Assembly: GCA_016181145.1 (NCBI GenBank)
Contig: JACOZW010000022.1
Coordinates: 1 to 48,176, forward strand
DNA length: 48,176 nucleotides
From: Candidatus Yanofskybacteria bacterium
Lineage (GTDB): Bacteria; Patescibacteriota; Minisyncoccia; 2-02-FULL-40-12; GWA2-44-9
Direction of reading: 5' to 3'
Shown here: positions 1 to 48,176 of the stretch, piece after piece
Layout of the letters: every line of letters starts with the position of its first letter
How positions within the stretch are numbered: position 1 is the first letter of the stretch
Notes under the pieces: generated by a model
Seen by the model: the letters and a program-made list of their open reading frames with translations, nothing else
What the model was told of the DNA's origin: nothing
Database searches by the model: none
Translations under genes and position numbers: made by a program

Positions 1-87
1 CTTACCACTAGTCCGACATGGCGAAAATTCTTTATTACATTTTGATTTTCCAATTGCTATCTCCAAGCTGGAAAAGAACTTCGCCAT

Positions 88-116
88 ATACTACAACTTA
101 AAACATTTTCTGTCAA
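88..116 (-). promoter_or_regulatory. sigma70-like promoter firing out of the left window edge
   Basis: Minus strand reads TTGACA-17 nt-TAGTAT, just past the stop of ORF 119..1840. Confidence 0.45.
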
Positions 117-118
117 AG

Positions 119-1840
119 CTATGGTGATTTTCTTATCTTTGTATTTTTTCTGATATATATAAGAGCCCCCTTGCGATATAAATCAGGATTCAGCGGATAA
201 AAATTTTCTCCCTTTACGGTTTTTTGCAATTTGAAATTCTTCGATAAATAGTTTTCGGTTATTTTATAAATTTCATTATTAAGATTACCGCCAGCCCAGT
301 CTGTATTAGGATAATCCGGCAAGATAACGGCCGTATCAACTTTTTCGAGATTTTGTTTAAATGAATTTATGAAGTTATCTCCATATAACCTGGGCATTAT
401 AATATAGTTGAAAACGTCACTATTCAGACCCATAAAAGGTTTATAATCTACCAGGCGGGCTACAGTAGAATATCCGCCCAAAATTAAGACCTCATTGCTT
501 CTTTCTTTTAATGTTTCGGATAGTGCGTCAGCAAGTTCGTAAGTAAATAGTTTCGTCCCTTCTTGTTTTCTCGAGGCGGCGTAGCTTTGCTTTTCGCCGT
601 AACGATAAAAATTATAAGTTTGAGGGAAGATAAATATAATAATTATTAAAATAAAAATCGGATTTTTCACTGTATCCTTATTAAATTTGAGCTTACCCAG
701 GGTATAAGACAGTAAAATTGCATGAAGAGAGATGATAGGGGCCAAGTGTCTCGGACTGCCATAGGCCGTACCAATAAGCGAGGTGACAACAATTATTGTG
801 CTGAAAAGTATTAATAAAATTTGTGGGAAGTCTTTTCGAAAAAAATCAACCAGATCAGCTGCTGAATATCTATTTTTTAAGAATAATAATTTACCTAAAT
901 AGGTTAGGGCTGCTATGAAATTTATCCAAAAAATCGGATAAATATGATTTTCGAATTGAGGCAGGCCCAAAAGTATAATTTGCTTCACCCTCCTTAGCAA
1001 CACATCATAAAGAGGATCAGTCCCATTAACATATCCTATGCGGGGGACATCAATTAGCCATTTTTTAAGATCAATAAAGAAGTTGGGTGAGCCATTATAA
1101 GAAATACTGATTATAGAGGCTGACCCCAGTATAAAAGCAGAAATAAAAGAAAAGGAAAAAATAAGATTGTGTTTTATCGGTAAGCGGAATTGTTTCGGCA
1201 ATAAATTAGTAGCCAGAAAAAGGCCCATCATAAAAAAAGGAAAGATATGAACTTGGCGTCCCCAAAAAGCCAAGCTAAAAATAAATCCGGATAAAGCCGA
1301 AAGATATATTTTTTTCTTGACTGAATAGACGGTATCAATTTTATTTGCCTGTCTATACCGCTCTTGTGCATGAAGGAGGCAGGCGAATACGGGAATAAAT
1401 AAGAACACGCTTAGCAATTCCAGGCTATGGTAAAAAAGAGGCACGGCGATATTTCTACCGGCATCGAATTGACGGGCAGTAATAGTAACAAGCGTAATTA
1501 ACGAGGTTAGTAGGGATATTTTCTTGGATTTAGTTAGGAAAATAGAGATAGCATAGATTAAAATAGCGTAGAAAGAGTAAATAAAAAAATGCATTATGAA
1601 GCGATTGGTAAAATCGGAAAAACTCAGACCATAAACAAACGAGAAAATATAAGGGAATACGGGCAGGCGATAATCATAATAATCTATAAATAAGAGACCG
1701 CCCCTGTGGATAATATACGACAGATCCATATAGGTCGTGGTATCAGATCCGATTATCATCCCCTTGTCCAAATAAAAAATCAGAGCAACAATGCTTATAA
1801 TTATAATAATATAGATTATCTTTTTTATAGTATTTAGCAT
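119..1840 (-). CDS. Polytopic membrane protein, probable GT-C fold (ArnT/PMT-like) glycosyltransferase
   Basis: 573 aa, many TM segments, first-loop D (SDTTTY) then YYDYRLP; lies downstream of a GT2 in a glycan locus. Confidence 0.6.
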   Translation of the reverse strand: MLNTIKKIIYIIIIISIVALIFYLDKGMIIGSDTTTYMDLSYIIHRGGLLFIDYYDYRLPVFPYIFSFVYGLSFSDFTNRFIMHFFIYSFYAILIYAISIFLTKSKKISLLTSLITLVTITARQFDAGRNIAVPLFYHSLELLSVFLFIPVFACLLHAQERYRQANKIDTVYSVKKKIYLSALSGFIFSLAFWGRQVHIFPFFMMGLFLATNLLPKQFRLPIKHNLIFSFSFISAFILGSASIISISYNGSPNFFIDLKKWLIDVPRIGYVNGTDPLYDVLLRRVKQIILLGLPQFENHIYPIFWINFIAALTYLGKLLFLKNRYSAADLVDFFRKDFPQILLILFSTIIVVTSLIGTAYGSPRHLAPIISLHAILLSYTLGKLKFNKDTVKNPIFILIIIIFIFPQTYNFYRYGEKQSYAASRKQEGTKLFTYELADALSETLKERSNEVLILGGYSTVARLVDYKPFMGLNSDVFNYIIMPRLYGDNFINSFKQNLEKVDTAVILPDYPNTDWAGGNLNNEIYKITENYLSKNFKLQKTVKGENFYPLNPDLYRKGALIYIRKNTKIRKSP

Positions 1841-1860
1841 TTAGCGATATTTTGAATTGA

Positions 1861-2580
1861 TTATTTACGAGCCGATATGAAGATTGATTGAGAGACCATT
1901 CTCAGGAGCGGAACCTTCTCCAATAGTTGACCTAGTACGATGGAGGGACGGATTAGAAAGGCGGGTATATTAGGAAGTAAAAAATCTTTGTATTCTACCT
2001 CTGGATCTATAAATCCAGACGAGATAAGTTTCGCCGTTATAAATTTTTTACTAAAAGCCATTTCTCCTGGTTCTAGCCTGGCAATTTTTCTAAGGTAGGC
2101 CAGCTTGAATATAGAGAAGCAATAGGGATTGAATATATTGGGTTCTAAAAAAATTATTTTGCCGTCCTCATTTAGCAGTGTGTGGATTTTTTTCAACACA
2201 TCATCAAGATTATAAAAAAAATGATGTAAAACTCCATTTCCGACTATATAATCAAATTTTTTATCTTGGAAAAACTGACCGAATGATTTATCGTCATTAA
2301 AATCTAAAACATCATAAGATAGATTTGGTCTGCGGTAATCTTCTTTAGCTTGATCTATGAATGTTCGACATATATCAATTCCAAGAACTTGTTGTTCTGT
2401 TTTCTGGGCAAGCAGGTTTGCTAATTCTCCGGTACCACAGCCTATCTCCATGATTTTGATTTTCTGATCTAATCTCATTTTGCCGATCATATAGGCGCAC
2501 CGCCTTTCGGTTCTGATTGTAAGGGCTTTTGATGGCCTAAATCCTTGATTATATCCTTTGTCGTCCCTAATGCTGGTCAT
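1861..2580 (-). CDS. Class I SAM-dependent methyltransferase
   Basis: Motif I MEIGCGTG, GID, FDYIV, LHH, GKIIFLEPN. Confidence 0.9.
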   Translation of the reverse strand: MTSIRDDKGYNQGFRPSKALTIRTERRCAYMIGKMRLDQKIKIMEIGCGTGELANLLAQKTEQQVLGIDICRTFIDQAKEDYRRPNLSYDVLDFNDDKSFGQFFQDKKFDYIVGNGVLHHFFYNLDDVLKKIHTLLNEDGKIIFLEPNIFNPYCFSIFKLAYLRKIARLEPGEMAFSKKFITAKLISSGFIDPEVEYKDFLLPNIPAFLIRPSIVLGQLLEKVPLLRMVSQSIFISARK

Positions 2581-3539
2581 GGTCGGTTATTTTTTATTTT
2601 TCGGTGATCATTTAAAATTTCCTGGGTAATATATTGCGGTCTTTGTTTTGACTCTTCAAATATGCGAGCCAGATATTCTCCAATTATGGCGAGCGAAAGC
2701 AGCTGGATTGAGCCTAGGAACAATACTACGATAATAAGGGTGGCGAATCCCTGGGGCGCTCCCTTTATAAAATAAAAGATCAAATAATAAAATATTGCTA
2801 TCATCGCCGTAGTCATCGTGAAAAAAGCGATTCGAGAGACCAATTCCATAGGAGCATAAGAGAAAGAGAAGATTGCCTTTCGTGCCCATTTTGTGTTTGC
2901 GACTATGCTGTTAGTCGACTTTCCCGAAAAACGTTCCGGTCTGGTGTAGGGAACGCCTATCTGCTTGAATCCTGCCCAAGCGCGGAGTCCTCTGATAAAT
3001 CTGTCCCGCTCTGGCATGGCGGTAATGATATCGACTATTTTTCGATCCATAATCGAAAAATCACCTACATCACGAGGTATACGCACATAAGATAGTCGGT
3101 CGAATATAACGTAAAAAAGATGATAGATCTGCTCCTTAATTTTACCCATGCTTAGTTCTCGTTTCCTGCGTATACCATAGACGACATCATATCCAAGCCT
3201 CCATTTAGCTATAAATTCAGGGATTAACTCCGGTGGATCCTGAAGATCTCCATCCATTATGACTACGGCTTGGCCGATTGCCTGTTTCATGCCGGCGGTA
3301 AAAGCATTCTGAGCGCCGAAGTTACGTGATTGCGTCATAACAGTTACGCTTTTGTCTTTGGATGCTATGTCTTTTAAGATATCGCCCGCTTTATCGGGGC
3401 TCGCATCATTCACAAAAATAATCTCATATTCAATATCAATCTTAGACAGAACAGAGGTCAGGCGCCTATGCATTTCCGTAATATTTCCTTCATCGCGATA
3501 GCATGTCACTACAACTGAAATAAGTGGCTTTGTTTCCAT
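2577..3539 (-). CDS. GT2 polyprenol-phosphate glycosyltransferase (GtrB/ArnC-like)
   Basis: FVNDASPD, SRNFGAQNA, MDGDLQDPPE, two C-terminal TM helices, IIGEYLARIFEESKQRPQY. Confidence 0.92.
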   Translation of the reverse strand: METKPLISVVVTCYRDEGNITEMHRRLTSVLSKIDIEYEIIFVNDASPDKAGDILKDIASKDKSVTVMTQSRNFGAQNAFTAGMKQAIGQAVVIMDGDLQDPPELIPEFIAKWRLGYDVVYGIRRKRELSMGKIKEQIYHLFYVIFDRLSYVRIPRDVGDFSIMDRKIVDIITAMPERDRFIRGLRAWAGFKQIGVPYTRPERFSGKSTNSIVANTKWARKAIFSFSYAPMELVSRIAFFTMTTAMIAIFYYLIFYFIKGAPQGFATLIIVVLFLGSIQLLSLAIIGEYLARIFEESKQRPQYITQEILNDHRKIKNNRP

Positions 3540-3549
3540 TTTGGTTATG

Positions 3550-4293
3550 TTAATCTTTTTTCAATAAATGTGCCAGCAGGCTAAAAAATGAATCTGGTAG
3601 AATTAGGGATAATCGCATAAACATAGTGGTTGGAGCGGGAAAGAAATAAGAGCCCGATTTTTTCTTAAAAACAGACTCGATAAATATTGCAGCTTTCTCC
3701 GCCGATGGCGTAAGAAAATTTTCTTTGCCTTCCCACATCTCCGTAGCCACCGGCCCAAAATGAATAGTTGAGAAACGGACACCGGAGGAGGGGTAATTTA
3801 GTCGTAGACCCCTAAAGGCCATTGAAAGAGCGGCTTTGGTTGCGCCGTATGTCACATGATTTTTAGATGGGCGATAGGCAGCCGTCGAAGATATACCGAT
3901 AAAAATTCCGGAATGGCGCCGCATAAAATCAGGCATAAATTCGGCCACCCAGAAAAGTCCGCCCTCAATATTAACCCTGCTCATTAATTGAACTTTCTCA
4001 AATGACAATCCGGATAATGGATGAGCATCTTCAGACCTGACTCCCGCACATAATACAACTATATCCGGTATAAATTCGTTTGCTCTCATATCTTGGATAA
4101 TTTTTTTGGAGGTGTCTATATCCTGGACGTCGCAAACAGAAATATGCAGGTTATCGCTCCCGATTTTTTCTTTGAGGCTATGGAGTAATTCTTTACGGCG
4201 GGCTAATCCCCATACTTCATGCCCCCTTTTTATGAGTCGTATGGCTAAAGCCTTTCCTATGCCCGATGATATCCCGCTGATAAAAATTTTCAT
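3550..4293 (-). CDS. Short-chain dehydrogenase/reductase
   Basis: SGISSGIG Rossmann motif and catalytic YGATK. Confidence 0.88.
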   Translation of the reverse strand: MKIFISGISSGIGKALAIRLIKRGHEVWGLARRKELLHSLKEKIGSDNLHISVCDVQDIDTSKKIIQDMRANEFIPDIVVLCAGVRSEDAHPLSGLSFEKVQLMSRVNIEGGLFWVAEFMPDFMRRHSGIFIGISSTAAYRPSKNHVTYGATKAALSMAFRGLRLNYPSSGVRFSTIHFGPVATEMWEGKENFLTPSAEKAAIFIESVFKKKSGSYFFPAPTTMFMRLSLILPDSFFSLLAHLLKKD

Positions 4294-5198
4294 TTCATTA
4301 ATTTTGTAATTTCTTTAGCTATGGAATTTGGATCCAGGCCACTGATTTTTTGATGATATGCCTGGCTCCCATAGAGTCCATTAGGATAACCTTTGGCGCA
4401 AAGGCTAGTTAATTTGCAGAGAACATTATTTTTCAATAGAAGTAAAGACAGGTTTTCAGCAAGCCCCCCGCGGCTTACATGCTCTTCTAGTACGATAACT
4501 TTTCGCGTTCGTCGAATACTCTTTATCAATTCTAGCGGCAATTTATCCAAAGGCATCTCTGAGATAGCAAATATATCGACTGGGTTAGAAATTTTTATCA
4601 GTTCTAGCGATTTTAATGCATTTAGGATTATTGGTCCCATAGCAATGATCGTGGCATATTTACCGCCAACTAGTTTCTGCGCGGGGAAGTATCTTTTTAG
4701 CTTTAACCAATGAGGGGCAGCTCCTGCACCAAGCCTCAAATAAGAAGGTCCCTTTTGCCTAACCATTGTTTTAACTATATCGCTAACACTTTCGTTGCAA
4801 AAAGGAATGTAGCATTTCATGTTCTGTATTGAGGACATTAGCGCTATATCTTCAATTGCGTGATGAGTTGCTCCCATAATGCCATATCCGTATCCGCCGC
4901 CGTTGCCCACTATCTTTACATTCATATTATGGAGACCAACATCGATTTTAATCTGCTCAGCTGGTCTAAAGACTGCGAATGGAGCAATACTGTAACATAT
5001 TGGCGTGAAACCCTGTGAGGCCAGGCCAGCGGCCATAGATATCATGTTTTGTTCGGAAACCCCGGCATTAATAAATCTGTTCCCGATAGCCTTCTTTATG
5101 TTTTCAAGTGCCAAAAAACCGAGATCGCCAGTTAAAAAAATTATTTTTTTATCTATTATCGCAAGATCCTCAATAGTTTTTGAAAATTCCTTACGCAT
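4290..5198 (-). CDS. Transketolase C-terminal subunit
   Basis: LTGDLG, NAGVSEQNM, GATHHAIED, LEEH. Start moved to the ATG at 5198 (MRKEF), which overlaps the upstream stop. Confidence 0.9.
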   Translation of the reverse strand: MRKEFSKTIEDLAIIDKKIIFLTGDLGFLALENIKKAIGNRFINAGVSEQNMISMAAGLASQGFTPICYSIAPFAVFRPAEQIKIDVGLHNMNVKIVGNGGGYGYGIMGATHHAIEDIALMSSIQNMKCYIPFCNESVSDIVKTMVRQKGPSYLRLGAGAAPHWLKLKRYFPAQKLVGGKYATIIAMGPIILNALKSLELIKISNPVDIFAISEMPLDKLPLELIKSIRRTRKVIVLEEHVSRGGLAENLSLLLLKNNVLCKLTSLCAKGYPNGLYGSQAYHQKISGLDPNSIAKEITKLMK

Positions 5199-6018
5199 TT
5201 TTAGTGAAATTTTCTTTTTTCGATTTCTCGTACTGCTCATCATTCATAGACAGGTAGTGCCACTCCATGCGGTCCTGCATAAAAGAAACACCGTTTCCCT
5301 TGATAGTTTTTGCAATAATGCACTTAGGTTTTTTAGAATTTATCTGATCTAAAACGGAGAAGGCGCTTTTCAGGTTATTAAAATCATTTCCGTTTTTTGC
5401 CACAACTACATCGAAGTTGAAAGATTTCCACTTATTTTCCAAAGATTCCATATTTAATACCTCGCTTGTTTTTCCAAATCCCTGGATTCCATTGTTATCT
5501 ATTATGACCAATAAGTTATTCAAATTATGGTGGGCAGCAAACATTGCCGCTTCCCAGGTCGAGCCCTCATTGCAGTCTCCGTCAGACAATATGCAATAAA
5601 TATTCATTTTTCTTTCAGTAAACTTTGTTGATAGTGCAAGTCCGGCGGACAGGGACAGGCCATGACCAAGACTGCCTGTGCCGAATATTATACCGCCTAT
5701 TTTATTTAATCCACAGGGCGGGTGGGCGGCTAGATAAGTGCCGTCCTTATAGTGGGTGCTCATTATCTTCGGAGATATTTTACCCATTTCAGCCAGTACT
5801 GAATAAAGAGCGGAGGAACCATGTCCTTTTGAAAGAATAAATTTATCCTCAGGATTCATTCTGAAGAAATGTAGGTATATCAATAATTCTGCGCACGACA
5901 AAGACGAACCGATATGACCGGCATTTGCCGCTTTATGCAAATCTAGAATTCTATTCACGCAGCTAAACCTAAGTCTATTGAATTCTAGCTGATCCTTGTA
6001 TGTTTTTGCTCGCATCAC
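5191..6018 (-). CDS. Transketolase N-terminal (TPP-binding) subunit
   Basis: GHIGSSLS, LSKGH, TGSLGHGL, SDGDCNEG...WEA, TIKG. Confidence 0.92.
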   Translation of the reverse strand: MMRAKTYKDQLEFNRLRFSCVNRILDLHKAANAGHIGSSLSCAELLIYLHFFRMNPEDKFILSKGHGSSALYSVLAEMGKISPKIMSTHYKDGTYLAAHPPCGLNKIGGIIFGTGSLGHGLSLSAGLALSTKFTERKMNIYCILSDGDCNEGSTWEAAMFAAHHNLNNLLVIIDNNGIQGFGKTSEVLNMESLENKWKSFNFDVVVAKNGNDFNNLKSAFSVLDQINSKKPKCIIAKTIKGNGVSFMQDRMEWHYLSMNDEQYEKSKKENFTKNA

Positions 6019-6030
6019 TTTTTAACCCGT

Positions 6031-7842
6031 TTATTTATCTTTAACGTGATAGCTCTTATATAGATACGAGTCAGCATTCTTTATTAATTCATCGGGAGTA
6101 CCCGTCTCAATAAGTTTTCCGCCGTCAAGAACAATAAGTCTGTCAGAGTTCATTACGGTAGATAGGCGGTGGGCGATTGCCAAAACAGTGATCTTCCCTT
6201 TAAGGCCATTTATTGCTTCTTGGATTAGTGACTCTGACTCATTATCTAAAGAACTGGTTGCCTCGTCGAGAATTAAGAGTGATGGCTTCTTAGCTAAAAC
6301 TCTGGCTAAAGAAATACGCTGTCTTTGGCCCCCAGATAGCTTAACTCCGCGTTCACCGACCTGCGTCTCAAATTTATTTGGCAGATCTTGTATAAAGTCA
6401 TAGATATTAGCCATTTTAGCGGCAGTTATAATGTCTTCGTGGCGTATAGAATCATCATAAAAACGTATATTAGTTTCGACTGTGTCATTAAGCAGAAAGA
6501 TATCTTGGGATACGTAACCGATATTCTTCCTCCAGCCTTTTAAATCTATTGAATCAATATCAATATTATCAACGGCGATAGCCCCTTCCTGGGGCTTTAA
6601 GAGGCGCAAGAAGAGATCAACGAGGGTTGTCTTGCCAGATCCGGATGGTCCGATTAAGCCGATCATCTCACCTTTTTTGATTGAGAAATCTATATTCGAG
6701 AGCGTATTTATATCTGTACCCGGATAGGCAAAGGTAATTTCTTTAACACTCATGACCTCCTCGAATTTAAATGATTTATTGCCAGATGATTTTTCTTGGT
6801 TTTTATCTACGCTATTTTGATATTCGAGCATCGTATTCAGATAAGTGAATGAAGAGTTAATGGTATTGAGTTTTGTTTGGATAGCTTGTATGAATGAATA
6901 CATCTTCTGGATTAGGTAAACAATTACCGCAAAAGAAGCTATGTTAAAATCAGGAGATTTATAATGATAAATAAATAACCCCGAAACGAATAGAAGAGAA
7001 ACCGGTTCGAACATTGCGTTTTGGATATTACCTATCAGTGAAATTTTAAGCTGGGTTTTTCTTAAGTTCTCCAGGTACTGAGAACTTTTTTTAACTACAG
7101 CTGATTCAACGGCAAAGGCTTTTAGGGTTTTGGCTCCAATTAAACTCTCATTGAAAATATGGCTTAGCTCCTTATTGCCCACATTCAAATATCTGGAAAG
7201 TTTGCGCGCTTTATATAGGAGAGGCTTTAAGGATATAAAAATAAGCGCCCCTCCTATCATAGATATGGCAGTAACCGTCGAGGATATTCTAAAAGCAATA
7301 AATGCGTAAGCTATTAAACTTGCAATACGGACCAGGACATCGCTTATAGCCATGATAATGGCTCCGCTCGAGGAGACGTCACCGGTAATAATTCGATCAA
7401 GATACCCGACTTTTTGATTCATTAGGAATGACCAATCTGATCCCAGGGTTTTTTTAAAAAGCATGGAACTATTGTCGCGCACATAATTTCCGTCAATTGA
7501 TTCATTAATATAATTAGCCAAGATAATAATTCCGGCCTTAGCGACGAAAAGCGAAACCATCAATCCCAAAATAAGCGGCAGATTGTAACCTAAGTGGAAG
7601 AAGGCTAAAGTTTTACTTACGAAGTGATGAAAAGTGCTGCCGGCACCTCCATCTTGCTGTGTTACAAAAGCGAAAAGAGGAATGAGCATGCCGATACCTA
7701 GGCCGCCTAACATACCACCAAGGAATCCTAATCCTGTCATAACCAAAAACTGGAGCCTGTATTTCCAGAAGGCATATTTTAAAACCTTTAGTGCCCTGTA
7801 GACTTTAACTGTACCAGAGAAAAATGTTGCTATCTTCTCCAT
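6031..7842 (-). CDS. ABC exporter with fused permease and ATPase (MsbA/PglK-like)
   Basis: N-terminal TM domain, Walker A GPSGSGKT, LSGGQRQR, LILDEATS, IAHRLST. Confidence 0.92.
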   Translation of the reverse strand: MEKIATFFSGTVKVYRALKVLKYAFWKYRLQFLVMTGLGFLGGMLGGLGIGMLIPLFAFVTQQDGGAGSTFHHFVSKTLAFFHLGYNLPLILGLMVSLFVAKAGIIILANYINESIDGNYVRDNSSMLFKKTLGSDWSFLMNQKVGYLDRIITGDVSSSGAIIMAISDVLVRIASLIAYAFIAFRISSTVTAISMIGGALIFISLKPLLYKARKLSRYLNVGNKELSHIFNESLIGAKTLKAFAVESAVVKKSSQYLENLRKTQLKISLIGNIQNAMFEPVSLLFVSGLFIYHYKSPDFNIASFAVIVYLIQKMYSFIQAIQTKLNTINSSFTYLNTMLEYQNSVDKNQEKSSGNKSFKFEEVMSVKEITFAYPGTDINTLSNIDFSIKKGEMIGLIGPSGSGKTTLVDLFLRLLKPQEGAIAVDNIDIDSIDLKGWRKNIGYVSQDIFLLNDTVETNIRFYDDSIRHEDIITAAKMANIYDFIQDLPNKFETQVGERGVKLSGGQRQRISLARVLAKKPSLLILDEATSSLDNESESLIQEAINGLKGKITVLAIAHRLSTVMNSDRLIVLDGGKLIETGTPDELIKNADSYLYKSYHVKDK

Positions 7843-8093
7843 ACTGATTTTTTATTATTATTCAATCCTCCGCAAGATATAAGAAATCTATCAGTTTTTG
7901 AAAGAAAACTCAAGGAAATATGGGCTAAAAACTTAGCCGATTGGAGGGGGATAATAATCGATTATTCTATGAATAGGCCTATGGGCGGCTTGAGATTAGT
8001 AATCTAGCGAGTTGGGGGCTATATAGGTTTGGCGGTTTTCAGGATATCAAATGTGTTTCTGAGTATAAAATCAAGATTGTTTGAAGATGCGTT

Positions 8094-10610
<2,517 letters not shown>

Positions 10611-10681
10611 AATTAGGATATAATAGTTGATTATTTTAATTTTTACAACCCCTAGTTTTTGTTGTATGATTTTTATTGTCA

Positions 10682-12013
10682 ATGCATAAGCTAAAAGAAA
10701 AAATAGATTATTATCGCCAGCACTGGTTTGTTAGGAGCGTGGCTACTCTTCAGGCCGGAAGTTTTGCCGGGACCTTGGTTCAGGCTCTTGCCGGCGTGTT
10801 TTTAGCACGATTGCTCCAGCCGGAGCTGTTTGGTGTTTATTCGCTCGCTTTTGGTTTGGCTAGTCTTGGTGGTTTGCTTTTAGGAGCAGGAACGCAGGAA
10901 GCTGTCTCGACTCTTTTAGGATCGGCCTATGCAAAACAAAACAGCGAAGAAGTGAAAGAGGCACTGGCATTTTTAATAAAGCTCACTCTTTACGCCGGAT
11001 TGATAACGATATTTCTTCTTTTATTTTTTCCGATGGTATCAAATTACTTCTATGGCGATCCGGCGATCGGGTGGTATGCTGGCATAGTTGTTCTGGCGGT
11101 ATTTTTGTCTAGCTCTTTCAGTGCAGTTGTCCAACTGGCCCTTCAGGTTTCCGGCCGGATAAAAATATTGACCTTAATTATTTTTGGTGACCAATTTTTA
11201 CGTTTTAGCATCTCACTACTGTTTGTCTTTTTAGGCCTGGGAGTTCTGGGTGCTGTAGCAGGTCAGTTTGTGGGGGCGGCAGTTATATTCGTTATATCGC
11301 TTTTTATCTGGGAGCGTTTACGGAGACAACATCCGATATTTCCATCGCTAAGAGGCCTAATAAGCGACATTAGGGAGGTCTCGGTACAAAAATATTTTGG
11401 TTTCAGTTTTTGGGTGGCTGTGGATAGAAATATAGGCAATCTATACATGGCTTTGCCTGTGGTTCTAACCGGTATTTATGTTTCTACCGGCGAGGTGTCT
11501 TTTTTTAAACTGGCCTTTGGCTTTGTTAACTTAGCATTAAGTCTTCTTGGTCCGATTTCAATGTTGCTTAATATTGAATTTCCGAAAATGCAGATTGAAG
11601 ATTCGGCAAAGTTTGCCAGGAATTTTGTTAGAGTTTCGGTTTACGGAGTTTTTCTTTCTTTGGGATTGACTTTGGCTGCTGTTATTGCCGCTCCTTTTGT
11701 TTTCAGGATTTTATATGGTGATAGTTTCTTGCCCAGCATAAAGTATATATTCGGACTATTTATTTACGGGGCTTTGTACGGGATAGGGGTCGGATTAGGA
11801 CCGATGTGGCGGGCCATTAATAAAGTTAAAGTTTCCATAGCCATCAATCTGATTATTTTGGGAGTAGGTATCCCGCTAGGCCTTTTGTTGATAAAGGGCT
11901 TTGGTTCGTGGGGCTCGGTAATAATGGTGACCTTATTGTTTACCGTGTCTCATTTTATATCGTTCATTTATCTGATGAGAGATTTAAAATTGAAATATCA
12001 AAATGGAAAATGA
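10682..12013 (+). CDS. Oligosaccharide flippase (Wzx/MOP family)
   Basis: About 12 TM segments, [13 protein letters not shown] signature, glycan-locus context. Confidence 0.85.
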
Positions 12014-12082
12014 CACTGTAAAATTATAAAATTTTAGGATTTTAGATTGTAATTTTAAACTTTGATTTTTGCATTTTAAACT
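11983..12082. repeat. AT-rich ~100-bp dispersed element, copy 1
   Basis: AAATATCAAAATGGAAAATGACA (11993-12015) is the exact reverse complement of 18584-18606, and the rest aligns imperfectly. Confidence 0.7.
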
Positions 12083-12108
12083 AAATCCCTGTAATATAGA
12101 TAATTGCC

Positions 12109-14358
12109 ATGAGTATAAATAAAGACCCCATATTAGCAGTGATATTACGATACTTCATCTATGCGGCTGCTTTTGTGCCGCTTATTATATTTAATGATTA
12201 CGTCTCGCCGTTTCATTTCGGCAAGGTCATTATTCTCCGTAGTTTGGTTGAGGTTATGCTCGTGCTATTTATTCTGCTTATCTGGAAAGACAGGTCCTAC
12301 ATGCCCAAAATGAATAGTGTTGGTTGGTCATTTTTGCTCTTTGCAGCTGTTTTTTCCATCACCACAATAACTAGCGTAATTCCATATTCAAGCTTTTGGG
12401 GTTCGCTTGAGAGAATGGGAGGGGTTTTTACTTTTTGGCATTACTTTATCTACTTTATTATTTTAACCGCCGTCTTTCGAAAGGAATCAGACTGGATTAA
12501 TCTTTTCAGGTTAGTGATGGTTGTCGGTGTCATGTCAGCATTTTACGGCTTTGGCCAGAGAACCAACATTGCATGGATAGTCGGTTCGGGAGGGCGCGAA
12601 AGAATTTTTGGAACTATTGGAAACCCCGCCTTATTTGCAGGCTATCAAATCCTTTGTGCCTTTCTGGGCCTAACCCTCTTTTTCCGTAAGGGTAATTCCA
12701 TGAATTGGAAATTATTTTATGGAATTTTTTCGTTAATAACGGTTATTGCCGTTTTAATGACGGCTGTTCGAGGTTCTTTAGTCGGCGTAGGAGTTGGTTT
12801 TCTTTCTTTTGCTCTTTTATATACGGCGGCCTATAAATCAAAAAAGGCGAAAAAAATATTGCTCGGATTAATAACTCTTGCATTCCTATTCATTATCTCG
12901 GCTCTGCTTTTAAAAAATTCATCTTTAGTTCAGGGCTCTGGCTATCTGAAGCGCGTTACTGATTTTTCCCTAACAAGCTATACCGTTCAAACTCGATTCT
13001 GGGCTTGGGAGTCGGGCATAAAAGGCTGGAAAGAAACCCCAAAAACTATTATTTTCGGCTGGGGTCCTGAGAATTTTAATATTCCTTTCTCAAAATACTT
13101 TAATCCAAAGTTTTTTGGCGGTCCTGGCTCTGAAACGCTTTTTGACAGGGCCCACAATATGTTTGTTGAGGTTTTAGTTACTATGGGCCTTCTGGGTCTT
13201 GCGTCATATCTATATATATTTGCTTCAAGCCTCAGGGTTTTATGGAAAAAGATTCATGATGAGAATATGATTTTGTATGGTGTTGGCCTTATCCCTCTTC
13301 TGATAGCTTATGCCATCCATAATTCTTTTATTTTTGATACTTCGGCTAATTTCCTGGTTTTCTTCACTATTCTAGGATTTGTATCGCGTCTTGCGCAAGC
13401 TAAACCATTCGAAGTCAAGGCAGCTGAGACAAGGCCACGCAAAATTAATGAAGTCGCATGGTCTTTTTCGGCCATTATTTTGTTCATTTTTACTGGCGTG
13501 ATGATTTATCAGGTAAATATTCTTCCGGCAATAGCCAACTATGCCACCACTAGGGCGATTGTTGCTGGGTGGAATAAAGATTTTCCGGGTGCAATTGCAA
13601 AATATAAAGAGGTTATTGAGTATGATGTTCCCGGAAAATACGAGTACAGGCACAGGTTTGCACAGTATGTTCTCGAGCAGGCTCAGTCTAAAAAATTAAC
13701 CCCTGAATTAACAGATATAATATGGCTGGCGATTGGGGAGACGAAAAAGAATATTCAAGAAAACCCAGTTGATTATCTGCCGTATCTTTATACTGCCCGG
13801 CTCTATATAAATCTAGGCAAGGAAGATCCAAAATCTGAATATAATGATATTTCTTTAGAATTCTCACTTAAGGCGCTTGACCTGGCTCCTACTTTTATCA
13901 GGACTTATTACGAAGTTGCCCAGGCGTACCTAAATAAAAAGGATTATGAAAAAGCGATCGAATATTTTAAGGCAGCGGCCGAGCTTAACCCGGAAGCCGA
14001 AGTATCGTACTGGTATTGGGGTATTACGGAGATAGAGCGTGGTAATACAAACGAGGGTCTGGCTATAGTCGAGAGTATAGTTAGGACGGGCAAGTACATG
14101 GCATCAGAAAATGATCTTCGTCGGTTAGTCAACATTTATGTCAAGCAAAATAATTTACCGGGTGTAGTGTGGGTTTTCGAGCTTTTAGTACAGATTAGTC
14201 CTAGTGATCCTCAGTATCATGCGTCTTTGGCCTCTGCATACTCGCAAGTAGGTAAGATAGAGGAAGCCGTTGCTGAAGCTAAAACGGCTGCGAAGCTCGA
14301 TATAAAATTTGAAGCTGAGGCTAGGATGTTTGTTAACAATATTGGTGGACAGTGGTAA
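12109..14358 (+). CDS. O-antigen ligase-family (Wzy_C) membrane protein with C-terminal TPR repeats
   Basis: GTIGNP, TAVRG, FGWGPENF, DRAHN motifs, then TPR-like helices (YEKAIEYFKAAAELNP). Confidence 0.85.
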   Translation: MSINKDPILAVILRYFIYAAAFVPLIIFNDYVSPFHFGKVIILRSLVEVMLVLFILLIWKDRSYMPKMNSVGWSFLLFAAVFSITTITSVIPYSSFWGSLERMGGVFTFWHYFIYFIILTAVFRKESDWINLFRLVMVVGVMSAFYGFGQRTNIAWIVGSGGRERIFGTIGNPALFAGYQILCAFLGLTLFFRKGNSMNWKLFYGIFSLITVIAVLMTAVRGSLVGVGVGFLSFALLYTAAYKSKKAKKILLGLITLAFLFIISALLLKNSSLVQGSGYLKRVTDFSLTSYTVQTRFWAWESGIKGWKETPKTIIFGWGPENFNIPFSKYFNPKFFGGPGSETLFDRAHNMFVEVLVTMGLLGLASYLYIFASSLRVLWKKIHDENMILYGVGLIPLLIAYAIHNSFIFDTSANFLVFFTILGFVSRLAQAKPFEVKAAETRPRKINEVAWSFSAIILFIFTGVMIYQVNILPAIANYATTRAIVAGWNKDFPGAIAKYKEVIEYDVPGKYEYRHRFAQYVLEQAQSKKLTPELTDIIWLAIGETKKNIQENPVDYLPYLYTARLYINLGKEDPKSEYNDISLEFSLKALDLAPTFIRTYYEVAQAYLNKKDYEKAIEYFKAAAELNPEAEVSYWYWGITEIERGNTNEGLAIVESIVRTGKYMASENDLRRLVNIYVKQNNLPGVVWVFELLVQISPSDPQYHASLASAYSQVGKIEEAVAEAKTAAKLDIKFEAEARMFVNNIGGQW

Positions 14359-14371
14359 ATGTCTTAGATTC

Positions 14372-14400
14372 AAAAACCCCGCCGAATAAGCGGGGTTTTT
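14372..14400. terminator. Bidirectional intrinsic terminator
   Basis: AAAAACCCCGC-7 nt-GCGGGGTTTTT between convergent genes. Confidence 0.85.
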
Positions 14401-14402
14401 AT

Positions 14403-15719
14403 TTATCTTCCTCCCTGTCTTAGCGCTATATTTATTGTCTTGAGGATTACTCCCAGGTCCAGTATTAACGACCGATTTTTGATATAATAGAGATCGTACT
14501 GAAGTTTTTCTGCGGCATCGGCGACGGAAGAACCATAGCGGTAATTTATTTGGGCCCAGCCGGTTAATCCCGGTTTAATGATATATCTTTCTTCATAGAA
14601 TGGAACGCCGACCCTTAATTCATCATGAAATTCGGGTCGTTCGGCTCTGGGTCCGACAAAAGACATTTCTCCCCGCAAGATATTTGAAAGCTGAGGCAGT
14701 TCATCTATTCTTGTTTTACGCATTATTTTACCAATCCAAGTTGTGCGCGGATCATTTTCTTGAGCCCAGATGGCGCCAGTTTCTTTCTCGGCATCATTTC
14801 TCATTGTTCTGAATTTGATTATCTCAAAATTTTTTCCGTTTTGCCCTACCCTTTTCTGGCGATAAAACACCGGTCCCGGCGAGCTTATTTTTATTGCCAG
14901 GGCAATAAATGGTACGAAGGGCATAATGAGCACTTCCAAAATAATTGCAAAGACTACATCTAGAAATCTTTTTACTTCCTCATATGTTTTTTTGCTGCCC
15001 TCGCTCAAATTTTCTAAAAACCAGACTTGATTTATGGCTCCGAGAGGAACTTTGTTTGTGATCTGCTCGTAAAATGACGAGAGGTTTCTGAAGGTAACAT
15101 GATTCTCCAGGGAACGATAAAAAGTATCAATTATCTGCGGAACCTGATATGTCTCCGGAGATATGACAACAGTATTTATTCTGTCGTTTTTTATTACTTC
15201 ATCTATATTTTTCACTCCTTCTTTAGCCAGATCCATTATGTACTTTAGTTCATATCCAAGCTGGGGGTTTTCTTCAATATATTTGGCTAACTCAAGAGAT
15301 TGGGTGTTGACCCCGACTATAAGAAGGGGTTTCTTGAATCCGCTGGCATTGGCTTTGTTGAAAAGCGTTCGATCAATAGTAATAATTCCCGAGAAGACCA
15401 ATATAAAAATCATTAAATTCGTCTTTGGGGTGATATCGAATATAGGTATCAGATAGAAGAAGGCGATCGATATTGCCGAGGCAAAGACGATGGCCTTAAA
15501 TAGGCTGGAGTAAAAATCCAGGTTATTCCTCAAGAATCCTAAATCATACAGGTTCGAGATATAAAGAATCAGAAGCCAGAGACTGAAAATAAATAAAAAG
15601 GGAAGCAGGTGGATTGCATGTTGTTCGCTAAAGTTCTCCCTGTATCGGATTAAAAGAGTAATAGCCAAAGCACTATATAGTGAGGCGATATCTAAGATAA
15701 ATAACCCAGTCTTTTTCAT
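14403..15719 (-). CDS. Polyprenyl-phosphate glycosyl-1-phosphate transferase (WcaJ/WbaP-like priming sugar transferase)
   Basis: KRFLD, KFRTM, RIDELPQ, GEMSFVGPRAER, KPGLTGWAQ, YDLYY. Confidence 0.93.
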   Translation of the reverse strand: MKKTGLFILDIASLYSALAITLLIRYRENFSEQHAIHLLPFLFIFSLWLLILYISNLYDLGFLRNNLDFYSSLFKAIVFASAISIAFFYLIPIFDITPKTNLMIFILVFSGIITIDRTLFNKANASGFKKPLLIVGVNTQSLELAKYIEENPQLGYELKYIMDLAKEGVKNIDEVIKNDRINTVVISPETYQVPQIIDTFYRSLENHVTFRNLSSFYEQITNKVPLGAINQVWFLENLSEGSKKTYEEVKRFLDVVFAIILEVLIMPFVPFIALAIKISSPGPVFYRQKRVGQNGKNFEIIKFRTMRNDAEKETGAIWAQENDPRTTWIGKIMRKTRIDELPQLSNILRGEMSFVGPRAERPEFHDELRVGVPFYEERYIIKPGLTGWAQINYRYGSSVADAAEKLQYDLYYIKNRSLILDLGVILKTINIALRQGGR

Positions 15720-15798
15720 ATAATCTATCTATAATACATCATTTTTCTCTTTATGTCCACATTGAAAGGTTATTGCCGGGTGGTATGTTTATAATGCT

Positions 15799-16794
15799 AT
15801 GGCCACTAAAAATGCAAGACTAAAAATAGGAATTGTTGGGTTGGGAATGGTGGGAGACCCAGTCAGGAGATGGTTTGAAGAGATTAACGGGTATAAGCGC
15901 GGTAAGGATCTGTTTTGCTATGATGCTGATCCCAAAAAAGGGTATACCGATGATGTTAATCGGGCAGATATTATTTTTGTTTCTGTGCCAACTCCTTCAA
16001 ATCCCGACGGAAGCTGCAACGCATCTATAGTTGAGTTGGCGGTGTCCAAGATTAAGGATGGTAAGATTGTGGTTGTTAAATCCACCGTTTCTCCCGGAAC
16101 GGTAGAGGCGCTGCAAAAAAAATATCCCAGAAAAAGGATGATTTTTAATCCTGAATTTTTGACCGAGACTCAGGCGTGGGAAGATTTTCTTTCTCCTGAC
16201 AGGCAGATTATCGGAACCACCACTAAAAGCATTACTGATTCAGTTGAGGTGTTGAATCTTTTACCTAAGAAAAATTTTATCCGACCATGGACATCAGATT
16301 ATTCCAGAAAATCAGTCAATGTAACTGAGGCAGAGCTTGGCAAGTATGCTTCCAATGTTTTTGGCTATATTAAAGTTATATATGGTAATATTTTGGCTGA
16401 TCTTTGTTACGCCATGAATAAGAAATACAAGCATGACAAAGTACGGTCTGAAGTTAACTACGATAATTTAAAAGAAATTATCGGGGCGGATCTTAGAATA
16501 GGTCCGGCTTGGCTGAATGTTGAGCATGGTAATTATTGCGGGGCAGGGGGTTATTGTTTTCCTAAAGACATGAATGCATTTATAGCTTTTGCGGAAGCTC
16601 TTGAGAAGAATGCCTCGAAAAATAATTTAATCGACAGGCAGCACCTAAAAGTTTTAGAGGCAGGGGTTGCCGTACTCAAATCAGTTAAGAATTATAATGA
16701 GACTCTCATTGTTTCTCAGGGACTTACTATGGAAGATATATCGAGGCATAACAAAGAGATAATTACCCAGAAAAGAAAGAAAATCCGGCAGTAG
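15799..16794 (+). CDS. UDP-glucose/GDP-mannose dehydrogenase family, short form
   Basis: GLGMVG, VPTP, KSTV, NPEFL, AELGK, GGYCFPKD; the usual C-terminal domain appears absent. Confidence 0.85.
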   Translation: MATKNARLKIGIVGLGMVGDPVRRWFEEINGYKRGKDLFCYDADPKKGYTDDVNRADIIFVSVPTPSNPDGSCNASIVELAVSKIKDGKIVVVKSTVSPGTVEALQKKYPRKRMIFNPEFLTETQAWEDFLSPDRQIIGTTTKSITDSVEVLNLLPKKNFIRPWTSDYSRKSVNVTEAELGKYASNVFGYIKVIYGNILADLCYAMNKKYKHDKVRSEVNYDNLKEIIGADLRIGPAWLNVEHGNYCGAGGYCFPKDMNAFIAFAEALEKNASKNNLIDRQHLKVLEAGVAVLKSVKNYNETLIVSQGLTMEDISRHNKEIITQKRKKIRQ

Positions 16795-16811
16795 GTGGTA
16801 TAATAGATAGT

Positions 16812-18518
16812 ATGAATAAGAAATATCCGTCTTTTCTGATAGCCATAGTTACTGTTTCGTTTTTTCTCATCCCTAATCCTGGTAGGGCCGATGTACTCGG
16901 ACAAAAGGAATCATTTTTTGTTGATCCTGATTTTGATAAGTATAACCGGAGTCAGTTATCGGCTACTCTTCACCATGTCAGCGATAAGCTTTATTTTTAT
17001 GTCGAGGACAGTTATTGGAACGGCCTCGATACGTTTCATCAGAACTCGCTAGTCGCCAATATAACCGTCCTCGCCGAAGAGTTTGATGAGCGCATCTATC
17101 TTAAAGAGGTTCAGTTTTGGGGTTCAGAGGCCAATCCCGGAGTAGATAGTGACCCCAGAATTACGATTTTAGTGGAGCAGCTGGCCTCAAGTAATGGCGG
17201 TTATTTCAATACGGCCAACGGATATACTAAGAGTCAAATTCCAGATTCGAATAGCCGTGAGATGATATTTTTAAGTGCTGAGTCGGTAAATTCCGGATCC
17301 GAACTCACCAAAGTATTTTTGGCTCATGAGTTTCAGCATCTCATTTCGTTTAATCAGAAAGATTTAATCAATAGAATTAACGAGGATGTCTGGTTGAATG
17401 AGCTGCGTTCAGAATATTCAACATCACTCGTAGGTTATAATGATATTTATCGCAGTTCGAACTTAAACCGCCGAGTTATTTCTTTTTTAGAAAATTCATC
17501 AGATAGTCTTACTGAATGGCCGAACAAAAGCTCTGATTATGGTATTGTTTCGGTTTTTGCTGAATATCTGGCCGAACAATACGGCAAAAATATTCTGAGC
17601 GAAACTCTCCGGCTGCCCTTAAGCGGTATTGATTCTTTTAATAATTTTTTACAGGCTGGCGGTTATTATGAAAGATTCAGCGACATCTTTCTTGAATGGA
17701 TGGCCGCAGTTTATCTTAATAATATAAATTTAGGCAGTAGCTATGGTTATATCCGCCCTGAGCTTCGAGATATAAAAGTCAGGCCTCAGTCTTCGGCTTA
17801 TATGTCCGGTAGCCTGAACGAGCTCACCTCCTCCTATTCGATAAAGAACTGGCAGCCTCTCTGGCTGGAATATAATTTTGACACAGCGCTCAATAAAAGT
17901 CCGAAGATTGAAGTAGGCGGACAATCGGATCAGAATTTTATCGTCTCGTATATAACATTTTTTAACGATGGACGTGTTCGGCTGGATCGTTTGCCCATGA
18001 CTTCAGGAAAGGGCGTGGGATACGCTTCGAACCTTAACTCGGGAGTGAAGAAGATAGCGCTTTTAGCAACTAACGGAACCAAGCTATCTAAATTTTATAC
18101 CGAAGAAACTCCCTATAATTTATCGCTTAAAGTTTCGTTGGTTGATCCGTCGCTTGTTGAGAAGGCGTTATTAAAAGACGGAGCTTTGGTCAGAAAAAAT
18201 AATGAGAAGGAAATCTATGTAATCTGGGGGAAATATAAAAGATATCTAGCTCCGGGAGTTATGAATCTTTATGGTCACTTAGATCCAGCCAGTGCCATCG
18301 AGGTTTCTCCGGAGGTTTTCGATTTTTATACAACATCCAACTATGTTAAATATGCGGGTGATGAAAAAGTATATGCGGTCTGGTCCGATATCACAAAGCA
18401 TTGGCTGAATATTACGCCTCAACAATGGGATGCTTCCGGCCGTGACTGGGGAGCGATATTTACGATAAATGATTTGGAGTTGAATTATTATAAGACTGAG
18501 GCGGATATAACCAGATAA
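16812..18518 (+). CDS. Secreted zinc metallopeptidase-like protein (HExxH...E)
   Basis: N-terminal signal peptide, LAHEFQH, WLNE, two short C-terminal repeats (EKEIYVIW / DEKVYAVW). Confidence 0.65.
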   Translation: MNKKYPSFLIAIVTVSFFLIPNPGRADVLGQKESFFVDPDFDKYNRSQLSATLHHVSDKLYFYVEDSYWNGLDTFHQNSLVANITVLAEEFDERIYLKEVQFWGSEANPGVDSDPRITILVEQLASSNGGYFNTANGYTKSQIPDSNSREMIFLSAESVNSGSELTKVFLAHEFQHLISFNQKDLINRINEDVWLNELRSEYSTSLVGYNDIYRSSNLNRRVISFLENSSDSLTEWPNKSSDYGIVSVFAEYLAEQYGKNILSETLRLPLSGIDSFNNFLQAGGYYERFSDIFLEWMAAVYLNNINLGSSYGYIRPELRDIKVRPQSSAYMSGSLNELTSSYSIKNWQPLWLEYNFDTALNKSPKIEVGGQSDQNFIVSYITFFNDGRVRLDRLPMTSGKGVGYASNLNSGVKKIALLATNGTKLSKFYTEETPYNLSLKVSLVDPSLVEKALLKDGALVRKNNEKEIYVIWGKYKRYLAPGVMNLYGHLDPASAIEVSPEVFDFYTTSNYVKYAGDEKVYAVWSDITKHWLNITPQQWDASGRDWGAIFTINDLELNYYKTEADITR

Positions 18519-18620
18519 ATTTAAAGTTAAAAAATCAAAAATCAAAATTACAATGTAAAATTTAAAATTTTAAGATTTTGAATTGTCATTTTCCATTTTG
18601 ATATTTACATTTTTCATTTG
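18517..18620. repeat. AT-rich ~100-bp dispersed element, copy 2 (inverted relative to copy 1)
   Basis: Reverse complement aligns with 11983-12082. Confidence 0.7.
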
Positions 18621-19526
18621 TTTAGGTTTTACGAAAATATAGAAGCTGAACGCGATAGAATACAAAAATGTATTCAAAAATTCGGGTGGACATCGGATCA
18701 TAATCTGGATTGGTTTTGCGACAGTGTTATTAATGAGGACGGCAAGCCTGTCTTTGTTGAATTCTCGGATGGAACCGGTTTGCTGACCCACAAATATCCG
18801 GACAAATGGCGTATTTGGTCTGACCCTCTGTGCGACAGGGCTTCGGCGCCCTACAAAATCTCAGAATTTTGCGATCAGGTGCTTGCCGATAGAATAAAAG
18901 AAGTCTGGTGCGATGATATATCAGATGGCATATACCCCGAGCTTCAAAAAAATAAAAGTTTAAAATTAGATGATATTTATTACTCACTCTATTGGCCTGT
19001 TTTGGAAATGGAAGAATATAACCCCGCTCTGCCCGGAGGACACTTTAAAGATATAAGAACTGCCAAGAGTAAGTTCTATCGGGAACATAAAGTAGAAGTT
19101 ATTAAAACCTCTGATTTAGATCAAGACAAACTATTGAAAGTAGTTGATAGTTGGCTGGAAGTTATGATCAAAAAAGAGAAAGAGGATGTTTATGGTTTAA
19201 AATATCGTATGGGCATTAAGAATAATTTTAGGGGATTTACTACCGCCAGAGCTATGGTTGTTGACGGCCGGCCGGTCGGTTTTAATGCCGGTTATGAAGT
19301 TCCAAATCATTCCGGAAGATTTACTAGCGTGATCGGTCTGCACGACTATTCAGTAAAGGATTTAGGCGTTGCTTTATATCTTGAAGATTTGGACTGGGTT
19401 AAGAATGCCGGCTATAAAGAATTTGATCTGCAGGGATCGGAGTATGGGAAAGAGCTGAGAGTCAAGGAACAGTATGGAGCTAAAATTGAGAGAAAAACTG
19501 ACACTTTCTCTATTGTGAAAAAATAA
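18618..19526 (+). CDS. DUF2156-like (LPG-synthase C-terminal / tandem GNAT) protein
   Basis: GGHFKDIRTAKSKF, VDGRPVGF, GVALYLEDL, GYKEFDL, K..Y pattern; TTG start uncertain. Confidence 0.55.
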   Translation: MFRFYENIEAERDRIQKCIQKFGWTSDHNLDWFCDSVINEDGKPVFVEFSDGTGLLTHKYPDKWRIWSDPLCDRASAPYKISEFCDQVLADRIKEVWCDDISDGIYPELQKNKSLKLDDIYYSLYWPVLEMEEYNPALPGGHFKDIRTAKSKFYREHKVEVIKTSDLDQDKLLKVVDSWLEVMIKKEKEDVYGLKYRMGIKNNFRGFTTARAMVVDGRPVGFNAGYEVPNHSGRFTSVIGLHDYSVKDLGVALYLEDLDWVKNAGYKEFDLQGSEYGKELRVKEQYGAKIERKTDTFSIVKK

Positions 19527-19529
19527 GAA

Positions 19530-19547
19530 GCGCCCCCGAAAGGGCGC
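19530..19547. terminator. GC hairpin between convergent genes
   Basis: GCGCCC-6 nt-GGGCGC between the stops at 19526 and 19549. Confidence 0.55.
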
Positions 19548-19548
19548 C

Positions 19549-20214
19549 TCACAGTCTGACGGAGCTGAAGAACGAGAGGATCTTATCCTGACTCGCTCCC
19601 CGGAGAGAGAATCCGAAGTGGATTCGGAAGATCTGCTGGAGATCTTTCTGTAGATTCTTAAGTTCATCACTCCAGCGGAAACCATCCTCGAATAGATCCT
19701 CTATGCCCATCATCAGGTAGGCGTTGGCTTCATCCAGCCAAACGGAAGGATGATAACCGGCCTTTTTCAGTGCCTGGGCGATTGATTCTGTTTGATTTTT
19801 CTCTAATTTCCGTAAAACCTCTTCTCTGTAATCGGGGACCGTGTAGTAGAGCCCGTGAACGAGCTCGTGTTTCACGGTGGGCAGGTCGATCCTGCTCCCG
19901 TATGTACCGATTAAGTAAAACGGTTCGGGCATGTCGGCGAGCAGCTCGAGCAGGCGTCGCTCTTTGATAGAAAGGGGATCAAACTTGCCTTCACGGAAAG
20001 GCTGAAGAATGGAAGATGGAATGTTGAATCCAGCCCAGTCTTCGTAGTAGGTGAACTCCCCTTCGTTTTCAGCAGTATACCAATCCATAAATTCCTCAAG
20101 TGAGAAGATCTCACCGCGGAATTTCGGACTTTCATAATGCTCTTGAAAACGCAGGAAAGTGGAGGTCAGCTGATACTGACTCTCCGTTCTGACGAGAACG
20201 AGATTGCCAGACAT
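19549..20214 (-). CDS. Hypothetical HExxH (zincin-like) protein, paralog 1
   Basis: RFQEHYESP, GFNIP, HELVH, DEANAY; SD GGAGGTG. Confidence 0.75.
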   Translation of the reverse strand: MSGNLVLVRTESQYQLTSTFLRFQEHYESPKFRGEIFSLEEFMDWYTAENEGEFTYYEDWAGFNIPSSILQPFREGKFDPLSIKERRLLELLADMPEPFYLIGTYGSRIDLPTVKHELVHGLYYTVPDYREEVLRKLEKNQTESIAQALKKAGYHPSVWLDEANAYLMMGIEDLFEDGFRWSDELKNLQKDLQQIFRIHFGFSLRGASQDKILSFFSSVRL

Positions 20215-20260
20215 CGAACACCTCCAAGATATCCGAGATATTGTTTACGTGCCGTCTTTA

Positions 20261-20289
20261 ATTATACCATATATTGACAAAATAATCAA
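20261..20289 (-). promoter_or_regulatory. sigma70-like promoter for 19549..20214
   Basis: TTGATT-17 nt-TATAAT with an extended -10 TG. Confidence 0.65.
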
Positions 20290-20346
20290 GTAAACACTTG
20301 TTTTTGTCAAGACTTGCAATCCTATTCGGGTCTGCCAAGATGGGTC

Positions 20347-21015
20347 ATGCAGAACTCCAAAGCCAATATTTATCTAATAGAATCTAAGAGTCGTCAAGAT
20401 TTGGCCGGGATGTTTATGCGCTTCCAGGAGCATTATGAGTCGCCCCAGTTCAAGGGCAAGGCTTTTACCATTGAGGAATTTGCTCACTGGTATGCTTCTA
20501 AATACGGGTCCTTTAGCTATGCTAAGGATTGGTATGGTTTTAATATACCCGGCACCGTCTTAGCTCCTTTTCGTTCCGGTAATTTTAATCCCTTAACTGA
20601 TAAAGAAAAAAAGCTGATGGAGCTATGTAAAAATGCCGGTGAGAATTCATATATAATCGGCGTGACTCCGTCCGCCGAATATTTTAAAGAGACGGTTCGG
20701 CATGAATTTGTCCACGGTGCTTTCTATATAAATTCAGATTATCGTAAAGAAGTTGAAGCTTGTGTTAAAAGCCAAAGAATCAGACCGATTGATACCGGAT
20801 TGAAGAAGATGGGTTATTGCGACGAAGTGGCGATCGATGAGACTAATGCTTACGTTCTGGTTGAGCCGGACACTGTGCAGGAATACGTATCCATCCGAAA
20901 CACCCAGAAACTTAGAGAGAGTTTGGATATGATTTTTCAAAAACATTTCGGATTCTCTCTTCTAGGAGTCGAGATTCCGGCATTGATGGCTAAGACTGAG
21001 CACGTATTAATATAG
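20347..21015 (+). CDS. Hypothetical HExxH (zincin-like) protein, paralog 2
   Basis: RFQEHYESP, GFNIP, HEFVH, DETNAY; ATG 20347 chosen by alignment to paralog 1. Confidence 0.75.
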   Translation: MQNSKANIYLIESKSRQDLAGMFMRFQEHYESPQFKGKAFTIEEFAHWYASKYGSFSYAKDWYGFNIPGTVLAPFRSGNFNPLTDKEKKLMELCKNAGENSYIIGVTPSAEYFKETVRHEFVHGAFYINSDYRKEVEACVKSQRIRPIDTGLKKMGYCDEVAIDETNAYVLVEPDTVQEYVSIRNTQKLRESLDMIFQKHFGFSLLGVEIPALMAKTEHVLI

Positions 21016-22332
21016 GTATCCCCATGTTTGGAGCTTGTCGCTGTCATCTCCCCAGGTAGCGCCAATATCGGTGCGATAGAACATATTAATAAGTATGACA
21101 TTATCTATTCTGGAGTAAGCCTGTTTTCGCGCTTCTTCCATGGTTACTCCGGAGCCGGTGATTATAAGATGATAACTGCAATTACCGGCTGTCCGCCAAA
21201 TGCCATCGATTATCTTTACATCACCAAGGTGGATACCTTCAAGATTCGGTTTTTTAAATAAAATTGATAAGTCCCGGTAAATTTCGACTTCTTCTTTATC
21301 TTCATAGGGAAATGGCGGAACTACGCACACCACTCCAACCTGAAATCCTCTCTTGGTTCTCAGGTCGTAGTGCTGGCCGTTAGCGATGGCGTGTAAAAAT
21401 TCTCCCCACTCGCTCATCACGCCTTCCTGCTGAATGTTGATGGTCGGATAGCCGAATCTGCAGGTAAATTCGAGTGGATAGATTCCACGTCCGTTAACTA
21501 TGCAGTTTATATCAATATATCCAACATATTTTGCTTTGCGGAGATCTTCCTCCATTTTGCCGGTTGTTTCTCTGAATAGTTTGTTTGGTTCGCACCAAAA
21601 CATTGATGTCCCCATTTCTCCGGTCATCAATCCAAGCTCTCCCGGGAAAAGTCTTTTGTGTTCAAAGGCGACGAGTATGGGAGTAATAAATTTATCTCCG
21701 TTAAAAAAGGCGGACGCCCCCACCTCGACACCGTTAACGAATTTTTGCAGCTGGAAATGTTTTATTTTTTTACTGAAAACTTTTTTATTCTGTTCGAGTA
21801 TCTCGTATAGATCTTTCCCATCCTCTTCTTTGCCGGCAAACAGCAAGCTTTTGAGGTCGCTTGGAATAAATCCTGACGGTTTATAAACGTAGCGTCCCGG
21901 ATTTTCTTTTATGAACTGAAGGGCTTTATCGTAATCATCAAAGTCCCAAGAGGGGAGAGTTAACATTCCAAGGCGTTTCATTTCTGCCTGTCCGAATTCT
22001 CGGTTATCCTCCAGCGAGTCCGTATATTCACTACCGCCTATAACCGGCTTGCCTGCTTTGCGCAGTTTATCAGCTTCTTTACCAAAACCGATATCGTCAA
22101 AGACAACAACATCGGCCCAATCTACCAGAGATTTCCAGTCGGTAACTTTTTCCAGCATGCCGTCATATTCATCGGTTACATTTTTTATATAGCACTTAAC
22201 TTCATGTCCCTCGTTTTTTATCTTCCAAGCTAAATCTCCCGAGAGCGCCTCCCAGGATACAAATAAAAATTTATATTTATTTTTTTCTGGATGGCTTCCA
22301 TTCCCATCCCCATTTTTATTTTGATCGTTCAT
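21007..22332 (-). CDS. Phosphoribosylamine-glycine ligase (PurD)-like ATP-grasp protein
   Basis: LEDNREFG, YVYKP, EHKRLFPGELGLMTGEMG, LEFTCRFGYP, YRTDIG. Confidence 0.75.
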   Translation of the reverse strand: MNDQNKNGDGNGSHPEKNKYKFLFVSWEALSGDLAWKIKNEGHEVKCYIKNVTDEYDGMLEKVTDWKSLVDWADVVVFDDIGFGKEADKLRKAGKPVIGGSEYTDSLEDNREFGQAEMKRLGMLTLPSWDFDDYDKALQFIKENPGRYVYKPSGFIPSDLKSLLFAGKEEDGKDLYEILEQNKKVFSKKIKHFQLQKFVNGVEVGASAFFNGDKFITPILVAFEHKRLFPGELGLMTGEMGTSMFWCEPNKLFRETTGKMEEDLRKAKYVGYIDINCIVNGRGIYPLEFTCRFGYPTINIQQEGVMSEWGEFLHAIANGQHYDLRTKRGFQVGVVCVVPPFPYEDKEEVEIYRDLSILFKKPNLEGIHLGDVKIIDGIWRTAGNCSYHLIITGSGVTMEEARKQAYSRIDNVILINMFYRTDIGATWGDDSDKLQTWGYLY

Positions 22333-22399
22333 ATTTTTTTATTTCTAATTTAAATTTACGCTTATTCAGGATTCTCTACAAGAAATTCTGTGCATAACC

Positions 22400-22428
22400 T
22401 TGAAAAATCTATTTATTTTTTATAGAAT
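22400..22428 (+). promoter_or_regulatory. hpf promoter, probably leaderless transcript
   Basis: TTGAAA-17 nt-TAGAAT; ATG 6 nt after the -10. Confidence 0.55.
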
Positions 22429-22434
22429 TAACTT

Positions 22435-22755
22435 ATGAAAATAATATTATCTGGAAAAAATATGCAGCTCGACGAGCCATTAAAAGTTTTTGTCGAGGAT
22501 AGAATCGGTAGCTTAGAAAAATTTTTGGGTGATGGACCGGTTGAGGCGAGAGTTGAGATCGGCTTGCCCTCAAAACATCACCGTTCGGGCAGAATATATT
22601 ATGCCGAGGTTAATTTAAAAATGGGAAGTAAATTACTGCGCGCGACTTGCCAGCACGAGGACATGCGTAATGCGATAGTTGATGCCAAGAATGAACTTCA
22701 AAGACAGATAAAGAAGTTTAAGGGAAAGATTAGTGATTCTCGAAGATTAAGTTAA
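22435..22755 (+). CDS. hpf: Ribosome hibernation promoting factor (HPF/RaiA)
   Basis: MKIILSGKN...KVFVEDRIGSLEKF...AEVNL...AIVDAKNELQRQIKKFK; upstream of secA as in many bacteria. Confidence 0.88.
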   Translation: MKIILSGKNMQLDEPLKVFVEDRIGSLEKFLGDGPVEARVEIGLPSKHHRSGRIYYAEVNLKMGSKLLRATCQHEDMRNAIVDAKNELQRQIKKFKGKISDSRRLS

Positions 22756-22801
22756 TAAATAAAACCACTAGCGCTTCATAGTCACCATACCCTATAGATT
22801 A

Positions 22802-22829
22802 TTGACAAATTGCCAGTATATTATATACT
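22802..22829 (+). promoter_or_regulatory. sigma70-like promoter
   Basis: TTGACA-16 nt-TATACT. Confidence 0.6.
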
Positions 22830-22865
22830 CCCGGAGATGTTTCTTGACAAAACAAGGAGTCAGCT

Positions 22866-23360
22866 GTGGGTACGGCGTTTACAATCCGGCAATTAAGCAG
22901 TGAAAAATCTGTCAGTTCAGCAGATGACCAATCGCTTATTCTGCCAACCAGACGCGATGCCGTGTTGGTAAAAATTAATAAATTTAGGACAGAAAATCTA
23001 AAAGTTCGGCAATCAGATGAGAGTCAATACTTGGCTAAAAAAGTAGACTCACTATTTTTAAAGCTTTGCTTATCTAAGTTAGGCCTTTCGAGAGGACAAT
23101 TAGCTCAACTGGAACCGCAGGAACTTGAGGAGGTGGCCGCGGTCGTGTATCAGCAGTCTAGGCCGGTAGCCATTTCTCATGCATGTATTTTAGCATGCAT
23201 TCCCATAGCCGGTTGGATCATCTTGACAGCATCATTGTTGAATAGCAGACAGCCGGACTTAGATTTTTGGGTTAATATGCGGTACTACTTTTGGTATAGA
23301 AGAATGAAAAATAAATATGGTCAAGATTTTAAGCCTCAACCGGTCAACCAATATTACTAA
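22866..23360 (+). CDS. Hypothetical membrane protein
   Basis: SD AAGGAG, GTG start, hydrophobic segment, own promoter and terminator. Confidence 0.7.
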   Translation: MGTAFTIRQLSSEKSVSSADDQSLILPTRRDAVLVKINKFRTENLKVRQSDESQYLAKKVDSLFLKLCLSKLGLSRGQLAQLEPQELEEVAAVVYQQSRPVAISHACILACIPIAGWIILTASLLNSRQPDLDFWVNMRYYFWYRRMKNKYGQDFKPQPVNQYY

Positions 23361-23468
23361 GATGATATCTAGGCTTGCATCTAGCCCTCCAAGTTCGTTT
23401 TATTTCGGATGTTTTTCTTAGTCTTCCCGGCACTTAAATTTTCTCTTAATTTTTTTTTAGCCACTACC

Positions 23469-23491
23469 GCCGAGTCAATCTCGGCTTTTTT
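23469..23491 (+). terminator. Intrinsic terminator
   Basis: GCCGAG-5 nt-CTCGGC-TTTTTT. Confidence 0.7.
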
Positions 23492-23613
23492 ATTACAAAT
23501 AAAAACCAGAAAGTTCGGGTAGTGCTTCTTTTGATTATTGAAGTTATGCAATGCCATGGAGTTGGGCTTGATTTTTGTAAAAAGCCTTGTTTCTGCTATA
23601 CTAATGTAGCTTT

Positions 23614-26412
23614 ATGTCTATATTGGGTAAAATCTTCGGCGATGCTAATGAGCGGTATATCAAGTCGCTTGAGCCTTTGGTTGCCCAGATCGACGAACTC
23701 GAACAAGAATATGGGAAGCTTTCGGATGGGCAGTTAAAATCTAAAACAGTTGAATTTAAAAAACTATTGGCTAGTGGCTATTCGCTAGACGCTATCTTAC
23801 CCGAAGCTTTTGCTGCGGTCCGCGAAGCTTCCAAAAGAACGCTTGGCCAGCGGCATTTTGATGTCCAGCTGATGGGAGGAATTGTTCTGCATCAGGGCAA
23901 GATCGCGGAAATGAGAACCGGAGAAGGCAAGACCCTTGTTGCCACATTGCCGGCATACTTAAATGCTTTAACCGGCGAAGGTGTACATATAGTTTCAGTT
24001 AACGATTATTTGGTTAGGCGCGATACTGCTTGGATGGGCCAGATTTACAACGCTCTTGGATTAAGCGTCGGATGTATCAACCATGACGGCAGTTATCTTT
24101 ATGATGCCGCTCATTCCTCCTCCGCTAAAGCTTCGGAGGACAAGCAGAAAAATGATGATGAGCTTGATAAAACAAGAGATTCTACCGGAGCGTTCCATGT
24201 TGTTTATGAATTTTTGCGTCCTGTAGATAAAAAAGAAGCCTACTCTGCCGACATTACCTACGGTACTAATAATGAGTATGGTTTTGATTATTTGCGTGAC
24301 AATATGGCCTATCAGGCTGAGAGTATGTCCCAAAGACCTAACCACGCATACGCCATAGTAGACGAAGTCGACTCTATTTTAATAGATGAAGCCCGTACTC
24401 CGCTTATTATTTCCGCTCCCGATACTGATTCCGGTAAGCTCTATGATACTTTTTCTAAACTGGTGCCGCGACTTAGTGAAAATGAAGACTACAATGTTGA
24501 TGAAAAATTGAAGGCCGTCAGTATCACCGAGGCCGGCATTGAGAAAGTAGAAAAAATGCTCGGCCTCTCTAATATATATGATGAGGGAGGGGTAAGGCAT
24601 GTTCATCATCTGGAGCAGGCGCTTAAGGCCAATATCTTATTCAAGCGTGACCGTGATTATGTTGTTAAGGACGGTGAAGTTATTATCGTCGATGAATTTA
24701 CGGGACGCTTAATGCCCGGCCGGCGCTGGTCGGAGGGTCTCCATCAGGCCGTTGAGGCAAAAGAAGGCGTCAGTATCCAGAAAGAATCACGCACTCTTGC
24801 CACGATTACCTTTCAGAATTATTTCCGTTTATACAAAAAAATCTCAGGTATGACCGGAACCGCCAGAACATCAGCCGAGGAGCTTCACAAGGTTTATAAT
24901 GTTGATGTAATTTCTGTTCCCACCAATAAGCCCGCTATCCGCCAAGACATAGCTGACAGAATATACAAAAACGAGGTAGGGAAGCTGAGGGCGGTTGCGA
25001 GGGAAGTTAAGGAGCGGAATGAAAAAGGTCAGCCGGTACTGGTCGGTACCGTATCTATAGAAAAGAACGAACTTTTATCAAAACTTTTAGAAAGAGAGGG
25101 GGTCAGGCATAATATTTTAAATGCCAAGAACCACGAGAAAGAAGCAGAGATAATCTCACAGGCGGGGCGTCTTGGCGCAGTAACAATAGCGACCAATATG
25201 GCCGGACGAGGCGTTGATATTCTGCTTGGCGGTAACCCGCCTGATTCAGATGAGGCTGAAAAGGTTCGCGGGCTGGGCGGTTTGCATGTAATCGGCACTG
25301 AACGTCACGAAGCCAGGAGAATAGATGACCAGCTTCGTGGACGAGCCGGAAGGCAGGGTGATCCTGGATCCTCTCAGTTTTTTGTTTCGACTGAGGATGA
25401 TGTTATTAGGGTTTTTGGTGGTGATCGCCTCAAGAATTTAATGGAACGGCTCGGAATAGGTGAAGATGATATGATAGAAAACCGCTTTGTTTCAAATGCT
25501 ATTGAGCAAGCCCAGTCTAGAATTGAAGGCCATAATTTCGATATTCGCAAATATGTTCTTGAATATGACGATGTAATGAATAAACATCGCGACGGGATAT
25601 ATCGTCTGCGAAAAGAAACTTTATTTTCAGAGAGTATCAAGGAGACGGTCTTGGGATATGTTATGGATGTTGTTAAGCAGATAGTTAATCTTCATGCTCC
25701 GGAAGATGAAATGATTGAATGGAATACCGAAGAAATAGCTGAATCAATCAAGGCACTTATTGGCAAAGATAATAACTTACATACCGAACTTATAGAAATG
25801 GCTGGTAACCGTGACCACCATAAAGTATTAGAATTTGTTTTTGATTATATCGTTAAAGCTTACGAAGCTAAGGAGGGGGAAGTGGGTCCGTCTCCAATGC
25901 GTCCCGTTAGAAGTCTCGCTCGCACCGAAGGCGCGAGTCCGGAGGACCTCGGCGAGGCTACTTCTAACGGGATGCGGCAATTAGAAAAGTATGTTTTATT
26001 GAGAACGATAGATGAGCTATGGATGGATCACATCGAATCAATGGAACAGCTTCGCGACTCGGTTCGGCTTCGTGCCTACGGCCAGAGGGACCCGTTGGTT
26101 GAGTATAAAATAGAGGGACAGAAAATGTTTGAGCAGTTACAAAATTCGGTTAAGGGCCAAGTGGCAAGCACGATATTCAAGGTCTCATTTATGCAACAGC
26201 CAAAGGAAGTTAAGATGGAGGAACGCCGGCCCGATATTATTCAGGATGAACATAGTCACCAAGCCCAGATAAGCGAACCCCTTCATCGCCAAGGCTATGA
26301 AGGGCAGGCGGCTCATCGGCCTCCAGCTCAAAATGAGCATCCTGATGTCGGAAGAAATGACCCCTGCTGGTGCGGAAGCGGTAAGAAGTATAAAAAGTGT
26401 CATGGTGCCTAG
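23614..26412 (+). CDS. secA: Preprotein translocase ATPase SecA
   Basis: [47 protein letters not shown]-terminal SEC-C motif [19 protein letters not shown]. Confidence 0.99.
24118..24144. repeat. REP-like hairpin in frame within secA
   Basis: TCCTCCG-CTAAAGCTT-CGGAGGA-CAAG; reads SSAKASEDK. Confidence 0.6.
25897..25976. mobile_element. MITE-like palindromic element inserted in frame in secA
   Basis: 13-bp perfect IR TCCCGTTAGAAGT / ACTTCTAACGGGA, flanked by ATGCG direct repeats 75 nt apart. Confidence 0.8.
26279..26308. repeat. REP-like hairpin in frame within the secA C-terminal linker
   Basis: CCCTTCAT-CGCCAAGGCT-ATGAAGGG-CAGG. Confidence 0.55.
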
Positions 26413-27110
26413 TTTTTCCAGATAAGCTCGAAAATAGACTTGGCCATTTTTGAGAAAGATTGATTTTCAATAACAAAACCAAGGCCATTTTTTTCGAATA
26501 ATATTATGCAAACTTTTTTGTCATAAATTAAAATATATCCGGGGAAATCCATACTCTTAACAAACTTTGCTTGATTTAAGCGGGGATTGCTTACGGATTC
26601 ATCGCCTTCAAAACGAATTGAGCGGGCAAGTATATTTTTCATTCTTCTCCGATGGCCGTAACCAAACTTTCCTCCGATAAATTGCAGTAGTTCCCTGGAG
26701 GATCCTATAGATAAAATTATCCTTTCTTTCGTATCCAGTGCGTCTTCAATTAAACTCTTGATGGCTTCTTCGCCGTAATATGTTTTAATCTCTGAATTTG
26801 AAGATGTTTTACGCATCTCCTTTTGCAGTTCGGGAATAATCCTCTCGGTTAGTATCAATCTCTGCTCAAAGTGGGATTTAATCTTATTTGGATTTTCAGC
26901 TACGAATCTTTTAGTGCCTCGAGAAGTATAAGTACTAACAAGGCCCAAGCTTATTAAATGCTCTAACATATGGTAGACGCTGGTTCTGATAATTCCTGTT
27001 TCCTCGGCTATTCGGCTTACCGGGGCATCAGCTAAATAGAGGAGTGCTCGATATACTCTCTCAGTTTTCTCGTCTAATCCCAAAAAGCTCAGAATATTGT
27101 TTTTTGACAT
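26409..27110 (-). CDS. TrmB-family transcriptional regulator
   Basis: [15 protein letters not shown]...[19 protein letters not shown]...GLV winged [22 protein letters not shown]. Confidence 0.85.
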
Positions 27111-27130
27111 AATTTGGATTTTATTGATTT

Positions 27131-27185
27131 TTGACGATAATTTTCGTCAACATTTTAAGTATAGCAAAAAGCCAGTAAAAATCAA
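27131..27185 (-). promoter_or_regulatory. TrmB promoter with a downstream palindromic operator candidate
   Basis: TTGATT-16 nt-TATACT with extended TG at 27158-27185; near-perfect palindrome TTGACGATAATTTTCGTCAA at 27131-27150. Confidence 0.6.
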
Positions 27186-27281
27186 GGTTTTAATTGACTA
27201 CTAAATCCATAATTAAAATTTTTCAGCAAAGATTCTTGTTTAGCATTATGCTTAGGTTGTTCTTTAAAAAGGAGGAACCAA

Positions 27282-27545
27282 GTGAAAAGACTAATGGATT
27301 ATTGGACTATGAAAGAATTATCTAAGTTGGAAATTGGTTCAGAGGTGGGCTATGGAGAACTATTAAGACATTTAGGCGAGTGGGGTGATGTTGAAGACAT
27401 TCTATGCACACTAAATCTATTAGTAGAAGAAGATTATATATCTATAACTAATCTGCGTTATAGAAGTCATGGTTTTTTACATTTCTACATAAAGAAGATT
27501 AAGAATATTCCAACAGATGATTTTAGATCCCTAAATAAAACCTAA
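27282..27545 (+). CDS. Hypothetical protein, possible winged helix
   Basis: Strong SD AAAAGGAGG, GTG start, 87 aa. Confidence 0.6.
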   Translation: MKRLMDYWTMKELSKLEIGSEVGYGELLRHLGEWGDVEDILCTLNLLVEEDYISITNLRYRSHGFLHFYIKKIKNIPTDDFRSLNKT

Positions 27546-27558
27546 AAGGAGGAATGAA

Positions 27559-27810
27559 ATGGCAACGACACAAGCTGATATTCGCGGATGGCTTAACGAA
27601 GCTAAGAAGATGAAGGCAACTCATGTTATTGTGGTATGTGATACTTTTGACTGGGAAGACTATCCGGTCTATGTGGCTTCGAATGAAGATGTTAGAAAAA
27701 AGTACTCAGAATACAATGGCCCCAATATGCAGAAGGTCATGGAAGTTTATTCTTTGAAAATTGATATCGAGAGCCAGCTTAATGAACGCCGGGCTTTCCA
27801 TTTTGACTAG
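27559..27810 (+). CDS. Small hypothetical protein with a phage-like appearance
   Basis: SD AAAAGGAGG; ATHVIVVCDTFDWEDYPVYV core. Confidence 0.75.
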   Translation: MATTQADIRGWLNEAKKMKATHVIVVCDTFDWEDYPVYVASNEDVRKKYSEYNGPNMQKVMEVYSLKIDIESQLNERRAFHFD

Positions 27811-27816
27811 TTTTAT

Positions 27817-27842
27817 AAGCCGCTCTATGCGGCTTTATTTTA
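27817..27842 (+). terminator. Intrinsic terminator
   Basis: AAGCCGC-5 nt-GCGGCTT followed by a T-rich tract. Confidence 0.7.
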
Positions 27843-27915
27843 TATCGGAATACTGTTATTTTGTAATTATGAAGATAGTTTCCTAATAATATAAAAATTC
27901 AAAAAATGTCATGGG

Positions 27916-28119
27916 AAATAAAGAGGCCTGGCATCGAAAGATGTCAGGCCGATGAGAGGTTTTCCCGCTGACTACGACCGCTTTGGCTGGGCCCACACCC
28001 CGCTCGCCTTATGGGAATCGCATCCCATCCACGGTACTACCTCTCGTGGGAGTTGAACCCACCACCTACTTGATCTCAATGAATAAAAGCAAATAGGTGA
28101 TGAGTTCGAACTGTTTTCC
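27916..28119 (-). ncRNA. Candidate structured non-coding RNA (~200 nt), family not recognised
   Basis: Dedicated promoter, terminal hairpin with U-tract, 18-bp helix whose three non-Watson-Crick pairs are G-U only on the minus strand, T-arm-like hairpin. Confidence 0.6.
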
Positions 28120-28124
28120 ACTGT

Positions 28125-28152
28125 AGTATAGCAAATCCACATAGTTTGTCAA
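28125..28152 (-). promoter_or_regulatory. Strong sigma70-like promoter of the candidate ncRNA
   Basis: TTGACA-16 nt-TATACT with an extended -10 TG. Confidence 0.7.
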
Positions 28153-28250
28153 TAGCTGGAAAAAGGTCTTAGAATGAGGACAAATTAACCCCATAGGTTA
28201 GCATCTAGTAAATCTCAAGAAGTAACGTGGGTGTCATAAGTAATAAAAAT

Positions 28251-28673
28251 ATGGACAATAATTTTATGGAAAATATTCAGAGAAGGGTCATGGGTTTATT
28301 GCTGACACGATCCGGTAATCTGCAAGTCGCGGCCAGAGATCAATGTAGCGAAGTGGCAAGAATAGTCGGTTGTTGGATACTGGATGAATATCCTGAGCAT
28401 GGAGTGCAAATTTGTAAGGGAACGTTTTCCGATGAATCGTCTCATGATATTTTGATCATTGATGACGGAAAATTATTATTTCTGGTAGATCCGACAATAT
28501 GGCAAAAGTTTCCAGAAAGTGAAAACATTTTTGTCGGGTCAGTTAATGATATGCCAGGGGCAGTCAGTTTTCTTGAAGAGAAATACGGCGGGACGTGGAA
28601 ATTATCAGAAATTATGCAGAAATGTGATGAAAACTATCAGCAAGAACTTCTAGATATTATCAAGAAAAATTAG
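28251..28673 (+). CDS. Hypothetical protein, possible transglutaminase-like C/H/D triad
   Basis: DQCSE...SHDIL...VDPTIWQ. Confidence 0.6.
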   Translation: MDNNFMENIQRRVMGLLLTRSGNLQVAARDQCSEVARIVGCWILDEYPEHGVQICKGTFSDESSHDILIIDDGKLLFLVDPTIWQKFPESENIFVGSVNDMPGAVSFLEEKYGGTWKLSEIMQKCDENYQQELLDIIKKN

Positions 28674-28693
28674 CAATAATTATAAGGAATTTC

Positions 28694-28885
28694 ATGGGAA
28701 ATAGGCCAATAATTTGGGGGTTGATATTTTTCGGGATCGGGACGGTTGGCTGGGTTGTTTCTGTTGTTTTTAATGTTGTTACGCTTGGTGCTTTTGCCTG
28801 GATCAGTAATGTGCTGGGGATTATAGCTTTACTAAGTTTACCGATAGCGTTAATCTGTGAGTTGATAAGAAGAAAAAAGAAATGA
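28694..28885 (+). CDS. Small two-TM membrane protein
   Basis: Two hydrophobic stretches, basic tail, ATGA overlap with the next gene. Confidence 0.65.
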   Translation: MGNRPIIWGLIFFGIGTVGWVVSVVFNVVTLGAFAWISNVLGIIALLSLPIALICELIRRKKK

Positions 28886-29871
28886 ATATTCTTTTCAAAA
28901 AATATGTTTATCAGTTGGGTATTATAATTATCCTTCTTTCTGGTGGTGTTGGTTTTTTGTTGGGTTTTCAGATTGAGTCCGATAAATCTTCCGGAGAATT
29001 AAATCCTGTCAGGGAGAAACAGGAGCACTATACTTTTATAAATCCACTTCTTTTTTATAATAACCCCAGTGACGCCGAAGAATACAGCAGGCTTATTCGA
29101 GAAATAAATAGAATTATAAGCGACTCTGAATCTGAAAAAATCTCTGTCTATTATCGTGACCTAAATAAAGGAAAATGGTTTGGTGTTAATGAAGATGAAG
29201 AATATAATCCTGCAAGTATGCTTAAGGTAGTTGTCATGATCGGGTACCTAAAAGAAGCAGAAAATAATCCAGCTATTCTAGCCAAGAGAATAAAATATTC
29301 TGTGGAGGCCGACAGTCTTATAGGTACCATCCCTTATGATCGGGGGACTAGTCTCGTCCTTAATAAAAGCTATGTCGCTCAGGATTTAATTGAAAAAATG
29401 ATTATAGAATCGGATAATGGTGCAACTTATGCTCTTCTTGCAAATATGAATACAGATTTGCTTAATAATATATATATCGATCTCGGCTTAGGTAATCCGG
29501 CAGAGAAGGGTCGTGATTACGCTATATCGTCTAAAAATTACATTTCTTTCTTTAGGTTACTTTATAATGCTACTTATATAAACAGAACAATGTCTGAAAA
29601 AGCACTGTCGATTTTGGCCAGGTCTGACTTTGCGGGTGGTTTAGTTGCGGGTGTTCCAGATTCTATTACAGTTGCCCATAAGTTTGGAGAGAGTGTTCTT
29701 ACTGATCAGGGCAATAATATAAATGCCATAGAGCTTCATGATTGTGGAATTATTTATGCCCCTCAAAAACCGTACATGCTGTGTATTATGACAAGAGGAA
29801 GAGATCTCGATGATTTGAGCCAAATTATTAAAAGCATATCCAAGGTTGTTTATGATAGTGATGTTCGCTAG
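28882..29871 (+). CDS. Membrane-anchored serine hydrolase with class A beta-lactamase-like fold
   Basis: PASMLK (SxxK), SDN, AHKFG, HDCGII; N-terminal TM. Confidence 0.85.
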   Translation: MNILFKKYVYQLGIIIILLSGGVGFLLGFQIESDKSSGELNPVREKQEHYTFINPLLFYNNPSDAEEYSRLIREINRIISDSESEKISVYYRDLNKGKWFGVNEDEEYNPASMLKVVVMIGYLKEAENNPAILAKRIKYSVEADSLIGTIPYDRGTSLVLNKSYVAQDLIEKMIIESDNGATYALLANMNTDLLNNIYIDLGLGNPAEKGRDYAISSKNYISFFRLLYNATYINRTMSEKALSILARSDFAGGLVAGVPDSITVAHKFGESVLTDQGNNINAIELHDCGIIYAPQKPYMLCIMTRGRDLDDLSQIIKSISKVVYDSDVR

Positions 29872-29893
29872 CGCATAATTTATTTATTAAAAG

Positions 29894-30463
29894 ATGAAAA
29901 TAATATTAGGTTCAGAATCAAGCGGACGAAAGAGAGTCTTGAAAAAGATGGGCTATGAATTTGAAGTTATGCCAGCCCGCATTAATGAGAAGTTAATCCG
30001 TTTTGATGACCCGACAGAGCTTACCCTTGCTCTGGCAAATGCTAAGGCCGATGCTTTATTGCCTAAAATAAAAGAACCGGCTATTCTAATTACTGCTGAT
30101 CAGGTTGTTGTCTGTAACGGCAAAATATTGGAAAAACCTTTGAAGGCAAATGAAGCCGAAGAATATCTAAAAATGTATGCGAAATATCCGGCCGAGACAG
30201 TTACCTCGGTGGTTGTAATAAATACTGCAACTGGCAGGCGGGCTGAGGGGACCGATAAGGCCGAAATTTGGTTTAATTCCATTCCGCCCCATATTATTAA
30301 ACACTACATAGAGGGTAAAGATCCTTTTTACCATGCCGGCGGTTTTGACCATGAACACCCCTTGCTCGTGGAATATGTAAAAGAAATAAAAGGCGAACCG
30401 GAAAGTATCTCGGGTTTGCCGTGGACTTTGACTGAAAATTTAATTAAAGAAGTTTCACTATAG
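29894..30463 (+). CDS. maf: Maf-family nucleotide pyrophosphatase
   Basis: IILGSES..R, LANAKA, ITADQVV, ILEKP, AGGF, ISGLP. Confidence 0.9.
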   Translation: MKIILGSESSGRKRVLKKMGYEFEVMPARINEKLIRFDDPTELTLALANAKADALLPKIKEPAILITADQVVVCNGKILEKPLKANEAEEYLKMYAKYPAETVTSVVVINTATGRRAEGTDKAEIWFNSIPPHIIKHYIEGKDPFYHAGGFDHEHPLLVEYVKEIKGEPESISGLPWTLTENLIKEVSL

Positions 30464-30464
30464 G

Positions 30465-30680
30465 ATGAGAATTAATGTAAAGGCAAAACCTAATGCGAGA
30501 GAAGAAATGGTCGAAGAAATTCAACCGGGTGAGTTTGTTGTCTCAGTTAAAGAACCGCCTATTCAGGGAAGGGCCAATACGGCTATTGTCAAGGCTCTTC
30601 AGGAATATTTTCATACTCCGAATATCAGGATAGTATCTGGTTATACATCAAGAAATAAGATCATCGAGGTGGGACAATAA
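30465..30680 (+). CDS. DUF167 (YggU-like) protein
   Basis: VKAKPNA, VKEPPIQGRAN, IVSGYTSRNK. Confidence 0.9.
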   Translation: MRINVKAKPNAREEMVEEIQPGEFVVSVKEPPIQGRANTAIVKALQEYFHTPNIRIVSGYTSRNKIIEVGQ

Positions 30681-30719
30681 AATTTGTGGATGATTGCTTA
30701 GTATGGTATAATTAAGGCA

Positions 30720-31130
30720 ATGAGGCAGATATGGACAATTGTAGTTATAGTAAGTTTTATCTCGGTGTTATCCGGTAGTTTTATCTCTATGGCCTATAGC
30801 GGTACTTATCGGGTTATCTGCTTAGCTACTCAGCTGAATGGTTCGGAAGCTCCTTGCCCCGAGGCAGACCCAATAGGATTTGCTAATTTTCACGGCGAAG
30901 CTCTTAGAAAGTTTTCCAATGTGCTTATAGTTGACGGCCCTGTTTTATTATATGCCATAGTCCTTTTAGCAATTTTAATGCTGGGAACTACTTTAATTGA
31001 TTGGTCCGGCAATAGATCAGCTAAATCGGTCGCAGTTTTATTTTCCAATCTAAGATCTAAAAACCAGCCTCTTTTTGCTGATAATTTAAACTGGTTTTCG
31101 CTTCACGAGAATAGCCCATCTTTGATATAG
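30720..31130 (+). CDS. Hypothetical membrane protein with Cys/His motif and C-terminal HENSP
   Basis: Two hydrophobic segments, C-x11-CP...FH, WFSLHENSPS; TTGTGG-17-TATAAT promoter ends 7 nt before the ATG. Confidence 0.7.
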   Translation: MRQIWTIVVIVSFISVLSGSFISMAYSGTYRVICLATQLNGSEAPCPEADPIGFANFHGEALRKFSNVLIVDGPVLLYAIVLLAILMLGTTLIDWSGNRSAKSVAVLFSNLRSKNQPLFADNLNWFSLHENSPSLI

Positions 31131-31240
31131 GGCAGTCAGGGAGGATCGTGTGCTATCTGGCGGAAGTCGACGATAATTCCTTGTCTTGCCCAATCAGATC
31201 CCGTAAAAAGGGATTTTTTATTGTGAAGGTTAAACTTTAG

Positions 31241-31467
31241 TAGGACTTACACATTTGGCCAAGTTCGAGGCAAAATCGAGCATTAATCCTCATCATACTA
31301 GGGTATGATGAGGATTAAGCGGAGGCGATTCCAAGAGGCGGCTAAAGCACGCCTCCTAAAACCTTCGCCTGGAAAGATTTTAACGAAGAAATTGGCCAAA
31401 CCCTTGTGGCTTGAGCCACGGTAAGCCTATGGATCCCGGGCTTCGTGGCTCAAGCGCGTAAGTTCTA
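31241..31467. mobile_element. Nested palindromic (MITE/REP-like) element
   Basis: Outer IR TAGGACTTACACATTTGGCCAA ... TTGGCCAAA[insert]GCGTAAGTTCTA; internal 16-bp and 12-bp perfect inverted repeats. Confidence 0.7.
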
Positions 31468-31475
31468 TTTAAATT

Positions 31476-32117
31476 ATGAATTATAAAAATAAACAATTAT
31501 TATCACGAATATTATTTCTGGGGCTTTTTGCACTGATTATTGTCGGTATCTTTTGGATGGGGCGCAGTTTGCCCACAGCGCAGGATGGGGTATCGGTGGA
31601 GGCGACTGCTGCCGATTTTCTTCCGACAGGCAATGGCAAAGCTGTTTTAGTTGAGTTTTCTGATTTTCAGTGTCCGGCTTGCAGGGCATACTATCCGCTT
31701 GTTGCGGAGCTTAGAAAAGAATTTTCCGCTAATCTTACCGTTGTATATAAAAATTTTCCTCTGAAGAATATTCACAAGAATGCCGAATTGGCATCTAGGG
31801 CCGGAGAAGCAGCAAAATTACAGGGTAAATTCAATGAAATTGAGGAGATTTTGTTTGCAAAGCAGGATGAATGGGCAAATTCAGGCCAGGCCCTGTCGCT
31901 TTTTCGTAGTTATGCCGAGGATTTGGGACTGGATATGGAAAGATTTGCCCTAGATATCGATTCGAGCTCAGTTAAAGACAAGGTCAACGCAGATTATCAA
32001 GAAGGTATTAGTCTTGGTGTGAGCGGAACGCCGACGTTTTTCTTGAACGGTAAAAAAATAACTAACCCGCGAAGTTATGATGAATTCAAATCTATTATCG
32101 AGCAATCGATTAAGTAA
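31476..32117 (+). CDS. DsbA-family thiol-disulfide oxidoreductase
   Basis: N-terminal TM, EFSDFQCPAC, NFPL, GVSGTPTFFLNG. Confidence 0.92.
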   Translation: MNYKNKQLLSRILFLGLFALIIVGIFWMGRSLPTAQDGVSVEATAADFLPTGNGKAVLVEFSDFQCPACRAYYPLVAELRKEFSANLTVVYKNFPLKNIHKNAELASRAGEAAKLQGKFNEIEEILFAKQDEWANSGQALSLFRSYAEDLGLDMERFALDIDSSSVKDKVNADYQEGISLGVSGTPTFFLNGKKITNPRSYDEFKSIIEQSIK

Positions 32118-32547
32118 CTCGGTTCTGTTAAGAGTAATGGTTGTCGCCGCTTTGATAGGTTTTGCTGATACGGCTTACCTGACATGGAATCATTATTTTG
32201 GTTCTGGTATCCAGTGTATTTTACTTGAGGGGTGCGAGGTGGTTCTGGCGAGCCCATATTCTGAGATATTCTCGATTCCTCTATCGGCGATGGGCCTGGC
32301 TTTTTACGTCGGAATATTTGTTCTGATAAATATTGTCGATATATACCAGGACCATCTTTCGCTGAAACTGCTGTTGTTGGGCAGTACTCTGGGTTTTATT
32401 TCCTCTCTTATATTATTGTATCTTCAACTATTCGTTATCGAGGCACTATGCTTTTATTGTTTGACATCGCTCGGAACGTCAACAGCAGTTTTTATCTTAA
32501 GCGTGGTATTATATAAGAGAAGGTCTAATCAGCCGTTAACTCAATAG
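32077..32547 (+). CDS. Vitamin K epoxide reductase (VKOR) family protein
   Basis: C-x5-CEVVLASPYS...IPLS, LCFYC; follows DsbA; exact start uncertain. Confidence 0.9.
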   Translation: MMNSNLLSSNRLSNSVLLRVMVVAALIGFADTAYLTWNHYFGSGIQCILLEGCEVVLASPYSEIFSIPLSAMGLAFYVGIFVLINIVDIYQDHLSLKLLLLGSTLGFISSLILLYLQLFVIEALCFYCLTSLGTSTAVFILSVVLYKRRSNQPLTQ

Positions 32548-32605
32548 ATTGGTACTTGGGTAGCCGCATTAAGCGTCTGCTTGTGTGCTGACTGTTGTTG
32601 TAAAA

Positions 32606-32995
32606 ATGAATAGTAAATTTTTCGAGTGGGTCTTGAGGATCGGTATTGCCGGCGAATTTATCGGCCATGGGGTTTTTGCCCTGCAGGGCAAAAAGGATTG
32701 GATAGGGTGGTTTGCTAATTTTGGCGTCAGTGATCCGGAAGTGGCTAAGACATTATTGCTTCTCGTGGGATTGATGGATCTGGCTGTAGCATTGATTGTT
32801 TTATTCAAGCCGATCAGGATTGCACTCCTTTGGGCGGTTGTCTGGGGATTTTGGACAGCATTATTAAGACCTCTTGTCGGGATGCCGATTTGGGATTTTA
32901 TCGAGAGGTGGGCTAACTGGAGTGCACCTTTGGCACTACTGGCTTTTTATGGCTGGCCTAAGAGTTTGGGCGGTTGGTTCAGGAAAAACAATTAG
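32606..32995 (+). CDS. DoxX-like membrane protein
   Basis: WVLRIGIAGEFIGHG, FIERWANW; 3-4 TM segments. Confidence 0.6.
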   Translation: MNSKFFEWVLRIGIAGEFIGHGVFALQGKKDWIGWFANFGVSDPEVAKTLLLLVGLMDLAVALIVLFKPIRIALLWAVVWGFWTALLRPLVGMPIWDFIERWANWSAPLALLAFYGWPKSLGGWFRKNN

Positions 32996-33004
32996 AAAAC
33001 AATA

Positions 33005-33925
33005 ATGGGGCTTCATAGATTTTCATCGGTATCGTATTTCAGAAATTTTATCTTCGGGGTCGAAGATAGTTTAGTCTCGACAGTCGGTCTTTTGTCCGGT
33101 GTGGCTATAGCTGGTGTGCCGAAGGCTACGATATTTCTTACGGGCATAGTGTTGTTATTAGTCGAGGGGTTAGCTATGGCAGCAGGAAGTTTTCTTACGG
33201 AATCATCGGTTGAGGAGTATACCCATAAGGCCAAAGGGTCGATAGGAGGTAACATAATATCAGGCACCATTATGTTCTTTTCCTATTTTCTCTCGGGGTT
33301 TATCCCGCTTTCACCATACATATTCTGGCCAGTTGATGTGGCTTTAAAATTATCAGTTTGTTTTTCAGTGATAGCCTTATTTTTTCTTGGTGTGGTCGGA
33401 GCTAAGATGTCAGATACTCGCATTTTAAAGGACGGATTAAGAATGGTATTTGTCGGCGGAATAGCAATTGCTGTGGGAATGTTCGCAGGCAGTATCCTAT
33501 CCAATCCTATAATCAAAAACAATATGAATGGATATGTAATAAATATAGAGAAAGCTTCGATAGAAAATGAAAACTTTCGGAAGGTTTTATATACGACCCA
33601 GAATAGCCAACTAGTTGTTATGAGTCTGAAGCCGGGTGAAGAGATAGGTTCCGAAGTTCATCAGCTAGACCAATTTATAAGGGTTGAGACTGGAAGCGGA
33701 AAGACAATATTAAATGGTTTTGAACATGAGTTAAAAGACGGTTCTGCCATAGTTGTACCGGCCGGAGTCGAACACAATATTATCAATACCTCCGATGTAG
33801 AGATGAAGCTTTATACGGTTTATTCTCCTCCTAATCATCGTGATCAAATAATACATAAAACGAAAGCGGATGCTTCTGCTGATGAAGAAGAACACTTCGA
33901 CGGCAAGACAACCGAGTCGCCATAA
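33005..33925 (+). CDS. VIT1/CCC1 metal transporter fused to a cupin domain
   Basis: FIFGVEDSLVST...EGLAMAAGSF (VIT1), then MNGYVINIEK...EVHQLDQF...VPAGVEHN...YSPPNH (cupin). Confidence 0.8.
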   Translation: MGLHRFSSVSYFRNFIFGVEDSLVSTVGLLSGVAIAGVPKATIFLTGIVLLLVEGLAMAAGSFLTESSVEEYTHKAKGSIGGNIISGTIMFFSYFLSGFIPLSPYIFWPVDVALKLSVCFSVIALFFLGVVGAKMSDTRILKDGLRMVFVGGIAIAVGMFAGSILSNPIIKNNMNGYVINIEKASIENENFRKVLYTTQNSQLVVMSLKPGEEIGSEVHQLDQFIRVETGSGKTILNGFEHELKDGSAIVVPAGVEHNIINTSDVEMKLYTVYSPPNHRDQIIHKTKADASADEEEHFDGKTTESP

Positions 33926-33931
33926 AATAAT

Positions 33932-34693
33932 ATGTTTGAACTAAAAGATAAGATAGCAATTGTCACCGGAGCCAGAAGGGGAATGGGACGGACTCATGCT
34001 TTGGCTCTAGCTACTCAAGGGGCTAAGTTGGTTGTAACTGACATTGATACAAATGAGTGTATGTCAGTCGTCGAAGAAATAAAGACAAGTGGAGGTGAGG
34101 CAATATGTTTTAAAATGGATGTTTCCAATCAGGCAGAGGTTAATCAGGTTTTTGATGAGGTGATTAAGCATTATGGCCGTCTGGATATATTAGTTAATAA
34201 TGCTGGCATCTATTCTCCTAAGCCGGCACTTGAGATAACTGAAGAAGAATGGGAGAGGACGATTCATATTAACTTGAAAGGACAATTTTTGTGCGCCCAA
34301 AGAGCAGCTAGGGAAATGGCTAAGAATAAATGGGGGAGGATTATCAATATTTCTTCTGTTGCTTCTGGCCAAGTCGGTGTTGGCATAGCCGGCGGAGCTC
34401 ACTATACGGCATCAAAGGGCGGAATTATTGGTATGACTGAGACATTAGCAATTGAATGGGCCCCGTTGGGTATAAATGTGAATGCTATAGGTCCTGGTGC
34501 AATTGATACACCTATGGTCTCGGCTTCTCAAATACCCAAAGATGCGATGGATGCTATGCTTGCGGCTGTGCCATTGAAACGCATCGGGCGTCCTGAAGAA
34601 GTTTCGGCTGCGGTTGTGTTTCTGGCGTCAGAAGAAGCAAGTTATATTACCGGAGCGACATTATATGTTGATGGCGGCTGGCTTGCCGCGTAG
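33932..34693 (+). CDS. SDR oxidoreductase (FabG-like)
   Basis: TGARRGMG, LVNNAG, YTASKGG, NAIGPG, ITGATLYVDGG. Confidence 0.92.
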   Translation: MFELKDKIAIVTGARRGMGRTHALALATQGAKLVVTDIDTNECMSVVEEIKTSGGEAICFKMDVSNQAEVNQVFDEVIKHYGRLDILVNNAGIYSPKPALEITEEEWERTIHINLKGQFLCAQRAAREMAKNKWGRIINISSVASGQVGVGIAGGAHYTASKGGIIGMTETLAIEWAPLGINVNAIGPGAIDTPMVSASQIPKDAMDAMLAAVPLKRIGRPEEVSAAVVFLASEEASYITGATLYVDGGWLAA

Positions 34694-34776
34694 TGAAAGT
34701 TCGAGATATAATTTTTGTTTAACAAAAATTATCAGCTGAAAGCAGCTCGAACTTCTACTACCTGGTTGGCTTCTTA

Positions 34777-34889
34777 ATCCCGTTAGAGATACCCTGACGG
34801 GTTTATACGAAAAGTCATAAGTTTAGGTAACGCAGTAATTTCTATCACCGCATGGTGGTAGCAAGCGCTTGCGCTATCTCTAACGGGAT
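34777..34889. mobile_element. MITE-like element of the same family as the secA insertion
   Basis: 15-bp perfect terminal IR ATCCCGTTAGAGATA / TATCTCTAACGGGAT. Confidence 0.75.
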
Positions 34890-35373
34890 GGATAAACAAA
34901 AACTCACAAAATTTTCCTTGGATTTTTTGAGAAAGCAGAAGATAGCTTTTGTATCCACTGTCTCCGCGCAGGGCGATCCGCAGGTAGCCATGATCTATTG
35001 TGCTGTTGATGATGATTTTACATTTAACTTTATCACTACTTCCGGGAGTAGAAAATTCCAGAACATAAAAAATAATCCCCATGTTGCTATTGCCGTAGGT
35101 TCTCCCGAGGATCTTATTACCATTCAGTGCGGAGGCCATGCCGTGTTAGTAGATTATGGCAATACAGATGTCAGGCGGGGCGGAGAGATAATACATAAAG
35201 TCATGTCTCAGGCTGGTTTAACGAACTCACCTGAATGGCCGGTTCTTCTGAGCTTTCCCAAAACCGAACTGGGACTTTTCACGGTAAAGCCCGATTGGAT
35301 GGTTTTGTTGGACCTTAATTACAAAAAAGATCCGGATAACTATGCGCATGAATATCAGGTCGTACTACCTTAG
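34888..35373 (+). CDS. Pyridoxamine 5'-phosphate oxidase-like FMN-binding protein
   Basis: AFVSTV..GDP, FITTSGSRKFQNIKNNPHVAI, IQCGGHA. Confidence 0.85.
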   Translation: MDKQKLTKFSLDFLRKQKIAFVSTVSAQGDPQVAMIYCAVDDDFTFNFITTSGSRKFQNIKNNPHVAIAVGSPEDLITIQCGGHAVLVDYGNTDVRRGGEIIHKVMSQAGLTNSPEWPVLLSFPKTELGLFTVKPDWMVLLDLNYKKDPDNYAHEYQVVLP

Positions 35374-35466
35374 TTTCCCGGTGTTGGTAAATAAGCACTA
35401 TTTCGAATGTTTTCTGGTCGCATTAAAAACCGTCCGGAACGACATCTCGAAGTAATTATATCAGGC

Positions 35467-35949
35467 ATGAAAAAAATTCTTATGGTTACGTCGATACTGG
35501 CAATTGTTGCCGGAATCGTTATGGTCGGGGGAGGAGTATGGGGAATTATATTTACATATAAAAATGTAGCTCAGGAGAAAATTACAACGCCGGCAGATGC
35601 TTCAATACCGAAAGCTCCGGTACTAGGTCCGCTTACGCTCAAGGCTCAGGCGGATATTATCAGGAAGCATACGCTCGAGACCACTGATGGTAAGGTTTTT
35701 GCTGAAATGCCGCGCCAGATTCAGAAGTTGGATGTTGACGGAAAGCCCGTTTTAGATGCTGACGGCAAACCGGTGATGACAGCAAATACCGCTCGTGATA
35801 TGTGGATAACAGCTACAACTCTAAATAACGCACTTAATTTAGGAATTATGGCGTATGCATTATCTAGTTTCATATTATTCTTAGGATTGGTGTTTGTCTG
35901 GATCGGAGCAGTTTTTTGCGTTCTAGGTAAACAAAAACCCGCTCTTTAA
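35467..35949 (+). CDS. Hypothetical membrane protein
   Basis: N- and C-terminal TM segments; GPLTLKAQADIIRKH core. Confidence 0.75.
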   Translation: MKKILMVTSILAIVAGIVMVGGGVWGIIFTYKNVAQEKITTPADASIPKAPVLGPLTLKAQADIIRKHTLETTDGKVFAEMPRQIQKLDVDGKPVLDADGKPVMTANTARDMWITATTLNNALNLGIMAYALSSFILFLGLVFVWIGAVFCVLGKQKPAL

Positions 35950-35958
35950 TGAGCGGGT
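35933..35958 (-). terminator. Array terminator, copy 3
   Basis: ACCCGCTC-ATTAAA-GAGCGGGT-TTTT on the minus strand. Confidence 0.85.
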
Positions 35959-35964
35959 GATGGG

Positions 35965-36582
35965 CTATATTCTCTCTTGTCCTGGTAGATAGGAATCCTC
36001 GTCACTGAATGTCGGGCCTCGCCAGGCGTCGATGATGGAGCCAAATTCGGACCATGCACCGCCCTTTATTATATCAACAGTAAGAAAACATATTACGCCA
36101 TCGTTGCCTAACTGGTAATTACCCGCATCATCAATTGTTTGGCTGGCATTTAAAAGAAGCCTCTCTTTTTTATCGGCACCGGCTGCTTCTAGTATATTGA
36201 CTATTTTTCTGAGGACTCTTGGGGGAATGGGCCCGCATTCTTTTAGGTTTCTCCATCTCCATGAAATATGGCCATATTTTCTAGATAGGTTTTCTGCCTG
36301 TTTGTTCAAAATAGTGTTGGTTGCTGTATGGTTATAACGACGACAACCTGTCCGTTTTAGGATTTGTAACATCCATAGCCCCGATAAAGATTTATTGCTG
36401 TGCCCTGATTGCTCGGCAAGTTTTATGTATTCATCAAGCTCCTGATCCGTTATTTTTAAGACTATGTCTTCTGGTTCTGGCACTACAAGCTCACCATCAT
36501 CCCTGATCAAATCCGCCGAGGGCGCCTGAACTGTTGCCAGGGCAGTTGTTTGCTTGCCCCGTAGTTTTGAAAGAACTCCCAT
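35965..36582 (-). CDS. Array paralog g6 (leader A, SYLPGQERI tail), unknown function
   Basis: Start set at MGVLSK by homology and SD GAGAGG; APSADLIR ... PIPPR ... ICFL ... IIDAWRGPTFSDE. Confidence 0.9.
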   Translation of the reverse strand: MGVLSKLRGKQTTALATVQAPSADLIRDDGELVVPEPEDIVLKITDQELDEYIKLAEQSGHSNKSLSGLWMLQILKRTGCRRYNHTATNTILNKQAENLSRKYGHISWRWRNLKECGPIPPRVLRKIVNILEAAGADKKERLLLNASQTIDDAGNYQLGNDGVICFLTVDIIKGGAWSEFGSIIDAWRGPTFSDEDSYLPGQERI

Positions 36583-36601
36583 CTTGGTTCCTCTCTTAAG
36601 C

Positions 36602-36648
36602 ATTCAATCTGGCCAGATTCTATAGTATAAATGCTGAATTGTCAAGGT
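36602..36648 (-). promoter_or_regulatory. Array promoter, copy 3, with 14-bp palindrome
   Basis: TTGACA-17-TAGAAT; AATCTGGCCAGATT at 36606-36619. Confidence 0.8.
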
Positions 36649-36698
36649 AGATATGACACACCCCGATTTCGCAGGAGGATAGCTATTAAACAGAGTTC

Positions 36699-36725
36699 AA
36701 AAAACCCGCTCTTTAATAGGCGGGT
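36699..36725 (-). terminator. Array terminator, copy 2
   Basis: ACCCGCCT-ATTAAA-GAGCGGGT-TTTTT on the minus strand. Confidence 0.8.
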
Positions 36726-36731
36726 GATGGA

Positions 36732-37382
36732 CTATATTCTCTCTTGTCCTGGTAGATAGGACTCCTCGTCACTGAAGGTCGGACCACGCCAGGCGTCGAT
36801 GATGAATCCATCTCGATCACTTCTGCTATCCTGTGTAAGTCCTAATCCAAGAAGAAATGTTAATGTCTTATGGGCCGTATAGGCGCCGACTGATTTATCA
36901 TATTCCCTCTCCAATATCCCTGATATAGTAAATTGGAGATCATCTGGGTGGGTAAAGTTGCTTCTAATCTCGTTTATTTTGTTGACAATCCTTGGCGGGA
37001 TAGGAGGACCGTAAGATGTATAATCGCACGTATCAGTTCTGCATATATAAATAGATCTATTACGATTTTTTTTACGAAGGTATTTTTGGGTTTTATGTTC
37101 AAAATCTGAAAGTTTCTCTTTGCCATACTGCTTACAGCCCAGCTTTATTAAGAGGTGACGAAGCCTTTCTTTTTTTAGTCCAAAGCTTTGGTAGTCCGCA
37201 TTATTTATAAGCTCCATATATCTTGCCAGTTCTTCGGGACTATGTTGGCATTCTATTTCTACCATTTTTGGTAATTCTGGTTCTGTATCATCCCTGATCA
37301 AATCCGCCGACGGCGCTTTAACCAATGCCGAATCCTGTGTTTGCGACTGGCTTTTTCTTCGAAACAATGTCATTACACTCAT
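36732..37382 (-). CDS. Array paralog g5 (leader B, SYLPGQERI tail)
   Basis: MSVMTLFRRKS...APSADLIR...IIDAWRGPTFSDEE. Confidence 0.9.
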   Translation of the reverse strand: MSVMTLFRRKSQSQTQDSALVKAPSADLIRDDTEPELPKMVEIECQHSPEELARYMELINNADYQSFGLKKERLRHLLIKLGCKQYGKEKLSDFEHKTQKYLRKKNRNRSIYICRTDTCDYTSYGPPIPPRIVNKINEIRSNFTHPDDLQFTISGILEREYDKSVGAYTAHKTLTFLLGLGLTQDSRSDRDGFIIDAWRGPTFSDEESYLPGQERI

Positions 37383-37432
37383 ATCTTCGCCTCCTCATCG
37401 CTGAAGGTCGGACCACGCCAGGCGTCGATGAT
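37287..37432. repeat. 146-bp coupling junction J1, copy 3
   Basis: Same length as and similar to 37895-38040 and 39353-39498. Confidence 0.9.
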
Positions 37433-37990
37433 GACCCTCCATGGCTTTGGAGGATAGCCACTATTCCCATCTAATTTCAGAAAGCAAATTTCTTGTCTTT
37501 CTTTCTTTTCTTTCTGCGGAACTTCTTGAATGTCGGTTATCCAGAAAAAGACTGTTTTTTCTTGGATGCCTTCAATATTGTCTTTTATTTTGTTTAGCTT
37601 TTTCAGCACACCGAGCGGAAGTGGCTTTTTATATTCATCGAGACGCCTCCAATCCCATATCAGATCTCTCCTGGTTGTTTTTCCTAAGCACATTGCCTGT
37701 CTATCCATAAAGGACCTAACCTCTTCTGGGTCATAATAACAAAAATTGCCCAGTTTTAACTTCCATAGCATTTCTTCTCTAAAGATTATGGGGGGAAAAT
37801 ATTCTAAATATTTTGCAAGGATAGTATATTCACTAAATTTATCCATCGGAATTTCACATTGTATTTCTCTTGGTTCGGGTATGACCAACTCATTATCTCC
37901 CCTTATCAAATCCGCCGAGGGCGCTTTAACCAATGCCGAATCCTGCGTTTGCAACCTGCTCTTTCTTCGAAACAATGTCATTACACTCAT
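37379..37990 (-). CDS. Array paralog g4 (leader B, AKI tail)
   Basis: Same terminal motifs; ATGA overlaps at both ends. Confidence 0.9.
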   Translation of the reverse strand: MSVMTLFRRKSRLQTQDSALVKAPSADLIRGDNELVIPEPREIQCEIPMDKFSEYTILAKYLEYFPPIIFREEMLWKLKLGNFCYYDPEEVRSFMDRQAMCLGKTTRRDLIWDWRRLDEYKKPLPLGVLKKLNKIKDNIEGIQEKTVFFWITDIQEVPQKEKKERQEICFLKLDGNSGYPPKPWRVIIDAWRGPTFSDEEAKI

Positions 37991-38040
37991 ATCTTCGCCT
38001 CCTCATCACTGAAGGTCGGACCACGCCAGGCGTCGATGAT
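37895..38040. repeat. 146-bp coupling junction J1, copy 2
   Basis: Direct repeat spanning the tail of g3 and the leader of g4. Confidence 0.9.
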
Positions 38041-38622
38041 GAGAGATTCTTCTTCGGGTGCGTCACTGCTTACGGCGACTTTCAGGAAACATATTTCGGT
38101 TCCGCGTTTCATGGGGATAACTCTTAATTTATTATTTCTATTTTCAGTATTTACTTTTCCATCATAGCGGTAAGTTACCCATACGATGTCTGAAACAAAA
38201 AATAGTAAATTTCTATCCATGGTAGCTACAGTCTTTACTACTCTATATGGCAGGGGATGTCGGTATTCTTTAATATCGACCCATTGCCACCAAAGATCAT
38301 CTCCGAGATGAAGGGTGCGGTGTGCGTACTCTATGTATCGCTTCATGAAACTGTCTACTTCTGATTTAGTATAAACCCTAAAATTCTCATATTTTAAGCG
38401 GTGTAGTAACTTTTCTCTACTGACAGCTACTTCGGGTAATCTATAACAGAAATTGGTTGTCTGGGTATAAGTGGTTAATTTTTTTGAATCCATCTCGGGT
38501 TCTATCTCTCTTGGTTCTGGGCACCATAACTCATTATCATCCCTGATCAAATCCGCCGAGGGTGCTTGAACTGTTGCCAGGGCAGTTGTTTGCTTGCCCC
38601 GTAGTTTTGAAAGAACTCCCAT
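37987..38622 (-). CDS. Array paralog g3 (leader A, AKI tail)
   Basis: MGVLSKLRGKQ...IIDAWRGPTFSDEEAKI. Confidence 0.9.
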   Translation of the reverse strand: MGVLSKLRGKQTTALATVQAPSADLIRDDNELWCPEPREIEPEMDSKKLTTYTQTTNFCYRLPEVAVSREKLLHRLKYENFRVYTKSEVDSFMKRYIEYAHRTLHLGDDLWWQWVDIKEYRHPLPYRVVKTVATMDRNLLFFVSDIVWVTYRYDGKVNTENRNNKLRVIPMKRGTEICFLKVAVSSDAPEEESLIIDAWRGPTFSDEEAKI

Positions 38623-38641
38623 CTCAGTTCCTCTCTAGAGT

Positions 38642-38688
38642 ATTCAATCTGGCCAGATTTTATAGTATAAATGCTGAATTGTCAAGGT
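38642..38688 (-). promoter_or_regulatory. Array promoter, copy 2, with 14-bp palindrome
   Basis: TTGACA-17-TAAAAT; AATCTGGCCAGATT at 38646-38659. Confidence 0.8.
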
Positions 38689-38737
38689 AAGCGAACTGGT
38701 AGATATTGACACACCCCAATTCCGTTAAGCAGAGTTC

Positions 38738-38764
38738 AAAAAACCCGCTCTTTAATGAGCGGGT
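38738..38764 (-). terminator. Array terminator, copy 1
   Basis: ACCCGCTC-ATTAAA-GAGCGGGT-TTTTT on the minus strand. Confidence 0.85.
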
Positions 38765-38770
38765 GATGGA

Positions 38771-39448
38771 CTATACTCTCTCTTGTCCTGGTAGATAGGA
38801 CTCCTCATCACTGAATGTCGGGCCTCGCCAGGCGTCGATGATGAGCGTCCAGCGCTTTTCATAACCAGCACAGCTACCATAAGTTGCAAATAACTCTATC
38901 CCCAAAAAGCAAATCAATGATTTATCATCAACGATTACACGATATACGCCTGGGTGGGATATATCTGAGATTGTAAATCTTCCATAAGGATCGCAGTTCC
39001 CCCCAAAGTAACAATAGTCAGATTCTCTTTGCAATTGTTTTACCAATTTCATAATTCGGGCCGGGATTGGCTCTTCGTATTTAGATATGCCGGTTATTGG
39101 CCGCCATAGCACTTGGAGATTGCCCCGTTGAGCGGTCTTTTCATAGTAACTCGTCTGTTTTTCGAGCAGGGTGTTAACTTTAGCACCTGGGTATAGACGA
39201 ATATTGTTATTCACTAGAATCCGAATAACGTCTTGATGTATAAAGCTGACGTTATCGAATTTTCCGCGGCCACCAATCAAGTCTTGATATGCATTAAATT
39301 CTTCCGTATCCATGTGTTTTGGAACATAGGTTTCGGGAAGGACCAACTCATTATCTCCCCTAATCAAATCCGCTGATGGCGCTTGAATCAAGGCTAAACT
39401 CTGTGATTGCGGCTGGCTCTTTCTTCGAAACAATGTCATCGCGCTCAT
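38771..39448 (-). CDS. Array paralog g2 (leader B, SYLPGQERV tail)
   Basis: MSAMTLFRRKS...APSADLIR...IIDAWRGPTFSDEE. Confidence 0.9.
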   Translation of the reverse strand: MSAMTLFRRKSQPQSQSLALIQAPSADLIRGDNELVLPETYVPKHMDTEEFNAYQDLIGGRGKFDNVSFIHQDVIRILVNNNIRLYPGAKVNTLLEKQTSYYEKTAQRGNLQVLWRPITGISKYEEPIPARIMKLVKQLQRESDYCYFGGNCDPYGRFTISDISHPGVYRVIVDDKSLICFLGIELFATYGSCAGYEKRWTLIIDAWRGPTFSDEESYLPGQERV

Positions 39449-39498
39449 ATCTTCGCCTCCTCATCACTGAATGTCGGGCCTCGCCAGGCGTCGATGAT
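39353..39498. repeat. 146-bp coupling junction J1, copy 1
   Basis: Direct repeat spanning the tail of g1 and the leader of g2. Confidence 0.85.
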
Positions 39499-40113
39499 GA
39501 GAGATTCTGCAATAGGTGTACTTTCATTTGCAGTAACCCTAAGAAAACATATTTCCGTTTTTCGTTTCATGGGAATAATTTGCCATTGCTGAATGCGCTG
39601 ACCCGTATTTTCACAGTTATAGTGTGTGCGGGAAGTTACCCAAACAATATCTGAAATAAAAAATCTAAAATAGTTTCGCGAATACCCTTCTGCATTAGCG
39701 TGGGATATTTTTTTTACATAGTCGATTACTCTGGGAGGAAGGGGATGGCTGTATTCTCGGAGATTGATCCATTCCCACCAAAGATCGTCACCCAGCTTAA
39801 GGGTTCTAGATGCATATTTTATACATTGTCGCATGCAATTAGCCACCCCTGAGTGATTATAAGTTCTTAGATTCAGGGTCTTTAGGAGATGCAATAATTT
39901 TTCTCTGGCTATGACTGAGGTTTGGGCGTCAAGTGCTAAGTCATCGATCGCTCGGACATATTCGGCTAACTTCTCCGGTGCAATCTCTAGCTCTATCTCT
40001 TTCGGTTCTGGGCACCATAACTCATTATCATCTCTGATCAAATCTGCTGACGGCGCCTGAACTGTTGCCAGGGCAGTTGTTTGCTTGCCCCGTAGTTTTG
40101 AAAGAACTCCCAT
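39445..40113 (-). CDS. Array paralog g1 (leader A, AKI tail)
   Basis: MGVLSKLRGKQ...IIDAWRGPTFSDEEAKI. Confidence 0.9.
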   Translation of the reverse strand: MGVLSKLRGKQTTALATVQAPSADLIRDDNELWCPEPKEIELEIAPEKLAEYVRAIDDLALDAQTSVIAREKLLHLLKTLNLRTYNHSGVANCMRQCIKYASRTLKLGDDLWWEWINLREYSHPLPPRVIDYVKKISHANAEGYSRNYFRFFISDIVWVTSRTHYNCENTGQRIQQWQIIPMKRKTEICFLRVTANESTPIAESLIIDAWRGPTFSDEEAKI

Positions 40114-40132
40114 CTCAGCTCCTCTCCAGAGT

Positions 40133-40179
40133 ATTCAATCTGGCCAGATTTTATAGTATAAATGCTGAATTGTCAAGGT
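40133..40179 (-). promoter_or_regulatory. Array promoter, copy 1, with 14-bp palindrome
   Basis: TTGACA-17-TAAAAT; AATCTGGCCAGATT at 40137-40150. Confidence 0.8.
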
Positions 40180-40184
40180 GGGTA

Positions 40185-40213
40185 TTGACAAAATAAATTA
40201 AATATACTATTAT
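40185..40213 (+). promoter_or_regulatory. Divergent sigma70-like promoter
   Basis: TTGACA-17-TATTAT, back to back with the array promoter. Confidence 0.7.
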
Positions 40214-40253
40214 CTTGTCGCGTGACCGAACATGTAGTTTCGAGGAGGAACAG

Positions 40254-40550
40254 ATGGCGGACAGAACTTTGACAAAAAAAGACGTACTTACCTTCCTGAA
40301 TCTGGGGAGGAAAATTGCTGTTTCTGGTGCCGGAGCAGTATTGGATACGGCAAAGTCAAAAATTGCCGATTTGATCGACTCGGACGAGGCTTTGCAGAGG
40401 CGGGTTGAAGCTCAGGTCCAAGCTCTACTTAGAGCCGGTTTTACTGAACTAGAAGCCCGCAAAGCTGTTTTTGACCGTATGAGGACTCGTATAGATAATG
40501 CCTTTCAAAAAAGCGCCAATCCTATCGGCGATAATATCGTAAAGAAGTAA
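40254..40550 (+). CDS. Small helical hypothetical protein
   Basis: SD GAGGAGG before ATG 40254. Confidence 0.75.
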   Translation: MADRTLTKKDVLTFLNLGRKIAVSGAGAVLDTAKSKIADLIDSDEALQRRVEAQVQALLRAGFTELEARKAVFDRMRTRIDNAFQKSANPIGDNIVKK

Positions 40551-40567
40551 GGAAAAAAGGAGAAACC

Positions 40568-41548
40568 ATGGCCACTCAGAGTCTCACTCGTCGTGCGGGA
40601 GCAGGCAGTTCTATGTCGCGCCGCTCAGATATGAAGTTGTTTATCGATCGGGCGGTCCAGGATGGTGTCAGAGACATCAAGGAAAGTGCTGAAGCGCTGA
40701 AGAGCTTAGATGGCGACTTGCGTCGGGAGCTGGATGTCCCATTAGATAGAACTAAGAGCATGATGGCCAAGGTATTAAATATGGTTATTCCCAAGCGTTT
40801 TTATTCGGATTTGCCGAACAGCCTTGTTAGATACATGGGTGAAGCACAGGATGTTATTATTCAGATAGGCTCAGATAAGAGGCATCACTGTAATAATATA
40901 CAAATAGGCCTCCGAAATTTGTACGATGCCGCGAATGCCAAAAAGGAGCAATTGGCAGAATTAAGAGCTACAATAGAAACGGCTCAAAGAGAAAATTGGA
41001 ATGCGAGACAGCTTCAGGAATACATGACTAAAAGTGTCGGGATAGAGGTCTTTAGGGAGATAAGTGATCTTCTCGACGAAGAGTTTGGTATTCTTGGAGA
41101 AGAAGAGCAGGAGGCCAGAAAGCAGCAGCTTCTTGATCAGCTACATAATGCTACTGTTGGCGGCGAAAGATTTATGAAGTTGATGGCCGGTGTTGTATCA
41201 GCGGGCTTATCGGTTTTCTCAGCAGGGGTTGCAAGCTATTTCGAATACGAGCTATTTGAGCACGATACCATTCAATTGAGGGAAGCGGCCAAGGCATTTG
41301 TCGACGTTAATAAGGGGATATATGCCGGCCGGGCGGCTATTACTGGTACGATAACAACTTCTATTGATGGTATTCGCAAGGCTGTCAAAATGGCCGAATT
41401 GTACAATAAGTGCTCTCTTTTTTCAGATGATTTCTTGGAAGTTTTGGATGAGGCGGAAGAGCTGGTTAGCAAGGATATCAAGTCTCTTGACAACCCCTCG
41501 AGCAAACGGAAAGAATTACCCGTTATCGATGTTGTCCCTGTAAGTTAG
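40568..41548 (+). CDS. Coiled-coil/helical hypothetical protein
   Basis: SD AAGGAG; 326 aa, helical composition. Confidence 0.8.
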   Translation: MATQSLTRRAGAGSSMSRRSDMKLFIDRAVQDGVRDIKESAEALKSLDGDLRRELDVPLDRTKSMMAKVLNMVIPKRFYSDLPNSLVRYMGEAQDVIIQIGSDKRHHCNNIQIGLRNLYDAANAKKEQLAELRATIETAQRENWNARQLQEYMTKSVGIEVFREISDLLDEEFGILGEEEQEARKQQLLDQLHNATVGGERFMKLMAGVVSAGLSVFSAGVASYFEYELFEHDTIQLREAAKAFVDVNKGIYAGRAAITGTITTSIDGIRKAVKMAELYNKCSLFSDDFLEVLDEAEELVSKDIKSLDNPSSKRKELPVIDVVPVS

Positions 41549-41556
41549 TTTTCTAA

Positions 41557-41609
41557 CCCCGCCATCGGCGGGGCTTTAATTTGACATAATTATATAAATT
41601 ATATATAAT
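41557..41609 (+). promoter_or_regulatory. Terminator hairpin followed directly by a consensus promoter
   Basis: CCCCGCC-ATC-GGCGGGG, then TTGACA-17-TATAAT (41581-41609). Confidence 0.8.
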
Positions 41610-41646
41610 ATTAACCAGTTTTATTCACAATCAGGGAGATTGAGGC

Positions 41647-42228
41647 ATGGGGATTATCGGTCGGATCTTGAGGCAGACTAGGGTTAGTTACAATGCGCCG
41701 GTGATACTAACTTTTACGGTTATGGCATCAGCTGTTTTTGCTCTGTTTAGCATTACGGGAACTTCGTTTTATCATTTGTTTTCTGCTCCTACGGAGTTTA
41801 GGCTTTTTTCTCCGATCACATATTTCCGTTTTGTATCTCATATCTTGGGGCATCAAAGCATGCAGCATTTATCGGGGAATTTTATGATCATATTGTTGAT
41901 CGGACCGTTGGTAGAGGAAAAATACTCATCATTTTCACTGTTGTTGATGATAGTAATTACCGCTTTAGCGACAGGAATTCTTAATATAATACTATTTTCT
42001 ACCAGCTTAATGGGTGCAAGTGGTATCGTCTTTATGCTTATCATTTTGAGCTCACTAACTAATTTTAGAAGGAGAGAGATTCCATTGACATTTTTGCTGG
42101 TCATAACTATTTTCTTGGGTAATGAGGTGATAAGCAGTTTTAACAGCGACAATATATCGCAGTTTGCCCATATCTTGGGCGGTATATGCGGTGCTGGATT
42201 CGGATTATTTTTCGTGAATAAAAGATAA
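41647..42228 (+). CDS. Rhomboid-family intramembrane serine protease
   Basis: HILGH...HLSGNF, GPLVEE, catalytic GASG, FAHILGG. Confidence 0.9.
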   Translation: MGIIGRILRQTRVSYNAPVILTFTVMASAVFALFSITGTSFYHLFSAPTEFRLFSPITYFRFVSHILGHQSMQHLSGNFMIILLIGPLVEEKYSSFSLLLMIVITALATGILNIILFSTSLMGASGIVFMLIILSSLTNFRRREIPLTFLLVITIFLGNEVISSFNSDNISQFAHILGGICGAGFGLFFVNKR

Positions 42229-42245
42229 AATGAACAGGCTCTTTC

Positions 42246-42307
42246 AAGTTCCTCAACGGAGGAACTTTTTGTTTGGGATTGACTTTAGTGGTAAATTATA
42301 GTATGAT
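42246..42307 (+). promoter_or_regulatory. Terminator followed directly by a promoter
   Basis: AAGTTCCTC-AACG-GAGGAACTT-TTT, then TTGACT-17-TATGAT. Confidence 0.75.
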
Positions 42308-42332
42308 ATTATCGGACTAGAAAGGAGACGCA

Positions 42333-42857
42333 ATGATGACCAGAACAGTTGCTAGAACTTCTTGGCAGTATGGTCTTTACAAATTTGCATACCCTGAGCT
42401 CAAAAGACTTGAGCGGGGGGTTACTGGAGAAAAAACCGTGACAGAATTACCCGATCGGTTACTTGCTTGCCATTATCGAGGAACGATTATTTTCGGCTTT
42501 TTTCTAAAGATGGTTACTGTATGGGATGACCTTAGGATAAGGTCTGAATCATTCTTGACAAGATACTTGTCAAGAAAACTCGCCAGGATATTGTCTATGC
42601 TACCTATCGCGGCGCTTTATGTTCTGGTGCTCTCTTTGATGATGGTAGCTGATAAAAATCCCTATTTAAATGAGCATCCCGTCACAGATCCAAGCTTGAT
42701 ACCAGTAATCTTTGCCATGCAGTCGTTGTTTGTCTTTATGATAATTGGCATACCTATTTTTGCAATCATAGCAATTAAGTGCAAATGGCCGCTAAAGCAT
42801 TGGATTGCCACTTTGGAAAAAAAGATTTGTGGCACAGAGATAGAATTTGTTGATTAA
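42333..42857 (+). CDS. Hypothetical membrane protein
   Basis: SD AAGGAG; 2-3 TM segments. Confidence 0.75.
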   Translation: MMTRTVARTSWQYGLYKFAYPELKRLERGVTGEKTVTELPDRLLACHYRGTIIFGFFLKMVTVWDDLRIRSESFLTRYLSRKLARILSMLPIAALYVLVLSLMMVADKNPYLNEHPVTDPSLIPVIFAMQSLFVFMIIGIPIFAIIAIKCKWPLKHWIATLEKKICGTEIEFVD

Positions 42858-42896
42858 TCTGGGTCTCAGGCTCCGCCATCGCGGAGCTTTTTGTTT

Positions 42897-42984
42897 GGGG
42901 TTGACCCTGTAGTGAATTTTCCAATTGCCTTCGGCTTCTACCTGCCAAAAGGCAGGTATTTGAAAAATCTACTACGGGGTTGAC
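42897..42984. repeat. Degenerate inverted-repeat element with an inner CCTGCC/GGCAGG hairpin
   Basis: Arms 42904-42925 and 42959-42980 match at 17 of 22 positions; inner TACCTGCC-AAAA-GGCAGGTA; GGGGTTGAC at both ends. Confidence 0.55.
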
Positions 42985-43047
42985 GCCCCCTGATTTTTAT
43001 GTATAATACTAGCAATTGAGCGGGTCTTTGAAAAAAGAGGAGAGAGT

Positions 43048-43719
43048 GTGTCTAGCAGAACTTTGACGAAAGAAAGAGTAAAAACCTCGGTATCGCTCGG
43101 AGATCTGGATATCAATTCAGGTACATCGAGTCTGGAGCTGATTGATGATGGGCCGAATGAGGCAGTTTGCCGGCTTGTCAGCAAATTTCAGCAAGCGAAT
43201 CAGCAAGCTAATCATAGGGAAGCATTAGAACGGCAAGCAAGGGGTCTAGCGATTAACGAGATGGCTTCCAAACAAAATCTTGCCAGCATGTTTATCGATG
43301 CATACACCTACGCATTCAATATTACAATAAATCAAATGGGAGTATTGGTGCAGGAGATTGGAGAGAATAATCTGCCATTTCTAGAGAATAAACTATTTGA
43401 AAGACTCAGGAAGAGAGCGGGGGTAATAGTTAGTGCGAGCATTATTTCTGGAGGAGCTTTTACGGTTGATCTAATAGACATCTTTTCGTCTGGGAGTCTT
43501 GTTTTGCTACCACTTCCGTTATTCATGGTATGTTTTTTGGGCTGGATACTACCATTTTTGGTTCTTGTTTCTTCGGGTACGGCGCGGTCAGAACCTTTCA
43601 GATCGGTTTCATACATAAGGGCTAGAAAGCGCCTCAAGAAAAAGTACGGCCCAGATTACTTTCCGTATCAGGAATTGAGGAAAGAATTGAGATTGGCAGA
43701 AAGTGTAAGCGGGGAGTAG
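43048..43719 (+). CDS. Hypothetical membrane protein
   Basis: SD GAGGAG, GTG start, promoter TTGACG-16-TATAAT; TM hairpin then LKKKYGPDY. Confidence 0.75.
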   Translation: MSSRTLTKERVKTSVSLGDLDINSGTSSLELIDDGPNEAVCRLVSKFQQANQQANHREALERQARGLAINEMASKQNLASMFIDAYTYAFNITINQMGVLVQEIGENNLPFLENKLFERLRKRAGVIVSASIISGGAFTVDLIDIFSSGSLVLLPLPLFMVCFLGWILPFLVLVSSGTARSEPFRSVSYIRARKRLKKKYGPDYFPYQELRKELRLAESVSGE

Positions 43720-43721
43720 GC

Positions 43722-44453
43722 ATGCCTGGAAGCGTGGAAACTGTGGAAATTATTGATTATAAAGAAGCCCTGAAGAGAATAAGAATTCTAAAAACTGAAT
43801 TATTAAATAAACTAGCTGTTCTCGATAAGTCAAAGGGCGAGTCTTTCTGGCTCAGCCTCTATGTTCTGGCCATTTGTGCTCAGGAACGGCTGATTTCTTC
43901 GTTAAATGACGAGCTGATATCTTCCAGTATTCCTTGGGACATGGAATCTAACCTCCCATTAATTTCTGCTACGATTGGTGATGCTGTAAGCTATGCTGAA
44001 AGACTGAGAGATCCGAAAGATTATCTCCTTAAAGCACTGCTTTTGTCTCTCTCGGGATGGACATTATTGAGTACGGAGAAAAGAGAATGTGCCTGTAATA
44101 AAAATAAACTTCAGGAAATATCGGTTGATGTCTTGGCCCAGACTAATGTTCAGATAATGAAAATTTCCAAAGAGCAGCCGTTGGGTTGGCCATATATTGA
44201 TGTTAATTTTCTTATCGGTGTTCAGTCTGATAACCAAGATCATTTAGGACATCATTATAGTTTCAAGGAGCAAAGCATAAGGCATCAGGATCTGATTATT
44301 ATTTTTAGCTCTAAGGGGGCAATGTTCAGAGGTGCAAGCAGTAGGGAGATTATCCGGTATCAGAAAGGGGTTCGTCAGGCTGAGCAGTTTAGGACCGATA
44401 AAATGGCGGGAATCCTAAGCGGGCTAGTTAATTCTTTCAACAAAGCGGCATGA
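43722..44453 (+). CDS. Hypothetical protein
   Basis: 243-aa ORF, SD GGGGAG, terminator hairpin at 44442-44464. Confidence 0.7.
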   Translation: MPGSVETVEIIDYKEALKRIRILKTELLNKLAVLDKSKGESFWLSLYVLAICAQERLISSLNDELISSSIPWDMESNLPLISATIGDAVSYAERLRDPKDYLLKALLLSLSGWTLLSTEKRECACNKNKLQEISVDVLAQTNVQIMKISKEQPLGWPYIDVNFLIGVQSDNQDHLGHHYSFKEQSIRHQDLIIIFSSKGAMFRGASSREIIRYQKGVRQAEQFRTDKMAGILSGLVNSFNKAA

Positions 44454-44498
44454 GATGCCGCTTTTAAATTTGGAATAAATAGACTATCCTTATTGCAT

Positions 44499-45518
44499 AT
44501 GCCTGATAAAAAGTCTACCTATGATGGAAAAAAAATAGTCGTTGTCTCTGGCGGGTTTGATCCGATCCACGTCGGCCATATTAAGATGCTTAGAGAGGCC
44601 AAAAAACTCGGCGATAAGTTAGTGGTTGTTCTTAATAACGACAATTGGCTCAAAAAAAAGAAGACTCACGTTTTTATGAATCAGAGAGAAAGAGAAGATA
44701 TTCTGAGATCTATAAAATGGGTTGACGATGTTGTCGTTACTAGCCACCCCAGAAATCCAAAAGATATCAGTATCAGTAAAGAGATTTTAAGGATTAAGCC
44801 GGATATATTTGCCAAAGGTGGCCGAAGAAATAAAGATGTTCCTGAGGCTGAGGCGTGCAAAAAGGTAGGCTGTAAAATTATTTTTAATGTCGGGCCTGGG
44901 GGCAACTTCAAATATAGCTCGAAGCTCTTGGACAAGTATGTTAATAAGGTCAAACCGGTCAGAAAGATCAACGTACCGAAAGTTCTGGGCGAGCTAAAGA
45001 TAGTCTTCGGTGAATCGAAAATAAAGTTCCCTGAAAAGCTAAGAATCAGAACTTCGGAGATCATTCTTAATCTGATGAATCGCAAGAAGGGTTTCGGTCT
45101 TTTTGTTGTTCTCGGCTGGAGGGGTAAATGGAATAAATATACCGACATGCCCGATATGAAGCAGGATATCTATAAAAAACATCACCAGAATTTACTAACA
45201 CATTACCACGGACACAAGCATGATATCGAGACTACTATTAATTTTGACGGCGCTATTTTAGTTGATCAGCATGGAGTTATTGTTCACTCCGGCATAATGA
45301 TAGAGGGATTGAGGCCGAAAGAAATTGCCCATAAAGTTAATCCCGGAAAATTTAATGACCTCTCTGAGCAGTTTGGCTTTAAGACAAAAGTCCATTTACG
45401 GCATCTGTCAGCTATTTCAGCCTCCTATGTTTTCAAAGGTACTACTGTTTTTACGGTTTCCGAGGAGAATAATATTTTCCATGTTTTCGAGAATGGAAAA
45501 ATAATCTATTCGCTGTAG
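44499..45518 (+). CDS. Cytidylyltransferase-like (HxGH) domain fused to a diadenylate-cyclase-like (DisA_N) domain
   Basis: SGGFDPIHVGH...RIKPDIFAKGG...SSKLL, then FDGAILVD...RHLSA...TVSEE. Confidence 0.75.
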   Translation: MPDKKSTYDGKKIVVVSGGFDPIHVGHIKMLREAKKLGDKLVVVLNNDNWLKKKKTHVFMNQREREDILRSIKWVDDVVVTSHPRNPKDISISKEILRIKPDIFAKGGRRNKDVPEAEACKKVGCKIIFNVGPGGNFKYSSKLLDKYVNKVKPVRKINVPKVLGELKIVFGESKIKFPEKLRIRTSEIILNLMNRKKGFGLFVVLGWRGKWNKYTDMPDMKQDIYKKHHQNLLTHYHGHKHDIETTINFDGAILVDQHGVIVHSGIMIEGLRPKEIAHKVNPGKFNDLSEQFGFKTKVHLRHLSAISASYVFKGTTVFTVSEENNIFHVFENGKIIYSL

Positions 45519-45627
45519 GATTAGTCGGAAGTAATTTTGGATAGCATAGCTCTTGTTGGGGTTCTTGATTGTTTGATTTTTTTATTGTATATTTTGGACA
45601 AGAATTTTAACAATAAGGAGTCCAATT

Positions 45628-47241
45628 ATGGCTCAGAGCGGCATAGAGTTGTTTTTTGCCTCTTTCGGATCGGTTAAGTTAAGCAGAGATGCTCCGGTTC
45701 TTGTTTTTGGTTTTGAGTGTCAGGATGATCCTAGTGTTGCCAAGTACTTTCCGGAGATGGAAGCCAGGCGGAAATCCATCGATAAGATTGCTTTCAAGGG
45801 CGATGAGATGGTTACGCTCCAGTCGATATTGCGAGATGGCAAGACTTATCATGCCGGACTCGTCTATATCCCATATCCATGGAGGCGAAAGAAAGAAATA
45901 AGGACTGCAAGCCTTAATTTTTTGAGAGAAGTCTTTTGTGGCGTCAATCTTGCAGTTCGAAGGCTGAAAGACGAGAAGTTTGAAAAGTTTTTTCTTGTTT
46001 TGCCGGATAGGTTTTCTCCACAAAATGTAAAAGACAAGGAACATCGCGAGTATTTGTATTATTTTGTCAGGATGGTGGTGGAGGCTATTATTTATAGTGA
46101 TAGTTCCTGCGATGATTATAAAAATAAAAATGACAAAGCGAGCAAGTTGAAGGAGGTAACTTTTCTTTTTTTCGGCAAGGAAGACAAGGCCGTTGACGGT
46201 TTCTTTAAGAAGGCAATTAATGACGGTGAGATTGCCGGTTCTTATCTGGCTAAGACCAGGCGACTGATTGAGGCTCCGCCCAATATACAAACACCGTTAA
46301 ATTTTGTCTTGTCTGTCTTGGGCGACGGAGTAAATATAAGGTCTTCTGATGAGTGGCAGGAAATAACTATGTCGCCAAACTTGACGGCGCATCTTCTTCT
46401 TGGAAAGAGTGCCCTGAAAAGCCATGGTTTTGAATTGATTAATGCCGTCAACCAGGGCAGTAGATCTGAACCGTGCCTATTAAGGATTCATTATAAGCCA
46501 AATACGGGCAGGCAGAAGAGAATAAGAAAAATTGTGTTGGTTGGTAAGGGCGTTGTTTTTGATACTGGCGGACATGATATTAAGGGTACCGGTTATTATG
46601 ATAATATGCATTTCGATATGGCCGGTGCTGCTACATCTATGGCTATTCCTTTTATGGCAGAAGAGTTCAATTTGCCCGTCGAAGTTATAACCATTACTCC
46701 AATAGTTCAAAATATGATTGGCTCGAATTCCATTCTGCCGGGGTCAATTCTAAGGGCCTATGGAGGCAAAACAGTTAAGATCGTTAATACTGATTGCGAG
46801 GGCAGGTTGATTCTGGCGGAGGCCATTGCTTTTGGAGAGCGGAAATTCAAGCCGGATGCCATAATTTCTGTTGGCACACTGAGCGATCTAAAAGATCTCG
46901 GGCCCGATTTCCTTAAGGTAGGTTATGTTGGTAGGGGAAATCGAAGAAAGATTGAGATATCCGAGAAAATGTCGTCTGAAAAAGTTTTTCTTATGCCGGA
47001 AATAGAGAATTTTAACCGGGTGGATATGATGCATATAAGTTCCGATTCCGATCTTCTCAATGATATTCCCAGCGCTTACCATACATCGCCCTTCGTCTTT
47101 TTGCATAATTTTTTTGAAAGGGAGACCAGTTGGTTCTTTGTCGATATTAGTGCGATATTCGAAGCTGATGCCAAAGAATATGGAGCCGGGCCGGGATTTG
47201 GCCAAAGATTTATTTGGCATTTAGTTCAGCAATATGTTTAA
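45628..47241 (+). CDS. M17 leucyl aminopeptidase family (divergent)
   Basis: LVGKGVVFDTGG..IK, MHFDMAGAA, NTDCEGRLILAE. Confidence 0.85.
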   Translation: MAQSGIELFFASFGSVKLSRDAPVLVFGFECQDDPSVAKYFPEMEARRKSIDKIAFKGDEMVTLQSILRDGKTYHAGLVYIPYPWRRKKEIRTASLNFLREVFCGVNLAVRRLKDEKFEKFFLVLPDRFSPQNVKDKEHREYLYYFVRMVVEAIIYSDSSCDDYKNKNDKASKLKEVTFLFFGKEDKAVDGFFKKAINDGEIAGSYLAKTRRLIEAPPNIQTPLNFVLSVLGDGVNIRSSDEWQEITMSPNLTAHLLLGKSALKSHGFELINAVNQGSRSEPCLLRIHYKPNTGRQKRIRKIVLVGKGVVFDTGGHDIKGTGYYDNMHFDMAGAATSMAIPFMAEEFNLPVEVITITPIVQNMIGSNSILPGSILRAYGGKTVKIVNTDCEGRLILAEAIAFGERKFKPDAIISVGTLSDLKDLGPDFLKVGYVGRGNRRKIEISEKMSSEKVFLMPEIENFNRVDMMHISSDSDLLNDIPSAYHTSPFVFLHNFFERETSWFFVDISAIFEADAKEYGAGPGFGQRFIWHLVQQYV

Positions 47242-47268
47242 CTCTGCTTCTCAGAAGCGGAGTTTTTA
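47240..47268 (+). terminator. Intrinsic terminator
   Basis: AACTCTGCTTC-TCA-GAAGCGGAGTT-TTT. Confidence 0.75.
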
Positions 47269-47282
47269 TATACAATTATGTT

Positions 47283-48017
47283 ATGTCTAAATTCCCTAAT
47301 ACTCTCAAAATCTCCCGCAGCGGTTTAAAACTGTTTCTTGAGTGTCCGAGATGTTTCTGGCTGGATGTGCATCACAGGGTTAAGCGTCCTCCGGGCTATC
47401 CGTTTACTCTTTCCATCGCCGTCGATTACTTAGTTAAAAAAGAATTTGATACCTATCGCGAAAAAGGTACGTTACCGCCCGTTCTTAAAAAATACGGGAT
47501 TAAAAATGCAAAACTTTATAACGGCGAGGAGCTTTCTGAATGGAGAAATAATTTCAAGGGAATTGCCTATTTCGACGAGGATTTAAATGCGATTTTGTAC
47601 GGAGCGGTTGATGATGTTTTACAATTCGATGACGGCTCGTTGGGTGTTATTGACTACAAATCTTCCGGCGCTAAAGAAATAACTATATATGATGATTATC
47701 AAAAACAGATGGATGTCTATAATTATATATTGAGGCAGAAGGGCTTCGAAACCTATCCTGAGGCATTTTTTGTTTTTTATAAAGTAATGAAAGAAGGGGA
47801 GACCGGTTTTGCCAACGCCTTAAAATTTACCGAAGAAGTCAGGCCGGTTAAGGTCAACATGGATTGGGTCGGCCCGACATTTGAAAAAGCTGTTGAGCTT
47901 GCCCGTTCGGAAAATTCTCCCGCTTCTGGTATGACTGGTAAAAACGGTCATTGTGATCATTGTCATTATGTAAGCATGGTTAACCAGCATCCGTTCGGAG
48001 AAGATTTAAATATATAG
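47283..48017 (+). CDS. PD-(D/E)XK nuclease (AddB/Cas4-like superfamily)
   Basis: ISRS...ECPRCFW, GAVDD, IDYKS, QMDVY, CDHC. Confidence 0.85.
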   Translation: MSKFPNTLKISRSGLKLFLECPRCFWLDVHHRVKRPPGYPFTLSIAVDYLVKKEFDTYREKGTLPPVLKKYGIKNAKLYNGEELSEWRNNFKGIAYFDEDLNAILYGAVDDVLQFDDGSLGVIDYKSSGAKEITIYDDYQKQMDVYNYILRQKGFETYPEAFFVFYKVMKEGETGFANALKFTEEVRPVKVNMDWVGPTFEKAVELARSENSPASGMTGKNGHCDHCHYVSMVNQHPFGEDLNI

Positions 48018-48176
48018 TTGTAGGGCGAAACCATTTATCACCATTTTCTCAGCCTGTGCTCCGGGATAGACAAACAATGATTGAAAACCTCCGGAAGCCT
48101 TCGTGAATTCCCTTCGGTCAGTTCCCGCTTTCCTGTCGGTTTATCAATCATTGTTTATACCTATCCCTCCCGCAAC

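Follow-up and report, generated by a model that had tools for sequence, protein, structure and literature searches.

The window analysed here is a stretch of 48,176 nt from a Candidatus Yanofskybacteria bacterium. It holds a tandem array of six paralogs with diverged middles and similar ends. Such an array could be a device for shuffling gene cassettes or the product of ordinary recombination in an expanded gene family, and which of the two applies here is the question addressed below. The host is a tiny groundwater bacterium. Its genome is a metagenome bin of 68 contigs and is 92% complete.

Six paralogs and their junction modules

Six minus-strand ORFs were found as described in the initial annotation, arranged in three promoter-to-terminator units (Table 1). 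These are the only family copies found in the whole 0.95-Mb genome. No copy is truncated: each ORF has its start codon and RBS, and three promoters between them serve all six. On alignment of the six paralogs A-P-S-A-D-L-I-R, with a D two residues later, was identical in all six, and I-I-D-A-W-R-G-P-T-F-S-D-E was likewise invariant. Core identity to gA ranged from 33 to 60%. Each gene can be read as a core between two protein-conserved blocks, APSADLI... (N block) and IIDAWRGPTFSDEE (C block). The homologous start of gF is the ATG at 36582, which gives a protein of 205 aa; the ATG at 36603 falls where the other two leader A copies have 5'UTR. The GC content of the array is that of its flanks and the flanking synteny is kept in relatives, so the locus is chromosomal rather than part of a mobile element.

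Table 1. Coordinates of the array genes, the junction modules and the neighbouring gene pair in the window.
Feature	Position	Strand	Description
gF	35965..36603	-	212 aa; unit 3 sole gene; clade F, leader A, tail SYLPGQERI
gE	36732..37382	-	216 aa; unit 2 last gene; clade E, leader B, tail SYLPGQERI
gD	37379..37990	-	203 aa; unit 2 middle gene; clade D, leader B, tail AKI
gC	37987..38622	-	211 aa; unit 2 first gene; clade 1, leader A, tail AKI
gB	38771..39448	-	225 aa; unit 1 last gene; clade B, leader B, tail SYLPGQERV
gA	39445..40113	-	222 aa; unit 1 first gene; clade 1, leader A, tail AKI with ATGA stop/start overlap
Promoter-leader A module, copy 1 (repeat D1)	39964..40179	-	promoter TTGACA-17-TAAAAT 40176-40148; palindrome AATCTGGCCAGATT (14 bp) 40137-40150; RBS GAGAGGAG; 58-nt stretch 40058-40115
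Promoter-leader A module, copy 2	38473..38688	-	promoter 38685-38657; palindrome 38646-38659; 58-nt stretch 38567-38624
Promoter-leader A module, copy 3	36433..36648	-	promoter 36645-36617; palindrome 36606-36619; 58-nt stretch 36527-36584
Internal junction J1 (repeat D2), gA/gB	39332..39508	-	C block, GAGGAGG Shine-Dalgarno, ATGA overlap, leader B
Internal junction J1, gC/gD	37874..38050	-	repeat D2
Internal junction J1, gD/gE	37266..37442	-	repeat D2
Terminal module (repeat D3) after gB	38725..38844	-	C block, SYLPGQER tail, terminator hairpin 38743-38764
Terminal module after gE	36686..36805	-	terminator copy 36704-36725, one stem mismatch
Terminal module after gF	35919..36038	-	terminator 35937-35958
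111-aa helical protein gene	40215..40550	+	divergent from array; own 11/12 promoter 40185-40213
326-aa coiled-coil protein gene	40568..41548	+	second of conserved divergent pair

The 58-nt stretch of leader A is identical in all three copies and can be extended by no base on either side. The flanks had been described as almost unchanged, which holds for these 58 nt but not elsewhere, where the junction modules are 80-93% identical. Three repeat families, each present in three copies, fit the two junction types proposed earlier, J1 within units and J2 between them. These are D1 (216 nt, 80-90% identity), D2 (177 nt, 84-86%) and D3 (120 nt, 83-93%). The J2 stop-to-start distance, given earlier as 149-150 bp, was measured as 148 nt (38623-38770) and 149 nt (36583-36731). 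The junction repeats are far above chance; motifs of 14 nt and 22 nt occurred three times each compared to none in 100 shuffles. Scanning located the three minus-strand promoter-like sites, all scoring 11/12, and the terminators after gB and gF. A third terminator copy follows gE. At 9/9 internal junctions a GAGGAGG made of SDEE codons lies 8 nt 5' of the overlapping ATGA of the next gene.

Divergence, homogenization and reassortment

Sequence divergence along the genes is strongly uneven, as had been expected. Codon identity at positions encoding the same residue was low in the core (254/534, 48%) and high at the N end (238/335, 71%) and C end (184/224, 82%). The sister cores gA and gC (clade 1, support 93/91) had 41/70 identical codons in the core compared to 26/32 in the leader. 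Between the two, identity was 93-100% over the promoter-leader block, which runs from position -67 to approximately +100 with the ATG as reference. The edges of the block were abrupt, with 20-nt bins falling from 18-20 identical positions to 5-10 at approximately -67 and +100.

The junction sequences were more alike within genomes than between them. Leader B identity was 0.79 within genomes (five pairs) and 0.54 between, with corresponding values of 0.89 and 0.77 for the N block and 0.94 and 0.90 for the C block. The two J1 copies of L010 were identical across the leader B stretch (1.0). Leader A DNA is identical in its three copies in the window genome and differs between genomes. The marks of concerted evolution were thus all found, namely identity higher within than between genomes, sharp mosaic boundaries and the presence of RecA (match E 3.8e-136, contig C48). 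Promoter, leader and terminator are homogenized inside genomes. Synonymous codons of the C block, and of part of the N block, are also preserved between genomes. This goes beyond gene conversion alone, and a further DNA- or RNA-level constraint acts on those blocks.

The core tree contained seven supported clades. Five of these contain window genes and each of the five also has members from elsewhere. The cores are diverged as the initial annotation stated, but this reflects the age of the paralog types, which have relatives elsewhere, and not hypervariability. Window cores were 48-61% identical to their best matches in other genomes, and the neighbouring 326-aa gene was similar at 42-46%. Exceptional diversifying selection, which had been suggested for the family, is therefore unsupported.

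Leader and tail type track operon position and not core clade. Leader A was present in 9/9 first genes and leader B in 9/9 later genes, and clades B, E and F were found with both leaders and in both positions. On the core tree (40 classed rows) leader class switches no fewer than 11 times; shuffled labels gave 13.3 ± 1.6 switches, with 11 or fewer in 39/300 shuffles. The family is rare and patchy. Array content was compared across related genomes, which have one to three genes in varying order. The uneven divergence, within-genome likeness, position-linked leaders and variable arrays argue that cores have been added, deleted and re-ordered via the constant ends, in agreement with the recombination first proposed.

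The array is probably an expanded gene family that evolved by ordinary recombination of the RecA type, through gene conversion and unequal crossing-over. It would be a lineage-specific expansion of an unannotated Patescibacteria family of approximately 210 aa, with six copies compared to one to three in relatives. The layout seen in relatives is one short operon divergent from a conserved two-gene module (111 aa and 326 aa). Three modules, each specific to a position, surround the conserved blocks. Module 1, 5' of the first gene, comprises promoter, 14-bp palindrome, RBS and leader A. Module 2, which is intergenic, comprises the Shine-Dalgarno from SDEE codons, the ATGA stop/start overlap and leader B, and module 3, 3' of the last gene, the extended tail and terminator. 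Within the conserved blocks, RecA-dependent conversion and unequal crossing-over would keep these modules similar in each genome. Through the same recombination, cores would have been duplicated, lost and re-ordered in the course of evolution. With exchange in the conserved blocks any core would end up in frame with expression signals. Whole-unit duplication would have given the three identically promoted operons, which are probably co-regulated.

Known variation systems and alternative explanations

The babA/babB/babC genes of Helicobacter pylori and the opa genes of Neisseria are paralogs with constant ends and variable middles that undergo interlocus gene conversion. Their chimeras and copy-number changes arise by RecA-dependent recombination. 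The array resembles them in its near-identical 5' and 3' segments, divergent centre, chimeras, copy-number change and homogenization greater within than between genomes. Unlike bab and opa, it has tandem copies joined by translational coupling within operons, and its proteins have no signal peptide or outer-membrane features. Its ends are specific to operon position, no function is known for the family, and synonymous sites in part of the constant end are also kept between genomes.

The conserved ends could instead reflect constraint with no recombination, through purifying selection on the motifs, on the Shine-Dalgarno and start context and on a coupling RNA hairpin. The SDEE-encoded Shine-Dalgarno is consistent with this, as is the C block identity, which is nearly as high between genomes as within them. 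Of the 28 pairs predicted by RNAalifold, 12 joined the C block's 5' portion to the Shine-Dalgarno and start region. However, the hairpin was without covariation (term -0.09) and its folding energy was no better than that of shuffles (z -1.97 to +0.48, eight junctions). Last genes and single-gene loci, which have no cistron downstream, showed the same degree of C block conservation. The non-coding promoter, 5'UTR and terminator copies, together with the leaders, are far more similar within a genome than between genomes, and such likeness is not predicted by selection on function. As the block edges are also sharp and leaders reassort with cores, constraint alone is considered an unlikely explanation.

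A proposal given equally little weight is that TCGGCGGATTTGAT on the 5' side and the approximately 42-nt ATCATCGACGCCTGGCG...GAGGAG on the 3' side of every gene are kept for their own sake as recombination joints. With the junction modules they would then make the array a RecA-driven, integrase-free 'operon cassette' system.

No sign of programmed shuffling was found. Under programmed, high-frequency cassette shuffling the constant blocks would be dedicated joints, at which the cell population keeps re-dealing cores among expressed positions and so varies a surface-interaction or anti-phage repertoire. The modular ends that bring any core in frame with expression signals are in keeping with this, as are the synonymous sites of the blocks, conserved across genomes beyond protein needs, and the varying array composition of related genomes. 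Contigs from the same metagenomes that match a stretch of J1 exactly also continue into sequence absent from the window genome. Against it, all six genes are complete and promoter-served with no silent donor cassette, and their core types recur across genomes at the identities given above. Profile searches of the 92%-complete genome gave no match to RVT_1 or Resolvase. The sole Phage_integrase (tyrosine recombinase) match was on contig C66, outside the window, in line with the earlier statement that the window holds no recombinase or reverse transcriptase. The cassette-shuffling system proposed with that statement is unsupported. The junction repeats from a direct-repeat scan were all in one orientation on one strand and lay partly or wholly in coding sequence. 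Independent data came from four runs of a single study in the form of Logan contigs, which hide rare variants; the sole joint among the matches listed was one 56-nt back-step, found at J1 in one contig. Programmed shuffling is regarded as quite improbable.

Specific systems of this kind also fit poorly. Neisseria pilE/pilS, Borrelia vlsE and Anaplasma msp2/p44 are antigenic variation systems with an expression site and silent cassettes. As in these, the conserved flanks of the array could act as homology arms for segmental conversion. Unlike them, the array has no silent or truncated donors: all six ORFs are intact and have start codons, and promoters and terminators number three each. Its core types are not strain-specific. 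Like integron cassettes, the units form a single-orientation array expressed from shared upstream signals, but the junctions are coding sequence, the cassettes are mutually homologous, no IntI adjoins the array and the direct-repeat scan gave no attC-like imperfect inverted repeat. Diversity-generating retroelements likewise have a variable protein region beside a conserved 3' element. In the array the differences between cores include indels and affect all bases along approximately 500 nt, no repeat spans the cores in the direct-repeat scan, and there is no template repeat and no reverse transcriptase found in the genome. A shufflon or invertase switch would have inverted repeats and a serine or Rci-type recombinase; it is unsupported, given the lack of a Resolvase match and the common orientation of the junction repeats from the direct-repeat scan. 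By analogy of protein logic alone the array may also be comparable to tandem flagellin and archaellin arrays, where conserved termini mediate export and assembly. Both have tandem paralogs with conserved termini and a variable central domain, but the array proteins have no sequence similarity to these and no hydrophobic N-terminal helix, and export and assembly genes are absent near the array.

An assembly artefact, in which short reads across the 58-216-nt repeats joined the cores of different strains or collapsed or mis-ordered units, is very unlikely: the genome is a 68-contig bin, the Logan contigs of all four runs break at the conserved ends with no core-to-core join among the 32 matches listed, and other family members occur in the same samples, but each core was recovered in at least 3/4 runs with 0-3 differing letters among the matches listed, the same modular architecture occurs on contigs of 29-180 kb that were assembled independently for other samples, the repeats are below typical read-pair length and flank synteny fits relatives on both sides.

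Protein family, neighbours and significance

The family could not be assigned, as the initial annotation had also concluded. None of the six proteins matched a Pfam family at E ≤ 1, PHROGs and NCBIfam gave only matches with E ≥ 0.01 and PADLOC gave no match for the family. PDB profile searches gave no significant match, with best E values of 0.11 (A2) and 0.0015 (A3; domain 0.023). The C block is probably part of the fold of a wider un-named superfamily ending in WDEPxF, in which one of 83 members had a weak DUF3793 match. A stored ESM Atlas model had a pLDDT of 0.33.

The 111-aa gene was divergent from the array in 6/6 distinct loci extending upstream, and the 326-aa gene was present in 4/4 loci extending further past it. 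The 326-aa protein could be placed in no family. Homologs of the 326-aa gene or the module were present in 9/60 relatives, and the family was not found in any of eight loci fetched around the module, which therefore exists apart from the family as well. Conserved adjacency suggests that the family is possibly linked to the 111/326-aa module. Our guess is that the proteins are binding or specificity subunits, presumably non-enzymatic. Their shared ends may engage a common partner, possibly the neighbouring module.

Patescibacteria are genome-reduced, DNA-scavenging bacteria with tiny genomes and few paralogs. A patchy family in six copies, associated with a conserved gene pair, is therefore likely to serve in interaction or conflict, for example in attachment to a host or in defence against phages. 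The synonymous conservation of the 42-nt coding block across genomes is a concrete and testable anomaly. An RNA element or a binding site may lie behind it, or else GC-biased repair in a recombination hot zone. If the conserved blocks are kept as joints, Patescibacteria could use them to gain, lose and re-deal specificity domains acting together with the 111/326-aa module. This would also account for the fixed synonymous sites of the joints across genera compared to the randomized codons at conserved residues of the cores. Under ordinary recombination in an expanded family, the reading preferred here, the locus would be a clean natural case of operon junctions (promoter-leader, stop/start-overlap and tail-terminator) as exchangeable modules, where recombination in short conserved coding blocks can re-order genes and leave their expression intact.

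Organization of the array and its expression signals

The six minus-strand ORFs described in the initial annotation, here designated gA to gF, were all present in the window. The motifs A-P-S-A-D-L-I-R near the start (N block) and I-I-D-A-W-R-G-P-T-F-S-D-E near the end (C block) were invariant in alignment A1 of the six proteins. The other copies were 33-60% identical to gA in the same alignment. The diverged middle is referred to as the core. The N-terminus of the first gene of a unit is termed leader A, that of later genes leader B, and the internal gene-gene junction J1. Exact identity of the three 58-nt stretches in leader A was verified and ended abruptly on either side. The junction flanks had been called almost unchanged; this held for the 58 nt, which are identical, but not outside them, where identity was 80-93%. 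Direct-repeat search resolved three modules, each in three copies.

Promoters scoring 11/12 in a consensus scan (TTGACA-17-TAAAAT or TAGAAT) precede gA, gC and gF. The divergent 111-aa gene next to the array has its own 11/12 promoter. Two terminators were found by consensus scan and the third copy has one stem mismatch. The three promoters and three terminator copies therefore define three transcription units, gA-gB, gC-gD-gE and gF, with promoter and terminator the same in each. All three array promoters have a perfect 14-bp palindrome, AATCTGGCCAGATT, immediately downstream of the -10 box. It could serve as the operator of a dimeric regulator or form a hairpin at the 5' end. It was partly conserved in related loci.

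An additional in-frame ATG was seen in gF, 21 nt 5' of the homologous start (window 36582-36603). It arose by substitutions where the other two copies have 5'UTR and lies within a few bases of the expected transcript start. On the plus strand, inside the 58-nt stretch, a terminator-like hairpin was followed by a T-rich run, antisense to the genes. The sense strand of the hairpin bases gives a 5-bp hairpin approximately 25-45 nt into leader A.

Features of the array, its neighbours and related loci (window coordinates unless a locus is named)
Feature	Location	Strand	Details
gA	39445-40113	minus	ORF
gB	38771-39448	minus	ORF
gC	37987-38622	minus	ORF
gD	37379-37990	minus	ORF
gE	36732-37382	minus	ORF
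gF	35965-36603	minus	ORF
Promoter-leader A module			216 nt, three copies, 80-90% identity (direct-repeat search)
Internal junction J1 module			177 nt, three copies, 84-86% identity (direct-repeat search)
Tail-terminator module			120 nt, three copies, 83-93% identity (direct-repeat search)
Palindrome AATCTGGCCAGATT	36606-36619, 38646-38659, 40137-40150		0 matches in 100 shuffles
Antisense terminator-like hairpin	36540-36559, 38580-38599, 40071-40090	plus	
111-aa ORF	40215-40550		divergent from array
326-aa ORF	40568-41548		after 111-aa ORF
Distant seventh paralog	L007 7765-8403, L010 7338-8030, L012 7809-8426	minus	
Insert and junction relic	L008 11778-11979, L012 11166-11367, L013 1537-1738, L015 447-648		

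Family distribution and neighbouring genes

None of the six proteins matched Pfam at E≤1 or PADLOC, and PHROGs and NCBIfam gave only matches at E≥0.01. Searching PDB with the family profile gave a best E of 0.11. Across Pfam, PHROGs, PADLOC, NCBIfam and PDB, searched with single proteins and profiles, nothing usable was returned for the six proteins, the superfamily profile A3 or the 111/326-aa pair. A match of A3 to PDB chain 9rd5_H (E 0.0015, domain i-E 0.023, approximately 55 residues) was judged too weak. This chain is described as the SPbeta-like phage repressor SroF, with an integrase-like fold (10.1101/2025.11.27.690993). The stored ESM Atlas model of gA had a pLDDT of 0.33 and its nearest clusters scored ≤0.85, giving no assignment. 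Literature searches on Patescibacteria paralog arrays and CPR unknown families listed nothing on this family.

The source genome is a 92%-complete bin of 951,685 bases in 68 contigs. It holds only six copies of the family, all in the window. Sixty relatives from its genus, family and order gave no family member. Among 5.8 billion proteins, a word-indexed search retrieved 44, comprising the six window proteins and 38 others, all from metagenomes or MAGs. The sole name among the 44 was "hypothetical protein" of Candidatus Yanofskybacteria. When 1.84 billion representatives were searched exhaustively with a profile, 136 matches reached E≤1e-3 and only 23 of them E≤1e-10. The approximately 110 weak matches (approximately 180-350 aa) align to the core and end in ...PDPFL.V...WDEPxF, and a profile of 83 of these proteins recovered the six window proteins at 5e-15 to 5e-24. 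The C-terminal IIDAW-R-G-P-T-F block therefore belongs to the fold shared by a wider, un-named superfamily, rather than standing alone as a "junction". The superfamily is rare, being present in two of 400 sampled genomes of the phylum, one of which has a singleton without the 111/326-aa module. A peptide-pattern scan of the genome collection matched 16 stretches, none confirmed as family. The 17-nt C-block pattern, too unspecific for family search, matched at least 120 stretches in the same collection, mostly from GC-rich genomes; 80 of the 120 were listed, and no family member was among those fetched. One stretch in the viral contig collection was not confirmed. Neither gA nor the 326-aa protein had a tblastn match among phages.

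Ten related metagenome loci were retrieved; over the array, L008 and L009 do not differ. These loci carry arrays of one to three family genes. A 111-aa homolog divergently adjoins the array in all six distinct loci reaching upstream (L007, L008, L010, L012, L013 and L014), followed by a 326-aa homolog in those extending further (L007, L008, L010 and L012). Other neighbours common to the window and the loci were 43-86% identical at the amino acid level. The GC content of the array equals that of its flanks. The shared neighbours and matching GC therefore place the array at a chromosomal and syntenic locus. Homologs of the 326-aa protein were present in nine of the 60 relatives, and the family and superfamily were absent from all eight loci fetched around them. 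The 111/326-aa pair is the older and more widespread module, to which the array has been added patchily. Classification of the 326-aa protein as Bacillus_HBL/HlyE-like was rejected, since the ESM Atlas feature scores were 0.83, below the lead threshold, and the orthologs have no clearly hydrophobic hairpin.

L007, L010 and L012 have a seventh, distant paralog downstream of the pair. It has the N motif ELIRDD and C motif FIIDSWGK and matched the family profile at E 1e-12 to 1e-16. It is missing from the window, which has a rhomboid protease gene (41647-42228) and two membrane ORFs in its place. In the relatives (loci L027-L034) the genes around the 111/326-aa module include several small paralogous families (130-270 aa) with no Pfam match, and many of these proteins end in KK.LG..F.P...L. 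Their N-termini share L[IV]K.TP.E.L (Gibbs sampler, 13.8 bits). This was rejected as an N-terminal targeting motif common to the array, as a PSSM built from these small proteins ranked the six array proteins only 154th-563rd of 966 ORFs.

Core lineages, leader types and recombination

A core-region ML tree of the 44 proteins had seven supported clades. The window cores fell in clade 1 twice (gA and gC as sisters, 93/91), B (gB), D (gD), E (gE) and F (gF), and genes from elsewhere were present in each of these five clades. Diversifying selection had been proposed for the family. No exceptional level was demonstrated: the cores were 48-61% identical to their best matches in other genomes, similar to the neighbouring 326-aa protein at 42-46% between genomes. 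The clades common to other genomes and the ordinary between-genome identity point to ancient paralogy and not hypervariability as the origin of the differences among the six copies. Codon identity at identical residues of neighbouring control genes was 0.42-0.55, so that synonymous sites are near saturation between genomes.

Leaders and tails followed operon position. Leader A (M-G/R-x-L-x-K/Q-L...) was carried by all nine unit-first genes of the window and related loci, and leader B (M-S/K-x-M/L-T/A-L-F-R/K...), whose ATG overlaps the preceding stop as ATGA, by all nine later genes with the N-terminus present. All nine internal genes terminate in ...EEA(K/R)I-TGA, and an extended tail followed by a terminator was found in 10 of 12 last genes. 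Cores of clades B, E and F were seen at first as well as later positions, in each case with the leader expected for that position. Leader class changes at least 11 times on the core tree (40 classifiable proteins). Label shuffles gave 13.3 ± 1.6 changes, with 11 or fewer in 39 of 300. With changes near the shuffled level, leader type is almost independent of core ancestry.

Array orders across genomes were 1-B, 1-F-E, 1-X-E, B-(broken E2-like gene), and B or E alone. The leader and tail types of three further proteins, recorded on contigs of one length, would imply the order D-1-E, compared with 1-D-E in the middle unit of the window. The second array gene of L012 was split into two overlapping ORFs (10633-10869 and 10842-11252) and is probably a frameshifted pseudogene. 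The first-gene core of L012 was identical to the protein named Candidatus Yanofskybacteria. In last array genes elsewhere, an approximately 20-nt palindromic insert after GAGGAG brings the stop codon. Behind it lies a remnant of the internal junction (GCGAAGATATAG/GG), which would fit an origin of terminal tails from internal junctions.

Within the window the same codon was used at identical residues in 254/534 cases in cores, 238/335 in N ends and 184/224 in C ends. Between gA and gC, identical codons numbered 41/70 in the core and 26/32 in the leader. The block common to the three promoter-leader copies has abrupt edges at approximately -67 and +100 relative to the ATG. Leader B DNA identity over nine internal junctions from five genomes was 0.79 within genomes (five pairs; 1.0 in L010) versus 0.54 between, and leader A DNA also differs between genomes. 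Concerted evolution through gene conversion and unequal crossing-over classically leaves this signature. The source genome encodes RecA. The earlier proposal of cores being added, deleted and swapped through recombination in the constant ends was supported on an evolutionary time scale. The dedicated cassette-shuffling system proposed with it was not supported: neither RVT_1 nor Resolvase was found in the 92%-complete genome, and its only tyrosine recombinase is on another contig than the window. Rare shuffling events are conceivable.

The stretch was present in four groundwater-metagenome runs of one study (word share 0.40-0.86; Logan contigs only). All six cores were found in the run contigs, with 0-3 differing letters on the pieces listed. 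These contigs end at conserved blocks, and none of the 32 pieces listed, of 112, joins two cores. Contigs sharing J1 (39455-39500) in three of the four runs (X1-X3) continue into sequence absent from the genome, so the samples also contain other family members that have this junction DNA.

Codon conservation and likely function

C-block similarity was almost as high between genomes (0.90) as within (0.94). Codons were compared among 17 full-length genes from eight loci. The conserved core residues Y, L, P, R, F and I had chance-level codon identity between loci. The N-block S-A-D-L codons (TCG GCG GAT TTG) were the same across genomes, as were nearly all C-block codons (ATC ATC GAC GCC TGG CGA GGC CCG ACN TTC AGT GAY GAG GAG). 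Mean between-locus codon identity of the C block was 0.70, against 0.38 predicted from codon usage. Control windows (1,229, each of 13 invariant columns, taken from five gene families that neighbour the array in these genomes) had a mean of 0.49 ± 0.08, and only 0.6% reached 0.70. GC3 was 0.74 in the C block, 0.37 in the cores and 0.40 genome-wide.

Part of the C-block codon conservation arises because GAGGAGG is the Shine-Dalgarno sequence of the next cistron. Possible causes of the constraint are GC-biased repair in a conversion hot zone, GC-biased gene conversion being known in bacteria, or an RNA- or DNA-binding factor. At J1, RNAalifold predicted pairing between TCAT.CATC..CGCCT in the block and AGGCG..GAT.ATGA, which covers the 3' part of the Shine-Dalgarno and the start codon. 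This predicted hairpin has no covariation and ordinary folding energies (z -1.97 to +0.48), and the block is just as conserved in last genes and single-gene loci, all of which speaks against it. Antisense ORFs across J1, seen by eye, cannot explain the constraint because they share the wobble position with the sense frame. The C block was found nowhere else in the genome and its oligomers had no Chi-like genome-wide enrichment. Rfam gave no match at E≤1 and there were no tRNAs in the window.

The six proteins had no signal peptide, no membrane segment and no invariant catalytic-type residues. The invariant core positions in A1 were Y, L, Y, P, P and L. Judged from gene arrangement, the array proteins are co-translated through stop/start overlaps, and their genes always adjoin the 111/326-aa module. 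In two distant superfamily proteins, P0125 and P0157 (336 and 347 aa), the domain is preceded by an N-terminal membrane helix and a long S/T/P-rich linker, suggesting that it can act at the cell surface. Our best guess is that the array proteins are a non-enzymatic binding or specificity domain, with the shared ends contacting a common partner.

Assignment to an expression-site/silent-cassette system, integron, DGR or shufflon was rejected on the defining tests of each. In the bab genes of H. pylori and the opa genes of Neisseria, interlocus gene conversion maintains multigene families whose ends are constant and whose middles vary. This locus differs from them in being tandem and operonic, in its position-specific junction modules, in its conservation of synonymous sites across genomes, and in encoding a cytoplasmic-looking, un-named Patescibacteria family. 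Such a multigene family is nevertheless the closest known kind.

Follow-up and report, generated by a model that had tools for sequence, protein, structure and literature searches.

The window, by which we mean the whole 48,176-nt stretch of DNA that was analysed, belongs to a tiny groundwater bacterium with a genome of about 1 Mb (951,685 bases were searched), and carries a tandem array of six minus-strand paralogues of one unnamed family, set in three promoter-to-terminator units. All six copies are full-length (33-60% identity to g1) and are complete open reading frames with start codons. We number them g1 to g6 in order of transcription on the minus strand, with the start of g6 set at MGVLS, the earliest ATG of that reading frame being at 36603.

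g1, 39445..40113, minus strand: first of unit 1; leader A; short tail EEAKI; core clade I
g2, 38771..39448, minus strand: last of unit 1; leader B; long tail EESYLPGQERV; core clade III
g3, 37987..38622, minus strand: first of unit 2; leader A; short tail; core clade I
g4, 37379..37990, minus strand: internal in unit 2; leader B; short tail; core clade II
g5, 36732..37382, minus strand: last of unit 2; leader B; long tail EESYLPGQERI; core clade IV
g6, 35965..36582, minus strand: sole gene of unit 3; leader A; long tail EDSYLPGQERI; core clade II
Promoter-like site of unit 1, 40148..40176, minus strand: TTGACA, 17 nt, TAAAAT; 11/12 matches
Promoter-like site of unit 2, 38657..38685, minus strand: near-identical copy of the unit 1 site; 11/12 matches
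Promoter-like site of unit 3, 36617..36645, minus strand: near-identical copy of the unit 1 site; 11/12 matches
Terminator-like hairpin with T run 3' of g2, 38743..38764, minus strand: from scan and sequence reading
Terminator-like hairpin 3' of g5, 36704..36725, minus strand: from reading only, with one stem mismatch and unlisted by the scan
Terminator-like hairpin with T run 3' of g6, 35937..35958, minus strand: from scan and sequence reading
Conserved divergent neighbour, 40568..41548, plus strand: all-helical protein of 326 aa, beside the array in 6 related loci

The three promoter-like sites lie immediately upstream of g1, g3 and g6, and the terminator-like hairpins that close the units are near-identical as well. 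Within units, stop and start codons overlap as ATGA after GAGGAGG at the g1/g2, g3/g4 and g4/g5 junctions, and the EEAKI tail (GAG GAG GCG AAG ATA TGA) holds the ribosome-binding site of the next gene; genes of one unit may well be translationally coupled through this tail and the overlap.

The family is uncharacterised and lineage-restricted, its proteins of ~200-225 aa combining an invariant N-terminal and an invariant C-terminal box with a highly diverged core, and the source names of its homologues are those of Candidate Phyla Radiation groups. Pfam, NCBIfam and PADLOC returned zero families for all six proteins, the best match among PDB sequences reached E 0.14, and the protein atlas gave no usable match. 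Nor was the family found in the genomes of 60 relatives (6 of the same genus, some incomplete), in a species-representative genome collection or in viral contigs. A predicted model of a family protein (pLDDT 79.8) gave a best Foldseek E of 0.15 and a best VIA-align Z of 5.0 over 43 residues, and fold searches with this protein and with the 326-aa neighbour produced no significant match. The neighbour likewise has no curated family match and no clear fold match, and its predicted complex with a family member scored 0.00. A distant paralogue was seen at the corresponding place in related loci L015, L016 and L018, and the window ORF at 43048-43719 proved not to be this paralogue.

Boxes, leaders and tails

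The N-box, APSADLI..D.E, falls in a region of predicted disorder, whilst the first part of the C-box, IIDAWRGPTFSDEE, forms a buried β-strand in the predicted model (strand pLDDT ~93).

N-box APSADLI of g1, 40036..40056, minus strand
N-boxes of the other five genes, 39362-39382, 38545-38565, 37904-37924, 37296-37316 and 36505-36525, minus strand
C-box of g1, 39457..39498, minus strand: 18-mer at 39482-39499; haplotype CGA-GGC-CCG-ACA
C-box of g2, 38801..38842, minus strand: 18-mer at 38826-38843; haplotype CGA-GGC-CCG-ACA
C-box of g3, 37999..38040, minus strand: 18-mer at 38024-38041; haplotype CGT-GGT-CCG-ACC
C-box of g4, 37391..37432, minus strand: 18-mer at 37416-37433; haplotype CGT-GGT-CCG-ACC
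C-box of g5, 36762..36803, minus strand: 18-mer at 36787-36804; haplotype CGT-GGT-CCG-ACC
C-box of g6, 35995..36036, minus strand: 18-mer at 36020-36037; haplotype CGA-GGC-CCG-ACA

Outside the boxes, leader A marks the first gene in a unit and leader B an internal gene starting at an ATGA overlap; the short AKI tail is found where another gene follows, and the long SYLPGQERI tail on the last gene. This position rule (leader A on first genes and nowhere else, the long tail on last genes and nowhere else) holds for 6/6 window genes. In related metagenome loci, counted without L014 and L022, which duplicate L013 and L019, the leader rule holds for 18/18 genes with visible 5' context, the short tail for 9/9 genes with another gene downstream, and the long tail for 9/11 last genes. 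The exceptions, the third gene of L016 and the gene of L017, are both last and bear the short AKI tail with a TAG stop, and because of these two we regard the tail rule as a reflection of history and not as absolute.

An earlier, sequence-only reading of this DNA had observed that all four leader/tail combinations occur among the six genes, and that g5 joins a B leader to A-type LIRDD DNA. Both observations are correct, the B leader of g5 being followed by ATC AGG GAT GAT as in g3 and g6. The same reading took the four combinations to need free mosaic recombination, and here we disagree: first or internal crossed with last or followed makes four types, so operon position yields all of them exactly. 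Leader and tail type are thus a matter of the slot and not of the protein: leader A is found with a promoter and leader B at an overlap junction, whilst the short tail accompanies a downstream gene and the long tail a terminator.

Cores set against ends

The relation of cores to ends was assessed with a core tree, an AU test, permutation tests and four-combination counts, on 36 proteins and, at the DNA level, on 20 genes from ~9 loci. The core tree resolves well-supported clades in which window genes adjoin genes of other genomes; the six window cores do not form one clade of their own (monophyly rejected, lnL difference 376, p-AU 0.0003), and sister cores bear different leaders and tails. Leader type changes at least 10 times on this tree, as does tail type (at least 10); cores and ends are incongruent. 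All four combinations of states occur in 5/6 segment pairs, including C-box haplotype against tail, which lie less than 30 nt apart, and the six window genes are grouped in mutually incompatible ways by their different segments. DNA identity drops from 87-100% at the ends to ~20-60% in the cores inside 10-20 codons, and A leaders that sit on cores of different clades are 100% identical over 20 codons of DNA.

The ends are also more alike within a genome than between genomes. C-boxes differ at 3.00 positions per 42 nt within a genome versus 4.26 between (40/5000 shuffles as low) and N-boxes at 8.30 versus 13.12 (0/5000), a likeness that persists when the window is left out (32/5000 and 21/5000 shuffles), in a permutation test that takes genes as independent and leaves genome-specific codon bias uncontrolled. 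Lineage-specific box variants are common to paralogues of different core clades: both L018 genes carry VPSTDLI, both L015 genes APDA[DN]LI, and LIRDD is confined, among the 36 proteins, to four window genes. Neighbouring genes of different core clades similarly share linked synonymous C-box haplotypes, and reading the codons upholds the two haplotypes described earlier for the window, g1/g2/g6 against g3/g4/g5. Homogenisation is not uniform, since the three C-boxes of L013 carry three different haplotypes.

Could all this have arisen with no recombination since the duplications, through purifying selection on peptides, ribosome-binding sites and promoter and terminator signals, combined with whole-gene duplication and loss? 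Box peptides that are invariant in 36/36 family proteins, a tail that doubles as the ribosome-binding site of the next gene, and a position rule that alone accounts for the four combinations would all suit such a history. However, selection on peptides leaves the linked synonymous haplotypes across core clades unexplained, and the same holds for the amino-acid variants shared by one genome's paralogues, for identical A-leader DNA on cores of different clades, and for sister cores with different leaders and tails; we therefore consider this history rather unlikely.

Exchange with end points inside the boxes is, on the sequence evidence, the best account of both the core/end incongruence and the likeness of the boxes. 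We favour, at a probability of roughly 70%, a scenario in which homologous exchange, with the boxes as its anchors, drives concerted evolution, ends being bound to their slots and cores moving between them. The cores are old cassette types, common to other genomes, which would switch slots by unequal crossover or gene conversion, presumably dependent on RecA (which is present in the genome), and whose exchange end points would lie in the N-box and C-box; the same exchange would homogenise the boxes, leaders and tails of a genome together with its promoters and terminators. The previous proposal of recombination or gene conversion within the two boxes thus survives in part: ends re-assort against cores and boxes evolve concertedly, but the leader/tail combinations do not call for free mosaic recombination.

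Assembled contigs of 4 public runs from one study were short and broke at the boxes, and yielded no informative joints. A single joint in one contig, which 'goes back 56', and loose ends at 39455 and 39500 were seen among the public contigs, and are not assignable to this organism.

The 18-mer and its codons

Within the C-box, the 18-mer CGCCAGGCGTCGATGATG occurs exactly at 36020, 36787, 37416, 38024, 38826 and 39482, always on the plus strand and with a CGCC-A-GGCG dyad inside it, just as first reported. Its coding-strand (minus) sequence is C ATC ATC GAC GCC TGG CG, encoding (x)IIDAWR; the 18-mer itself is the antisense of the codons for the buried strand of the invariant box. A window scan allowing up to 3 mismatches found no further site beyond the six (100 shuffles gave a mean of 0), and a search of the 951,685-base genome with up to 2 mismatches likewise returned only the copies in the six genes.

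The 18-mer with its CGCC-N-GGCG dyad had been put forward as a possible recombination or protein-binding site, i.e. a dedicated site at which a site-specific recombinase or DNA-binding protein shuffles or regulates cassettes. Its invariance in 6/6 genes is what one would expect of such a site, as is the unusual fixation of its synonymous sites across genomes on rare C-ending codons. Several observations argue otherwise. Recombinase, integrase, transposase and reverse transcriptase families are absent from the 49 window ORFs scanned (17 + 32), and the single tyrosine-recombinase match of the genome (Phage_integrase) is on another contig, C66. The six copies are all direct and none inverted, and the peptide they encode is invariant and structural. 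That peptide is kept in all 36 proteins, the exact 18-mer in only 6/14 homologous genes of other genomes; GCT disrupts the dyad in 4 genes and GAT in 1. Genomes elsewhere yielded >119 matches, each a lone site in an unrelated organism and most of these organisms GC-rich; the one that was checked lies inside an ABC ATPase. Inverted or structured recombination sites were not found either, as the 9-nt dyad cannot fold alone and the regional consensus fold is weak. With no reverse transcriptase in the scanned ORFs, and with cores that are 33-60% identical paralogues and not near-repeats, a diversity-generating retroelement was not found. A dedicated site is, in our view, very improbable.

Under box-anchored exchange, the 18-mer would be a passive homology anchor: it is the sole stretch of homology lying between a core and the variable codons of the C-box, and any exchange on the C side would therefore have to start in it. 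What passive anchoring does not explain is the fixed rare codons of the C-box. The synonymous sites of ATC-ATC-GAC-GCC and of TTC are fixed across several genomes on codons that are rare in this genome: the D codon is GAC by 16:1 at the C-box versus 7:10 at a site ten codons further downstream (p 0.002), the F codon TTC by 16:1 at the C-box versus 4:12 in the core (p 6e-5). The I-I-D-A synonymous sites are far less variable than neighbouring or other invariant sites, whilst codon choice at other invariant I, D, F and Y residues is free. Free synonymous variation, named beforehand as evidence against a special role for the 18-mer, is therefore not fully borne out, and a constraint on nucleotides or codons may act there.

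Several candidate causes were tried. Selection for translational accuracy was rejected as a general cause, as other invariant Y, F, I and D sites use common A/T-ending codons. GC3 is 0.62 in the C-box and tail versus 0.36 in the cores, but GC-biased conversion is a partial cause at best, the commonest Arg and Thr codons of C-box and tail ending in A. An antisense ORF across the junction would impose no constraint, because its third positions coincide with the sense ones and stay synonymous.

Perhaps the nucleotide conservation of the C-box reflects a function in RNA or translation, with recombination a side effect. It might act through a structure, or a site for some factor, by which translation of the following gene is gated, or through a pause set by the nascent chain or by particular codons. 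The fixation of rare codons in ATC ATC GAC GCC and TTC across genomes points this way, as does the position of the box, ~25 nt before the ribosome-binding site of the following gene, and in the minimum-energy fold of some copies CUCAUCA pairs with UGAUGAG. On the other hand, folding 20 sequences jointly gives a weak consensus (-4.6 kcal/mol) with 0 compensatory pairs, and the observed folding energies are ordinary: the fraction of GC3-matched synonymous recodings that are at least as stable ranges from 0.04 to 0.92, exceeding 0.1 in 16/20 sequences. We accordingly dropped the specific idea of an RNA hairpin masking the next ribosome-binding site. There is no Rfam match, and the same codons are fixed in last genes, which have no downstream gene. 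Such a function is improbable as an overall explanation. A bolder idea, unlikely but not negligible, is that the 18-mer is selected as nucleic acid too, as a signal directing exchange or expression; the array could then be a dedicated cassette-shuffling system that diversifies the family, paired with the conserved 326-aa helical partner, in ultra-small episymbionts.

Known systems and wider meaning

The closest likeness is to the babA, babB and babC genes of Helicobacter pylori, in which N- and C-terminal homology regions surround a variable middle, and intragenomic recombination or conversion produces chimeras with a locus-bound 5' region on another middle (PMC4552749). In the window array, likewise, ends remain tied to their slots and middles would change places: conserved ends enclose a diverged middle, the two assort independently, and the within-genome likeness concerns the ends and not the middles. 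The differences are equally plain. The bab loci are dispersed and encode outer-membrane adhesins, and their conversion was shown experimentally; the window genes are tandem, operonic and probably translationally coupled, their proteins match no known family, their homology regions measure only ~40-120 nt, and their exchange is inferred. There is no sequence relationship between the two families.

In pilE/pilS, vlsE and msp2, variable cassettes lie between short conserved sequences that guide gene conversion, and a single expression site is served by promoterless, truncated donor cassettes. The array shares the variable cassettes and short conserved flanks, but its six genes are complete, with starts, in three promoter-led units, and a layout of one expression site with promoterless partial donors was not found in it. 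Integron cassettes and shufflons depend on an integrase or recombinase encoded next to them and on sites that are structured or inverted. A cassette array spaced by a repeated short sequence recalls them, whereas no recombinase was found among the window ORFs scanned, the 18-mers are direct, and the repeat lies within coding sequence. Full-text literature searches returned no publication on gene conversion, or on multigene families, in these bacteria, and a general full-text search on concerted evolution in bacterial tandem families returned nothing.

What looked like a recombination puzzle comes down to a simple rule, in which ends belong to the operon slot and cores would move between slots, and it documents what is probably concerted evolution in a gene family of bacteria with ~1 Mb genomes. 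The fixed rare codons of the C-box stand apart as a small, well-controlled and directly testable anomaly. Expanded paralogue arrays are uncommon in bacteria with genomes of this size, and for that reason the array likely matters for their way of life; with no curated family and no clear fold match, the family and its 326-aa neighbour are candidates for lineage-specific biology, perhaps in host interaction or a surface function.

Leaders and tails along the operons

The six paralogues (g1 to g6) lie on the minus strand and encode proteins of 203-225 aa, with 33-60% identity to g1, each with a diverged core between an N-terminal box (N-box, APSADLI..D.E) and a 42-nt C-terminal box (C-box). Read along the minus strand they form three transcription units, g1-g2, g3-g4-g5 and g6 alone, each opened by a promoter-like sequence near-identical to the other two. 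The gene directly after each promoter begins with leader A (MGVLSKLRGKQTT...), whilst genes that have another gene downstream end in ...GAT GAG GAG GCG AAG ATA TGA (EEAKI, the short tail). The GAGGAGG within this end is positioned like a ribosome-binding site, 7 nt ahead of the next ATG, which overlaps the TGA and starts leader B (MSVMTLFRRKS...). Unit-final genes end in EE/ED-SYLPGQER[IV] (the long tail), after which come a hairpin and a T run that are near-identical among the units; the scan lists two of these three hairpins, and that after g5, which has a stem mismatch, was identified by reading.

Features upstream of the units
40176-40148, minus strand: promoter-like site of unit 1, 11/12 consensus matches
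38685-38657, minus strand: promoter-like site of unit 2, 11/12 consensus matches
36645-36617, minus strand: promoter-like site of unit 3, 11/12 consensus matches
~40115-40135, ~38625-38645 and ~36585-36605, minus strand: 5' leaders bearing a palindrome, positions approximate

The palindrome, a perfect 12-nt ATCTGGCCAGAT, lies in all three 5' leaders immediately past the -10 hexamer, and is not conserved in six related loci.

Leader A coincides with the first gene of a unit, and the long tail with the last, in 6/6 window genes each. The four leader/tail combinations, correctly recorded by the sequence-only reading, are thus first and followed, internal and last, internal and followed, and first and last; as both types track operon position, no free mosaic recombination is needed to explain them.

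This rule largely extends to other genomes. Among 5.8 billion proteins searched, 37 were family members, g1-g6 included; many lie on shared contigs, and the only source names among them indicate Candidate Phyla Radiation groups. Of the 30 proteins from outside the window, about 20 are known without their DNA; ten metagenome loci were fetched, of which L014 (a duplicate of L013) and L022 (a repeat of the L019 gene) were left out. Pfam, NCBIfam and PADLOC gave no match to the family, and searches of 60 relatives' genomes (some incomplete), the species-representative genome collection and viral contigs did not find it. In 18/18 genes with visible 5' context the leader accords with what stands before it, A with a TTGACA promoter region and B with an overlap junction. 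A short A[KR]I tail is present in 9/9 related-locus genes having a downstream gene, and a long ..LP.. tail in 9/11 last genes. Two last genes depart from this: the third of L016 and that of L017 end in AKI and a TAG stop, with a terminator hairpin immediately behind, an arrangement that would fit the loss of one or more downstream genes at the junction. Comparison of EE-SYLPGQ-ERI, and of EE-ARLPGQ-AKI in the family protein P0030, with EE-AKI suggests that the long tail is a short tail lengthened by about six codons.

Features of the related loci
L016:7897-7960 and L017:495-560: short-tail last genes ending TAG directly 5' of a terminator hairpin
L015:3765-4403, L016:3820-4512 and L018:3809-4426, minus strand: distant paralogue, by family profile

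The distant paralogue (42-52 bits against the family profile) is encoded on the opposite strand, ~1.5 kb upstream, and its boxes are degenerate (..LI[RQD]DD.. and ..[IV][IV]D[SM]W[GN]K..); the matching position of the window (43048-43719) holds an unrelated 223-aa ORF. The second family gene of L018 (6633-7252, plus strand) consists of two overlapping ORFs, 6633-6869 and 6842-7252, and is probably frameshifted.

The 18-mer as peptide and as DNA

The 18-mer CGCCAGGCGTCGATGATG, part of the C-box, occurs six times in the window, always on the plus strand (36020, 36787, 37416, 38024, 38826 and 39482). No near-matches were found in the window, where chance predicts none, and it was not found elsewhere in the genome (951,685 bases, 68 contigs; up to two mismatches). 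Its coding strand reads C ATC ATC GAC GCC TGG CG, codons for (x)IIDAWR. Selection on this peptide is certain, since it is invariant in 36/36 family proteins and LIIDAWR forms a strand with pLDDT ~93 in the predicted structure (overall pLDDT 79.8). The N-box falls in a low-confidence stretch that is probably disordered.

As DNA, the 18-mer is not an invariant site: it is kept exactly in only 6/14 genes from other genomes, with variants GCT (4 genes), ATT, GAT, GTC and GTT. Together with the lack of any recombinase family among the 49 window ORFs scanned, this speaks against the earlier suggestion of a recombination or protein-binding site. The 18-mer is nonetheless partly special as DNA. Over 17 full-length genes its codons are ATC (16/16), ATC (16/17), GAC (16/17) and GCC (14/17), with TTC (16/17) further on, compared with genome-wide codon-family shares of 0.22 for ATC, 0.25 for GAC and 0.32 for TTC. 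The adjacent Arg, Gly, Thr, Ser and second Asp codons vary freely, and other invariant residues take common codons (Tyr TAT 13:3 and 12:5; Phe TTT 13:3 and 12:4), as do those of the N-box (Asp GAT 14:3; Ile 8:5:4). Fisher tests on codon fixation gave p of 0.007 to 1e-5, on genes that are not independent.

Several causes of these fixed codons were considered. An mRNA structure does not account for them: the consensus fold is weak and shows no compensatory pairs, folding energies are unremarkable beside those of GC3-matched recodings, and there was no Rfam match. Selection for accuracy fits part of the pattern only, as does GC-biased conversion. In codon use, this fixation is the one anomaly left over, and a well-controlled one. 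The W-R-G-P stretch may resemble ribosome-arrest motifs of the R-A-G-P type.

Concerted ends and the proposed movement of cores

Cores and ends tell different histories. In a maximum-likelihood tree of 36 proteins, built from the between-box columns only, the clades are well supported and place g1 and g3 in clade I, g4 and g6 in II, g2 in III and g5 in IV, with every window gene neighbouring genes from other genomes; forcing the six window cores to be monophyletic costs 376 log-likelihood units (p-AU 0.0003). Sister cores with unlike ends are common: g6 (A, long) pairs with the family protein P0029 (B, short), g2 (B, long) with P0020 (A, short), and g4 (leader B) with P0018 (leader A). Over the tree, leader type changes at least 10 times and tail type at least 10 times.

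The boxes, by contrast with the cores, are more alike within genomes than between them. C-boxes differ at 3.00 positions within a genome versus 4.26 between genomes (40/5000 shuffles as low) and N-boxes at 8.30 versus 13.12 (0/5000), a likeness that persists without the window genes. Lineage-specific box variants are common to paralogues from different core clades: LIRDD is restricted, among the 36 proteins, to four window genes, VPSTDLI is common to both L018 genes and APDA[DN]LI to both L015 genes. Within the window, A leaders are 100% identical across 20 codons and promoters and terminators near-identical, whereas DNA identity drops to ~20-60% within 10-20 codons of core. The two C-box haplotypes noticed earlier (CGA-GGC-CCG-ACA in g1, g2 and g6; CGT-GGT-CCG-ACC in g3, g4 and g5) stand, as does the joining in g5 of a B leader to A-type LIRDD DNA. 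Amongst leader, N-box variant, C-box haplotype and tail, all four combinations occur in 5/6 pairings, including that of C-box haplotype and tail, less than 30 nt apart.

The ends thus bear the signature of concerted evolution. The core tree, AU test, shuffles and four-combination counts uphold the recombination or gene conversion proposed by the sequence-only reading, as concerted evolution that has its anchors in the boxes, and we infer that paralogues exchange DNA with end points inside them. A crossover or conversion tract starting in the N-box would leave the upstream DNA with its slot (promoter and leader A, or the preceding tail and leader B), and one starting in the C-box would do so for the downstream DNA (overlap junction or terminator), so that cores would move or be replaced while the ends remained position-bound and homogenised. 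As the 18-mer is the sole homology between the core and the variable C-box codons, an exchange spreading a C-box haplotype would begin there; within-unit pairs have longer identical runs, of 34-44 nt by reading. The genome encodes RecA, and its lone tyrosine-recombinase match sits on another contig.

Four public runs contain this DNA, all from one study and as short contigs only, breaking at the boxes. Contigs of these groundwater runs share the g1 C-box and then diverge on either side (39455, 39500), the other sequence including an ..ARLP-type tail, and one contig has a 56-nt joint that goes back from 39500 to 39445. Since they leave the C-box for other sequence, further family members, or strains, that differ in core and tail co-occur.

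The closest analogue in behaviour is the bab family of H. pylori, in which, according to PMC4552749, N- and C-terminal homology regions flank a variable middle and intragenomic gene conversion puts locus-bound 5' regions onto other middles. There is no sequence relationship, and the array, unlike bab, is tandem, operonic, probably translationally coupled and has very short homology regions. It lacks the defining features of integron/shufflon systems, silent-cassette systems and diversity-generating retroelements. Full-text searches for multigene families or gene conversion in the bacteria that carry the array, and a more general one for concerted evolution in bacterial tandem families, found nothing. 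With this array, a process of a known kind gains a new example, in a family that had not been described.

Neighbours and possible function

A highly conserved 326-aa protein (40568-41548, plus strand) adjoins the array divergently in the window and in six related loci, and its family of 16 proteins lies on the same narrow set of contigs. It is predicted, at low confidence, to be all-helical, with a hydrophobic stretch at about residues 205-225 inside a long predicted helix. No significant fold match was found for it; non-significant Foldseek rows (E 0.4-1.2) include the alpha-pore-forming toxins ClyA, XaxB, PaxB and YaxAB, a likeness we regard as a lead only. Two genes from the array lies a rhomboid-family protease gene (PF01694, E 3e-16; 41647-42228, plus strand), with no BLASTP match in the related loci. 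Elsewhere in the window, an ORF at 28882-29871 (plus strand) matches the Beta-lactamase2 enzyme family (PF13354, E 5e-36); the genome is very small.

As for the family itself, its members combine an invariant N-terminal motif, predicted to be disordered, with a C-terminal strand that is likewise invariant and has an acidic tail, and their cores diverge fast. Proteins built in this way may share a common partner or processing step whilst varying in specificity.
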